Assembly (NCBI GenBank): GCA_030390025.1
Contig: CM059431.1
Coordinates: forward strand, 102,116,001-102,180,000
Reading direction: 5' to 3'
DNA length: 64,000 bases
Source: Squalus acanthias
Lineage: Eukaryota
In this document: one piece after another, positions 1-64,000 of the stretch
How the letters are laid out: the number at the start of each line of letters is the position of its first letter
Numbering within the stretch: the first letter of the stretch is position 1
Translations under genes and position numbers: made by a program
Notes under the pieces: generated by a model
Told to the model about the DNA's origin: nothing
The model's database searches: none
Seen by the model: only the letters and a program-made list of their open reading frames with translations

Positions 1-543
1 AATCTGCTTAAACTACGTAAACTTGAGGTCATCCAAAACTCGGCTGCCCGTGTCCTAACTCGCACCAAGTCCCGTTCGCCCATCACCCCTGTGCTCGCTG
101 ACCTACATTGACTCCCAGTTAAGCAACGCCTCGATTTCAAAATTCTCATCCTTGTTTTGAAATCCCTCCATGTCCTCGCCCCTCCCTATCTCTGTAATCT
201 CCTTCAGCCCCACAACCTCCCCACGAGATATCTGCGCTCCTCTAATTCTGTCCTCTTGAGCATCCCTGATTATAATCGTTCAACCTTTGGTGGCCGTGCC
301 TTCTGCTGCCTAGGCTCTAAGCTCTGGAATTCCCTGCCTAAACCTCTCCGCCTCTCTACCTCTCTTTCCTCCTTTAAGACGCTCCTTAAAACCTACCTCT
401 TTGACCAAGCTTTTGGTCACCTGCCCTAATTTATCCTTATGTGGCTCGATGTCAAATTTTTTGTCTTAAAATACTCCTGTGCAGTGCCTTGGGACGTTTT
501 ACTATGTTAAAGGCGCTATATAAATACAAGTTGTTGTTGTTGC
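1..543 (+). mobile_element. L2-clade LINE 3' fragment
   Basis: KLEVIQNSAARVLTR..RYLRSS..GGRAF..KLWNSLP remnant; ends aaaggcgctatataaatacaag(ttg)n. Confidence 0.85.
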
Positions 544-544
544 T

Positions 545-750
545 GCTTCCAGCACCCTTTCAGGCAGTGAATTCCAGATCACAACAACTCGCTGCGTAAA
601 AAAATTCTCCTCATCTCCTCCTCTGGTTCTTTTGCCAATTACCTTCAATCCGTGTCCTCTGGTTACCGACCCTCCTGCCAATTGGAAACAGTGTCTCCCT
701 ATCCACTCCATCAAAACCCCTCATAATTTTTGAACGGCTCTTATTAAATT
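545..750 (-). mobile_element. CR1 LINE fragment
   Basis: TRGHGLKVIGKR..FFTQRVVVIWNSLP, the CR1 ORF2 C-terminal motif. Confidence 0.8.
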
Positions 751-932
751 GAATTTCCTGCCCAGTGTTTTGCCCTGGAACTCATTGCTTGTCAGAATTT
801 TGAAAGCACGGAGTTGGACACAAGATTTATTTTAACGGCCATGGAATTCATTGACATTTGTCTTTAAATCTGCACGTGTGTCACATTGTCAAGAGATTCA
901 GATGTACACTTTTATCTTGAGATGGCTTGTAC

Positions 933-1096
933 CTCCACAGCAATACTATAATCCACCATTGAAACACTGGTGTTTCTGTGCCAGCAGACGTGCATTGTGG
1001 TATTGCCACGATGGGGCGATTGTCTCTCAAGCGATGTCCTTGAGGCACTTAGATCATCTTCAGATTCCTGCTCTACAGATGTCTCATCGGACGACT
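933..1096 (-). CDS. FARP1: FARP1 coding exon (inter-PH region; about exon 24 by human numbering)
   Basis: ttctttag|AG TCG...GTG GAG|gtacaa; 164 nt, phase 1 to 0; (K)SSDETSVEQESEDDLSASRTSLERQSPHRGNTTMHVCWHRNTSVSMVDYSIAVE matches FARP1. Confidence 0.95.
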
Positions 1097-1676
1097 CTAA
1101 AGAATTGATTGAAAAGTCCTTTAAAAATTCACAATAATCCAGGGACATTGTCAACCTCTAGGCAAACTTCCGTCTAAATCAACGAGAGACATTAAGATCA
1201 GGAAAAAAAAAAAACGGTTAAAGGATCTTGGAGACACATCATCGCAAAAACGTAAAATTCAAGAGGGAGATGCAGCTGCCGGGTTTGGTCAGCTACAGCG
1301 TGAGCAAAGATATCCTGGCGTTCGGAGTCCATCGGTAGCTTTCGATTGCACCTAGATTTGAGGCTGAAATTTGAAACTAATTGAATGGCTTCAAAGCAGG
1401 AGAATGATCCTTTATTTAAAAAAAAATGAAATTTGAATTATTAAAAAGCAGAACTATTTTAACAAACCGCATAACTATCTATGTGGTGTTAAATAAACAT
1501 GTGGCGGGGTTGGGGGTCAAGATATATAGATTTTTGAATATTAAGGGAATCAAGGAATATGGGGATAGGGCGGGAAAGTGGAGTTGAGGTAGAAGATCAG
1601 CCGTGATCTCACTGAATGGCGGAGCAGGCTCGAGGGGCTGAATGGCCTCCTCCTGTTCCTGTGTTCCTAACACTAT

Positions 1677-2830
1677 GGCTGGAATATTCCCCGTAAAAAA
1701 AAAGGTGGGTTTGGAGCTTGGGGGCAGTTAAAGTTTTAAAAATGGATTCCTGACCTTGACCCCGCCTCCAATCCGCCCACTTCTGGTTTTACAGGGGGGC
1801 GGGGACAAGGGGCGGGCGACCAACCCGCTCCCAGGGGGCGGGATATCAATTTAAATATTGTAATGAGGCTGCAGGCCTCTTTTTCCCCCCCCGGTCCATT
1901 TTGTGTTTAACTGCCTGTGGACGGATTGCACACAATTCGTGAAACCCGGCAGTTAAGCCGAGGCAGGGACTGCTGCATCCAGGAGGTAAGTGGCTTTAGA
2001 CCCACTGCCTGGATCCAGGGTCCCGACCATACCCACCCCCCGCGATCGGAGACCCCCCCCTCCGCCGGCCTTCGATCACCTCCCCCCGCCCCAACGATGA
2101 TGCTGAGACCGGCCACCGTCTCCACCAGTGGCCAGCCCCGATCCTCACTCCTCCCCCCCCGACCCCCGGCCGAGCCCCCCACTTAGTGAACCCCGACTCC
2201 TGCCGATGTTCTCTCCCCCCTCCTGATCCCCGCCCCCTGCCGATGCTCTCTCCCCCCTCCCCCCCTGAACCCTGCCGATGCTCTCTCCCCTCCTCCCCTC
2301 TCCCCCCTGACCCCTGCCGATGCTCTCTCCCCCCTCCCTCCGACCCCTACCGATGCTCTTTCCCCCTCCCCCCCTGACCCCTGCCGATGCTCTCTTCCCC
2401 CTCCCCCCGACCCCTGCCGATGCTCTCTTCCCCCTCCCCCCGACCCCTGCCGATGCTCTCTCCCCCCTCCCCCCCCTGAACCCTGCCAATGCTCTCTCCC
2501 CCCCGACCCCTACCGATGCTCTCTCCCCCCTCCCCCCCGACGCTCTCTCCCCCCTCCCCCCGATCCCTGACCCCTCCCAATTACCGATCACCTCCTCCCG
2601 CGATCCCTCCCCCGGACCGGCCCCTCGCTTCTGAGGCCTACCTGTCCGCAGCCAGCCAGCCTCTCAATCTGGCTGGCTGCAGGTGAGAATCCGAGGCCTC
2701 GCATGCAAATCAGGCCCTGCCGTTAAAGTCGGCACGGCCTGCGGGAAACCCTGCACCCTCCCGGGTTTCCCGCCTGCCTCGGAGCCTGTCCACCCGCCCC
2801 CAACCCGCCTACCTGGGGAAAATTCCGGCC
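1677..2830. mobile_element. Putative non-autonomous DNA transposon (MITE-like)
   Basis: Left end ggctggaatattcccc; reverse complement of right end ggccggaattttcccc (14/16 match); GC-rich non-coding interior; TSD not clear. Confidence 0.55.
2195..2575. repeat. C-rich minisatellite, about 30-bp unit
   Basis: Repeated gacccctgccgatgctctct(c/t)cccc(c)tccccc. Confidence 0.9.
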
Positions 2831-3546
2831 TACGTGCCAAAAATGGTCAAATGTTCCGTTCCTCGGCATTGTTCAGTACCAAAAAAAAGGCCCTTTCTAA
2901 TGTGGCAGATGGTACAATGGGCATATCATTCACAAGCCTGTGAGTGAACTTCAAAACAAGATAGGCAGCCTTGACTGGTAACCATGGGAATCCAGGGATC
3001 TCGAAGGCGCGGGGCAAAGGCTACAGGAATAACCTCACACCTGGTCCAGCAAATCAGCTGGAAGCTGAATTCTGGCACCCACACGCCTGGGACTTGAACT
3101 TGGGATCATTTTCTCAAGCAGTCGGTAGCCAGCCAATAGTTTCCTTTTTCACAGACTCCGAATCAATTACAGTATTGTGCAATGATGGCTGAAGGATGAA
3201 AAGAAAGAGTTCATAAAACATTTTACAGGGGCGTTGTATTTACGGAGAGGCATTTCCCGAACCTAGCCATGCTTTCACACAATAGCCCCAAATTACAGAA
3301 TTCTGTCTCATTCTGAGATCATTATATTGCACATTATGCTCTCAGGCGCTGTGACTATCAGGTTGGTTCGTCTGCCAATGATGGCCTCTTCAAAAGAAAT
3401 TCAACCTAATGTGCACAAATCAGAGATTCAAAAATGGGGGCTATTATTTTATTGTAGATTTCAGTGAAGTCCAAGGAAAAACCTGGACTAGTGAACACCA
3501 GCTCAAAAAGTAGCTAAGAATTGGTTTTGGCGTAGAATTCACTTAC

Positions 3547-3665
3547 TATTGGGTCCATCACTAGGGCTGGGAGTCATCAGTTCACTGGTTGATCCATTGC
3601 ATTGCTGGGCAAGATCAATCGCCATCTGCAAATCCTCAATCCATTTGTCCATCTCTACCCGTGCA
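3547..3665 (-). CDS. FARP1: FARP1 coding exon (end of PH1)
   Basis: ttttccatcag|T GCA CGG...CCC AAT A|gtaagt; 119 nt, phase 2 to 1; ARVEMDKWIEDLQMAIDLAQQCNGSTSELMTPSPSDGPN with the PH C-terminal helix Trp. Confidence 0.93.
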
Positions 3666-3899
3666 CTGATGGAAAAAAGTTAAGACGTGCAATTTCGTTC
3701 AAATTGGGTGCAAACTGCAACTGGTGATCATGAACTTTAGAAGTCTTGTAGATAGCTTGCACCTCCTGTCCATTAAACACTTTACTTCCTGTGTCACACC
3801 TGGGAATTACTTTTAACCCATAACAAACTGCAAGGTGTGTATACTTAGCATTACAACTTGCCTTTCATTCATTGAGCTCGGCTGTGAAGTTAACCCCCT

Positions 3900-4347
3900 T
3901 TTTTTTATTTATTCATTTACGGGATGTGGGCGTCGCTGGCAAGGCCCAGCATTTATTGCCCATCCCTAACTGCCCTCGAGAAGGTGGTGGTGAGCCGCCT
4001 TCTTGAACCGCTGCAGTCCGTGTGGTGAAGGTTCTCCCACAGCGCTGACTTTGTTGTAGCGGCTCGCTCGGCCATTTCAGAGGGCAGTTAAGAGTCAACC
4101 ACATTGCTGTGGGTCTGGAGTCACATATGGGCCATATAGACGGCAGATTTCTTCCCTAAAGGACATTAGTGAACCAGATGGGTTTTTACGACAGTCCGGT
4201 AGTTTAATAGTCACCATTACTGATACTCGCATTTTAATTCCAGATTGATTTAGTTAACTGAATTTAAATTCCCCCTCAGTGGTGGGATTTGAACTTGCGT
4301 CTCTGGATTACTAGTCCAGTAAAATAACCATCATGCTACCGTACCCC
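3900..4347 (-). mobile_element. tRNA-derived SINE (family 2) with jockey-group LINE 3' tail
   Basis: Minus strand has an A-box-like tagcatgatgg, B-box gttcaaatcc and 3' end gcgacgcccacatccc..gaataaa(a)n shared with the LINE at 35065-35630. Confidence 0.75.
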
Positions 4348-4539
4348 TTGCCAGACTCACATGAAAAATGGTCACTTGGGAAAGAGTCAAGAGGGTTTCT
4401 GGTGCTTGTGCAACAGTAACCCAGCACAGGCCTCTACTTCAAGGACTGAAGAGGGTATGGAAAGAAAATTGGGGGGATTTTTTGAAAATTAATTAATTAT
4501 TAAATAGACTTCCTGCATAAGTCTGGCAAACTGATACGT

Positions 4540-5010
4540 GGATTTACCAGAATGATACCTGGGCTCCAGGGGTTAAGTTACGAGGAGAGATTACTCAAAC
4601 TAGGGTTGTATTCCCTGGAATTTAGAAGGTTAAGGGGTGACCTGATCGAAGTTTTCAAGATATTAAGGGGAACGGATGGGGTAGATGGAGAGAAACTATT
4701 TCCGCTGGTTGGGGAGTCTAGGACGAGGGGGCATAGTCTAAAAATTAGAGCCAGGCCTTTCAGGAGTGAAATTAGGAAACACTTCTACACACAAAGGGTG
4801 GTGAAGTTTGGAACTCTCTTCCACAAACGGCAATTGATGCTAGATCAATTGTTAATTTTAAATCTGAGATTGATAGATTATTGTTAACCAAAGGTATTAA
4901 AGGTTATGGGACAAAGGTGAAAATATGGAGTTAGGTCACAGATCAGCCACAATCTCATTGAATGGCAGAACAGGCTCGAGGGGCTGAATGGCCTCCTCCT
5001 GTTGCTATGT
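4540..5010 (+). mobile_element. CR1 LINE 3' fragment
   Basis: MIPGLQGLSYEERL..LEFRRLRGDLIEVFK..TRGHSLK; 3' UTR ggctcgaggggctgaatggcct. Confidence 0.9.
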
Positions 5011-5585
5011 GTCGATGATACTGTTTCCTTTGCAAGGTATTCCGTTCCATTTGCAAGTGCTTCATGTGTTCACGGAGTCCCTTTACTCTGCCCTTCACAT
5101 AAAGTCATTCATTATTCTTCCAGCTAAATGAATTGGGTTGGAGTGGGGTCACCTTAAGATGACAGCTCATCAGCTCCAGAAATTACAGCTGTAACAACCC
5201 CAGAGATGTCGATCTTTCCGGCTTGATCACACATACTTGCTACAAAATGGAAAGCAAGCCCATCGTCCGAGACGTAACGTTACTCAGATAACAATCGAAG
5301 TATTAGGCTGGTTACCAGCCAGCAAACACGCTTGTACTCGCTGCCTCAATTGAAATTAAATTAAATGGCCGACATATCTAAACCTAATGTGTAGTGTTTG
5401 TGTTAACAGCTCAGAACTGAACTTTCCAAAGCTGGCCAATGTGAGATTTTTCTGATGTCCACGTTGTCCAGATTGGTCTACATTTTGAGCTTGTGTGCTC
5501 TGTGCTTCTCGATGTACATGAAAATGCTCTGGAGAGACCGGGCGTAAAATCTAAATGTATCCACGCACAGGAATGGTCAACACGA

Positions 5586-7213
5586 GTTGGGACGTTGCGT
5601 AGTTGGGACGTGGTGCAGTTGGGACGGGGTGCAGTTGGGACGGGGTGTAGCCGGGACGGGGTGCAGTTGGGACGGGGTGTAGCCGGGACGGGGTGTAGCC
5701 GGGACGGGGTGCAGTCGGGACGGGGTGTAGCCGGGACGGGGTGTAGCCGGGACGGGGTGCAGTTGGGACGGGGTGCCAGTTGGGACGGGGTGCAGTTGGG
5801 GACGGGGTGCAGTTGGGACGGGGTGTAGTTGGACGGGGTGTAGTTGGGACGGGGTGTAGTTGGGACGGGGTGTAGTTGGGACGGGGTGCAGTTGGGACGG
5901 GGTGTAGTCGGGACGGGGTGTAGCCGGGACGGGGTGTAGCCGGGACGGGGTGCAGTTGGGACGGGGTGCAGTTGGGACGGGGTGTAGTTGGGACGGGGTG
6001 TAGTTGGGACGGGGTGTAGTTGGGACGGGGTGTAGTTGGGACGGGGTGTAGTCGGGACGGGGTTAAGCCGGGACGGGGTGCAGCCGGGACGGGGTGCAGT
6101 TGGGACGGGGTGCAGTTGGGACGGGGTGTAGTTGGGACGGGGTGTAGTTGGGACGTGGTGTAGCCGGGACGGGGTGTAGCCGGGACGGGGTGTAGTTGGG
6201 ACGGGGTGTAGTTGGGACGGGGTGTAGCCGGGACGGGGTGCAGTTGGGACGGGGTGTAGTTGGGACGGGGTGTAGCCGGGACGGGGTGCAGTTGGGACGG
6301 GGTGCAGTTGGGACGGGGTGTAGTTGGGACGGGGTGTTAGTTTGGACGTGGTGTAGCCGGGACGGGGTGTAGCCGGGACGGGGTGTAGTTGGGACGGGGT
6401 GTAGTTGGGACGGGGTGTAGCCGGGACGGGGTGTAGCCGGGACGGGGTGTAGCCGGGACGGGGTGCAGTCGGGACGGGGTGTAGCCGGGACGGGGTGTAG
6501 CCGGGACGGGGTGCAGTTGGGACGGGGTGCAGTTGGGACGGGGTGTAGCCGGGACGGGGTGTAGCCGGGACGGGGTGCAGTTGGGACGGGGTGCAGTTGG
6601 GACGGGGTGTAGCCGGGACGGGGTGCAGTCGGGACGGGGTGCAGTCGGGACGGGGTGTAGTCGGGACGGGGTGTAGTCGGGACGGGGTGTAGTCGGGACG
6701 GGGTGCAGCCGGGACGGGGTGCAGTTGGGACGGGGTGCAGTTGGGACGGGGTGCAGTTGGGACGGGGTGTAGTTGGGACGGGGTGCAGTTGGGACGGGGT
6801 GCAGCCGGGACGGGGTGTAGCCGGGACGGGGTGTAGCCGGGACGGGGTGTAGTTGGGACGGGGTGTAGTTGGGACGGGGTGTAGTTGGGACGGGGTGTAG
6901 TTGGGACGGGGTGTAGCCGGGACGGGGTGCAGCCGGGACGGGGTGCAGTTGGGACGGGGTGCAGTTGGGACGGGGTGTAGTTGGGACGGGGTGTAGCCGG
7001 GACGGGGTGTAGTTGGGACGGGGTGTAGTTGGGACGTGGTGTAGCCGGGACGGGGTGTAGCCGGGACGGGGTGTAGTTGGGACGGGGTGTAGTTGGGACG
7101 TGGTGTAGCCGGGACGGGGTGAAGTTGGGACGGGGTGTAGTTGGGACGGGGTGTAGTTGGGACGGGGTGTAGTTGGGACGGGGTGCAGTTGGGACGGGGT
7201 ACAGTTGGGACGC
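5586..7213. repeat. G-rich 16-bp minisatellite, about 100 copies
   Basis: Unit GGGACGGGGTG(T/C)AG(TT/CC/TC). Confidence 0.97.
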
Positions 7214-7239
7214 ATGAAAGCTAACTTCTGTTACAGCAA

Positions 7240-7680
7240 TATCAGGAAAGGATGAACAGGCTGGGTCTCTTTTCTCTTGAAAAGAGAAGGCTGAGGGGTG
7301 ACCTAATAGAGGTCTTTAAAATTATGAAAGGTTTTGATAGAGTGGATACAGAGAGAATGTTTCCACTTGTGGGGAAGAGCAAAACTAGAGGCCATCAATA
7401 CAAGATAGTCACCAAGAAATCCAATAGGGAATTCAGAAGAAACTTCTTTACCCAGAGAGTGGTGAGAATGTTGAAATCGCTACCACAGGGAGTGGTTGAA
7501 GTGAATCGTATGGATGCATTTAAGGGGAGGCTAGACAAGCATATGAGGGAGAAGGGAATAGAGGGTTATGCTGATAGAGTTAGATGAGGAAAGACGGGAG
7601 GAGGCTTGAGTGGAGCATAAACACCGGCATGGACTGGTTGGGCCGAATGGCCTGTTTCTGTGCCGTATATCCTATGTAAT
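7240..7680 (+). mobile_element. CR1 LINE 3' fragment
   Basis: RLGLFSLEKRRLRGDLIEVFK..TRGHQYK..FFTQRVV; same subfamily as 25680-26335. Confidence 0.9.
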
Positions 7681-8236
7681 AAGAGATCAATATGATCAGC
7701 AATTTGAGAACGACACAGTGACAGATTTGGGGGGATTTTTAGACCATTTTTCCATATGAAAGAAATTTGGAACAAGAGAGTTCATTTTAATTTCGGTTTT
7801 TTTTTTAAAGCAAAACACACTCACATGGGTTTAGAAAAAAGATGGCAACTGGACAAAAGATGGCTAACACGCTAATGGGAGCTCTTTGCCCCAAAGACTG
7901 TAAACAGTAAGCAATTGGTTAGCGCATTTCAGTAATCAAAGAGCACCTCGCGCTCATTGCCTTGGCAACTCTCTGTGGTTCCCGGTGCTCGGCCGGGGGT
8001 GTTTGGCAAGCCGCCTTCTTCTTCTGTGGAAAAAGGGCAGATAAGACGGGGATCGAGACACAGAAAGTCCGTGTTTTTTTTTTGAAGCAGTACGCTGTGA
8101 GGCAGTCAGGCCCAACAGAGTCCGAGACTAAGAGGGTCAGACCTGCAGGAGGACGGTCGGAAGTCACCTTGTTTAAGTCAGGTAAGATAGATCCGCAGAC
8201 GTTGGGAAGCGTGGCGTGTTCTTTATTTTCGTATTA

Positions 8237-8493
8237 CAGTAAACTCTTGTTTAAACGGCATTTAATCATCCGGAATACTTTAATAACCGGCAAAATAGAT
8301 AACCGGTAATCTTGCCGAATCCATCCAGCACTCGTTTTGCCGAGTCCGAGTCTCCCGCGGTGGCCGAGTTAGTCAGTGGTGATGGTGAGTGGAAAAGCAG
8401 CACCGTGGTAGGTATACCTCTCTGTTATCCAGAATTTTTCATCAATCGGCACCATCCTGGTCTCATAGGTGCCGGATAAGAAAGAGTTTACTG
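8237..8493. mobile_element. Tc1/mariner-superfamily (pogo/Tigger-like) MITE
   Basis: TA|CAGTAAACTCTTgtTTAaaCGGCA...TGCCGgaTAAgaAAGAGTTTACTG|TA; 24-bp TIR (20/24) with TA duplication. Confidence 0.85.
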
Positions 8494-8872
8494 TACTATG
8501 CGAAGATAAGTTGCAGTGATTGAATGAAGTGAGTCCAATCATAGTCTCTCTGTCCTGTATGTTTCCCTTTACTGAGAAACAAAGCAGCTTATTAATTCAT
8601 ATCGGGCCTCGCCTCACAAGGTATTTGACCAGCCTGCCTTTGGGGAGACTGAAGAATCGCCCGTGCAAAATTCAGAAATATCTCGTTCAATTCGCAAGGG
8701 GGTACGATTGTTACACTATGTGTTCTGCTAGCAGACAAGTAGACATAGATAGGATAGTGTGAGCCAAGTCCCAGTAAAAAAAAACTGTTCCAACTGCTTA
8801 GGAAGCAACTGAGTTCATCGGATCTTAAAAGATACGCAAGACACCTGTCAATTTACCTGTTTCTAAAAAAAT

Positions 8873-9335
8873 AAAGACTTGCATTTCTATAGCGCCTTTC
8901 ATGACCACCAGACATACCAAAGCGCTTTACAGCCAATTAAGTACTTTTTTTGGAAGTATAGTCACTGTTGTAATGTAGGAAACGCGGCAGCCACTTTACG
9001 CAGCACAGCAAGCTCCCACAAATAGCAATGTGATAATGACCAGATCATCTGTTTTAGTGATGTTGGTTGAGGGATAAATGTTGGCAAGGACACCGGGGAG
9101 AACTCCCCTGCTCTTCTTCGAAATAGTGGCCGTGGGATCTTTTACATCCACCTGAGAGAGCAGACGGGACCTCGGTTTAACATCTCATCCGAAAGACGGC
9201 ACCTCCGACAGTGCGGCACTCCCTCAGTACTGCACTGGGAGTGTCAGCCTAGATTTATGTGCTCGAGTCTCTGGAGTGGGACTCGAACCCACAACCTTCT
9301 GACTCAGAGGCGAGGTGCTACCCACTGAGCTGACA
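8873..9335 (-). mobile_element. Deu-domain tRNA-derived SINE (SacSINE1/AmnSINE1-related)
   Basis: tRNA head with B-box ggttcgagtcc; Deu-like core ttcggatgagatgttaaaccgagg..aaagatcccacgg..gaagaagagcagggga; L2-like 3' end aaaggcgctatagaaatgcaagtc. Confidence 0.85.
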
Positions 9336-9572
9336 CAAATGCAAGACTAAAAGTGGTTTAAGTACAAAAGCAAATTCCGCCGTGTGGCAGGGTATACTGT
9401 ACGTACAAGGATTGCGAAGGAATGGGCTAGGTGGGCCAAATGGTCTTTTACATGCTTTTATGCTCCTACATTCGTAGAGTTCAATTACTTCGGAACTATG
9501 ATTGTGCACCTACTTTAGTTTAATAAGGCAGCAAGCTCGAAGAATTATAATCTGAAGGAAGCGAAACCCTAC

Positions 9573-9655
9573 CTTGCAGCCACTACGATGGACTGCCGTT
9601 GTGCGTTGAGAGTGAAACAGTGAGGGACTGACCACTCATCCTCACTTTCTTCAAT
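9573..9655 (-). CDS. FARP1: FARP1 coding exon (PH1)
   Basis: ttttttag|ATT GAA...GCA AG|gtaggg; 83 nt, phase 0 to 2; IEESEDEWSVPHCFTLNAQRQSIVVAA(S). Confidence 0.94.
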
Positions 9656-9841
9656 CTAAAAAGGAAAAGATGGAAACCTTAAATACATGGAGCCTTTATG
9701 TCAAACGAATAGCGCTAGAATTGAAAGAAATCTTACCCAGAGTTAAAAAAGAGTGCAGGAAATCTGAAATAAAAACAAAAAAAAAAATCTGCCAGAAGTG
9801 AGCAGCTGGTCCTGATGAAGGATCCCACTGAAATTGTTAGT

Positions 9842-10297
9842 CATAAGAAATAGGAGCAGGAGTCGGCCATTCGGCCCCTCGAGCCTGCTCCACCATTCAA
9901 TAAGATCATGGCTGATCTTCGACCTCAACTCCACTTTCCTGCATTGTCCTCATATCCCTTGATTCCCGTAATATTCAAAAATCTATCGATCTCTGTCTTG
10001 AATATACTCAACGACTGAGCCTCCACAGCCCTCTGGGGTAGAGAATTCCAAAGATTCACCACCCTCTGAGTGAAGAAATTTCTCCTCCTCTCAGTCCTAA
10101 ATGGCCGACCCCTTATCCTGAGACTGTGACCCCTGGTTCTAGACTCCCCAGCCAGGGGAAACATCCTCCCTGCATCTACCCTGTCAAGCCCTGTAAGAAT
10201 TTTGTATGTTTCAATGAGATCACCTCTCATTCTTCTAAATTCTAGAGAATATAGGCCTAGTCTACTCAATCTGTCCTCATAGGACAATCCCCCCAGC
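9842..10297 (-). mobile_element. CR1 LINE 3' fragment
   Basis: GLSYEDRLSRLGLYSLEFRRMRGDLIETYK..WNSLPQ plus CR1 tail. Confidence 0.9.
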
Positions 10298-10454
10298 CTG
10301 TCTTTGGTATCCAGATGGCGACGAGCTTGTACATTTATAGCTTTGTATTGAGCAGTGGTGCTAATGTTGGTTTTTCTGTTGAGCTTCATGGTGAGGCTTC
10401 CAACTATTTCCCCCACATCTTATAATAGGAACACCCTTTTGAGCCAGGCTATAG

Positions 10455-10610
10455 GACTGAAATAACAACAGAAAACACTGGAAACACTCAGCAGGCCAGG
10501 TAGCATCCGTGGAGAGAGAAACAGAGTCAACGTTTCAGGTCGAAGACCTTTCGTCAGAACAGGAAAAAGCTAGAGATGTAACAGATATTAAGCAGGTGCA
10601 GAGACAGGGA
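10455..10610 (-). mobile_element. Penelope-like element terminal fragment with minimal hammerhead ribozyme core
   Basis: Minus strand gttCTGACGAaAGGTCttcGACCTGAAACGTTgac, then tctgtttctctctccacggatgct..ctgctgagtgtttccag. Confidence 0.7.
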
Positions 10611-12051
10611 GGGAGTGGGGGTGGGGGGGTGGTGGTGGGAGGGGAGGAAGGAATTGAAGAGCCCACTTGCGGGGGAGACCAGAACTAGGGGCCATCAATA
10701 TAAGAAAGTCACTAATAAATCCAATAGGGAATTCAGGAGAAACTTCTTCACCCAGAGAGTGGTTAGAATGTGGAACTCGCTACCACAGGGAGTGGTTGAG
10801 GCAAATAGTATAGATGCATTTAAGAGGAAGTTGGATAAACACAGGAGGGAAAAGGAAATAGAAGGTTATATGTTGATAACTGACCCTCCCACCAGTAGAA
10901 GCAGTTTCTCTCTATTTTCTCTATCAAAACCACTCGTAATTTTGAACACCTCAATTGAATCTCCCCTTAACCTTCTCTGCTCTAAGGAGAACAACCCCAG
11001 CCTCTCCAGTCTCTCCAAATAACTGATGAGTTGCCAACATTGCTGACATATCACATGACAGAGAACACTGATCAGCAAACAGAAATGGCAAATTAATGCA
11101 AATTAACAATCCCATAGGATACAATGAGTAAGTGATGAGAATGTGGAACAGGGAGTGGTTGAGGCGAATAGCATAGATACATTTAAGGGGAAGCTGGATA
11201 AACACATGAGGGAGAAAGGAATAGAAGGATATGCTGATAGGGTGAGATGAGGTAGGGGTGGGAGGAGGCTCGTGTGGACCAGTTGGGCCGAATGGCCAGT
11301 TTCTGTAATATTCCTAGAATTCTACTTGAATTCAAAAGTGCGGCAAATATTATTTGATCTGCTAATGTCTCTTGCGGCCTCCATTGATTACATTCTTAAC
11401 AAAGTCCATAGGATGATTAAATCCTTGATTTTTAATTAGTTCCTTGTTCCTTATTGCAGCATGTTGGAGACTAAGGACACATCAGACCAACTTGCCCTCT
11501 GGTCCTGCCCAAAATTGGGTGCGATATCGGTGGAAAAGGAGTTAAAACTGGGTGGCAGAGCCTACTGCTGTCTTCTTGTCCCCCGAAACTAAATTTCTCT
11601 TCCTCTCCCCCACCCTCGCTGGCTGACCTTTCCCGCCCGCTCGCCCACACGGAAATGCCAGTGGGAGTGAGAAACCTGGGGTCCTGTCCCATTGTCCTCC
11701 TGTCCGGTCCTGCCCCTCCCCGGGATCGCCCGGTCGAAGATGGCGGCAGGCCGAGGGTAGCAGGGGGGTTAACAGCCTTGAACTCTGCGACTGGGGAGAG
11801 AAAAGGAAGAAAGAGAAAAGAAAGAAAAGAAAGAACTTGCATTTCCCTCGCGTCTCTCACAAGCTCAGGACCTGGTTGGGAGCCAGGGTTGCCCACTCTG
11901 GTTGGACAGGTTTCATCACCATGACCTCCCCCGCCCCACCCGGTCATCAGGATTTTTTTCGCCACCTCCCATGTTTTTATAACTAGTAAATAACAGTGTT
12001 GAAAGAAAATGGAAAATGAACACAACTTTATTTTAATGCCCCGATGATTTT

Positions 12052-12975
12052 AGCCCCTCGAGCCTGTTCCGTCATTCAGTGAGATCATGGCTGATCTGCG
12101 ACCTAACTCCATATACCCGCCTTTGGCCCATATCCCTCAATACCTTTGGTTAACAAAAAGCTATCAATCTCAGATTTAAAATTAACAATTGATCTAGCAT
12201 CAATTGCCATTTGCGGAAGAGAGTTCCAAACTTCTACCACCCTTTGTGTGTAGAAGTGTTTCCTAATTTCACTCCTGAAAGGTCTGGCTCTAATTTTTAG
12301 ACGATGCCCCCTAGTCCTAGACTCCCCAACCAGCGGAAATAGTTTCTCTCTATCTACCCTATCTGTTCCCCTTAATATCCTGAAAACTTCGATCAAATCA
12401 CCCCTTAACCTTCTAAATTCTAGGGAATACAACCCTAATTTGTGTAATCTCTCCTTGTAACTTAACCCTTGGAGTCCGGGTATCATTCTGGTAAACCTAC
12501 GCTGCACTCCCTCCAAGGCCAATATATCCTTCCTAAGGTGTGGTGCCCAGAACTGCTCACAGTGCTCCAGGTGTGGTCTAACCAGGGTTTTGTACAGCTG
12601 CAGCATAACTTCTGCCCCTTGTATTCTAGTCCTCTAGATATAAAGGCCAGCATTCCATTAGCCTTTTTGATTATTTTCTGTACCTGTTCATGACATTTTA
12701 ATGATCTGTGTAACTGGGCCCCCAAGTCTCTTTGGACCTCCACTGTTTTTAGCTTTTCACCATTTAGAAAGTACCCTGTTCTATCCTTTTTAGGTCCAAA
12801 GTTGATGACCTCACATTTGCCTACATTGAAATTCATTTGCCACAGTTTTGCCTATTCACTTAATCTATCAATATCCCTTTGTAATTTTATGCTTTCGTCT
12901 ACATTGCCTACAATGCTGCCTATCTTTGTCATCGGCAAATTTGAGTATGTTGCTTTCTATTCCATCATCTAAGTC
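12052..12975 (-). mobile_element. CR1 LINE fragment (RT C-terminus, frameshifted)
   Basis: KFADD remnant, FNVGKCEVI, LYKTLVRPHLE, TRGHRLK, WNSLP. Confidence 0.92.
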
Positions 12976-13142
12976 TTGCGTTGGTGTCGAGAGGGGGAGG
13001 GCAGAATTTTGTCACGTTGGAAAACCATCACGAAGATCCAACCCACTGTGTGCGTCATCTCAGCTTCACACGAAGCTTTGTTTACCCGGGAGGGAGGGCA
13101 GCAGTCAAGACAGAAGCTTCTGACAATGCAGCTCTCATTCCT

Positions 13143-13372
13143 CAACAACAACTTGATTTACACAGCACCTTTAACGTAGTAAAATGTCCCAAGGCGCTTC
13201 ACAGGAGCGCCAATCAGACAAAATTTGACACTGAGCCACACAAGGAGATCTTGGGACAGGTGAGCACAAGCTTGGTCAAAGGGAAAGGTTTTAAGGAGCG
13301 TCTTAAAGGAGGAGAGAGAAGCGGAGAGGTGGAGAGGTTTAGAAAGGGAATTCCAGAGCTTAGGGCCCAGGT
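13143..13372 (-). mobile_element. L2 LINE 3' fragment
   Basis: LGPKLWNSL plus the L2 tail and (gtt)n. Confidence 0.8.
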
Positions 13373-13488
13373 AGCCCTGGGGAAATGCAATTCCTTTGAT
13401 ACAGCTAATTAAGTATACCACAGGCCAGGGCTAGAACACGGAATGTCAGTCAGAATATACTTCAACTCATATTAAATTCAATACTTAC

Positions 13489-13578
13489 AGTCATGCCATA
13501 CAGGGGAATCTGCCCATGAACTTTGAATTGATTCGATACAGTCAATCCTCTGCTTGTGTACAAAAGAATATCATTGAA
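13489..13578 (-). CDS. FARP1: FARP1 coding exon (PH1)
   Basis: ttacag|TTC AAT...ATG ACT|gtaagt; 90 nt, phase 0 to 0; FNDILLYTSRGLTVSNQFKVHGQIPLYGMT. Confidence 0.95.
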
Positions 13579-13714
13579 CTGTAACATGGGGGCGGGGGGG
13601 GGGAGAAAAGAAGATTTTTTTATTGAACATTACCCATGCCAGGTGACTGAAAAGTAAGTACTTTAATAGAAAATTAAACACTGCTGAATATGTTCATGTT
13701 AAACCCATATAAAA

Positions 13715-14061
13715 AAAGAATGTGCATTCGCTACAGCCCTTTTCACGACCTCAGGACGTCCCAAACTGCTTTACAGCCAATGAAGTACTTTTGAAGAGTA
13801 GTCACTGTTGTAATGGTAGGAAACGCGGCAGCCAATTTGCGCACAGCAAGCTCCCACAGACTGCAATGTGATAATGATTAGATATTCTGTTTTTTAGCGA
13901 TGTTGGTTGAGGGATACATATTGGCCCCAGGACACCGGGGAGAACTTCCCCTGCTCTTCTTCGAAATAGTGTCCGTGAGATCTTTTACATCGCCTGAGAG
14001 GGCAGACGGGGCCTCGGTTTAACGTCTCATCCAAAAGACGGCACCCCCGACAGTGCAGCAC
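13715..14061 (-). mobile_element. Deu-domain SINE, 5'-truncated
   Basis: Same core and tail as 8873-9335; sits in the 643-nt intron between two FARP1 exons. Confidence 0.85.
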
Positions 14062-14221
14062 AGCTTTATATTACTCATTTGTGCTGTTTAAGATAACCTA
14101 TGTTGAAGAATCGAAGTATCTGCTTATAGATGCAGCCGGAGCAGAATGCTGAGACTTCTGTTGGAATTTTAGCGGTGACCGACAGATATAACGCAGTCAC
14201 AATTAATTTTGGTTTACTTAC

Positions 14222-14290
14222 CAAAAAGAACATTCGTTGCTGCAATCCCTTTGCAGACAGCTTGCTGAGACATCCCTGTCTAATGAACTC
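14222..14290 (-). CDS. FARP1: FARP1 coding exon (start of PH1)
   Basis: gataaag|GAG TTC...TTT TTG|gtaagt; 69 nt, phase 0 to 0; EFIRQGCLSKLSAKGLQQRMFFL. Confidence 0.94.
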
Positions 14291-14399
14291 CTTTATCAAT
14301 CACAGAGAGAATAAACAACATCAAATAAATTATAGACAAATAAACAAAGGCCAAGACATGTAAAAATGTGGAATGGCGGACTGGCTCCTGACAAGGATC

Positions 14400-15246
14400 T
14401 ATCCTTGGCCCCCTCCTATTTCTCATCTACATGCTGCCCCTGGCGACATCATCCGAAAACACAGGATCCATAGGTACGCTGATGACACCCAGCTCTAGCT
14501 CGCCACCAACTCTCTCGATCCCTCCACTATCTCTGATTTGTCACACTGCTTGTCCGCTCATGTATCCACTCCATCACCAAGACCGCCTACTTCCACCTCC
14601 ATAACATCGCCCGACTCCGCCCCTACCTCAGCTCATCTGCTGCTGAGACCCTCACCCATGCCTTTGTTACCTCTAGACTCGACTATTCCAACACACTCCT
14701 GGCCGGCCTCCCATCTTCCACCCTACGTAAACTTGAGCTCATCCAAAACTCTGTTGCCCGTGTCCTAACTCGCACCAAGTCCCGTTCACCCATCACCCCC
14801 TGTGCTCGCTGACCTACATTGACTCCCGTTCTGGCAAAGCCTCAATTTTTAAATTCTCATTCTTGTTTTCAAATCCCTCCATGGCCTCGCCCCTCCCTAT
14901 CTCTGTAATTTCTCCAGCCCTACAAAACCTCCAAAATATCTGCGCTCCTCCAATTCTGCCCTCTTGAGGATCCCCGATTTCCATCGCTCCACCATTGGCG
15001 GCCTTGCCTTCAGCTGCCTGGGGCCCTAAGCTCTGGAATTCCCTCCCTAAACCTCTCCGCCTCTCTCTCCTCCTTTAGGACGCTCCTTAAAGCCCACCTC
15101 TTTAACCAGGCTTTTGGTCACCTGTCCTAATATCTCCTTCTGTGTCTTGGTGTCAGATTTTTGTTAGATAATCGCTCCTGTGAAGCGCCTTGGGAGATTT
15201 TACTACGTTAAAGGCGCTATATAAATGCAAGTTATTGTTGTTGTTG
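14400..15246 (+). mobile_element. L2 LINE fragment including a YADD remnant
   Basis: tacgctgatgacacccagctc (YADDTQL); later RLDYSN and IQNS motifs; L2 tail. Confidence 0.88.
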
Positions 15247-15721
15247 TGTCACTAACCTTGCTCGGCACTCTGTTGATATTAATAATACCCACTGACGTGA
15301 GATGCAGCTCAGGCTTTGGGATTCAGATCATGATCACACCCCAAAGCTTTCTCCACTCCTACATTCTCACCATTATCGACGTTTCCACCCAAAATATTAA
15401 AATTTTATTACTAACTCTAAACAGATCACATTACAACAATACTGTATTATAAGTCTTTACTCTAGTCTCGCTCTCCCATCTAATAACTCCCTCCAAGGAA
15501 AAATAACTTTACTTTTACAGATGCCTTAAATTTGGCCGCCATGTCCTATTTATCGTTTTCCAGGGTCCCCAACGTTTGGGACGTTTTACAACGCAAGGCG
15601 TAATATAAATGCAGGTTGTTGTTGTTTGATCTGTTAGCGGCCAATTTGCATTAATGCCCCCTTGTCCTAGACTCTCTGACAAGTGGAAACATCTTCTCTA
15701 TGTCTACCCTATCGATCCCCT

Positions 15722-16270
15722 TCAGTGCAGTTTTGGTCGCCTTATCTGAGGAAGGATGTTCTTGCCATGGAAGGAGTTCAGCGAAGATTCACAAGGCTGA
15801 TACCTGGGATGGCAGGAATGACGTATGAAGAGAGATTGGGTCGATTGGGCTTATACTCGCTGGAGTTTAGAAGAATGAGAGGGGATCTCATTGAAACTTA
15901 TAAAATTCTGACAGGACAGGACAAACTAGATGCAGGAAGGATGTTCCCGATGGTCGGGGAGTCCAGAACCAGGGGTCACAGTCTAAGGATAAGGGGTAAG
16001 CCATTTAGGACAGAAATGAGGAGGAATTTCTTCACCCAGAGAGTGGTGAACCTGTGGAATTCTCTGCCACAGAAGGCAGTAGAGGCCAATTCATTAAATA
16101 GATTCAAGAATGAGTTGGATATATTTCTTAAGGCTAAAGGGATATGGGGAGAAAGCAGGGACAGGGTACTGAATTTGGATGATCAGCCATGATCGCATTG
16201 AATGGCGGAGCAGGCTAGAGGGGCCGAATGGCCTACTCCTGCTCCTATCTTCTATGATTCTATGATTCTA
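15722..16270 (+). mobile_element. CR1 LINE 3' fragment
   Basis: VQFWSPYLRKD..GMTYEERLGRLGLYSLE..; tail (ttctatga)n; same subfamily as 61842-62317. Confidence 0.92.
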
Positions 16271-16789
16271 TGAGAATGTTAAAGAACCCTCCGTCGGGTC
16301 ACCCCTCAACCTTCTCTTTTGCAGAGCAAGGGGCCCCAGCCTGCTCAATCGGTCCTCGCCATTCCAGGTTAACGTTCTCGTAAATCTTTTCCGTAGAATA
16401 CCAAAAGGGCAGGGCCAGTGGCGAGCGCGCGTGATGTCAAAGCTGAACACATTTCCTTGAAATGCCAATCTGTGTGGTTACGTGCCGTAACCGCGCTAAC
16501 CTCCACACTGCTGTGCCATCAGTCATCGCACTCATAGTTTAATAAAGACAATCACAGCCAAGTGCAGAGTCAGGATTTACACAGACTGCTGTTCAATCTC
16601 ATTCAAACTAATCAGGGAAAACTATGATGAAAAGTGATGGAATTTTTCACCTCTGTCAGAGTGCGCCACGATTGAATGAAGGACATTTGTTCTTCGTGCT
16701 GCTGTGCCAATTAACGTTTCTGCAGGTTATTTTACAGGACGTGAAGCTTTAGACCCACTAACACCATTGAAGGAAAGGGAAAATAGCAA

Positions 16790-18518
16790 CAGCTTTCATT
16801 CATATAGCGCCTTTAACATAGTAAAACATCCCAAGGCGCTGCACAGGAGCGTAAATCAGACAAGATTTGACAACGAGCCACGTAAGGAGATATTAGGACA
16901 GGCTTGGTCAAAGTGGAAGGTTTTAAGAAGCGTCTTAAAGGAGGAGGAGAGGCGGACTGAGATGTTCAGGTGGGGTTGGCTGAGCTTGCCCTGTTTTGGA
17001 AAAGCCCAGTACAAAGAAGCACAGAGACCACATTCCTTTAGCTCAACAACAACTTGCATTTATATAGCGTCTTTAAAATAGTAAAACTGCCCAAGGCGCT
17101 TCACAAGAGCGATTATCAAATGAAATTTGACACCGAGCCACATAAGGAGATATTAGGGCAGATGATCAAAAGCTCGGTCACAGAGGTAGGTTTTAAGGAG
17201 CATCTTAAAGGAGGAGAGAGGTGTAGAGGTGCAGGGAGGGAATTCCAGAGATTAGGGCCCAGGCAGCCGATGGCACGACCACCAATGGTGGAGCGATGGA
17301 AATCGGGGATGTTGAAGCCAATGGTGGAGCGATGGAAATCAGGGGGATGTGCAAGAGGCCAGAATTGGAGGAGCGCCGAGATCTTGGCGGGTTGGAGAGC
17401 CGGAGGAGGTTACAGAGATCGGGACGGAGCTAATAGCTTTAGGTTCATTATGGCCCATCAAAGGAAAGGGAAAACAGAACGATACGAGATGGGAAAAACT
17501 CCTCAGGTGTGGCAGATTAGTTACTGCACGAGGGGCTTGGATTGGAACAGCTGATTTACTTAACCAAGGATCTTGCTTGACTCGTTCTTTACATATTTTC
17601 CCTTCACTTTGACAAAGAGACTGAGCCATTCGCCGTAACAATTCACAAGCTGTGATCTTAGACTGGGTTTAAATATTTTGTATTGGCACTGGGTGGCTGA
17701 TAAGGAGAATGTGGAGTAACAATGAGCTAGACTTGCATCTTTGGTTTCGAATTCAATGCTAGTACTGGGTTGCTGAAAGTGCGATGCCGTACAACAAATG
17801 TGCAGAGGCCAGTTACAGGGAGCAATCAAATTTAATCTTCCTCCCTTTGCAACAATAATGAATACTAACATACTCAGGAATAATTAATGCTAACATAACT
17901 ATTAGCAGCAAATATGCTACAGTGTCGTGATCCAAAATTTATAAAGCATCTTTAACGCAATAAAACGTCCCAAGGCGCTTCACAGGGGTGTTACCAAAAC
18001 CCCCCAAAATTTGACACCAAGCCACATAAGGAGATATTAGGGCAGATGGGGTAGATTTATAGGAACGTCTTAAAGGAGGAAAGAGAGGTAGAGGGGCGGA
18101 GAGGTTTAGGGAGGGAATTCCAGAGTTTAGGACCCAGGCAGCTGAAGGCACGGCCACCAATGGTGGAGCATTTAAAATCGGGGATGTTCAAAAGGTCAGA
18201 ATAGGGGGAGCACAGAGGTCTAGGGGGATTACAGGGCTGGAGGAGATTACAGGGATAAGGAGGGGGCGAGGCCATGGAGGGATTTGAAAACAAGGATGAG
18301 AATTTTAAAATTGAGGTGTTGCTTAACTGGAGCCAGTGTAGGTCAGCGAGCACAGGGGAGATGGGTGAGCGAGGCTTGGTGCGAGTTAGGACACGGGCAG
18401 CCGAGTTTTGGATGACCTCAAGTTTATGGAGGGTGGAATGTGGGAGGCCGGTCAGGTAGGCATTGGAATAGTCAAGTCTAGAGGTGACAAAGGCATGGAT
18501 GAGGGTTTCAGCAGCGGA
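16790..18518 (-). mobile_element. Cluster of three L2 3' fragments (about 16790-16960, 17045-17420, 17940-18518)
   Basis: Reverse complements of the L2 tail and GGRAF..PKLWNSLP. Confidence 0.8.
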
Positions 18519-18684
18519 TAAACTTCTTAAACTGACAATTTAAGTATGATTTTTACTTTTCACACCGGTATGAACTAGTTTGCTGAGCCTCCGATAAAAG
18601 TTTGCCCGAAGTGTAACAGAAATATATTCCTGTCAAAGCCAAAGATTCCAAGCTTCCTCTCCCTGTTCCCAATTTTTCATCTTA

Positions 18685-19130
18685 AGAAGAGGAGGAGGCC
18701 ATTCTGACCCTCGTGCCTGTTCCGCCATTCAATTACATCACGGCTGATCTGTGTCTTAACTCCATCTACCCGCCTTGGTTCCGTGACCCTTAATGCCCTT
18801 ACCCAACAAAACTCTATCAATCTCAGTTTTGAAATTCTCAACTGACCCCCAGCCTCAACAGCTTTTTCTGGGGAGAGAGTTCCAGATTTCCACCACCCTT
18901 TGTGTGAAGAAGTGCTTCCTGACATCACCCCTGAACGGCCTGGCTCTAATTTTAAGGTTATGCCCCCTTGTTCTGGACTCCCCCCACCAGAGGAAATAGT
19001 TTCTCTCTCTCTACCCCATCAACTCCTTTAATCATCTTGAACACCTCAATTAGATCACCCCTTAATCTTCTAAACTCGAGGGGATACAAGCCTAGTCTGT
19101 GCAGCCCGTCCTCATAATGTAACCCTTTAC
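18685..19130 (-). mobile_element. CR1 LINE 3' fragment
   Basis: Reverse complement of [28 protein letters not shown]; same subfamily as 37625-38035. Confidence 0.85.
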
Positions 19131-19384
19131 CACATGCCTGCTGTAATTTAGTCCCTGATTGGACTACCTTAGGATTCCTTTTTGTAACTAAAACTATGGC
19201 AACACTAGACTGACTTGTGGTGTTCTCTCTCGCTGATGCTCACCAGCTGAGCTCACACATGAACACTGGTCATTTGGGCAAAGTAACAGAGGGCGTCTGT
19301 GGGACCGTATCCCAGGACGGGTCAATGGCTTCAGCCAATGGAGAGAGGAAGAATGTGAAAACAGATACACTATGAACTTAACAG

Positions 19385-20945
19385 AAGAACATAAGAAATA
19401 GGAGCAGGAGTCGGCCATTTGGCCCATCGAGCCTGCTCCGCCATTCAATAAGATCATGGCTGATCTTCGACCTCATCCCCACATTCCTGCACTGTCCCCA
19501 TATCCCTTGATTACCTTAATATTCAAAAATCTATTGATCTCTGTCTTGAATATATTCAACAACTGAGCCGCCACAGCCCTCTGGGGTAGAGAATTCCAAA
19601 GATTCACCACCCTCTGAGTGAAGAAATTTCTCCTCATCTCAGTCCTAAATGGCCGACCCCTTATTCTGAGACTGTGACCCCTGGTTCTAGACTCCCCAGC
19701 CAGGGGAAACATCCTCCCTGCATCTACCCTGTCAAGCCCTGTAAGAATTTTGTATGTTTCAATGAGATCACCTCTCATTCTTCTAAACTCTAGAGAATAT
19801 ATGTGAGAAGTCGCACAACACCAGGTTATAGTCCAACAGTTTTATTTGAAATCACAAGCTTTCGGAGCGCTGCTCCTTTGTCAGGTGACGTCACCTGACG
19901 AAGGAGCAGCGCTCTGAAAGCTTGTGATTTCAAATAAAACTGTTGGACTATAACCTGGTGTTGTGCAACTTCTCACATTTGTCCACCCCAGTCCAACACC
20001 GGCATCTCCGCATCATGGCTAGAGAATATAAGCCTAGTCTACTCAATCTCTCCTCATAGGACAATCCCCCCATCCCAGGAACCAGTCTGGTGAACCTTCG
20101 TTGCACTCCCTCTATGGCAAGTATATCCTTCCTTAGGGAAGGAGACCAAAACTGTACGCAATACTCCAGGTGTGGTCTCACCAGGGCCCTATATAATTGC
20201 AGTAAGATGTCTTTACTCTTATACTCAAATCCTCTTGTAATAAAGGCCAACATACCATTTGCTTTCCTAATTGCTTGCTGTACCTGCATGTTAACTTTCA
20301 GTGATTCGTGTACAAGGACACCCAGGTCCCTCTGAACACCAACATTTCCCAATCTCTCACCATTTAAAAAATACTCTGCTTTTCTATTTTTCCTACCAAA
20401 GTGGATAACTTCACATTTCCCCACATTATATTCCATTTGCCATGTTCTTGCCCACTCACTTAGCCTGTCTACATCCCCTTGAAGCCTTCTTGCATTCTCC
20501 TCACAACTTACATTCCCACCCAGCTTTGTATCATCAGCAAACTTGGATATATTATATTTGGTCCCCTCATCCAAATCATTGATTGTGAATAGCTGAGGCC
20601 CAAGCACAGATTCTTGGGGTACCCCACTAGTTACAGCCTGCCAACCTGAAAATGACACGTTTATTCGTACTCTCTGTTTTCTGTCCGTTAACCAATCCTC
20701 AATCTATGCTAGTATATTACCCCCAATCCCATGAGCACTAATTTTGTTTAATAACCTCTTGTGTGGCACCTTATCGAATGCCTTCTGAAAATCCAAATAC
20801 ACCACATCTACTGGTTTCCCCCTTATCTATTCTGCTAGTTACAACCTCAAAAAACTCTAACAGATTTGTCAAACACGATTTCCCTTTCATAAATCCATGT
20901 TGACTCTGCCCAATCCTATTATTATTTTCTAAGTGCCCTGTTAAC
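19385..20945 (-). mobile_element. CR1 LINE (RT domain to 3' end), interrupted by a Penelope-like insertion
   Basis: QHGFMKGKSCLTNLLEFF, GVPQESVLGP, SKFADDTKL; closely similar to 52815-54243. Confidence 0.95.
19802..20018 (+). mobile_element. Fold-back Penelope-like mini-element with two hammerhead cores and a 12-bp TSD
   Basis: 88-bp inverted arms centred on gtgac|gtcac, a 41-nt tail, and TSD ctagagaatata at 19790-19801 and 20019-20030. Confidence 0.8.
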
Positions 20946-21013
20946 ATTTGATGCAATGACATTTTAGATAATACATTTTTAAAAAAAGAAAAATTCGATA
21001 AAACAGAATGTAC

Positions 21014-21144
21014 CCTTCCAGGGATGACCAAATTGTCAATCCCGATCAAGTCCCTCTTCAGCTCGACGAGCTTCTGAAAGTTCTCCATCTTGATCATTGT
21101 GCCGTGCAGTTGGGCTGCCATTTCTGCCACCTCTGCCAATGCCG
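21014..21144 (-). CDS. FARP1: FARP1 coding exon (end of DH domain)
   Basis: ctccatccag|CG GCA...GGA AGG|gtacat; 131 nt, phase 1 to 0; (A)ALAEVAEMAAQLHGTMIKMENFQKLVELKRDLIGIDNLVIPGR. Confidence 0.95.
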
Positions 21145-21164
21145 CTGGATGGAGAAAGAAGAAT

Positions 21165-22412
21165 GAATGAAAGACTTGCATTTCTATAGCGCCTTTCACA
21201 ACCTCAGGGCGTCCCAAAGCGCTTCACAGCCAATGTGAAGTGTAGTCACTGTTTTAATGTGGGAAACGCGGCAGCCAATTGGCGCGCAGCAAGCTCCCAC
21301 ACACAGCAATGTGATAACGACCGGATAATCTGCTTTTTTTTAATTATTCATTTCTGGGAGGTGGGCGTCGCTGGCCAGGCTAGCATTTATTGCCCATCCC
21401 TAGTTGCCCTTGAGAAGGTGGTGGTGAGCCGCCTTCTTGAACCGCTGCAGTCCGTGTGGTGAAGGTACTCCCACAGTGCTGTTAGGTAGGGAGTTCCAGG
21501 ATTTTGACCCAGCGACGATGAAGGATCGGCGATATACTTCCAAGTCAGGATGGTGGGGAACTTGGAGGAGAACTTGGAGGTGGTGGTGTTCCCACGCGCC
21601 TGCTGCCCTTGTCCTTCTAGGTGGAAGAGGTCGCGGGTTTGAGAGGTGCTGCCGAAGAAGCCTTGGCGAGTTGCTGCAGTGCATCTTGTAGATGGTACAC
21701 ACTGCAGCCACGCTACGCCGGTGGTGGAGGGAGTGAATGTTTAAGGTGGTGGATGGGGTTCCAATCAAGTGGGCTGCTTTGTCCTGGATGGTGTCGAGCT
21801 TCTTGAGTGTTGTTGGAGCTGCACTCACCCAGGCAAGTGGAGAGTATTCCCTCACACTCCTTACTTGTGCCTTGTAGATGGTGTTGGTTGAGGGATAAAT
21901 ATTGGCCCTGGGGACTGACACTGGGGAGAGCTCTTCTTCGAAATAGTGCCATGGGATCTTTTACGTTGACCTGAAAGGGCAGTTGAATGTCTCATCCAAA
22001 AGACAGCACCTCTGACAGTGCAGAGCTCCCTCAGTACTGACCCTCCAACAGTGCAGAGCTCCCTCAGTGCTGCCCCTCCGACAGTGCAACGCTCCCTCAG
22101 TACTGCCCCTCCGACAGTGCAGCGCTCCCTCAGTACTGCCATTCAGACAGTGCAGCGCTCCCTCAGTACTGTCCCTCCGACAGTGCAGCGCTCCCTCAGT
22201 ACTGCCCCTCCGACAGTGCGGTGCTCCCTCAGTACTGCTCCTCCAACAGTGCGGCGCTCCCTCAGTACTGCCCCTCCGACAGTGCGGCGCTCCCTCAGTA
22301 CTGCTCCTCCGACAGTGCGGCGCTCCCTCAGTACTGCCCCTCCGACAGTGCGGTGCTCCCTCAGTACTGCTCCTCCGACAGTGCGGCGCTCCCTCAGTAC
22401 TGCCCCTCCGAC
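21165..22412 (-). mobile_element. Deu-domain SINE split by a LINE insertion, with an internal 33-bp array
   Basis: Tail at 21165-21335, core at 21878-22010, array at 22010-22412. Confidence 0.85.
21337..21877 (-). mobile_element. Jockey/CR1-group non-LTR retrotransposon 3' fragment
   Basis: YKAQVRSVREYSPLAW..LKKLDTIQDKAA..HSLHHRR..SKSWNSLP. Confidence 0.8.
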
Positions 22413-22547
22413 TGTTTTTTTGCCTTTCCCAGGAGAGCACATGGTATTGGGTGGGGTGCGGAGTGTATATGTTGTGATACACAAGATATCGCAATTGTGT
22501 GGGACAGGCTGAGTGGACCAGGGGGTCTTTTCCTGTCTATTGCTGTT

Positions 22548-23228
22548 GCCTCAGCTCATCACTAAGACCGCCTATTTCCACCTCCGTAACATCACCTGTC
22601 TCCGCCCTTGCCTCAGCTCATCCGCTGCTGAAACCCTCATCCATGCCTTTGTTACCTCTAGACTTGACTATTCCAATGCACTCCTGGCCGGCCTCCCACA
22701 TTCCACCCTACGTAAACTTGAGGTCATCCAAAACTCTGCTGCCCGTGTCCTAACTCGCACCAAGTCCCGTTCGCCCATCACCCCCTGTGCTCGCTGACCT
22801 ACATTGGCTCCTGGTTAAGCAGCGCCTCGATTTCAAAATTCTCATCCTTGTTTTCAAATCCCTCCATGGCCTTGCCCCTCTCTATCTCTGTAATCTCCTC
22901 CAGCCCCACAACCCCACGAGATATCTGCGCTCCTCTAATTCTGGCCTCTTGAGGATCCCTGATTATAATCGCTCAACCATTGGTGGCCGTGCCTTCTGTT
23001 GCCTGGGCCCTAAGCTCTGGAATTCCCTGCCTAAACCTCTCCGCCTCTCTCTCCTCCTTTAAGACGCTCCTTAAAACCTACCTCTTTGACCAAGCTTTTG
23101 GTCACCTGCCCTAATTTATCCTTATGTTGGTGTCAAATTTTTTGTCTTACAATATCCTGTGAAGCGCCTTGGGACGTTTTACTACGTTAAAGGTGCTATA
23201 TAAATACAAGTTGTTGTTGCTGTTGTTG
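22548..23228 (+). mobile_element. L2 LINE 3' fragment
   Basis: TKTAYFHLRNI..AETLIHAFVTSRLDYSNALLAGLP..LHWL..PKLWNSLP. Confidence 0.92.
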
Positions 23229-23477
23229 TATGTACATTTAAAGGGTCAAACTGTAAGGTAAAACTGTAAGTTGTACACATTTAAACGGTTAAACATTCTA
23301 ACCAGATCCAATGGAAAAAGATTTTTTTTGAAAATTCAATCTTATTCTTTGACCTTTGACTCGCTCAGTGAAGCAATACTCAGTTGTGTGTGTGTTGCCT
23401 GCCACCTTGTGGCGGTGAATAAGAACTGTACATCAAGCTGAAACGAGATCAAAATGTAAATAATATTATTCACACAT

Positions 23478-23853
23478 AGGTACGGTCATGTTACTGGATA
23501 CAGAGGCCTAGACTAATGATCCAGAGACGTGAGTTCAAATCCCACCATGGTAGCTGGGGAATTTTAATTCAGTTAATTATATAAATCTGAATAAAAAGCT
23601 AGTATCAGTAATAGTGACCATGAAACTACTGGATTGTCGTAAAAACCCATCTGGTTCACTAATGTCCTTTAGGGAAGGAAATCTGCCGCCCTTACCCGGT
23701 CTGGCCTATATGTGACTCCAGACCCACAACTCTTAACTGCCCTCTGTGGTTCAAGAAGGTGGCTCACCACCGCCTTCTCCTGGGCAGTTAGGGATGGGCA
23801 ATAAATGCTGGCCTTGCCAGCGACGCCCACATGCCATGAACGAATAATAAAAA
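23478..23853 (+). mobile_element. tRNA-derived SINE (family 2)
   Basis: B-box gagttcaaatccc; body gtaaaaacccatctggttcactaatgtcc; LINE-like tail and poly(A). Confidence 0.78.
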
Positions 23854-24009
23854 AACCCCAAGAGTTAGCAGGAATAAGGCATGAGGAGTGTGCCAAACAT
23901 TCATTCAGCTTGAGAGAGAATCAATGTTTTTATGCAGTTACAAGGTCCCCTCTCTTACCAACTTTGAACAATTAAGTCTGGAAATAAGAGACCCTTTCTC
24001 CAACAACAA

Positions 24010-24712
24010 TAAAAACAACAACAACTTGCATTTATATAGCACCTTTAACGTAGTAAAATGTCTCGGTGTCAAATTTTGTTTAATAATCGCTCCTGTGAAG
24101 CGCCGCGGGACATAAGAACATAAGAAATAGGAGCAGGAGTAGACCAAGCAGGCTCGAGGGGCCGATTGGCCTACTCCTGCTCCTATTTCTTATGTTCTTA
24201 TGTCCCAAGGCGCTTCACAGGAGCGATTATCAGACAAAATTCGACACTGAACCACATAAGGAGATATTAGGACAGGTGACCAAAAGCTTGGTCAAAGAGG
24301 TCGGTTTTAAGGAGCATCTTAAAGGAGGCGAGAGAGGCGGAGAGGTTTAGGCAGGGAATTCCAGAGCTTAGGGCCCAGGCAACAGAAGGCACGGCCACCA
24401 ATGGTTGAGTGATTATAATCAGGGATGCTCAAGAGGGCAGAATTGGAGGAGCGCAGATATCTCGGGGGGTTGTGGGGCTGGAGGAGATTACAGAGATAGG
24501 GAGGGAGCGAGGCCATGGAGGGATTTGAAAACAAGGTTGAGATTTTAAATCGAGGTGTTGCCGGACCGGGAGCCAATGTAGGTCAGCGAGCACAGGGGGC
24601 GATGGGTGAACGGGGCTCGGTGCGAGTTCGGACACGGGCAGCAGAGTTTCAAACTGAGCTCAAGTTTATGTAGGGTAGAAGACGGAAGGCCGGCCAAGAG
24701 AGCGTTGGAATA
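24010..24712 (-). mobile_element. L2 LINE 3' fragment containing a fold-back CR1 tail
   Basis: L2 motifs on the minus strand; inverted repeat at 24063-24250. Confidence 0.85.
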
Positions 24713-25679
24713 CCTCTAAATCCTTCCGAGCACAAACTAGCTTATGAATTATTGTTCTCTATCCTTCTATTGTGCTGTGTGGAGCATTCAATGTACTTGA
24801 AATGATAAGTTCACGAGAATGTTTTGCCTGAGTTTGGGAAATGCCTCAAATTTGACAGCTTGCGTCCTTGCAGAATTAAACCGGTTAGTCACATATTTAT
24901 TTCAGTGTTGGGCTTTTCCCCAATACCAGAATGTGATCGAACACGAGCCTGTCCTTTCACTTTTCCATTGATTGCCATCATTGATTTCTTTACTGATCTG
25001 CAGAGCACAACACCTGATTCATGCCCTGGGGCCGAGTGTCCGCTCGTTACGTCAGCACAATCCGGGCGGAACCGGCCGAGCCAGTGCCAAAGAGCGGGGA
25101 ATTTTAAACGTAGGTGAGTTACGGCCCCAAATCCACTCGCGCTCGTGTTTTCCGTGATCTTTTATGCTGGTTCGAGATTCGATTCGCGCCGAATCAGGTC
25201 CCGCCCACAAAGCTGGCCACGCCCCCCCCTCCCCCAGGTCGACAACGCGGGATTCCACCGATCGCGCCGGTTCGGGAAGGCTCTTCAAATCGCACTCATT
25301 GTCTTCGACGCACAGGCACCAGTTGGCTTGTTTTAAACTGATTTTTCACATCAAAAAATATTTTATTTACTAAGAAGCTGACTAGTGTACACCAATGAAA
25401 TTATTAAATGGTTCAGCATAGTTTTTTAAAGTCATTTTCAAGTTTTTTTAAATCAGGTTACTCACAGGTGGGGGACTGGACACTCTGATTAAAAATGCTT
25501 AGTTTTGGTGATTTTCAGCCGTGTTAATCAAACTGCACCAGGTCATCGCTCCTAAACACATCGAGGAATACTTTATAATGCAAAGGAAAAAAAGAAACGA
25601 TTCCGTTCTATTATGTTGCCCGATTATGCTGGTTCATGGGAGATTTCCCATTTGTGATTATGCAAATGAATTTTACACA

Positions 25680-26335
25680 GGATTACATAGGATATACGGC
25701 ACAGAAACAGGCCATTCGGCCCAACCAGTCCATGCCGGCGTTTATGCTCCACTCGAGCCTCCTCCCGTCTTTCCTCATCTAACTCCATCAGTACAACTCT
25801 CTATTCCCTTCTCCCTCATATGCTTGTCCAGCCTCCCCTTAAATGTATCTATACTATTCGCTTCAACCACTCCCTGTGGTAGCGAGTTCCACATTCTCAC
25901 CACTCTCTGGGTAAAGAAGTTTCTTCTGAATTCCCTATTGGATTTCTTGGTGACGATCTTATATTGATGGCCTCTAGTTATGCTCTTCCCCACAAGTGGA
26001 AACATTCTCTCCGTATCCACTCTATCAAAACCTTTCATAATTTTAAAGACCTCTATTAGGTCACCCCTCAGCCTTCTCTTTTCAAGAGAAAGGAGACCCA
26101 GCCTGTTCATCCTTTCCTGATATGTATACCCTCGCATTTCTGGTATCATCCTTGTAAATCTTCTCTGCACCCTCTCCAGTGCCTCTATATCCTTTTTATA
26201 ATACGGCGACCAGAACTGTACGCAGCACTCCAAGTGTGGTCTAACCAAGGTTCGATACAGGTTTAGCATAACTTCACTACTTTTCAATTCTATCCCTCTA
26301 GAAATAAACCCTGGTGCCTGGTTTGCCTTTTTTAT
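25680..26335 (-). mobile_element. CR1 LINE 3' fragment
   Basis: ORF 25775-26287: LNLYRTLVRPHLE..WNSLPQ. Confidence 0.92.
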
Positions 26336-27237
26336 GGAATTTTAGTGAAAACTTGAACTGCAATCTCCCCGCCGCAATTTCAAACGCATTTTGGGCGCAA
26401 TCGGGAAATTCTACCCCACTGTTCTTAAATAGACCGTCAAAATTTATTCAAACAATTTTTTGGCAGAGCAGCAGATGGCTGAGAACGCATGCTTAAAACA
26501 CGGGAATGGTGACACAGTCACAGCTATTCAGACACCTTTAGGTGGCTTGTAATTTTTTCAAATCACAAAATCCTCCTGTTTTCCACAGAATTGGTTTGAT
26601 AATCAGCGTGTGCTGGAATGAACTGGAGGCATCGTTAAATTCAACCCCCTGCTCCGCCTCCCCAGCTCAGCACTGCAACAGCACTGGGTCAAACTCACTC
26701 CCCTGTACTTAGTCTGAATTATGATAATGGCTGCTGCGCTTACCATAATTATTCTGCTCTTGTAAAATTAATCTCCCACTTCTGCATAATCAGCGGTCGC
26801 CTCTAAATAATTCAGCCTGAAGTGGAAGCCAGACTCCCAGTTTAACCCAGGGGCCGCTGATCTCTTCCCCTCAGCCCTCCTTTCCCTGATTCCCACCCCA
26901 GCCTGCGTCACTACAACCCTCTCCTACTGCACCCTAGCCCTGGGATCACCCCGATTCCCTGACAAAATAGTCACGCCTGTAACTTAAAATGAAAATGTGC
27001 TAATATATATTTTAAAAAAAGATTTCGAGTGTTAAGCTGCAAAAAGAATACCACGCCGAACTGGGCAGGGTTTACACCAAGCCCGTCAGGCAACAGACTA
27101 CTCGCTCGTAACTGCGGCTTTTGTGAGTTATCTGCGCCTCACTCTGTAGGACTAAAGGTTCCCACCGGGTACAAGTCACTCATTGTCTGGTGCTTGTTCA
27201 TCGTAGCATTTACACGCCCACTAACTCCGAGTTCAGA

Positions 27238-28162
27238 AAAGAAAGAAAGACTTGCATTTATATAGCGCCTTTCACGACCACCGGACATCCCAAAGCGCTT
27301 TACAGCCAATGAAGTACTTTTACTGTTGCAAGATCCCACAAACAGCAATGAGATAAATGACCAGATCATTTGTTTTTTTAGTGATGTTGGTTGAGGGATA
27401 AATATTGGCCCCAGGACACCAGGGAGAACTTCCCTGCTCTTCTTCAAAATAATGGGAATGGGATCTTTGACATCCACCTGAGGGGGCAGACAGGGCCTCG
27501 GTTTAACGTCTCATCTGAAAGACGGCACCTCCGACAGTGCAGCGCTCCCTCAGTACTGCCCCTCCGACAGTGCAGCGCTCCCTCGGTACTGCCCCTCCGA
27601 CAGTGCAGCGCTCCCTCAGTACTGCCCCTCCGACAGTGCAGCGCTCCCTCAGTACTGCCCCTCCGACAGTGCAGCACTCCCTCAGTACCGCCCCTCCGAC
27701 AGTGCGGCGCTCCCTCAGTACTGCCTCTCTGACAGTGCGGCGCTCCCTCAGTACCGCCCCTCCGACAGTGCAGCGCTCCCTCAGTACCGCCCCTCCGACA
27801 GTGCGGCGCTCCCTCAGTACTGCCCCTCCAACAGTGCGGCACTCCCTCAGTACTGCCCCTCCGACAGTGTGGCACTCCCTCAGTACCGCCCCTCCGACAG
27901 TGCAGGACTCCCTCAGTACTGACCCTCCGACAGTGCGGCGCTCCCTTAGTACTGCCCCTCCAACAGTGCAGCACTCCCTCAGTACCGCCCCTCTGACAGT
28001 GCGGCGCTCCCTCAGTACTGGCCCTCTGACAGTGCGGCGCTCCCTCAGTACTGCACTGGGAGTCAGCCTGGGATTTGGGGCTCAAGTTGCTGGAGTGGGA
28101 CTTGAACCCACAACCTTCTGACTCAGAGGTGAGGGTGTTGCCCACTGAGCCACAGCTGACAC
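27238..28162 (-). mobile_element. Deu-domain SINE with about 16 tandem copies of an internal 33-bp unit
   Basis: tRNA head at 28060-28162, array at 27529-28053, then core and tail. Confidence 0.9.
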
Positions 28163-28739
28163 TGAGTTGCCAGCTCCATTCACCTGTGCAGACCCAAGCA
28201 GGCCTGTCATTGTACTGTGTACAGTCTCCGTGTAACACACACGTGGAAGTGGACATCAATCCAGTCCAACCTCATTATGGCAAAGCCTTCTGTGTTATAA
28301 AAAGGCTCGCTTGGCATAGTGAGCGTCCTAAAACACTGCGTCATTACAACTCGGGTTGGATGTATTCCTGTTGCCTTTAGCCTCGTTAAACTATCCAACT
28401 AAAGAACTTCCAGGATATAAACATTCGCTACGATTTAACCATCAGTAAAATGTTAACGTGCAAAGTAGCATCAACGGAATGTACAGAACCACTGGCCGTG
28501 TTGTTAGTTGTGGTGCAGTGTTAGCCAACGTACGGAGGTTACAGCACGGAAACCAGTCCGTGTCGCCGTTCACCCTCCACACGAGCAAACAGTCCCAATC
28601 ACATTTTACCCGCCCTGTGCCCCTATCCCTTCCTCTCCTTTTCCTTCATATCCCCGTCTCTCCAATCTAACGTCGAATGTCACCATAGCTTCTGCCTCAA
28701 TCACTAGCCCTGGGAGTGAATTCCACAGCCTCACAGCTC

Positions 28740-28824
28740 TGTGTGTGTGAGTGTGAGTGTGAGTGTCTGTGTGTGTGTGTGTCTGTGTGAGTGTGTGTGT
28801 GTCTGTGTGTGTGTGTGTGTGTGT

Positions 28825-28856
<32 letters not shown>

Positions 28857-28862
28857 CTGTGT

Positions 28863-28896
<34 letters not shown>

Positions 28897-28992
28897 CTGT
28901 GTGAGTGTGTGTGTGTGTGTTTCTGTGTGTGTGTGTGTGTGTGTGAGTGTGTGTGTGTGTCTGTGTGAGAGAGAGAGAGAGTGTGTGTGTGG

Positions 28993-29024
<32 letters not shown>

Positions 29025-29090
29025 GTGTCTGTGTCTGTGTGTGAGAGTGTGTGCGTGTGTGTGTGTCTGTGTCTGTGTGTGTGTGTGTGT
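28740..29090. repeat. Compound (GT)n/(GA)n microsatellite
   Basis: Direct reading; it interrupts a degenerate CR1 fragment. Confidence 0.97.
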
Positions 29091-29364
29091 TTAAAGAAGT
29101 TTCTCCTGCCCTCTCTTCTAAATCTCTTACATTTAATCTCCTATCTCTGGCCTCTCATTCTTGACCCCCACCCCCACTTCTAAAAACTGCCTGCCTCTAT
29201 CTACCCTGTCCCATCCTTTCACCACTTTAAACACTTCTATCATTCGCCTTGTAATCTGCATAACAACAGACCCAATTTTTCAAGTCTCAGATGCTGCGTG
29301 TAAATTTGCGCTGTACCCTCTCTCTCAAGCCTCAACGCCCAATATTGCACACAGTAATCATTCT

Positions 29365-29695
29365 TTTTATTCATTCCTGGGATGTGGGCGTTGCTGACCA
29401 GGCCAGCATTTATTGCCCATCCCTAATTGCCGAGAAGGTGGTGGTGAGCCGCCTTGAACCGCTGCAGTCCGTGTGGTGTGTCGTAGCGGTTTGATACAAT
29501 TGAGTGTCTCGCTGGGCCATTTCAGAGGGCAGTTAAGAGTCAACCACATTGCTGTGGGTCTGGAGTCACATATAGGCCAGACCAGGGTAAAGACGGCAGA
29601 TTTCCTTCCCTAGAGGACATTAGTGAACCAGATGGGTTTTTACAACAATCCGATAGTTTACTAGTCCAGTAACATAACCACCATGCTACTGTACC
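29365..29695 (-). mobile_element. tRNA-derived SINE (family 2), internally deleted
   Basis: Similar to 3900-4347. Confidence 0.75.
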
Positions 29696-29829
29696 TATTT
29701 GTGAATAATATTATTTACATTTTGATCTCATTTCAGCATTGGGCAAAATTATTAGAGGAGGTGAGATGTGCCACGGGAAACTTTGGACTTTAGCATTGAT
29801 TACTGCAACAAGAGTTGATGCACTTGTCT

Positions 29830-30166
29830 AGTCCAGTCCCAGCCCCAGCCAGTCCCAGCCTGTCCCGTACCGGCCTAGCCCAGCTCGTTCCGGCCCGTCT
29901 CGTCCAGTCCCAGTCCCAGCCAGTCCCAGCCCGTCCCATCCCATCCCATCTCAGCCCCAGCCCAGCCCAGCCTGTCCCGGCCCAGCCCAGCTCGTTCCGG
30001 CCCGTCTCGTCCAGTCCCAGTTCCAGTCCCAGCCCAGCTCGATTCATCCTGTCCCATCCCATCCCATCCCAGCCCAGCCCGTCCCATCCCATCCCATCTC
30101 AGCCCCAGCCCAGCCCAGCCCAGCCCATCCCATCCCAGCCCAGCTCGTCCCGTCCCAGCCCAGCCC
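29830..30166. repeat. (CCCAG)n/(CCCAT)n pentamer repeat with a higher-order duplication
   Basis: Direct reading; the block cagctcgttccggcccgtctcgtccagtccc occurs twice. Confidence 0.9.
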
Positions 30167-30219
30167 AAGAGTCATGGAATGTACTGAAAACCTTTCTCCA
30201 CTCAGATTGATTGCCGTAC

Positions 30220-30457
30220 CTCTGGAGTCTCTGAAGTCCACATGGGTGGGCGGGTAGTGCTTGCAGAGCCGCTCCAGAATCTGCTTGTAATGCATCAGTC
30301 TGTGGAGGGGCCTCAGGAAAAATATGTTCAGGGGAAGGTAACAGACTTTCTGCTGCTCAAAGTCCCGGCATACTGCCTCCAGCTTCCGGGAGTTCCTGAT
30401 GGCTTTCTCCAGCTCCATCAAAATGTCATTGTGCTTCTGCAGGTGGACTGTCAGTTG
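30220..30457 (-). CDS. FARP1: FARP1 coding exon (DH domain)
   Basis: ctctttgaag|CAA CTG...TCC AGA G|gtacgg; 238 nt, phase 0 to 1; QLTVHLQKH...DFEQQKVCYLPLNIFFLRPLHRLMHYKQILERLCKHYPPTHVDFRDSR. Confidence 0.95.
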
Positions 30458-30621
30458 CTTCAAAGAGAATGAATGAACAGAGCACGATGAGCCGGGGCAC
30501 ATGGTGAACATGCTGTCAGCACAGAGCCGCGATACTCGGAGCGCTAATTAGTTTCCTTTCTACTCTCGGATGTTGGGGCTGAAGAAACATCTGCTCGGTT
30601 TTTGCCTACAGTCATAAAGTG

Positions 30622-30958
30622 CGTGTGTGTGTGTATATAGGTAGGTGTGTGTGTGTAGGTGTGAGTGTGTGTGTAGGTGTGAGTGTGTGTGTGTGTAGGT
30701 GTGAGTGTGTGTGTAGGTGTGTGTGTGTGTGGGTGTGTGTGTCTATGGGTGTGTAGGTGTGAGTGTGTGTGTGTGTGTGTGGGTGTGTGTGTCTATGGGT
30801 GTGTAGGTGTGTGTGTGGGTGTGTGTCTATGTGTGTAGGTGTGTGTGTGTGTCTATGGGTGTGTAGGTGTGTGGGTGTGTAGGTGTGTGTGTGTGTCTAT
30901 GGGTGTGTAGGTGTGTGTGTGGGTGTGTAGGTATGTGTGTATTGGTGTGTGTGAGTGT
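30622..30958. repeat. GT-rich compound repeat (gtgtgtag/gtctatgg)
   Basis: Direct reading. Confidence 0.93.
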
Positions 30959-30964
30959 ATATTT

Positions 30965-31320
30965 TCAAGATTCAAGATGATGAGAGGTTTTGATAGAGTA
31001 GAGAGAGAAAAACTATTCACTCTGGTGAGTGGATCAATAACCAGAGGTATTAGATTTAAAATCATTGGCAAAGGATCTAGAGGGGAGATGAGGAGAAATC
31101 TTTTCACTCAGAGAGTTGTGGGGATCTGGAACGCTCGACCTGAAAAGCTGGTGGAAGCTGATTCCATCAATAAGTTTAAGAGGGAGTTGGACGGTTCTGG
31201 AGGATGAGGAGCTCACAGGGTTACGGACAAGAAGCGAGCGATGCGGGACTGAGCACAACTGCTCTTTCAAAGAGCCAGCACAGGCACGACGGGCCGAATG
31301 GTCTCCTTCTGTGCTGTAAG
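30965..31320 (+). mobile_element. CR1 LINE 3' fragment
   Basis: FKMMRGFDRV..FTQRVVGIWNA; tail gggccgaatgg. Confidence 0.82.
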
Positions 31321-31347
31321 TTATTTATGTGTATGAGTATATAAAAA

Positions 31348-31817
31348 TAAAAGAAAGACTTGCATTTCTACAGCGCTTTACACGACTTCAGGACGTCTCA
31401 AAGAGCTTTGCAGCCAATGAAGTACTTTTTGAAGTGTAGTCACTGTTGTAATGTGGGAAACGCAGCAGCCAATCTGCGCACAACAAGCTCCCACAAACAG
31501 CAATGTGATAATGACCAGATAATCTGCTTTAGTGATGCTGATTGAGGGATAAATATTGGCCAGGACACCAGGGGATAACTTCCCTGCTCTTCTTCAAAAT
31601 AGTGCCGTGGGATCTTTTACGTCCACCTGAGAGAGAAGACGGGGACCTCGGTTTAACATCTCATCTGAAAAACAGCACCTCTGACAGTGCAGCGCTCCCT
31701 CAGCACTGCATTGGAGTGTTGGCCTGGATTTTGTGCTCAAGTCTCTGGAGTGGGACTTGAACCCACAACCTTCTGACTCAGAGGCGAGGGTGCTGCCCAC
31801 TGAGACCACGGCTGACA
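31348..31817 (-). mobile_element. Deu-domain SINE, full length
   Basis: Head, core and tail as in the other copies. Confidence 0.88.
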
Positions 31818-31894
31818 TTATACTCAATGTAAACACGGTAAAATAACTTTTGAAATAGTTGATATAAACAATTTCCGTGCATGTGGACACACAC

Positions 31895-31976
31895 CTTCAT
31901 AGAACGCAGGTTTTTCAGCATCACATCTCCGATCCTTTGGTAATCTCCTTTAATATGGGCATTGGACCTTCCTTCC
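31895..31976 (-). CDS. FARP1: FARP1 coding exon (DH domain)
   Basis: ctgacag|G GAA GGA...ATG AAG|gtgtgt; 82 nt, phase 2 to 0; (W)EGRSNAHIKGDYQRIGDVMLKNLRSMK. Confidence 0.94.
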
Positions 31977-32419
31977 CTGTCAGTGCACGGAGAAATAAAA
32001 TGTATATTATACTATGAAATGTATTAACAACAATGAATACCGAAAGCTTCGTATAACTTTAAAGATCAATGTTATCTATCACAAAGCCCTCACAAAAACA
32101 ATTAAAAAAATTCTTATCAACAAAAATTACAAAACATTAGCACTTTTAAAAATTTACAGTGCTTTAAATATTGTTTTCAAAATCGTAATATTGATATAGT
32201 TTTATCTTTCCTATTCCTCTTATATTCTAAATGTGTTGTCCCATTCTATCTTCCTTCGCCCTCCGTCATATTATCTACTACTCCAACTCATTCATTCCTG
32301 AGACTGTGCACCTGCTCAGCGCCCCAGTCCCTCCTCCAACCCACAGGCTTTTAAAACCCAAGACTGCTGACTGTTGATTTATCTGATCTGCTCCTTTCAA
32401 TTCAGCTTGGTGTTCTGCG

Positions 32420-32705
32420 GCGAGTGACTCGCCTCCTGACTCCCCAAAGCCTTTCCACAATCTACAAGGCACAAGTCAGGAGTGTGATGGAATACTCTCC
32501 ACTTGCCTGGATGAGTTGCAGCTCCAACAACACTCAAGAAGCTCGACACCATCCAAGACAAAGCAGCCCGCTTGATTGGCACCCCATCCACCACCTTAAA
32601 CATTCACTCCCTCCACCACCGGCGTACCGTGGCTGCAGTGTGTACCATCTACAAGATGCACTGCAGCAACTCGCCAAGGTTTCTTCGACAGCAACTCCCA
32701 AACCC
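32420..32705 (+). mobile_element. Jockey/CR1-group LINE fragment
   Basis: LLTPQSLSTIYKAQVRSVMEYSPLAW. Confidence 0.8.
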
Positions 32706-32764
32706 ACATCACATGAATGAACAAAAAAAAATCTTAATGCATTATGGGCTTTGGACTTCCACCA

Positions 32765-33148
32765 TGTTTACAGCCAGAAGGCTGCAAAGTGCTTAATGGA
32801 AAGATGAGGTGCTGTTCCTCGAGCTTGCGTTGAGCTTCACTGGAACACCGTAGGAGGACGAGGACAGAGTGGGCAGAGTGAGCGTGGGATGGAGAATTAA
32901 AGCTCTACTTTTGCCTTATACCATCATCCCTTTTGCCATTTAATCACTCCTGTTCTCCACCCTATCGCAGACCTTCCCTTTTGTTCTTCCCTCCCCCTTT
33001 CCCTGCCCCTGCACTTGCTTGAAAGATGTTAAATCTCTAAATTCGTCCAGTTCCGACGAAAAGTCACAGACCTGAAACGTTAACTCTGTTTCTCTCTCCA
33101 AGGATGCTGCCCGACCTGCCGAGCGTTTCCAGCATTTTTGGTTTTTAT
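32765..33148. mobile_element. Penelope-like element remnant: inverted endonuclease C-terminus plus terminal segment
   Basis: Minus strand 32765-32901 reads FNSPSHAHSAHSVLVLLRCSSEAQRKLEEQHLIFPLSTLQPSG; plus strand 33050-33148 has cCGACGAaaagtcacagacctGAAACGTT. Confidence 0.72.
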
Positions 33149-33345
33149 GCCACATTGCTGTTCATTGTTACATTTAAGAGATAGAAATAACTGGGATTAT
33201 CAGCCTTGGGCAGAACACTCTAAACTTAAACTTACACTGTGGGAAATGTGCCCCAAATGCTCTCAGTCACTCTTCAGTTATGAAGTTACTTCCTTGCATA
33301 AGGAGCTATCGCTCTCAGAGCAAACCTCAAACACAATCTTTTAAT

Positions 33346-33478
33346 GTGACGAAGGGTCATCGACCTGAAACGTTAACTCTGTTTCTCTCTCCACGGATGC
33401 TGCCTGACCTGCTGAGTGTTTCCAGCATTCTCTGTTTATATTTCAGATCTCCGACCTCCGCAGTATTTTGCCTTTTGT
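33346..33478 (+). mobile_element. Penelope-like terminal fragment with hammerhead-like core
   Basis: gTGACGAagggtcatcgacctGAAACGTTaactctgtttctctctccacggatgctgcc. Confidence 0.7.
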
Positions 33479-34261
33479 ATTACAATGTTTTAATAGACGT
33501 GGACTGCCTTTGATCACCTCCCGCGATCCTTAAATTCAGCATTGTACTGACTTAGCACGTTTTTGGAAACTAACTTGGTTAAGGGGGAAAAAATCTTGCA
33601 ACGAAAAGAGTTTTCCTTAAAAAGTAATGGCTTTGTTTCAAGACAATTGATTCTGAATACTTACAAACCGTAAAGTGTTTGTTTTGTCTCCTGCACCAGT
33701 TTGTAACATTCTGGTTTGCGAATATCTACTTATTAACTGCAGCATGGGGTATAATTCACTACTGTCAGCTTCCTGGTTTTGTTACAGGATGATCATTAGC
33801 CAAAACCTAAATAGCTAAAAATAGGTTTCCAATTAAAGTTTTATGATGAATATTTGCAAATCGTTTTCATTGCACCAGGGATCGCTAAACGATAAAACTA
33901 ACAACCTTGCAAGTGTTTTACAGTGGGGACCTCGCCATGTCAATTTGACCAACGTGACTGAAAGTTGTGCATTACACAAAAGGCAAAATGCTATTTACTG
34001 AAGTACAGCTGTAGAACATCTGGAAAGTGTGAGCCAGACAAAGGCTGGATTGACATTTAGTAAAAGTTCCAAAACCCAACAGTAAAACCAAGGACTGTTT
34101 TCATGACGTGGTGACCGCTTGAGTCGTGCTCACATCAAGGGATTCCTGGCTCCCAGGTAGGAAGCAGGAACCGGCCCTTTTTCGCAGAACCAGCCCTGAG
34201 TACGTTTGAAAATGGGCTCGGAAAGGTCATAAAAATAAAGGCTTAATCAGAGAATGATACA

Positions 34262-34409
34262 AAAGTGAGGAGTTGCACAACACCAGGTTATAGTCCAACA
34301 GCTTTATTTGAAATTCAAATTTGGATTTCAAATAAAGCTATTGGACTATAACCTGGTGTTGTGCGACTCCTCACTTTTGTCCACCCCAGTCCAACACCGG
34401 CATCTCCGC
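34262..34409 (+). mobile_element. Second, shorter fold-back Penelope-like mini-element with a 16-bp TSD
   Basis: Same arms and tail as 19802-20018; TSD atcagagaatgataca at 34246-34261 and 34410-34425. Confidence 0.8.
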
Positions 34410-34715
34410 ATCAGAGAATGATACAGCACAGGAGGAGGCCATTCGGCCCATCGTGCCTGTGCCGGCTCTTTGAAAGAGCTCTCCAATTAGTCCCACTCCC
34501 CCCCCTGCTCTTTCCCCGTAGCCCTGCAAATTTTTCCTGTTCGAGTATTTATCCAATTCATTGCACCAGGGATCGCTATCCAATTTTGAAAGTTACTGTT
34601 GAATCTGCTTCCACCGCCCTTTCAGGCAGCGCGTTCCAGATCACAACAACTCGCTGCGTAAAAAAGATTCTCCTCATCTCCCTTCTGCTTCTTTTGCCAG
34701 TTACCTTGAATCTGT
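34410..34715 (-). mobile_element. CR1 LINE 3' fragment
   Basis: HRFKVTGKR..FFTQRVVVIWNALPE. Confidence 0.82.
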
Positions 34716-35064
34716 GCCAAAGTGCGGCACATAATCCTGTTATTAATGTGGACACTAGGAAGCAGTTGTGGCAATACAAAAACGCAGGAAAATGGTGCTC
34801 TATTGCTCACCCCAGAATTTCCTTTACCTTCACTTCACTCATGGGCTAAAAATATCCGACAGAGAAATTCCTAATGATGAATGTCTGTGCTTTGAATTAG
34901 GACCCAGCTGGCAGCTATTCTGACCAGTACTGCTTGTTTTTTTTTTAAAAAGCTATTTTTAAAGCCTAATATTTTTTGACGCCCATCCATTGACTCCAAC
35001 CAAAGAGCCTCACAGACAAATCAATTTTTGTAGAATCATAGAATGATGCAGCACAGAAGAAGGC

Positions 35065-35630
35065 CGCCTCCTGACTCCCCAAAGCCTTTCCACCATCTAC
35101 AAGGCACAAGTCAGGAGTGTGATGGAATACTCTCCACTTGCCTGGATGAGTTGCAGCTCCAACAACACTCAAGAAGCTCGACACCATCCAGGACAAAGCA
35201 GCCCGCTTGATTGGCACCCCATCCACCACCTTAAACATTCACTCCCTCCACCACCGGCGCACCGTGGCTGCAGTGTGTACCATCTACAAGATGCACTGCA
35301 GCAACTCGCCAAGGCTTCTTCGACAGCACCTCCCAAACCCGTGACCTCTTCCACCTAGAAGGACGAGGGCAGCAGGCGCATGGGAACACCACCGCCTCCA
35401 AGTTCCCCTCCAAGTCACACACCATCCTGACTTGGAAATATATCGCCGATCCTTCATAGTCAAAATCCTGGGACTCTTTCCCTAACAGCACTGTGGGAGC
35501 ACCTTCACCACACGGACTGCAGCAGTTCAAGAAGGCGGCTCACCACCACCTTCTCAAGGGCAATTAGGGATGGGCAATAAATGCTGGCCTTGCCAGCGAC
35601 GCCCACATCCTGTGAACGAATAAAAAAAAA
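35065..35630 (+). mobile_element. Jockey/CR1-group LINE 3' fragment nested in a CR1 tail
   Basis: YKAQVRSVMEYSPLAW..; ends aataaatgctggccttgccagcgacgcccacatcctgtgaacgaat(a)n. Confidence 0.82.
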
Positions 35631-36238
35631 TTCGGCCCATCGAGCCCGTGCCAGCTCTTTGAAAGAGCTATCCAATTAGCCCCACTCCCCCCAGCTCTGT
35701 CCCCATAGTCCGGCCATCTTTTAGCCAATTCCTTTATGAAAGTTGCTATTGAATCTGCCTCCTTTTCTCTTTACGTCGCTTGTACGGGCCAAAAAAATCA
35801 GGCACCTCCATTCTGTCTGCACGCCATCCAATGGGAGAGTCAAAGTCAAGCCACCGACAGAATGCGTGGAAGTATATATCAGGTGCCAAGCAAGTAAGTT
35901 TATATTTCTTTACATCTTTTATACAAAAGAGAAATTGGGTTCCAGGCTTGCTTTCTTAGCTTCTTTTAGCCGATGCAATTTTACTTCAATAAGTGAGGGA
36001 GTTTCGCAATTAAATCTTTGAAGTGGCCCTCATTTCAAATTGACCACTCCCGCGCTATCGGCTCACGCCTAGTCTCACTGCGCCTGGTCACATCGGGAGC
36101 AAGTCCCAGCAGCAGACACTCTGTTCATCACGTGTGATTGGCAGCGGGTGGGCGGAGGAAACTATTTTATATCTGGGGGGGTGGGGGGACGTGCAAGGGG
36201 AATCCGGGATGTGTTTTACCGACAGCAGCAAGCCTTAC

Positions 36239-36372
36239 CACAGCGCAAGTCTTTGTTCGATTTCCTTCAGGAAGCCAGTGTGAAACTTGTACAATGGACC
36301 AAAATTAGAGAAGAGCAAAGTCTTCAGTGGTTCTGGCATGACGTCATCTTTGGCCACAGCACTCTGAAAACA
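36239..36372 (-). CDS. FARP1: FARP1 coding exon (DH domain)
   Basis: ctctcttgcag|TGT TTT...CTG TG|gtaagg; 134 nt, phase 0 to 2; CFQSAVAKDDVMPEPLKTLLFSNFGPLYKFHTGFLKEIEQRLAL(W). Confidence 0.94.
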
Positions 36373-36384
36373 CTGCAAGAGAGA

Positions 36385-36861
36385 TAAAGAAAGAAAGACT
36401 TACATTTTTATAGCGCCTTTCACGACCACCGGGCGTCTCAAAGCACTTTATAGCCAATGAAGTACTTTTCTGAAGTGCAGTCACTGTTGTAATGTGGGAA
36501 ACGCGGCAGCCAATTTGCGCACAGCAAGCTCCCACAAACAGCAATGTGATAATGACCAGATAATCATTTTTTTTGTTATGTTGATTGAGGGATAAATATT
36601 GGCCCAGGACACCGGGGAGAACTCCCCCTGCTCTTCTTCAAAATAGTATCATGGGATCTTTTACGTCCACCTGAGAGAGCAGACGGGGCTTCGGTTTAAC
36701 GTCTCATCTGAAAGACGGCACCTCCGACAGTGCAGCACCCCCTCAGCACTGCACTAGAGTGTCTGCCTAGCTTTATGTGCTCAAGTCTTTGGAGTGGGAC
36801 TTGAACCCACAACCTTCTGACTCTGAGGCGAGGGTGCTGCCCACTGAGCCACGGCTGACAC
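36385..36861 (-). mobile_element. Deu-domain SINE, full length, abutting a FARP1 splice acceptor
   Basis: Head, core and (tctt)n tail ending about 10 nt before the AG at 36373-36374. Confidence 0.9.
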
Positions 36862-37374
36862 TACATTACACTGCTACACTAATGAAACTATTAACAGAAT
36901 GTGAAGCATTCACATACACAGAATGATCTGTACTGAGGTTACTATACTACAACAGCAGTGAAGAATACACGGAACACCTGTCTATAGTCACCCATTAGGC
37001 TTAAGGAGATTCTCCACAGGGATATTGTTAGATTCGGAATACATTTCCTTCTGTATCTTTTCACTACTGTGATGGAACATATTACTTCAAAATGCATTAT
37101 TCCGACTGGAAATAAACAATGAAAAGAATGGCGTGGCATGGAGTGGTAGGAGATGGATTTATGCCCGCAATTGTCCACTCTCGGAGTTCCCAATCTCCAC
37201 CAGTACGTCACAGAGAGTGACTGACTGCAAACCAGATGCTTCCTTACTGAGGTGAAGAGGCAAAAATCCAGGAGAACCAGTTACCCAGGGGCACTTGTGA
37301 AGCTCCTAGTAGACTGAGCAAGGCCTTGACAGAGGTCTACAGCCTGTCCTATCAAATGAAGAATGTGACGTAGA

Positions 37375-38035
37375 ATTACATGGACTTTACAGCACCGAAA
37401 CAGGCCATTCGGCCCAACTGGTCCGTGCCGGTGTTTATGCTCCACACGAGCCTCCTCCCTCCCCTCTTCATCTCACTCTCATCAGCATATCCTTCTATTC
37501 CTTTCTCCCTCATGTGTTTATCCAGCTTCCCTTTAAATGCACCTCTGCTATTCGCCTCAACCACTCCCTGTGGTAGCGAGTTCCACATTCTCACCACTCT
37601 CTGGGTATGGATGAGGCTACACACAAGAGCAGGAGGCGGCCATTCGGCCCCTCGAGCCGGTTACGCCATTCAATGAGATCACGGCTGATCTGTATCTTAA
37701 CTCCATTTACCCACCTTGGTTCCGTAACCCTCAATACCCTTGCCTAACAATCGATCAATCTCAGTTTTGAAATTCTCAATTGACCCCCAGCCTCAACAGC
37801 TTTTGGGAGGAGAGAGTTCCAGATTTCCACTACCCTTTGTGTGAAGAAGTGCTTCCTGACATCACCCCTGAACGGCCTGGCTCTAATTTTAAGGTTATGC
37901 CCCCTTGTTCTGGGCTCTCCCACCAGAGGAAATAGTTTCTCTCTCTCTCTCTACCCCATCAACTCCTGTAATCGTCTTAAACACCTCAATTAGGTCACCC
38001 CTTAGTCTTCTATAGTCGAGGGAACACAAGCCTAG
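37375..38035 (-). mobile_element. Two adjacent CR1 3' fragments
   Basis: QRVVRMWNSLPQ (37375-37605) and [12 protein letters not shown] (37625-38035). Confidence 0.85.
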
Positions 38036-39274
38036 ACACTTAAGAAGGAGAGTAAATGAACATAAAGATTAATATATGAAACAATCTATTCATTTAATAT
38101 TGAATAATTCTTGCTTCACAAGTTATTTTAATATTTTCTGCCCTTTTTAATTTGGATTTCCCCACACCACAAGCCATACCATAGACAGGGGAGCAGGCAA
38201 TCTGCCAATGCTGCTCCCTAAAATTCCTCTAGGCTTGCTCTATTGTTCCTCCTTTCTTGTAGGGAACGGTCTAACCTACTGCTTGGTGCTTCCACTTGCT
38301 GAGTGAAGGAACACGTCGCGGGTACTTGCGGGCATAAATCTGTATTCTCCTGCTCCCATACCATTGTGACGGCCCTGCAGTTCTGAAAGAGCTGAATCTC
38401 TGAAACCGTTGCTCCCGAATAGTTTCCTGCGCGGGACGGACCAGAGCGTTTACCGGTCACGCGAGACCGCTTAGGGCGGCGCAATCCAACTTGAGCGAAC
38501 GGTGGGACAAAAAAAAAGCGCTCCCCACCTCCACGCGGGACTGGGTCGTACACGTGAACTGCAGCTGAACCTAGATGGGGGAGCTGGCATTCCGGACAGA
38601 CAAGGTCCAGTGGGCTAAAGTGGGCCTTCTTCATCCAGCCCTTATCTTGCGATCGTGTGAATTTGTACAAAATCTCTTGAGGCCCATGAATAACCATTGC
38701 CACGGATTAATGGGAGCTATTATTCATGACGGTTACCTTGCAATTCCCAACGTAATTGGGCCAAATTAAAAGGTAACAGAAACATTCTAAAATAGACAGG
38801 AAAATGGGACATAATACAGCGACACTGCAGACTCTTGTCACCGTATGATGGGCTAATGGTGACAGGATGCAATTTACTTGTGTTTTTTTTTAAAGGGCAT
38901 CTGAAATGAAACGCATAATTATTTAATGATGAGGAGTCAAATCTAATCTTTTTGTTTTATGCAATTTCCTGTTTTGAAGCAATTTGGAACCAAATCAATT
39001 TGTTCCAACGACTGACTTTAGCGGCAGTAATTCTGCGTTCAGTCCGAAACATTTGCCCGAGAAACTATAAACGCCAGGGAAAATGTTTGAAAAAAAATGC
39101 GCAGTGTTTGCTGTCTCATTTATTCCGCAAGATTTCTCCTTAACCATTCAGGTTGTAAACAAAATTAAGTTATTCCTGCGAAGCTTGTAATAGCAATAAT
39201 CTTAAATTCCATGGAACTATGCTGCTTTTAGCCAAGTTTCTTCGTCTTTCACTCCTTTTTTGAAGATGAACTTG

Positions 39275-39708
39275 AATCATAGAATGGTTACAGCGCGGAA
39301 GGCGGCCATTTGGCCCATCGAGCCCGTGCCGGCTCTCTGCAAGAGCACTTCAGCTAGTCCCACTCCCCCGCCCTTTCCCCGTAGCCCTGCAAAAAAAATG
39401 TTTCTTTCAGGTACTTATCCAATTCCCTTTTGAAAGCCGCGATTGAGTCTGTCTCCACCACCCTTTCAGGCAGCGCATTCCAGATCACAACCACTTGCTG
39501 CATAAAATAGTTTCTCCTCATGTCGCCTTTGGTTCTTCTGCCAATCACCTTAAATCTGTGTCCTCTGGTTCTCGACCCTTCCGCCAATGGGAACAGTTTC
39601 TCTCTATCTACTCTGTCCAGACCCCTCATGATTTTGAACACCTCTATCAAATCTCCTCTCAACCTTCTCTGCTCTAAGGGGAACAACCCCAGCTTCTCCA
39701 GTCTGTCC
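39275..39708 (-). mobile_element. CR1 LINE 3' fragment
   Basis: ORF 39354-39728: RLEKLGLFPLEQRRLRGDLIEVFK. Confidence 0.9.
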
Positions 39709-40103
39709 AAAAAGTCAATAACCAGCAAGTTATTTCTTTCATTTTCACCGAGCTAATCCTTCTATCTTTCAATGATGCGGGTTTGATTCTGAGTCACAAA
39801 GAACTAACAGCATCTTCAGAGTCGGGCTTTAAAAACAAGAGACTTTATTGTGGAACTGCCAGTTTGGAGCGATGGCAAACAGCAATCCCTAAAACGCCCA
39901 GCGGATTTCTTTGTTACTGCCCGAGACTGAGCACAGCTACACAGGAGCCGATTACAAGTTGGGTACGTGCGTTTCAATATTTTGCCATGAATGGAATCAC
40001 GCTGGAATCATATGTTCACAAAACAAGGAACGCGAATAACGACGAGCTCCCTCCCTCCCTTACGTAATCAATGCACTCATTGGGGTAGAAGTTCATCTTG
40101 GGG

Positions 40104-40377
40104 TGGGGTTACCAACTCTGGTTGGACATAGTCCTGGAGGTTTCACCACAAGACCTCCCACCTCCAACCGTCCCGCCCCTTCCAAACAGCCTTTTTCTCC
40201 CCCCACCCCCCATCTCCCAATATTTTTATAACCAATAAACTAACAGCGTTCAAACAAAGTGCCGAAAACACACTCTTTTAATGATTTTTCTCCTGGTTTT
40301 TGCTGGCAGCAGGGTCCTGGAGATTAGTTTTTCACTCCTGGAGACTCCTGGCCAATCCTGGAGGGTTGGCAACTCTA
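40104..40377. mobile_element. hAT-like MITE
   Basis: Ends tggggttaccaactc and gggttggcaactcta resemble CAGGGTTGCCA-type TIRs; a related partial copy begins cagggttgcccactctggttggaca near 11884. Confidence 0.6.
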
Positions 40378-40775
40378 CATTGGGTAGGGGTGGGGCAAGC
40401 GCAGAATGGGTGATATCATTATCGGCCGCCCTACATACTGCCCGAGATTCAGCTTCGCTGACTCGAATAGAACGGGTGTATAACATCTGTCCAAGACAGA
40501 TTGTTACCCCATTCAGTCACCCCAATCATTTCCAACAATAGGACTCAAAGCTCTAACTAGCAAGAATATTCTTGTTAAAAAATGAATCACTAGCCAATTC
40601 TTATAATAAAAATACTTACCACAACTACAGTAAATAACAAACTGAAACAAACAGTGGGACCAATTTTCCTGCCCTGGCAATGTACAGGCACGGCACAGCC
40701 GAAGTGTGTGACACCGCCAAACCAAGCTACACCCAATCGTGTTGGGCTAGGTCATTAACATGGCGCAATCACACC

Positions 40776-42050
40776 ACAGACACACACACACACCCGAGAC
40801 AGACACACACAGACACACCCGAGACAGACAGACACACCCAAGACAGACAGACCCGAGACAGACACACACAGACTGACACACCCGAGACAGACAGACACAC
40901 CCGAGACAGACACACACAGACAGACACACCCGAGACAGACACACACACCCAAGACAGACAGACCCGAGACAGACACACACAGACAGACACACACACCCGA
41001 GACAGACACACACACCCGAGACAGACACACACAGACAGACACATCCGAGACAGACAGACACACCCGAGACAGACAGACACACCCGAGACAGACACACACA
41101 GACAGACACACACACCCGAGACAGACACACACCCCCGAGACAGACACACACAGACAGACACACCCGAGACAGACAGACACACCCGAGACAGACACACACA
41201 GACAGACACACCCGAGACAGACAGACACACCCGAGACAGACACACACCCCCGAGACAGACACACCCGAGACAGACACACACATACAGACACACCCGAGAC
41301 AGACAGACACCCCCGAGACAGACACACACAGACAGACACACACACCCGAGACAGACACACACACCCGAGACAGACACACACAGACAGACACATCCGAGAC
41401 AGACAGACACACCCGAGACAGACACACACACCCGAGACAGACAGACACACCCGAGACAGACACACCCGAGACAGACACACACAGACAGACACACCCGAGA
41501 CAGACAGACACAGACAGACACACACACCCGAGACAGACACACACACCCGAGACAGACACACACAGACAGACACACCCGAGACAGACAGACACACCCGAGA
41601 CAGACACACACAGACAGACACACCCGAGACAGACACACACACCCGAGGCAGACAGACAGACACTCCTGAAACAGACATACACAGACACACACCCGAGATA
41701 CACAGACACACCCGAGACAGACAGACACACCCGAGACAGACAGACACCCCGAGACACACAGACACCCCCGAGACAGACACACACACCCCCGAGACAGACA
41801 CACACACCCCCGAGACAGACACACACACCCCTAAGGCAGACACACACACATACCAGAGACAGAGAGACACACAGACAGATAGACACAGACAGAAGACACA
41901 CCCGAGACACAGACACAGACATGGACAGAGACAGACACACCCGAACCCCACTCCCCGAGGCAGATACACACACACAGACAGACACACATACCAGAGACAG
42001 ACAGACCCGAGAGACGGACAGACAGAGACAGACAGACACACAGACAGACA
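40776..42050. repeat. CA/GACA repeat punctuated by CCCGA (higher-order satellite-like)
   Basis: Repeated cacacccgagacagacagaca / cacacacagacagaca. Confidence 0.95.
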
Positions 42051-42274
42051 TGGTAACAGATCAGGCTGTGGAATTCCTATCTCAGCCATCAAGGGGGCTC
42101 AGCACAGACCTCTCTTCCCGACAGTGAATGAGAGGAGCTTCCCAGCCAGAGCCGTGTCAAAGAGCTAAAGAGTGATGACTGACCACCCCCCACCTCCCTC
42201 CCCACCCTTTAGCTCTGATAGGCCAACACAGAGCGTCACTGTAAAACACACCCAGAGATTGCCTTGCTCCTTAC

Positions 42275-42364
42275 CGCTGTGATGACTTCAAGATCCTTCA
42301 GGTAGGTTCGTTCTGTCGTGGATACTTCTTTGGCAATAAAGTAGGCTTTGTCTGCGGGGAACCG
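42275..42364 (-). CDS. FARP1: FARP1 coding exon (start of DH domain)
   Basis: ttttgcag|CGG TTC...ACA GCG|gtaagg; 90 nt, phase 0 to 0; RFPADKAYFIAKEVSTTERTYLKDLEVITA. Confidence 0.96.
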
Positions 42365-42524
42365 CTGCAAAAATTCAGAACACCACACATCCAACATATC
42401 AATAGTGGCTATCTGACTTCTTTCCATCAGTTTATTTGTAGTCTTGCCCAGAATAAATAGAAAGAAAAATTGGCAGACAGAACACACAGACTCACAGGTG
42501 ATGGAAAGGGTGTAAATCAAAAAA

Positions 42525-43441
42525 GAAAAAAAAACTTGCATTTCACAACCTCAGGACGTCCTAAAGCACTTTACAGCCAATGAGGTAACTTTTGAAGTGT
42601 AGTCGATGTTGGAATGTAGGGAAATTTGGCAGACAATTGCGCACAGCAAGCTCCCACAAACAGCAATGTGATTGAGGGATAACTGTTGGCCAGGACCTCA
42701 GGGATAACTCCCCTGCTCTTCTTCAAAATAGTGCCGTGGGATCTTTTACATCCACCTGAGAGGGCAGACAGGGGCCTCATCCGAAAGACGGCACCTCCGA
42801 CAGTGCAGCGCTCCCTCAGTACTGTCCCTCCGACAGTGCAACGCTCACTCAGTACTGCCCCTCCGACAGTGCGGCGCTCCCTCAGTACTGCCCCTCCGAC
42901 AGTGCAGCGGTCACTCAGTACTGTCCCTCCGACAGTGTGGCGCTCCCTCAGTACTGCCCCCCCTCAGTACTGCCCCTCCGACAGTGCGGCGCTCTCTCAG
43001 TACTGCCCCTCCGACAGTGCAGCGCTCACTCAGTACTGTCCCTCCGACAGTGTGGCGCCTCCGACAGTGCTGCGCTCCCCTCAGTACTGCCCCTCCGACA
43101 GTGCGGCGCTCTCTCAGTACTGCCCCTCCGACAGTGCAGCGCTCCCTCAGTACTGCCCCCCCTCAGTATTGCCCCTCCGACAGTGCGGCGCTCCCTCAGT
43201 ACTGCCCCTCCAACAGTGCGGCGCTCCCTCTGTACTGCCCCTCCGACAGTGCGGCGCTCCCTCAGTACTGACCCTCCGATAGTGCGGCGCTCCCTCAGTA
43301 CTGACCCTCCGACAGTGCGTCGCTCCCTCAGTGCTGCACTGGGAGTGTCAGCTAGATTTTTGTGCTCGAGTCCCTGGAGTGGGACTTGAACCCACGTCTG
43401 ACTCAGAGGCGAGTGGGCTACCCACTGAGCCTCAGCTGACA
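42525..43441 (-). mobile_element. Deu-domain SINE with an irregular 33-bp internal array
   Basis: Array at 42795-43336, with head and core present. Confidence 0.88.
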
Positions 43442-43705
43442 ATGCAACCAAAGGCTAGTTAGTCTAATGCAGACTGTAATGTGGGAGGAAATTACTGAGC
43501 TCTTGGATGAGTTAATTAGGATCAATATGTACAGAATTCACACTTGACCAACCTTAAAGAATTCTTTGAAGAAATAGGAGAGGCGAGACTGAAGAATTGC
43601 AGTGGGTGTGGTTTCTATGAATTTTCAATTGATGAAGTACCACAGAAATTTACAGCAAAGTTGATGCTAATCTCAGACTTGGCTAAGTTCTGGCACTCTC
43701 AGTGA

Positions 43706-44140
43706 AGCTCTGAGTCAGAAGGTTGTGGGTTCAAGGCCCACTCCAGGGACTTGAGCACAAAAGTCTAGGCTGACGCTCCAGTACTGAGGCAGTGCTGCAC
43801 TGTCGGAGGTGCCGTCTTTCGGATGAGACGTTAAACCCAGGCCCCGTCTGCTCTCTCAGGTGGACGTAAAAGATCCCACGGCACTATTTCGAAGAAGAGC
43901 AGGGGGGAGTTCTCCCCGGTGTCCCTGGCCAATATTTATCCCTCAATCAACATCACTAAAAAACAGATGATCTGGTCATTATAACATTGCTGTTTGTGGG
44001 AGCTTGCTGTGCGCAAACTGGCTGCTGCGTTTCCCATATTACAACAGTGACTTCACTTCAACAGTACCTCATTGGCTGTAAAGCACTTTGGGAGGTCCCG
44101 AGGTTGTGAAAGGCGCTATAGAAATGCAAGTCTTTCTCTG
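43706..44140 (+). mobile_element. Deu-domain SINE (the only plus-strand copy seen)
   Basis: ctctgagtcagaaggttgtgggttcaaggccc..ttcggatgagacgttaaacc..aaaggcgctatagaaatgcaagtctttc. Confidence 0.9.
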
Positions 44141-44146
44141 TCTTTC

Positions 44147-44625
44147 ACCAGGCTGATTCCCTGGATGAGAAGATGGTCCTATGAGGACAGATTGAGTAGA
44201 CTAGGCCTGTATTCCCTAGAGTTTAGAAGAATGAGAGGTGATCTCATTGAAACGTATAAAATTCTCAAGGGGCTTGACAGGGTAGATGCAGGGAGGATGT
44301 TTCCCCTGGCTGGGGAGTCTAGAACCAGGGGTCACAGTCTCAGATAAGGGGTCGGCCATTTAGGACTGAGATGAGGAGGAATTTCTTCACTCAGAGGGTG
44401 GTGAATCTTTGGAATTCTCTACCCCAGAGGACTGTGGAGGCTGAGCCGTTGAGTATATTCAAGACAGAGATCGATAGATTTTTGGACTCATGGGGAATCA
44501 AGGGATATGGGGATAGTGCAGGAAAGTGGAGTTGAGGTCGATGATTGGCCATGATCTTATTGAATGGCGGAGCAGGCTCGAGGGGCTGAATGGCCGACTC
44601 CTGCTCCTATTTCTTATGTTCTTAT
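44147..44625 (+). mobile_element. CR1 LINE 3' fragment
   Basis: SYEDRLSRLGLYSLEFRRMRGDLIETYK; same subfamily as 19385-20945. Confidence 0.9.
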
Positions 44626-44931
44626 TAGAGGGTGCCCATTCCGAGGTTAAGTCGCCAAACTTTTACTCCAATAATTCACAACATTTTCAGACCTAAAAGG
44701 TTATAGAAAATAAAATAAATACATTTATTTCTTTTAACATTTGGGTTCTCCATTCGATTGCACTAATTGTGTTGTGTATATATAGAGATTAGAAGAGAGC
44801 TGCAAATTAATGAGAAGATGACGGGTTTTATTATTAGTTGCCAGCTGATGAGACAATAAATGCATTAGTGACAGAAATCATTTCCCTTTTTCAACTGAGA
44901 ATGAAAGTGAAATACTGGATACTTTAAGGTA

Positions 44932-45345
44932 TTCTCATCCTTGTTTTCAAATCCCTCCATGGCCTCGCCCCTTCCTATCTCTGTAATCTCCTCCAGCCCC
45001 ACAACTTCCCCTTCCCCCACCCCCCGAGATATCTGCGCTCCTCTAATTCTGGCCTCTTGAGCATCCCTGATTATAATCGCTCAACCTTTGGTGGCCGTGC
45101 CTTCTGTTGCCTGGGCCCTAAGCTCTGGAATTCCCTCCCTAAACCTCTCCGCCTCGCTACCTCTCTTTCCTCCTTTTAGACGCTCCTTAAAACCTACCTC
45201 TTTGACCAAGCTTTTGGTCACCTGCCCAAATTTCTTATGTGGCTCGGTGTCAAATTTTTGTCTTAAAATACTCCTGTACAGCGCCTTGGGACGTTTTACT
45301 ACGCTAAAGGCGCTATATAAATACAAGTTGTTGCTGTTGTTGTTG
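44932..45345 (+). mobile_element. L2 LINE 3' fragment
   Basis: L2 motifs and (gtt)n tail. Confidence 0.85.
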
Positions 45346-45346
45346 T

Positions 45347-46065
45347 AATTGGCAAAAGAACCAGAGGGGATCTGGAACGTTCTGCCTGAAAGGGCGGTGG
45401 AAGCAGATTCAATAGTAGCTTTCAAAAGAGAATTGGATAAATACTTGAAGGGGAAACAATTGCAGCGTAGGTTTACCAGAATGATACTCAGACTCCAAGG
45501 GTTAAGTTACGAGGAGAGATTACACAAATTAGGGTTGTATTCCCTAGAATTTAGAAGGTTAAGGGTGATTTGATCGAAGTTTTCAAGATATTAAGGGGAA
45601 CTGATGGGGTAGATAGAGAGAAACTATTTCCGCTGGTTGGGGATTCTAGGACGAGGGAGCATAGTCTAAAAATTAGAGCCAGACCTTTCAGGAGTGAAAT
45701 TGGGAAACACTTCTACACACAAAGGGTGGTAGAAGTTTGGAACTCTCTTCCCAAATGGCAATTGATGCTAGATCAATTGTTAATTTTAAATCTGAGATTG
45801 ATAGATCTTTGTTAACCAAAGGTATTAAAGGATACGGTCACAAAGGCAGGTAGATGGAGTTAGGTCACAGATCAGCCGTGATCTCATTGAATGGAGGAAC
45901 AGGCTCGAGGGGCTGAATGGCCTCCTCCTGTTCCTATGTTCTGGGCTATGGGGAAAGGGCAGGGGGGAAGTGAGACTAATTGGATCGCTCTTTCAAAGAG
46001 CCGGCACAGGCACGATGGGCCGAATGGCCTCTTTCTGTGCTGCATCGTTCTATGATTCTATGATC
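45347..46065 (+). mobile_element. Nested CR1 fragments
   Basis: One CR1 subfamily (45462-45940) inserted in the 3' end of another. Confidence 0.85.
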
Positions 46066-46787
46066 TTAGAAGTCTGAAATTTGAAAGTGATTGTATTATT
46101 GGTCTGAGGTTTTGATTCTTACTGAACGCGGAGACCATTTAATGCAGGGAGCTTAATTATACGGCTGATAATCAGTGGCTTATTGAACCTGGGGGCACTG
46201 GTTTCTGTGTTCTGTGACTGAATGAATATCACCACATTACATACATTCCCTGATGCCCTTTCCTATCAGCATACCAGAATTCCGGAAGGGTGTTATGTTG
46301 AATAGGAAATCGCTCTACACAAACCCGAGGCCACAATTAAAGAGGAAAGGGATGTTTTTTTATTATTTTTAAAATCCTGGCATTTTTGGATAACTTGACC
46401 TGCCTTCATTAATAAAAAAACAAAGTTTGAACTCACAGGCTATTTATACTCCATTTCTTTGTGAAGGCTTGTGCAACACGGTTCCTTATTACGGTTTATA
46501 TATTGCCACACTCGAGATGTCAGGAAAAATGTTAAGACTGTTTTAAAAACTGTGTTAAGCGTGTAAGTTCGAAGAGAATCTTTCCCTATCCAGGAATGAG
46601 AAAATCTCCGTTTGTTACATGCACCATCACATGATCTCACTGAATTATCCAATCAGTGTCACTCTGCCTGTAGCGAATCATCTCTTCAACAGGCCGTACC
46701 ATTGGCTGACAGTTAACAGGAACAGTCCCTTCAGGGGCAAGGGTGCTTTCCAAAAGTTCATAGTTACACACTTTGTTGGCTAACAAT

Positions 46788-47551
46788 GGCGCGGATTTTT
46801 CGACAGCCTATGACCGCGTAGGCGGCCGTAAGGGGCCCGCAAGTCCCGGGTCTCCGTGTGTGATGCGCGTGCGCGAAAACCCGGAACTTGCGATCTGTCA
46901 AGTTTCAGCTCGACACATCGTCCGCATCCCCGGGAAATGGACACTCGCCGTCGAAGAGTCAGGGCTATTTGCCCCAACCTACTGCTCAGCGAATGCCCAC
47001 GAAACTCTTGCGCCTGGTAGAAACAGGCATAGGGCCTTCTTTTACCAGTGTAAGAGTTTAAATAAATATTAAAATAATTAAAAAAAAATTATTTAAACAT
47101 AAAAAACTTTAAAATTAGTTTACGTTATTTTTGGCCCCTCTAAAAATGTCTAAATTTATTTTCAAAAGATTAAATTTTTGTTTTAAATGTTTAATTAAAT
47201 TGTATTTTAATTAATTTTGAACATTTAATGATTTATTTTTATTTAACTGGTGTGTAATTGTGTTTTTTAGGGGATTCCTATTCATGCTTATGGGGATTCC
47301 GTACGTAAATTAAATCCCCATAGGCCTAATGGGAATCCCCCTTTGTGATTGGTGGGGCCGGCCCATGTGATCCCAGGGGCGCTTGCGAATCACCTGCGCC
47401 CCTGGGATCACGTGGGCATTTACGCAGGCGTATGCGTAGAAGCCCGGGAGCGCGAGTGTTCAAACCTCCAGGACCATCAGGTAGGTGTGGAGTTTACTTG
47501 CGGTTCGGAGGCATTCGCCCGCGGGAAGAATCTGACTGCAAATTCAGGCCC
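46788..47551. mobile_element. Putative non-autonomous DNA transposon with internal hairpins
   Basis: aat|ggcgcggatttt...aaattcaggccc|aat: degenerate TIR and 3-bp duplication; CpG-rich arms and an AT-rich core. Confidence 0.5.
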
Positions 47552-47661
47552 AATAACATTCAAAGTGCTGATTTTTGACTTCCCCTTTCTCCAGTGGCTT
47601 GACGTTTTATAATTTGATTAACAGGGTTGAGAGGCGTTCTTGTCTCCATGTGTATAATATA

Positions 47662-48031
47662 AAAAGACTTGCATTTATATAGCGCCTTTCACGACCTCAG
47701 GACATTCCAAAGCGCTTCACAGCCAATGATGTACTATTGGAGTGTGGTCACTGTTGTAATGTAGGAAACGCGGCAGCCAATTTGTGCACAGCAAGCTCCC
47801 ACAAACAGCGATGAGATAATGACAAGTTTTTTTTAGTGATGTTGGTTGAGGGATAAATATTGGCCCCAGGACACCGGGGGGAACTCCCCTGCTCTTCGAA
47901 ATAGCGCCATGGGATCATTTCCGTCCTTCTGAGAGGGCAGACGTTTCCTTTGAATGACGGCACCTCCGACAGTGCAGCGCTTCCTCAGTACTGCACTGGA
48001 GTGTCAGCCTGGATTATGTGCTAATCTCTGG
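47662..48031 (-). mobile_element. Deu-domain SINE, 5'-truncated
   Basis: Core and tail as in the other copies. Confidence 0.85.
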
Positions 48032-48069
48032 ATAGCTGTTCTGATGCTTTCTATAGAGCTACTATGTAA

Positions 48070-48675
48070 TAACAAAAGCTTGTCTTTTATGGCGCCTTTA
48101 ACATACTAAAACGTCCCAAGGCGCTTCACAGGAGCGTTATCAAACAAAATTCGTCACCGAGTCACATAAGCAGATATTAGGGCAGGTGACCAAAAGCTTA
48201 GTCAAAGAGGTAGGTTTTAAGGAGGAGAGAGAGGTAGAGAGGCGGCGAGGTTTAGGGAGGGAATTCCAGAGCTTAGGGCCCAGGCAGCCGAAGGCACGGC
48301 CACCAATGGCAGAGCGATGAAAATCAAGGATGCTCAAGAGGTCAGAATTGGAGGAGCGCAGAGATCTCGGGGGGTTGTAGGGCTGGAGAAGGTTACAGAG
48401 TTAGGGAGGGGCGAGGCAATGGAGGGATTTCAACACAAGGATGAGAATTTTGAAATCGAGGCGCTGCTTAACCGGGAGCCAGTGTAGGTCAGCGAGCACA
48501 GGGGGTGATGGGTGAACGGAACTTGGTGCGAGTTAGGACACGGGCAGCCGAGTTTTGGATGACCTCAAGTTTATGTAGGGTGGAAGATGGGAGGCCGGCC
48601 AGGAGAGCGTTGGAATAGTCAAGTCTGGAGGTAACAAAGGCATGAATGAGGGTTTCAGCAGCAGATAATCTGAGG
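48070..48675 (-). mobile_element. L2 LINE 3' fragment
   Basis: AETLIHAFVTSRLDYSNALLAGLP..IQNSAARVLTR. Confidence 0.9.
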
Positions 48676-49541
48676 CCATATAAACTTTTAGTAACTCCAA
48701 CACAAGCCATAGTACAATGTCAGAAAGGAAATGAAGTTCTCACTATGGCAAGAATCAACATGATTGAAGCAGGATGAGCTTCTAACAACTATTGCTGACT
48801 AATGCAACATATAGTTTCCATAGAGGTTTGCGTATTCCCAGTCAAACATTGTTTGGTGCAGAATTTCTAGACTTTGTTTTTGGAAGTTATATTTATCTAA
48901 TCTAGTACGTACCAAATGTACCTCATTAATTCATGAAAAATAAAATATATCCCTCTTATGTACTTACCCGAATTCAATAAATCCCTGAAATGCATTGTAA
49001 CAGAATTGTTCAATTTTCTATGTTAAAATAAAATACAAATCACAGCACAGGAGGAGGCCATTCGGCCCATCGTGCCTGTGCCGGCTCTTTGAAAGAGCGA
49101 GCTCTCCAATTAGTCCCACTCCCTGCTCTTTCCCCATAGCCCTGCAAATCTTTCCCTTCAAGTATTTATCCAATTCCCCTTTTGAAAGTTACTATTGAAT
49201 CTGCTTCCTTTTAGGCAGCGCATTCCAGATCACAACAACTCGCTGCGTTAAAAAAATTCTCCTCATCTCCCCCTCTGGTTCTTTTGGCAATTACCTTAAA
49301 TCCGTTTAAATTAATTTAAATCTCAAATTTCAAGCCAAAAGAAATTGGATTACAAGCATCCAAAATAAACATTTGATTTGTAACGCTACAATTCATTGGC
49401 GTAGTTTAGTCGAAGTGCCCTTGGCTCAAATACAGTGGATGTCAGATTTGAAATGAGATTTCTGGCAGTGTATTGTCATCGCTATCACAGCTGTGACATT
49501 GCTTGGCTGCTGGGACTGCAGCGGGGTAATTGCTCCCATAC

Positions 49542-49729
49542 CTTTCTCCTCATTTCCTCCTCATCGTCAGTCTTGACGCAGGCTGCGTCTGTCAACAGTG
49601 GAGTCATCAATGGCGAGTGCTGTTTGCCGTCTGGGCTCAGGCTGGGAGACAGGGAGAGGTTCTGAACACCGGGACCACTTTGCGAATTCAGCGAGAGTTC
49701 CGACACATGAGGGCTGCACGCCAGGGAAC
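49542..49729 (-). CDS. FARP1: FARP1 coding exon (Ser/Pro-rich linker; about exon 14 by human numbering)
   Basis: ttgttccag|GT TCC...AGA AAG|gtatgg; 188 nt, phase 1 to 0; SLACSPHVSELSLNSQSGPGVQNLSLSPSLSPDGKQHSPLMTPLLTDAACVKTDDEEEMRRK. Confidence 0.92.
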
Positions 49730-51634
49730 CTGGAACAAGCAGAGGAATTCACGTTACACTTTCAAGCCCCCCCCAGGCACAAGCAGAGATTCACAATGTT
49801 ATTGACGGGAAGATAAACAAAAAAGTAGAAATATAATAATTCCACGCTCTACTTTTATGTCATGAAAGCAACCAAATATCAAATTGTTCTATAGATTAAC
49901 TTAGTATCAAGAAACAGAATTAAAGAGAGAGAGAGAGAGGGGTAGAAAAATGTATCTACACATCGGGTGGTCAGAATGTGGAATTGTCAGACACAAACCA
50001 TTCCTGACACATGAGGTCATAAATTCTTTCAGAAGGGGATTAAGTAGTTGCTTGATAAAAAAAAATAAAGAGTTGATTAAAAGGGAGGGGGGGGGGGGCG
50101 CGCAAGAGAGTGGGATTAGTCAAGGGGGCTTATGTGGAGAAAAACCATCAGCACCAATCAATGTGATGGGCTGAATGGCCTGTTTTTGTGCTGTGACATT
50201 CTATGGTAAAGAGTCTTACAAGACATCTACAACTTAAAACACCCTCTTGCAGGTTCACTGGCTGTCTTGAGGGGATTTTGGGTGTTAAAGGCAGATTCAA
50301 TTCTGTTATGGTCACGAAGATGTGAATGTTGCCCACGATATGATTTTCCCTTTTATTGCACAAATGAAAAGCAGGAAGAAGCCTGACTGTGGGTGTGTGA
50401 ATACTGCACTCCAATTATTGCTTAATTTGGCAGGCATATGTAAAATGTCACTAATGATTCTTCGGCAATGTGCAATGAAGGCGAGCAGGAATAATGCAAG
50501 ATTAACAGAAGCACATCAGATTCCTGAAGACATCATCTGTGCTGTGCCAGGATAATGGAATTAGAGATTGCCATGGCAACATGACAGAAATGACAGCCCG
50601 ACCTCTCGGATTGGGGGCAGTATATTCGTTGGGAGGGAAATGCTATCGGTCTTCAGGAATAGGTCCTGATTCAAGGGCACCTCGATTCTAATTCTGGTTA
50701 CTCTATGATTTACAATTGAGATTGAACAATTGAACTGTTCAAAGTTTGTGCGTGGGGGCGCGCGTGAGGGGGCGGGGGTGTGAGTGTACGTGAGCGTTTG
50801 ATGGTGTCTGCGTGCGTGTGTATGTGGTTATGCGAGTGCGCGAGTGAGGGTGTATGTGAGCGTTTTGTGTGCGCACGTGTATGATGAGGAGTTTCTTTAA
50901 TCCCACGAATAACGAAAGACCGATCGTCCACATTACATTAGAAGTGCAGAAGTTCTTTAAAAGCCTCCTGCCAACAGTACGAGTTCAAACCCAGCCGGGA
51001 GCTGGATCTACTGGAGCTTGCACTGAGCAGCAGGGTGAGACTAGTACCAGACTGCAGTAATATCCCAGAGCATTTCTACGAGGAAGGCTGATGGGGAAAA
51101 AATAATTGCAGAACCTCTTGTTCTTGTTCTTCTAAAAAGAGACGCCAGTAACAATATAATACCCCAGACACAAGAAGCTTTAAATGATGACCATTGCATA
51201 TTATAATGAGACTCCGCTAGTAATTTGTCAACGTATTAACACTAAATTAACAGAAGTGGCAACTCTTGGGCTGGAGGGAGAGAGAGAGAGAGAAAGCTCA
51301 TTCGGCTCCCCTCCCCCGGCACACACACACACACACTGAATGGGACCGAGGTGTTTGCGACACATAAATTTAAATTCCCACTGGGGATGACAACGTCTCC
51401 CTTTTAATATTCAATTATTAAGTCAAACTCCTCCTTACCTTATTCTATCTCACGCGGTCTTGGTTCAGCTCATGTTTAACTGGTACTAGAGTACCAGCTG
51501 GAAAATTAAAGTACCAGCGTTGCTTGTAAGAAAGGACGAACTTGCATTTCTACAGCACCTTTCACGACCTCAGGACGTCCCAAAGCGCTTTACAGCCAAT
51601 GAAGTACTTTTGAAGCGTGGTCACTCTTGTAACG

Positions 51635-52158
51635 TTCTCCTGGCCGGCCTCCCACGTTACACCCTCCATAAACTTGAGGTCATCCAAAACTCGGCTGCCC
51701 GTGTCCTAACTCGCACCAAGTTCCGTTCACCCATCTCCCCTGTGCTCGCTGACCTACATTGACTCCCGGTCCAGCAACGCCTCGATTTCAAAATTCTCAT
51801 CCTTGTTTTCAAATCCCACCATGGACTTGCCCCTCCCTATCTCTGTAATCTCCTTCAGCCCCACAACCCCCCCCCCCCCCGACCCCGAGATATCTGCGCT
51901 CCTCCAATTCTGCCCTCTTGTTCATCCACGATTTTCATCGCCCCACCATTGGCGGTCGTGTATTAAACCTCTCCACCTCTTTCCTCCTTTAAGGCGCTCC
52001 ATAAAACCTACCTCTCTGACCAAGCTTTTGGGTCACCTGTCCTAGTATCTCCTTATGTGGCTCAGTGTCAAATTTTGTTTAATAATCGCTCCTGTGAAGC
52101 GCCCTGGGGACGTTTTACTACGTTAAAGGCGCTATATAAATGCAAGTTGTTGTTGTTG
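51635..52158 (+). mobile_element. L2 LINE 3' fragment (preceded by a minus-strand SINE tail at 51535-51632)
   Basis: LLAGLP..KLEVIQNSAARVLTR; L2 tail. Confidence 0.85.
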
Positions 52159-52814
52159 TCGGAAACCATGCCAAGCAGTTGTGTCCCTGTGCCAACACTA
52201 CCCACCAAGGCCATCATTACTCAAGCTGGTGTACGATGGACCGGAAGTTAATCACGGCCAACATGGTACCAGAAACGGTGCAGTTCACTACACGGAGACC
52301 AACTTTATTAACACTAACGTATGCTCACATACACTGTGATTAAAAATAATGGAAACCCTCTGTGCGGAACAGCAAAAAAACAATGTTTAATTTGTTCTGA
52401 TCTCAAAATCTGGTGATGCGGGACTGGGGAACAACACACACTATAACAAGAAAGTCACACATGATAAATCTGTGCAACTGAACGACATCTGGTACCAACA
52501 CTGTCACACCGACAGTAAAGAGGATTCAGTTGTACATTCACAGAGTTCTTTAGGTGCGATTTGGAACAAAATGCTTACATTTCTGGCTTAAGCAGTATTT
52601 CAAACTCCTGATGCCTGCTTCGTTGATGAGAAAGGCAGAAATGCAATCATTAATGCTTGACAGATAATAAATACTAACCAGGCATGTTTATGGGGCCCAC
52701 ATAGGCAGTGGTAGGTTTAAACCGGTTGCACATAAATGCACAAAGTATTCTGAATAAAATCGGTCTATCAGAAGCTCAAATTGATATGGGAGGCATGATA
52801 TTATGGCATTTATA

Positions 52815-54243
52815 CTATTTAAGAAAGGAGGGAGAGAGAAAACGGGGAACTACAGACCAGTTAGCCTGACATCAGTAGTAGGGAAAATGCTAGAATCTAT
52901 TATTAAGGACGTGGTAACAGGGCACTTAGAAAATAATAGGATTGGGCAGAGTCAACACGGATTTATGAAAGGGAAATCGTGTTTGACGAATCTGTTAGAG
53001 TTTTTTGAGATTGAAATTAGCAGAATAGATAAGGGGGAACCAGTGGACATGGTGTATTTGGATTTTCAGAAGGCATTCGATAAGTTGCCACACAAGAGGT
53101 TATTAAACAAAATTAGTGCTCATGGGATTGGGGGTAATATATTAGCATGGATTGAGGATTGGTTAATGGACAGAAAACAGAGAGTAGGAATAAACGGGTC
53201 ATTTTCGGGTTGGCAGGCTGTAACTAGTGGGGTATTGCAAGGATCAGTGCTTGGACCTCAGCTACTCACAATTTACATCAATGATTTGGATGAGGGGACC
53301 AAATGTAATATATCCAAGTTTGCTGATGATACAAAGCTGGGTGGGAATGTAAATTGTGAGGAGGATGCAAGGAGGCTTCAAGGGGATATAGACAGGCTAA
53401 GTGAGTGGGCAAGAACATGGCAAATGAAATATAATGTGGAGAAATGTGAAGTTATCCACTTTGGTAGGAAAAATAGAAAAGCAGAGTATTTTTTAAATGG
53501 TGAGAGATTGGGAAATGTTGGTGTTCAGAGGGACCTGGGTGTCCTTGTACACGAATCACTGAAAGTTAACATGCAGGTACAGCAAGCAATTAGGAAAGTA
53601 AATGATATGTTGGCCTTTATTACAAGAGGATTTGAGTATAAGAGTAAAGACGTCTTACTGCAATTATATAGGGCCCTGATGAGACCACACCTGGAGTATT
53701 GTGTACAGTTTTGGTCTCCTTACCTAAGGAAGGATATACTTGCCATAGAGGGAGTGCAACGAAGGTTCACCAGACTGATTCCTGGGATGGGGGGATTGTC
53801 CTATGAGGAGAGATTGAGTAGACTAGGCCTATATTCTCTCGAGTTTAGAAGAATGAGAGGTGATCTCATTGAAACGTACAAAATTCTTACAGGGCTTGAG
53901 AGGGTAGATGCAGGGAGGATGTTTCCCCTGGCTGGGGAGTCTAGAACCAGGGGTCACAGTCTCAGAATAAGGGGTCGGCCATTTAGGACTGAGATGAGGG
54001 GAAATTTCTTCACTCAGAGGGTGGTGAATCTTTGGAATTCTCTACCCCAGAGGTCTGTGGAGGCTCAGTTGTTGAGTATATTCAAGACAGAGATCGATAG
54101 ATTTTTGGATATTAAGGGAATCGCGGGATATGGAGATCGGGCGGGAAAGTGGAGATGAGGTAGAAGATCAGCCATGATCTTATTGAATGGCGGAGCAGGC
54201 TCGAGGGGCCGAATGGCCAATTCCAGCTCCTAATTCTTATGTA
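52815..54243 (+). mobile_element. 5'-truncated CR1 LINE with an uninterrupted RT-domain ORF (52803-54158)
   Basis: GNYRPVSLTS, QHGF, YLDFQKAFD, QGSVLGP, SKFADDTKL, TRGH, WNSLP; no endonuclease domain; CR1 3' UTR follows. Confidence 0.96.
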
Positions 54244-54434
54244 CTGATGCTCATAGAAGTGTGACTAAGGCAACGGCAGGTTTGGGAGCCGAACTTTTCT
54301 GGATACAAAATATTCAGAAGGGATCGAGTAGGAAAGAAGGGACGGCTGCATCATTCAAAGATTCCATTACAACATTAGAAGAGAAGAATGATCTAGGGCG
54401 GAATCTATTTGGTTAGATTTAAAGAGAAAGAAAA

Positions 54435-54881
54435 AAAAAGAAAGACTTGCATTTCTGTAGCGCATTTCACAACCTCAGGACGTCTCAAAGCGCTTTACAG
54501 CCAATGAAGTACTTTTTGAAGTGTGGTCACTGTTGTAATGTAAGAAACGCGGCAGCCAATTTGCGTACAGCAAGCTCCCACAATCCCATGTGATAATGAC
54601 CAGATAGTCTGCTGTTTTTAGTGATGTTGATTGAGGGATAAATATTGGCCAGGACACCAGGAATAACTCCCCAGCTCTTCTTCGAAACAGTGCCATGGGA
54701 TCTTTTACGTCCACCTGAGAGAGCAGACGGGGCCTCGGTTTTAATGTCTCATCTGAAAGGTGGCACCTCTGACAGTGCAGCACTCCCTCAGCACTGCACT
54801 GGGAGTGTCAGATTAAATTTTTGTGCTGGAGTGGGGACTTGAACCCACAACCTTGAGTGCTACCCACTGAGCCATGGCTGA
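54435..54881 (-). mobile_element. Deu-domain SINE
   Basis: Head, core and tail. Confidence 0.87.
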
Positions 54882-55654
54882 GACTGATATTAAAGGGAAC
54901 TGATTACATTATAGGAGTTGATTTATTGATCATAAATCAGTGGAAATGAGATCGAGGAAGAGATACATAGGCAAATTATACAGAATGGCTGACTTCAATT
55001 ACGCAAAGATAAAGTGCAGCAAAGGTAATGCAAGTAGTGGAACTGGGAATCAGTTTCTATAATGTAGCTAGGATTGCATTCTAGATCAGTGTGTTTTTAA
55101 GCCAACAAGGGAGGAGGCAGTGCTGGATCGAGGAAATGAATTAGATCAAGTAGGAAAAAGTAAAGGTCGAGGAACATCTAGTGACCATCAAATTATTAAA
55201 AGTTCAATAAATAAATTGAAAAGGAAAGGGAAGAGACATAGATTAAAGCTACACGACTGGACAAAAGCACATTTCAATGAGATAATGGGTTTGATGGAGT
55301 AAATAAGGAGAAACTGTTTCCAGTGGCAGGGGCGGTCGGTAATCGAGGACACAGATTTAAGGTAATTGGCAAAAGAACCAGAGGGGGAGATGAGGAGAAT
55401 TATTTTTTACACAGCGAGTGGTTGTGATCTGGAATGCGCTGCCTGAAAGGGCGGTGGAAGCAGATTCAATAGTAACTTTCAAAAGGGAATTCGATAAATA
55501 CTTGAAGAGGGAATATTTGCAGGACTATGGGGAAAGAGCAGGGGGGAGTGGGACTAATTGGAGAGCTCTTTCAAAGAGCCGGCACAGGCACGATGGCCCG
55601 AATGGCCTCCTTCTGTGCTGTATCATTCTACGATCCTATGAAAAAGAGAATTCA

Positions 55655-56020
55655 TAGGAACATAGGAACAGGAGGAGGCCATTCAGCCCCTCGAGCCTGT
55701 TCCGCCGCCATTCAATGAGATCATGGCTGATCTGCGACCTAACTCCATACACCCGCCTTTGGCCCATATCTCTTAATACCTTTGGTTAACAAAAAGCTAT
55801 CAATCTCAGATTTAAAATTAATTAATTTAGCATCAATTGCTGTTTGCGGAAGAGAGTTCCAAACTTCTACCACCCTTTGTGTATAGAAGTGTTTCCTAAT
55901 TTCACTCCTGAAAGGTCTGGCTCTAATTTTTAGACGATGCCCCCTCGTCCTAGACTCCCCAACCAGCGGACATAGTTTCTCTCTATCTATCCTATCTGTC
56001 CCCCTTAATATCCTGAAAAC
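55655..56020 (-). mobile_element. CR1 LINE 3' fragment
   Basis: [29 protein letters not shown]. Confidence 0.88.
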
Positions 56021-56271
56021 TTTGGTACAACTGAGTGGCTTGCTAGGCCATTTCAGAGGGCAGTTTAGAGTCAACCACATTGCTGTGGGTCTGGAGTCAC
56101 ATATAGGCCAGACCGGGTAAGGACGGCAGATTTCCTTCCCGAAAGGACATCAGTGAACCAGATGGGTTTTTATGACAATCCAGTAGATTAATGATGAAGA
56201 TGGAGATGCAATTTATCTTTGGATAATTGGAGTCAGCCATCCTGCCCAAAAGCTTGGTCAAAGAGACGTCT

Positions 56272-56709
56272 TTCACGACCTCAGGATGTCTCAAAGTGCT
56301 TTACAGCCAATTATGTACTTTTTGAAGTGTAGTCACTGTTGTAATGTAGGAAACGCGGCAGTCAATTTGCGCACAGCAAGTTCCCACAAACAGCAATGTG
56401 ATAATGACCAGGTAATCTGTTTTAGTGATGTTGGTGGAGGGAGAAATATTGGCCAGGACACCAGGGATAACTCCCCTACTCTTCTTCCAAATAGTACTGT
56501 GGGATTTTTTAAGTCCATGTGAAAGGGCAGACAGGGCCTCGGTTTAATGTTTCCTCCAAAAGACAGCACCTCTGACAGTGCAGCGCTCCCTCAGTACTGC
56601 AGTGGGAGTGTCAGCTTGGATTATGTGCTAAAGTCTCTGGAGTGGGACTTGAACCCACGACCTTCTGACTCAGAGGCGAGAGTGCTGCCCAGTGAGCCAC
56701 GGTTGACAC
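56272..56709 (-). mobile_element. Deu-domain SINE
   Basis: Head with B-box, plus core. Confidence 0.85.
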
Positions 56710-56992
56710 AAGGAGGATCTGAAAAGGTAAGGAAGGTGGAGGGGTCTAAGAAGGGAATTCCAGAGTATGGACAACAGTTAGTGGGGACAAAGGGGGAGAC
56801 GGTGGCTTTTGATAAGGTGATGCCTGAGGAGAATGAACCATTTCCAATGTCAGTTAGGAAGGGGGCCGGGAAGGAATGTTGGGTGGTCAGCAGTTCAGTG
56901 GGAAAGGGGTCACCGGTGCAAGAGGTGGGTCTCATGGGAGAGACAAGCTCAGAGAGGGCATGGGGGAGATGGGAGCAGCTAGAGATAGCGGT

Positions 56993-57380
56993 TCATTGAA
57001 GCATACAAGATTCTGAGGGGGATTGACAGGGTAGACGCTGAGAAGGTTGTTTCCCCTGGCTGGAGAGTCTAGAATGAGGGGGTGCCACAGTCTCAGGATA
57101 AGGGGTCGGCCAATTAGGACTGAGGTGAGGAGGAATTTCTTCACTCAGAGGGTTGTGAATCTTTGGAATTCTCTACCCCAAAGGGCTGTGGATGCTGAAT
57201 CGTTGAGTATATTCAAGGCTGAGATAGATAGATTTTTGGACTCTAGAGAAATGAAGGGATATGGGGATCAGGCGGGAAAGTGGAGTTGAGATCAAAGATC
57301 AGCCATGATCTTATTGAATGTAGGAGCAGGCTTGAGGGGCCATATGGCCTACTCCTGCTCCTAATTCTTATGTTCTTATG
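56993..57380 (+). mobile_element. CR1 LINE 3' fragment
   Basis: FPLAGESR..FFTQRVVNLWNSLPQ; tail ttcttatg. Confidence 0.88.
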
Positions 57381-57799
57381 CTCTCAGGGCTAGGGTAGGA
57401 GGATTCTAGGGGAAGGTTTGGCTTGATGGGCAAGGAGAATCAGCGGAGACAGCTGAATGGGTGATCACTATCATGGTGGCAAAGAAATCCATGAACTCTT
57501 CACACTTGCTGCTCGAGGTGAGGGTGGAGGCGACAAGGCAAGAAGGGTTTAAGGAGACGATTAGTAGTGAAGCAGGCAGTCAGGGATTATCTTTGTTCTT
57601 CAGGATGATCTTAGAGTAGTGGGTGATTTTGACGGGATAACAAAGCCTGGTAAAGCCTGAAACGTTAACTCTGTTTCTCTCTCCACGGACGCTGCCTGGC
57701 CTGCTGAGTTTTTCCAGCATTTTCTGTTGTTATTTCTGGTAAAGCTTCATCTGGTTTAGTCAAATCTGCAGATGCGTGTCTAACCCAGTTATGTGCCAG

Positions 57800-58380
57800 A
57801 TAGCAAGGAAGTTATGCTAAACCTTTATAAATCACTGGATAGGCCTCGGCTGGAGTATTGTCTCCAATTCTGGGCACCACATTTCAGGAAGGATGTCAAA
57901 GCCTTGGAGAGGGTGCGGAGGAGATTTACCAGAACGGTACCAGGGAGGAGGGACTTCAGTTATGTGGAGAGACTGGAGAAGCTGGGATTGTTCTCCTTAG
58001 AGTAGAGATGGTTAAGGGGAGATTTATTGGAGGTGTTCAAAATCATGATAGGTTTTGATAGAGTAAATAAGGAGAAACTGTTTCCAGTGGCAGGAGGGTC
58101 TGGAACCAGAGGACACAGATTTAAGGTAATTCAGATGAGGAGAATTTTTTTTACGCAGTGAGTTGTTGTGATCTGGAATGCGTTGCCTGGAAGGGTGGTG
58201 GAAGCAGATTCAATAATAACTTTCAAAAGGGAATTGGATAAATACTAGAAGGGGAGAAAATTGCAGGGCTCTGGGGGAAAGGGCAGGGGGAGTGCGACTA
58301 ATTGGAGAGCTCTTTCAAAGAGCTGGCACAGGCAAATGGGCCGAATGGCCTCCTTCTGTGCTGGAGGATTCTTGACTCTA
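57800..58380 (+). mobile_element. CR1 LINE 3' fragment
   Basis: SKEVMLNLYKSL..LEYCLQFWAPHFRKD. Confidence 0.88.
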
Positions 58381-59119
58381 TGCGCTGAAGTTTGCTCCTC
58401 ATGGACCTCAGGGCGTGAAAACGGGATCCATAGGGAGGGGAATGACTGGGATGGCAGACTGAGAGAGTTTTCCTGATGACAAGGGCATCAAAGGCGCAGA
58501 AGGCGTGGTTGAGCAAATGAACAGCTGCAGAGGTGCAGGGCAAATGGAGGGCTAAAGAAACAGGCAGTTCTGAGCAACTTGGGAGAGAAGCAGGTACATA
58601 AGGAATTGAGGTGGTAAGGAAAACTCAAAGTGGAAAAGGCACCAGGTCTTGGTGCTATACATCCTCGAATGCTCAGGGAGGACACGGCAGAGATCCTGAC
58701 CACAATCATTCAAACTATTTTGGATATGGAAGTTGTGCCAGAGGACTGGAGGGTTACCTCTATGAAAAATGGACAAACCAGGTTAACTATAGACCAATTA
58801 ACCCAATATTGGTAGTGAGTCCACGTCTAAAAACAATATGGGATAAAATTAATAGTCACCTGGGAAAAAAAGTTGATTTTTAACAGGCAAGTCGTGTCTG
58901 ACGAAGAGTGTTTGGCGAATATAACGGAGGCTACTGATAAAGGAAATGAAATGAGCGTTGCATATGGATTTTGAAATGGCACATGGTATTAAAGGGAACG
59001 TTGTAGCATGGAGAGGATGTTGACTCAAAGGTAGAATATAGAGAAGTGGTTAATAAATGTATTTTGGACTGGAAAGATGAAAACATCATCCAGGAGTCAG
59101 TGCTGGGCCGATTGCTTTA

Positions 59120-59570
59120 TAGAATCAGAGAATGATACAGGGTTGAAGGCCATTCGGCCCATCGTGTCTGTGTCGGCTCTTTGAAAGAGCTCTCCAATTA
59201 GTCTCACTCCCCCTGTTCTTTCCTCATAGCCCTGCAAATTTTTCCATCTTAAGTATATATCCAATTCCCTTTGGAAGGTTGCTGTTTCAGATAGTGCATG
59301 TCAGATAAAAACTCACTGAGTAAACAAAAGTTTTTCTCAACTCTCCCCTGGCTTTTTCTGCCAATTATTTCAAATCTGTGTCCTCTGGTTACCGACCCTC
59401 CTGCCAGTAGAAACAGTTTTCTCCTTATTTACTCTATCAAAACCCTTCACGATTGTGAACATCTCTATTAAATCTCCCCTTAACCTTCTCTGCTGTATGG
59501 AGAACAATCCCAGCTTCTCCAGTCTCTCCACATCACTGAAGTCCCTCAGCCCTGGAACCGTTCTGGTCAA
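59120..59570 (-). mobile_element. CR1 LINE 3' fragment
   Basis: TRTVPGLRDFS..RRLRGDLIE. Confidence 0.85.
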
Positions 59571-59737
59571 TCTGCTTTTCCATATAAATAAATGATTTGG
59601 ACTCTGGCATAAAAAGACTTACAGCCAATGAAGTGCTTTTTGAAGTGTAGTCACTGTTGTAACGTAGGGGGCAGAGTACCAGAAATTGGAATGACACAAA
59701 AATAGGGAGTGTGGTTAACTGTGAAGAGGGCTATTAT

Positions 59738-59990
59738 GAAGAAGCATCCGGGAAGGTGCCGAACACCTCGAGTCTCTTCGCCGGGAGCAAGCGGAAGCCA
59801 AGCGCAGGCAGCGGAAGGAGCGCACGTCAACCCAAGCACCCCACCCACCTGTCCCTTCAACCACCGTCTGCCCCACCTGTGACAGAGACTGTAGGTCCCG
59901 CATTGGACTCATCAGTCACCTGAGAACTCATTTTTAATGTGGAAGCAAGTCATCTTCGGTTCCGAGGGACTGCCTAAGAAGGGGAAGTAG
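59738..59990 (+). mobile_element. RTE-clade LINE 3' fragment
   Basis: ..EAKRRQRKER..CPTCDRDCRSRIGLISHLRTHF* (terminal C2H2 finger); short 3' UTR with an aag-rich end. Confidence 0.75.
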
Positions 59991-60014
59991 TATTGGCTAT
60001 ATGGACAATAGCCC

Positions 60015-60446
60015 TCTATAATGTAGCTAGGATTGCATTCTAGATCAGTGTATTTTTAATCCAACAACGCAGGAGGCAGTGCTGGATCGAGGAAATGAAT
60101 TAGATCAAGTAGGAAAAAGTAAAGGTCGAGGAACATCTAGTGACCATCAAATTATTAAAAGTTCAATAAATAAATTGAAAAGGAAAGGGAAGAGACATAG
60201 ATTAAAGCTACACGACTGGACAAAAGCACATTTCAATGAGATAATGGGTTTGATGGAGTAAATAAGGAGAAACTGTTTCCACTGGCAGGGGCGGTCGGTA
60301 ACCAGAGGACACAGATTTAAGGTCATTGGCAAAAGAACCAGAGGGGGAGATGAGGAGAATGTTTTTTACGCAGCGAGTTGTTGTGATCTGGAATGCGCTG
60401 CCTGAAAGGGCGGTGGAAGCAGATTCAATAGTAACTTTCAAAAGGG
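60015..60446 (+). repeat. Local direct duplication of 55056-55487
   Basis: Near-identical sequence at offset 4959; ORFs 55120-55302 and 60079-60261 are identical. Confidence 0.93.
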
Positions 60447-61121
60447 GAATGACCTCAGGATGTCCCAAAGTGCTTTACAGCCAATGAAGTGCTTTTTGAA
60501 GTGTGGTCACTGTTGTAACGTAGGGGGCAGAGTACCAGAAATTGGAATGACACAAAAATAGGGAGTGTGGTTAACTGCGAAGAGGGCTATTTATTGGCTA
60601 TACGGACACAGATTGCAGATTGGACAAATAGATGCCAGCTGAAGTTTAATAGAGAGAAATGTGAGACAATACATTTTGGGAGGGAGAATAGGGAGAGGAA
60701 TACACCTAAATGGCAAAACTTTAAAAGGACTCGAGGGGCACTGATTCTAGGGGTTCAGATATGCAAATCTGTATAAAATGGAAAGACAAGTTGATAAAGT
60801 TGTAAAAAAACAAAGCATACGAGACCTTAGGGTTTATGAATGGGGCACAGAGTGCAAAGCAAGGAGGTAATGCCAAACCCATACAAATCATCGATTAGGC
60901 CAGTTAGAATAGTGTGTCCCTACTTCAGGAAGGATATCGAGGCCGTGGAGAAGATAGACAGGTGATTTACTGAGATGATACCAGGCATAATATTCACTGA
61001 ATGTTCAACGGGCTGCCATACTACAGGAATCCATGAGAATATCATTGTGTAAATCCACTGTTAGGAGGAAGGAGGTGCTGGAGTCCTCTGCTTCCAGCCA
61101 TCAGAACTGCACTGACAAAAT

Positions 61122-61600
61122 AAAAGAAAAGAAGACTTGCATTTCTATAGCGCCTTTCACGACCACCGGACGTCCCAAAGTGCTTTACAGCCAATGAAGT
61201 AATTTGTTTTTGAAGTGTCGTCACTGTTGTAATGTAAGAAACACGGCAACCAATTTGCACACAGCAAGCTCCCACAAACAGCAATGTGATACTGACCAGA
61301 TAATCTGTTTTACTGATGTTGATTTGAGGGATAAATATTGGTCCAGGACACTGGGGAGAACTCCCCTGCTCTTCTTCGAAATAGTGCCGCGGAATCTTTT
61401 ACGTCCACCTGAGAGAGCAGAGGGGCCTCGGTTTAACGTCTCATCCGAAAGACGGCACCTCTGACAATGCAGCACTCCCTCAGTACTGCACTGGGAATGT
61501 TAGCCTAGATTTTCTGTGCTCGAGTCTCTGGAGTGGGACTACGAACCCACGACCTTCTGACTCAGAGACAAGAGTGCTGCCCACTGAGCCAGGGCTGACA
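61122..61600 (-). mobile_element. Deu-domain SINE, full length
   Basis: Head, core and tail. Confidence 0.88.
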
Positions 61601-61841
61601 AGACAATGGAAGGAACTGGTGAGAAAGAATGCGTTGAAGCAATTTCTAGCGCTCCAACTGCTTTCATTTATATATGTTGTCGTATCTGCCTTCTTGTAAA
61701 AGAGGCCCTTTTACAGATATGTAACTTATTACCTCATTGTCATCAAATTGCTTGCGCAAGCAGGAAATAAAAGTTGCTCACAAGGTCTACTTCACGGCAT
61801 TCCTCTGGATAAGAGGAGAGACTATCGAAACTGGGAAGGTT

Positions 61842-62317
61842 ATAGAATCATAGAAGATAGGAGCAGGAGTAGGCCATTCGGCCCCTCGAGCCTGCTCCGC
61901 CATTTAATGAGATCATGGCTGATCATCCAAATTCAGTACCCTGTCCCTGCTTTCTCCCCATATCCCTTGATCCCTTTAGCCTTAAGAAATATATCTAACT
62001 CCTTCTTGAATCTATTTAATGAATTGGCCTCTACTGCCTTCTGTGGCAGAGAATTCCACAGGTTCACCACTCTCTGGGTGAAGAAATTCCTCCTCATCTC
62101 TGTCCTAAATGGCTTACCCCTTATCCTTAGACTGTGACCCCTGGTTCTGGACTCCCCGACCATCGGGAACATCCTTCCTGCATCTAGTTTGTCCAGTCCT
62201 GTCAGAATTTTATACGTTTCAATGAGATCCCCTCTCATTCTTCTATACTCCAGCGAGTATAAGCCCAATCGACCCAATCTCTCTTCATACGTCATTCCTG
62301 CCACCCCAGGTATCAGC
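61842..62317 (-). mobile_element. CR1 LINE 3' fragment
   Basis: ORF 61933-62319: GMTYEERLGRLGLYSLE..WNSLPQ. Confidence 0.92.
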
Positions 62318-62994
62318 ATCCCAGGTTAAAACAGAAGAGCAGAGAAGGTTAAAGAGAGATGGGATAGAGGTGTTCAAAATGATGTAAGAATTCGATAAGG
62401 TAAATCAGGGTAAACTATGTCCGTCAGTCAGTGAATTGATAACCAGAGGTCATAAATTCAAGGCCTTCACAAACAACAAACGGAGAGGTGTAGAGAAATG
62501 ATTTATGGTTGAGGATGGTTGGGACATGGAACGTCTCACCCTAACCAGCGGTGGAAAAAGGATGCCAAATAGCTTTTAAAGAGGGAACTGGATAAATGAT
62601 TGAAAAATAAATATTTAAAAGGAATCGGGTCAGGGGAGGGGAAATGGGACTAACTCGAGAGAGCCAGCGCAGGTGCAATGGGCCGAATGGCCTCCTTCTG
62701 TGCTGTAAAACTCTACGATCGTGTCTTCCTCAGGAATTGCAGGCAGATGAACCATCCAGAGTACGCTGCGCAGGAAACTCCACCGCGATCGTCACTGAGT
62801 ATCTGCTTGGTCTGTAACAGAGTCTGTACGTTGAATTCTTTTTAGTGAGCACTCTTGCCAAAAAAAAATCTGTTGCAGTTTGTGTGTTGAGTCATGCTCT
62901 TCCCACCTATATTTGCATTTTCTGGGGTGCAATAAGTTTGAGGAGAGTCTGAAAGCAGCATTAATGCTTTGCCCGAGCTGCTGCTACCAAGACA

Positions 62995-63613
62995 GCAACT
63001 TGTATTTATACAGCACCTTTAACATAGTAAAACATCCCAAGGCGCTTCACAGGAGTGTCATCAGACACCGAGTCACGTAAGGAGATATTAGGACAGGCGA
63101 CCAAAAGCTTGGTCAAAGAGGTGGGTTTTAAGGAGCGTCTTAAAGGAGCGTCTTAAAGGAGCGCGAGAGAGGTGGAGAGGCGGAGAGGTTTAGGGAGGGA
63201 ATTCCAGAGCTTAGGGTCCAGGCAGCTGAAGGTACGGTCACCAATGGTGGAGCGATTAAAGTTAGGGATGAGCAAGAGGCCAGAATTGGAGGAGAGCAGA
63301 GATCTCGGAGGGTTGTAGGACTGGAGGAGGTTACAGAGATAGGGAGAGGGGGCGAGGCCATGGCAGGATTTGAAAACAAGGATGAGAATTTTAAAATCGA
63401 GGTGTTGCCGGACCGGGAGCCAGTGTAGGTCAGCGAGCACAGGGGGGTGATGGGTGAACGGGACTTGCTGCGAGTTAGGACACGGGGTTTTTAGATGAGC
63501 TCAAGTTTAAAGAGGGTGGACGATGAGAGGCCGGCTAGCAGAGCATTGCAATAGCTGAGTCTAGAGGTAACAATGGCATCAATGAGGGTTTCAGCAGCAG
63601 ATGAGCGGAGGCT
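62995..63613 (-). mobile_element. L2 LINE 3' fragment
   Basis: AETLIDAIVTSRLSYCNALLAGL..LHWLPV..PKLWNSLP. Confidence 0.88.
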
Positions 63614-63616
63614 GAA

Positions 63617-64000
63617 ACATAGAATCGTACAGCACAGAAGGAGGCCATTCGGCCCATCGTGCCTGTGCAGGCTCTGTGAAAGAGCTCTCCAATTAGTCCC
63701 ACTCCCCCCCTGCTCTTTCCCCATAGCCCTGCAAATTTCTCCTTTTCAATATTTATCCAATTCCCTTTTGAAAGTTACTATTGAATCTGCTTCCACCGCC
63801 CTTTCAGGCAGCGCATTCCAGATCACAACAACTCGCTGGGTAAAAAAAAATTCTCCTCCTCTCCCCCTCTGGTTCTTTTGCCAATTACCTTAAATCTGTG
63901 TCCTCTGGTTACCGACCCTCCTGCCACTGGAAACAGTTTCTCCTCATTTACTCCATCAAAACCCTTCATGATTTTGAACGCCTCAATTAAATCTCATCTT
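63617..64000 (-). mobile_element. CR1 LINE 3' fragment (runs off the window)
   Basis: CR1 tail and reverse complement of TQRVVVIWNALPE. Confidence 0.85.

Follow-up and report, generated by a model that had tools for sequence, protein, structure and literature searches.

The question raised by this locus is what kind of DNA mirrors itself without a spacer in an intron of FARP1, and how the mirror half came about. The window, which is the whole stretch of DNA analysed here (64,000 nucleotides of contig CM059431.1 of Squalus acanthias), contains the palindrome and its tail as a block of 217 bp within a host retroelement (Table 1). We consider it very probable that this insert is the end of a Penelope-like element (PLE). 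Taking identity and mechanism jointly, the reading we favour, which we regard as moderately probable, is that the insert is a dead EN+ PLE stub produced by synthesis from two nicks and two start sites.

Table 1. Coordinates of the insert, its setting and its sister copy in the window
Feature	Positions	Strand	Remarks
FARP1 intron with the insert	14291..21013	-	tblastn of shark FARP1 proteins; splice ends read
Host non-LTR retroelement, C-terminal part of ORF2, interrupted by the insert	19386..20703	-	RVT_1 match, stop-free ORF2
Left TSD copy	19790..19801	.	exact 12-bp repeat of 20019-20030; single in the empty-site state of the family
Left arm, inverted 5'-truncated copy of the element end, without tail	19802..19889	-	
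Minimal hammerhead, FARP1-sense strand	19852..19888	-	relaxed descriptor only; G8 to A at 19879
Central C and G	19889..19890	.	not family sequence
Right arm, sense 5'-truncated copy of the element end	19890..19977	+	
Minimal type-I hammerhead	19891..19927	+	sole strict descriptor match on either strand of the window
Unpaired 41-nt tail	19978..20018	+	family 3' ends pile up at 20016-20017
Right TSD copy	20019..20030	.	exact match to 19790-19801
Sister insertion	34246..34425	.	94% identity over 90 nt

The initial annotation had described a near-perfect, spacerless palindrome with 88-bp arms, followed by a 41-nt tail and enclosed by a 12-bp TSD, and all of this was confirmed, with 85 of the 88 arm positions complementary, a spacer of 0 and an exact TSD. 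In one comparison the arm length became 89 nt by taking in the last TSD base. The further claim that the block was inserted as a unit agrees with the empty-site state seen in the host repeat family. The 12-bp TSD motif is single in the neighbouring host-repeat paralogue (about 19050-19116), and 87 contig ends of the public run X1 and 31 of X13, among the matches listed, go from 20019 to a consensus that equals positions 19760-19789 of the window. Since the motif is single in the paralogue and the contig ends join 20019 to left-side sequence, we conclude that the 217-bp block went in as one piece. Features that go beyond the initial annotation are helix I, the palindromic helix III and the cut site of the hammerhead, a third arm mismatch (19812/19967) and the sister copy.

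Each of the three mismatches between the arms is a CpG transition (a chance of about 7.5e-4 under random placement), and at two of these positions the family letter is the CpG one, namely at 19915 (94% in X1 and 99% in X13) and at 19967 (89% in X1 and 99% in X13). The two arms were therefore identical at insertion. One of the three is the G8 to A change in the core on the FARP1-sense strand.

The host of the insertion had been given as a CR1. A non-LTR host is supported by a minus-strand RVT_1 match (E 1.7e-5, which does not reach the curated cut-off of Pfam) and by an ORF2 without stops on either side of the insert; from the C-terminal motif and the 3' tail we take the host to be CR1 or CR1-like. 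A relative of the host element lies at 52785-54158 (+), as a CR1-like ORF2 piece of 457 stop-free codons with an RVT_1 match at E 1.1e-31. Two CR1-like 3' ends stand in tandem at 18683-19116 and 19399-20058, about 714 bp apart and 71-79% alike.

The placement in FARP1 is supported by 11 minus-strand exon matches, with none on the plus strand (tblastn, 64-kb window), and by FARP1 as the best match of the RhoGEF exon. The closest named full-length proteins to the FARP1 of the window are from sharks, with 95% to Heptranchias perlo. Within its intron the insert comes about 1.0 kb after the splice donor, and it is most likely neutral. The long dsRNA stem in the FARP1 pre-mRNA, which the initial annotation had put forward, is also predicted by our folding; when flanks of 200 nt are included, the probability exceeds 0.9 for 84 of 86 arm pairs, so that the stub would form one long stem. 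For the insert RNA the predicted folding energy is -167.3 kcal/mol (z = -23.7), a stability that 0 of 200 shuffles reached, while the right arm and tail alone fold no more stably than shuffles (z = -0.01). In this single-arm fold a 9-bp stem between arm and tail (19941-19949/19991-19999, +) encloses what we presume to be the second RT start site. The FARP1 part in the 64 kb holds three hairpins with arms of at least 56 bp. The left arm carries AATAAA in the FARP1 sense at 19841-19846 (-), within the predicted stem.

The hammerhead core quoted in the initial annotation was read correctly on both strands. On the plus strand, helix I has 4 bp (19891-94/19924-27), the core occupies 19895-19901 with an extra A at 19902, and helix II has 5 bp (19903-07/19911-15) with U for C11.1. 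The GAAA is at 19916-19, self-complementary AGCU takes the place of helix III at 19919-22, and the predicted cut falls between 19923 and 19924. As the loose core pattern was not enriched (9 matches against 6.7 expected), the full hammerhead descriptor was used. Its strict match at 19895-19923 compares with an expectation of 0.01, and 1 of 100 shuffles gave any match. An Rfam search found no hammerhead at the insert up to E 10, and a miRNA reading was rejected, the Rfam miRNA-hairpin matches being generic and far below the gathering score.

These features resemble the minimal hammerheads (min-HHR) of metazoan PLEs as given in the accessible text of PMC4209133, which are of type I and have 4-5 bp in helix I, a single unpaired base separating A9 from G10.1 and a palindromic, loopless helix III. 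The paired min-HHR of Schistosoma lie on opposite strands 100-700 bp apart, whereas the cores in the shark insert start about 10 nt apart, and helix II has 7-8 bp in Schistosoma compared with 5 bp here. The shark insert also differs from the metazoan min-HHR of this source in that one of its cores has G8A, and sharks are not named among the min-HHR hosts in the accessible part of that paper.

It is very unlikely that the ribozymes are functional at this site, judging from the modelled folds. The positions C3-G8 and G12-A14 and a cleavable NUH are intact on the plus strand except for C11.1U, and not on the minus strand, where G8A is found. In its partly available text, PMC11167929 reports that G8C abolishes hammerhead cleavage, and by analogy the FARP1-sense core is predicted to be dead through G8A. 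The hairpin is predicted to trap both cores, with a pairing probability of helix I below 1e-35 in context on both strands, and cleavage would not be expected. Metazoan PLE hammerheads are described as weak and working only as dimers (PMC4209133, accessible part). The two cores cannot be each other's dimer partners because they lie on opposite strands, no second same-strand core that could serve as helix III partner was found in the window, and for the isolated cores the double-hammerhead fold was not the lowest-energy dimer.

The family was followed in public sequence runs with a query made up of a single arm, the tail and a 90-nt stretch of flank. X1, from which the window may derive, is not independent of it. 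With the CR1 flank included, 14,647 contigs were drawn from X1 and 2,321 from X13, and the raw-read runs gave 11 reads (X21) and 0 reads (X22); the family is high-copy. Among the matches listed, loose ends with unlike flanks follow 20016-20017 in 68 and 76 cases in X1, 11 in X13 and 3 reads in X21, and the 3' end of the family is fixed at this point. At the other side, loose ends before 19891 share their last letters (42 in X1 with an agreement of 0.45 and 11 in X13 with 0.89, among the matches listed), therefore the parent sequence runs on upstream of 19891. The family base directly upstream is T, in the loose-end consensus of X1 and X13 and in one X13 record, so that the central C and G of the palindrome are not family sequence. 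Short upstream family motifs were absent from the window. A depth profile was rejected as a measure of truncation, as it was bell-shaped on the CR1 flank too and reflects an edge effect.

Joints between distant family positions were also found among the matches listed. Of three joints without intervening letters, two, in X1 contigs, are opposite-strand joints from 19891 to 19978 or 19979, which we interpret as the inverted arm running straight into the tail, without a sense arm. Another X1 contig joins 19966 to 19924 through two letters. A perfect palindrome is unlikely to be spanned by such contigs, and counts of its centres are not derivable from them.

The sister insertion repeats the design within the same window. 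It has a TSD of 16 bp (34246-61/34410-25), arms of about 56 nt and the same tail as the main insert, about 32-36 nt long in this copy, and its centre is a small, palindromic filler of 9-10 nt. The hammerhead core is absent, and the arms stop at 19926/19927, which is 2-3 nt downstream of the predicted cut site. An inverted arm, a sense arm, a one-sided tail and a TSD are thus present in both window copies (2/2), and the centres differ between these two whole copies (n=2). Within each copy, both arms share letters that are variable in the family (19939, 19977). The outer arm end lies at 19977-78 in the main insert and at about 19978-81 in the sister copy; together with the two X1 contigs (19978 and 19979) it recurs at 19977-81 in four cases.

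Structural features of EN+ PLEs found here are the minimal hammerhead, the head-to-head inverted 5'-truncated copy, the one-sided tail and the short TSD. The initial annotation had offered, as one of two explanations, a Penelope-like end inserted as an extremely truncated fold-back, and the geometry, the hammerhead and the family data speak for it. The accessible texts of PMC8557442 and PMC3846280 report that PLE insertions frequently include a 5'-truncated copy in inverted orientation, together with a tail of 30-40 nt on one side. The insert shares with their inverted-pLTR and tail insertions the 5'-truncated copy with an adjacent head-to-head inverted copy. The same sources give palindromes at the inverted junction, and TSDs of 8-10 bp in rotifers. 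Unlike those insertions, ours consists of two ends only, has no ORF and is spacerless, with a tail of 41 nt and TSDs of 12 and 16 bp in the two copies. The truncated pattern of inverted copy and tail is already in print (PMC3846280, PMC8557442, PMC11167929, as far as available), while in the literature searched we found neither a description of spacerless PLE stubs nor one of 5' junctions coinciding with the cut site, and, in the texts available there, no data on shark Penelope hammerheads. The family's sequence words also gave no paper in this literature, outside which most subscription papers lie, and the family may well be catalogued already in Repbase or Dfam.

In the mechanism we favour, the PLE protein would nick the two target strands 12 bp apart, as suggested by the TSD. 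The first nick would prime reverse transcription at the tail end, at about 20017, and the second at another internal start, roughly 40 nt deeper in the element (about 19977). The two cDNAs would then extend to 19891, the first base of helix I, gain one extra base and be joined head to head. As the cDNAs would be joined anew each time, the mirror half would be rebuilt at every insertion. Two start sites in this family are suggested by the recurring ends, and the lizard PLE provides an in vitro precedent, as the purified protein cleaves and extends both strands and two internal RNA starts bound the tail (PMC11167929, accessible text). The inverted repeats have been reported to differ in size between copies (PMC2377424, in part), and the way in which the inverted ends of PLEs are built is still called unresolved in the available text of PMC8557442 and PMC11167929.

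This lizard element, Poseidon PAc of Anolis carolinensis, is similar to the insert in its two internal RT starts bounding the tail, in its AT-rich target and in an A/C-rich start region about 80-120 nt downstream of the core, as described in the accessible part of PMC11167929. The PAc ORF opens at the hammerhead, whereas the frame there in the shark insert stops after nine codons and an ATG stands at the tail end (20014-16). The 3' end of the family coincides with this ATG, which is antisense to FARP1. By eye, the arm end and tail (19970-20016, +) read like a 3' splice site, with a branch-like CTCAC, a pyrimidine run and CAG at 19989-91. From the letters alone, this stretch and the ATG could possibly be an intron acceptor and start codon of the PLE.

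The main rival is self-priming, in which one cDNA folds back and is copied back before it is joined to the target; we consider this unlikely, although it has been proposed for palindromes at PLE inverted junctions (PMC3846280, accessible text). The letters shared by both arms of each copy indicate one template or source locus and fit self-priming equally well, and the small palindromic filler in the centre of the sister copy also favours it. In the same genome, the hairpin 24066-24247 of another family looks like fold-back copying. However, a loopless centre would need several untemplated bases or a sealed hairpin, and self-priming leaves unexplained why the arms stop at 19977-81 in four cases and why two X1 contigs have the inverted arm and tail without a sense arm.

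The other hairpin has 77-nt arms and a 28-nt spacer, and contains an inverted CR1-like 3' end with about 45 nt of the surrounding repeat. To us it looks like fold-back copying that went past the insertion junction.

The second explanation in the initial annotation, a non-autonomous hairpin family, would be a mini-element of 217 bp that PLE enzymes copy as a whole. Non-autonomous PLE derivatives do exist (PMC8557442, and retrozymes in bioRxiv 10.64898/2026.07.22.740005, both in part), and a shared centre had been taken as the mark of a propagating mini-element. Two further joints exactly at 19891 in public contigs, among the matches listed, speak for this explanation. The mark of a shared centre does not separate the two cases cleanly, because independent insertions may repeatedly end at one RNA 5' end, and both joints lead from arm to tail and are not palindromes. 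The sister copy has a different centre and no core (n=2 whole copies), the family continues upstream of the centre, the ribozyme is hidden by the 88-bp stem, and the insert, unlike retrozymes, is not a tandem array. This explanation did not hold up and we regard it as improbable.

Host repair, by template switch or inverted duplication, could have added the inverted arm later to a single inserted stub. The hairpin at 24066-24247 shows that inverted duplications which ignore element borders occur, as its arms include about 45 nt of the neighbouring repeat. In the present family, however, a clean TSD encloses both arms in 2/2 copies, and in both the arm stops at one and the same family position, making later repair highly improbable.

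The identity of the family could also be questioned, as it might be a hammerhead repeat outside the PLEs, such as a SINE-like or retrozyme monomer family. No PLE RT or GIY-YIG was found among 84 window ORFs, and searching with the peptide of the frame that is open across arm and tail gave one candidate and none at E 1 or better, so that no RT/GIY-YIG ORF is tied to the family by these searches. Exact-pattern scans of viral, prokaryote and metagenome collections, which are a weak test for a shark repeat, gave 0 loci apart from 28 metagenome loci, which were dropped as chance matches of 19-27 nt, none extending beyond 27 nt. One X1 contig, among the matches listed, joins the tail end (20017) to 19891 via 25 other letters, like a short tandem unit. 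Against this, the minimal hammerhead, one-sided tail and head-to-head inversion are described jointly for PLEs in the sources available, and retrozymes are themselves reported to be PLE-derived (bioRxiv 10.64898/2026.07.22.740005, accessible part). A family outside the PLEs is therefore very improbable.

The same preprint, as far as its text was available, describes animal non-LTR retrozymes which, like the insert, are non-coding and PLE-derived with a type I hammerhead, and reports them in one cartilaginous fish. They form head-to-tail arrays able to make dimeric ribozymes, whereas the shark insert is a head-to-head pair that is unable to do so. A retrozyme reading of the insert was rejected, as the units are head-to-head and no tandem array is present at the site. 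The contig joining 20017 to 19891 resembles a head-to-tail unit of about 150 nt, possibly a retrozyme-like repeat of the insert's family.

Although no public-run piece spans the compared stretch, an assembly artefact from a fold-back chimeric read has a negligible probability, as a TSD, a one-sided tail and three CpG-type mismatches would be unexpected and the sister copy repeats the design.

Returning to two-start synthesis, the fold-back centres may carry information on the template RNA. We suggest tentatively, and with more doubt than belief, that they are non-random and record the 5' ends of template RNAs. Three events have their 5' end at the start of helix I (19891), namely the main insert, with both of its arms, and two X1 contigs, and two lie at or near the predicted cut, namely 19924 in one X1 contig and 19926/19927 in the sister copy, so that the clustering rests on n=5 events from a biased table (contigs among the matches listed). 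The main insert has an extra G at the 19891 end, like a copied cap, which is absent from the two X1 contigs. In the accessible part of PMC11167929, no RNA reads of the lizard PLE start or end at the cut site, in contrast to the sister copy and the one contig, which end at or near it.

If this were true genome-wide, the shark hairpin stubs, in their thousands, would preserve, as fossils, the traces of in vivo cleavage by the minimal PLE hammerhead. Cleaved RNA would then get inserted, and a spacerless palindrome would be the blunt join of two run-off cDNAs. The single locus is of little weight, being decaying intronic repeat DNA. The family can be useful, as in short, young, TSD-bounded stubs the two RT start sites and the two 5' ends are preserved within about 200 bp. 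Counts of centres across a shark genome would tell two-primer synthesis apart from self-priming and would test cutting in vivo.

Other repeats were observed in the window. A minisatellite with a 16-bp unit occupies 5585-7212, in about 100 copies with 91% matches, and a 33-bp unit forms three dispersed arrays in FARP1 introns, at 22009-22412, 27528-28054 and 42794-43337.
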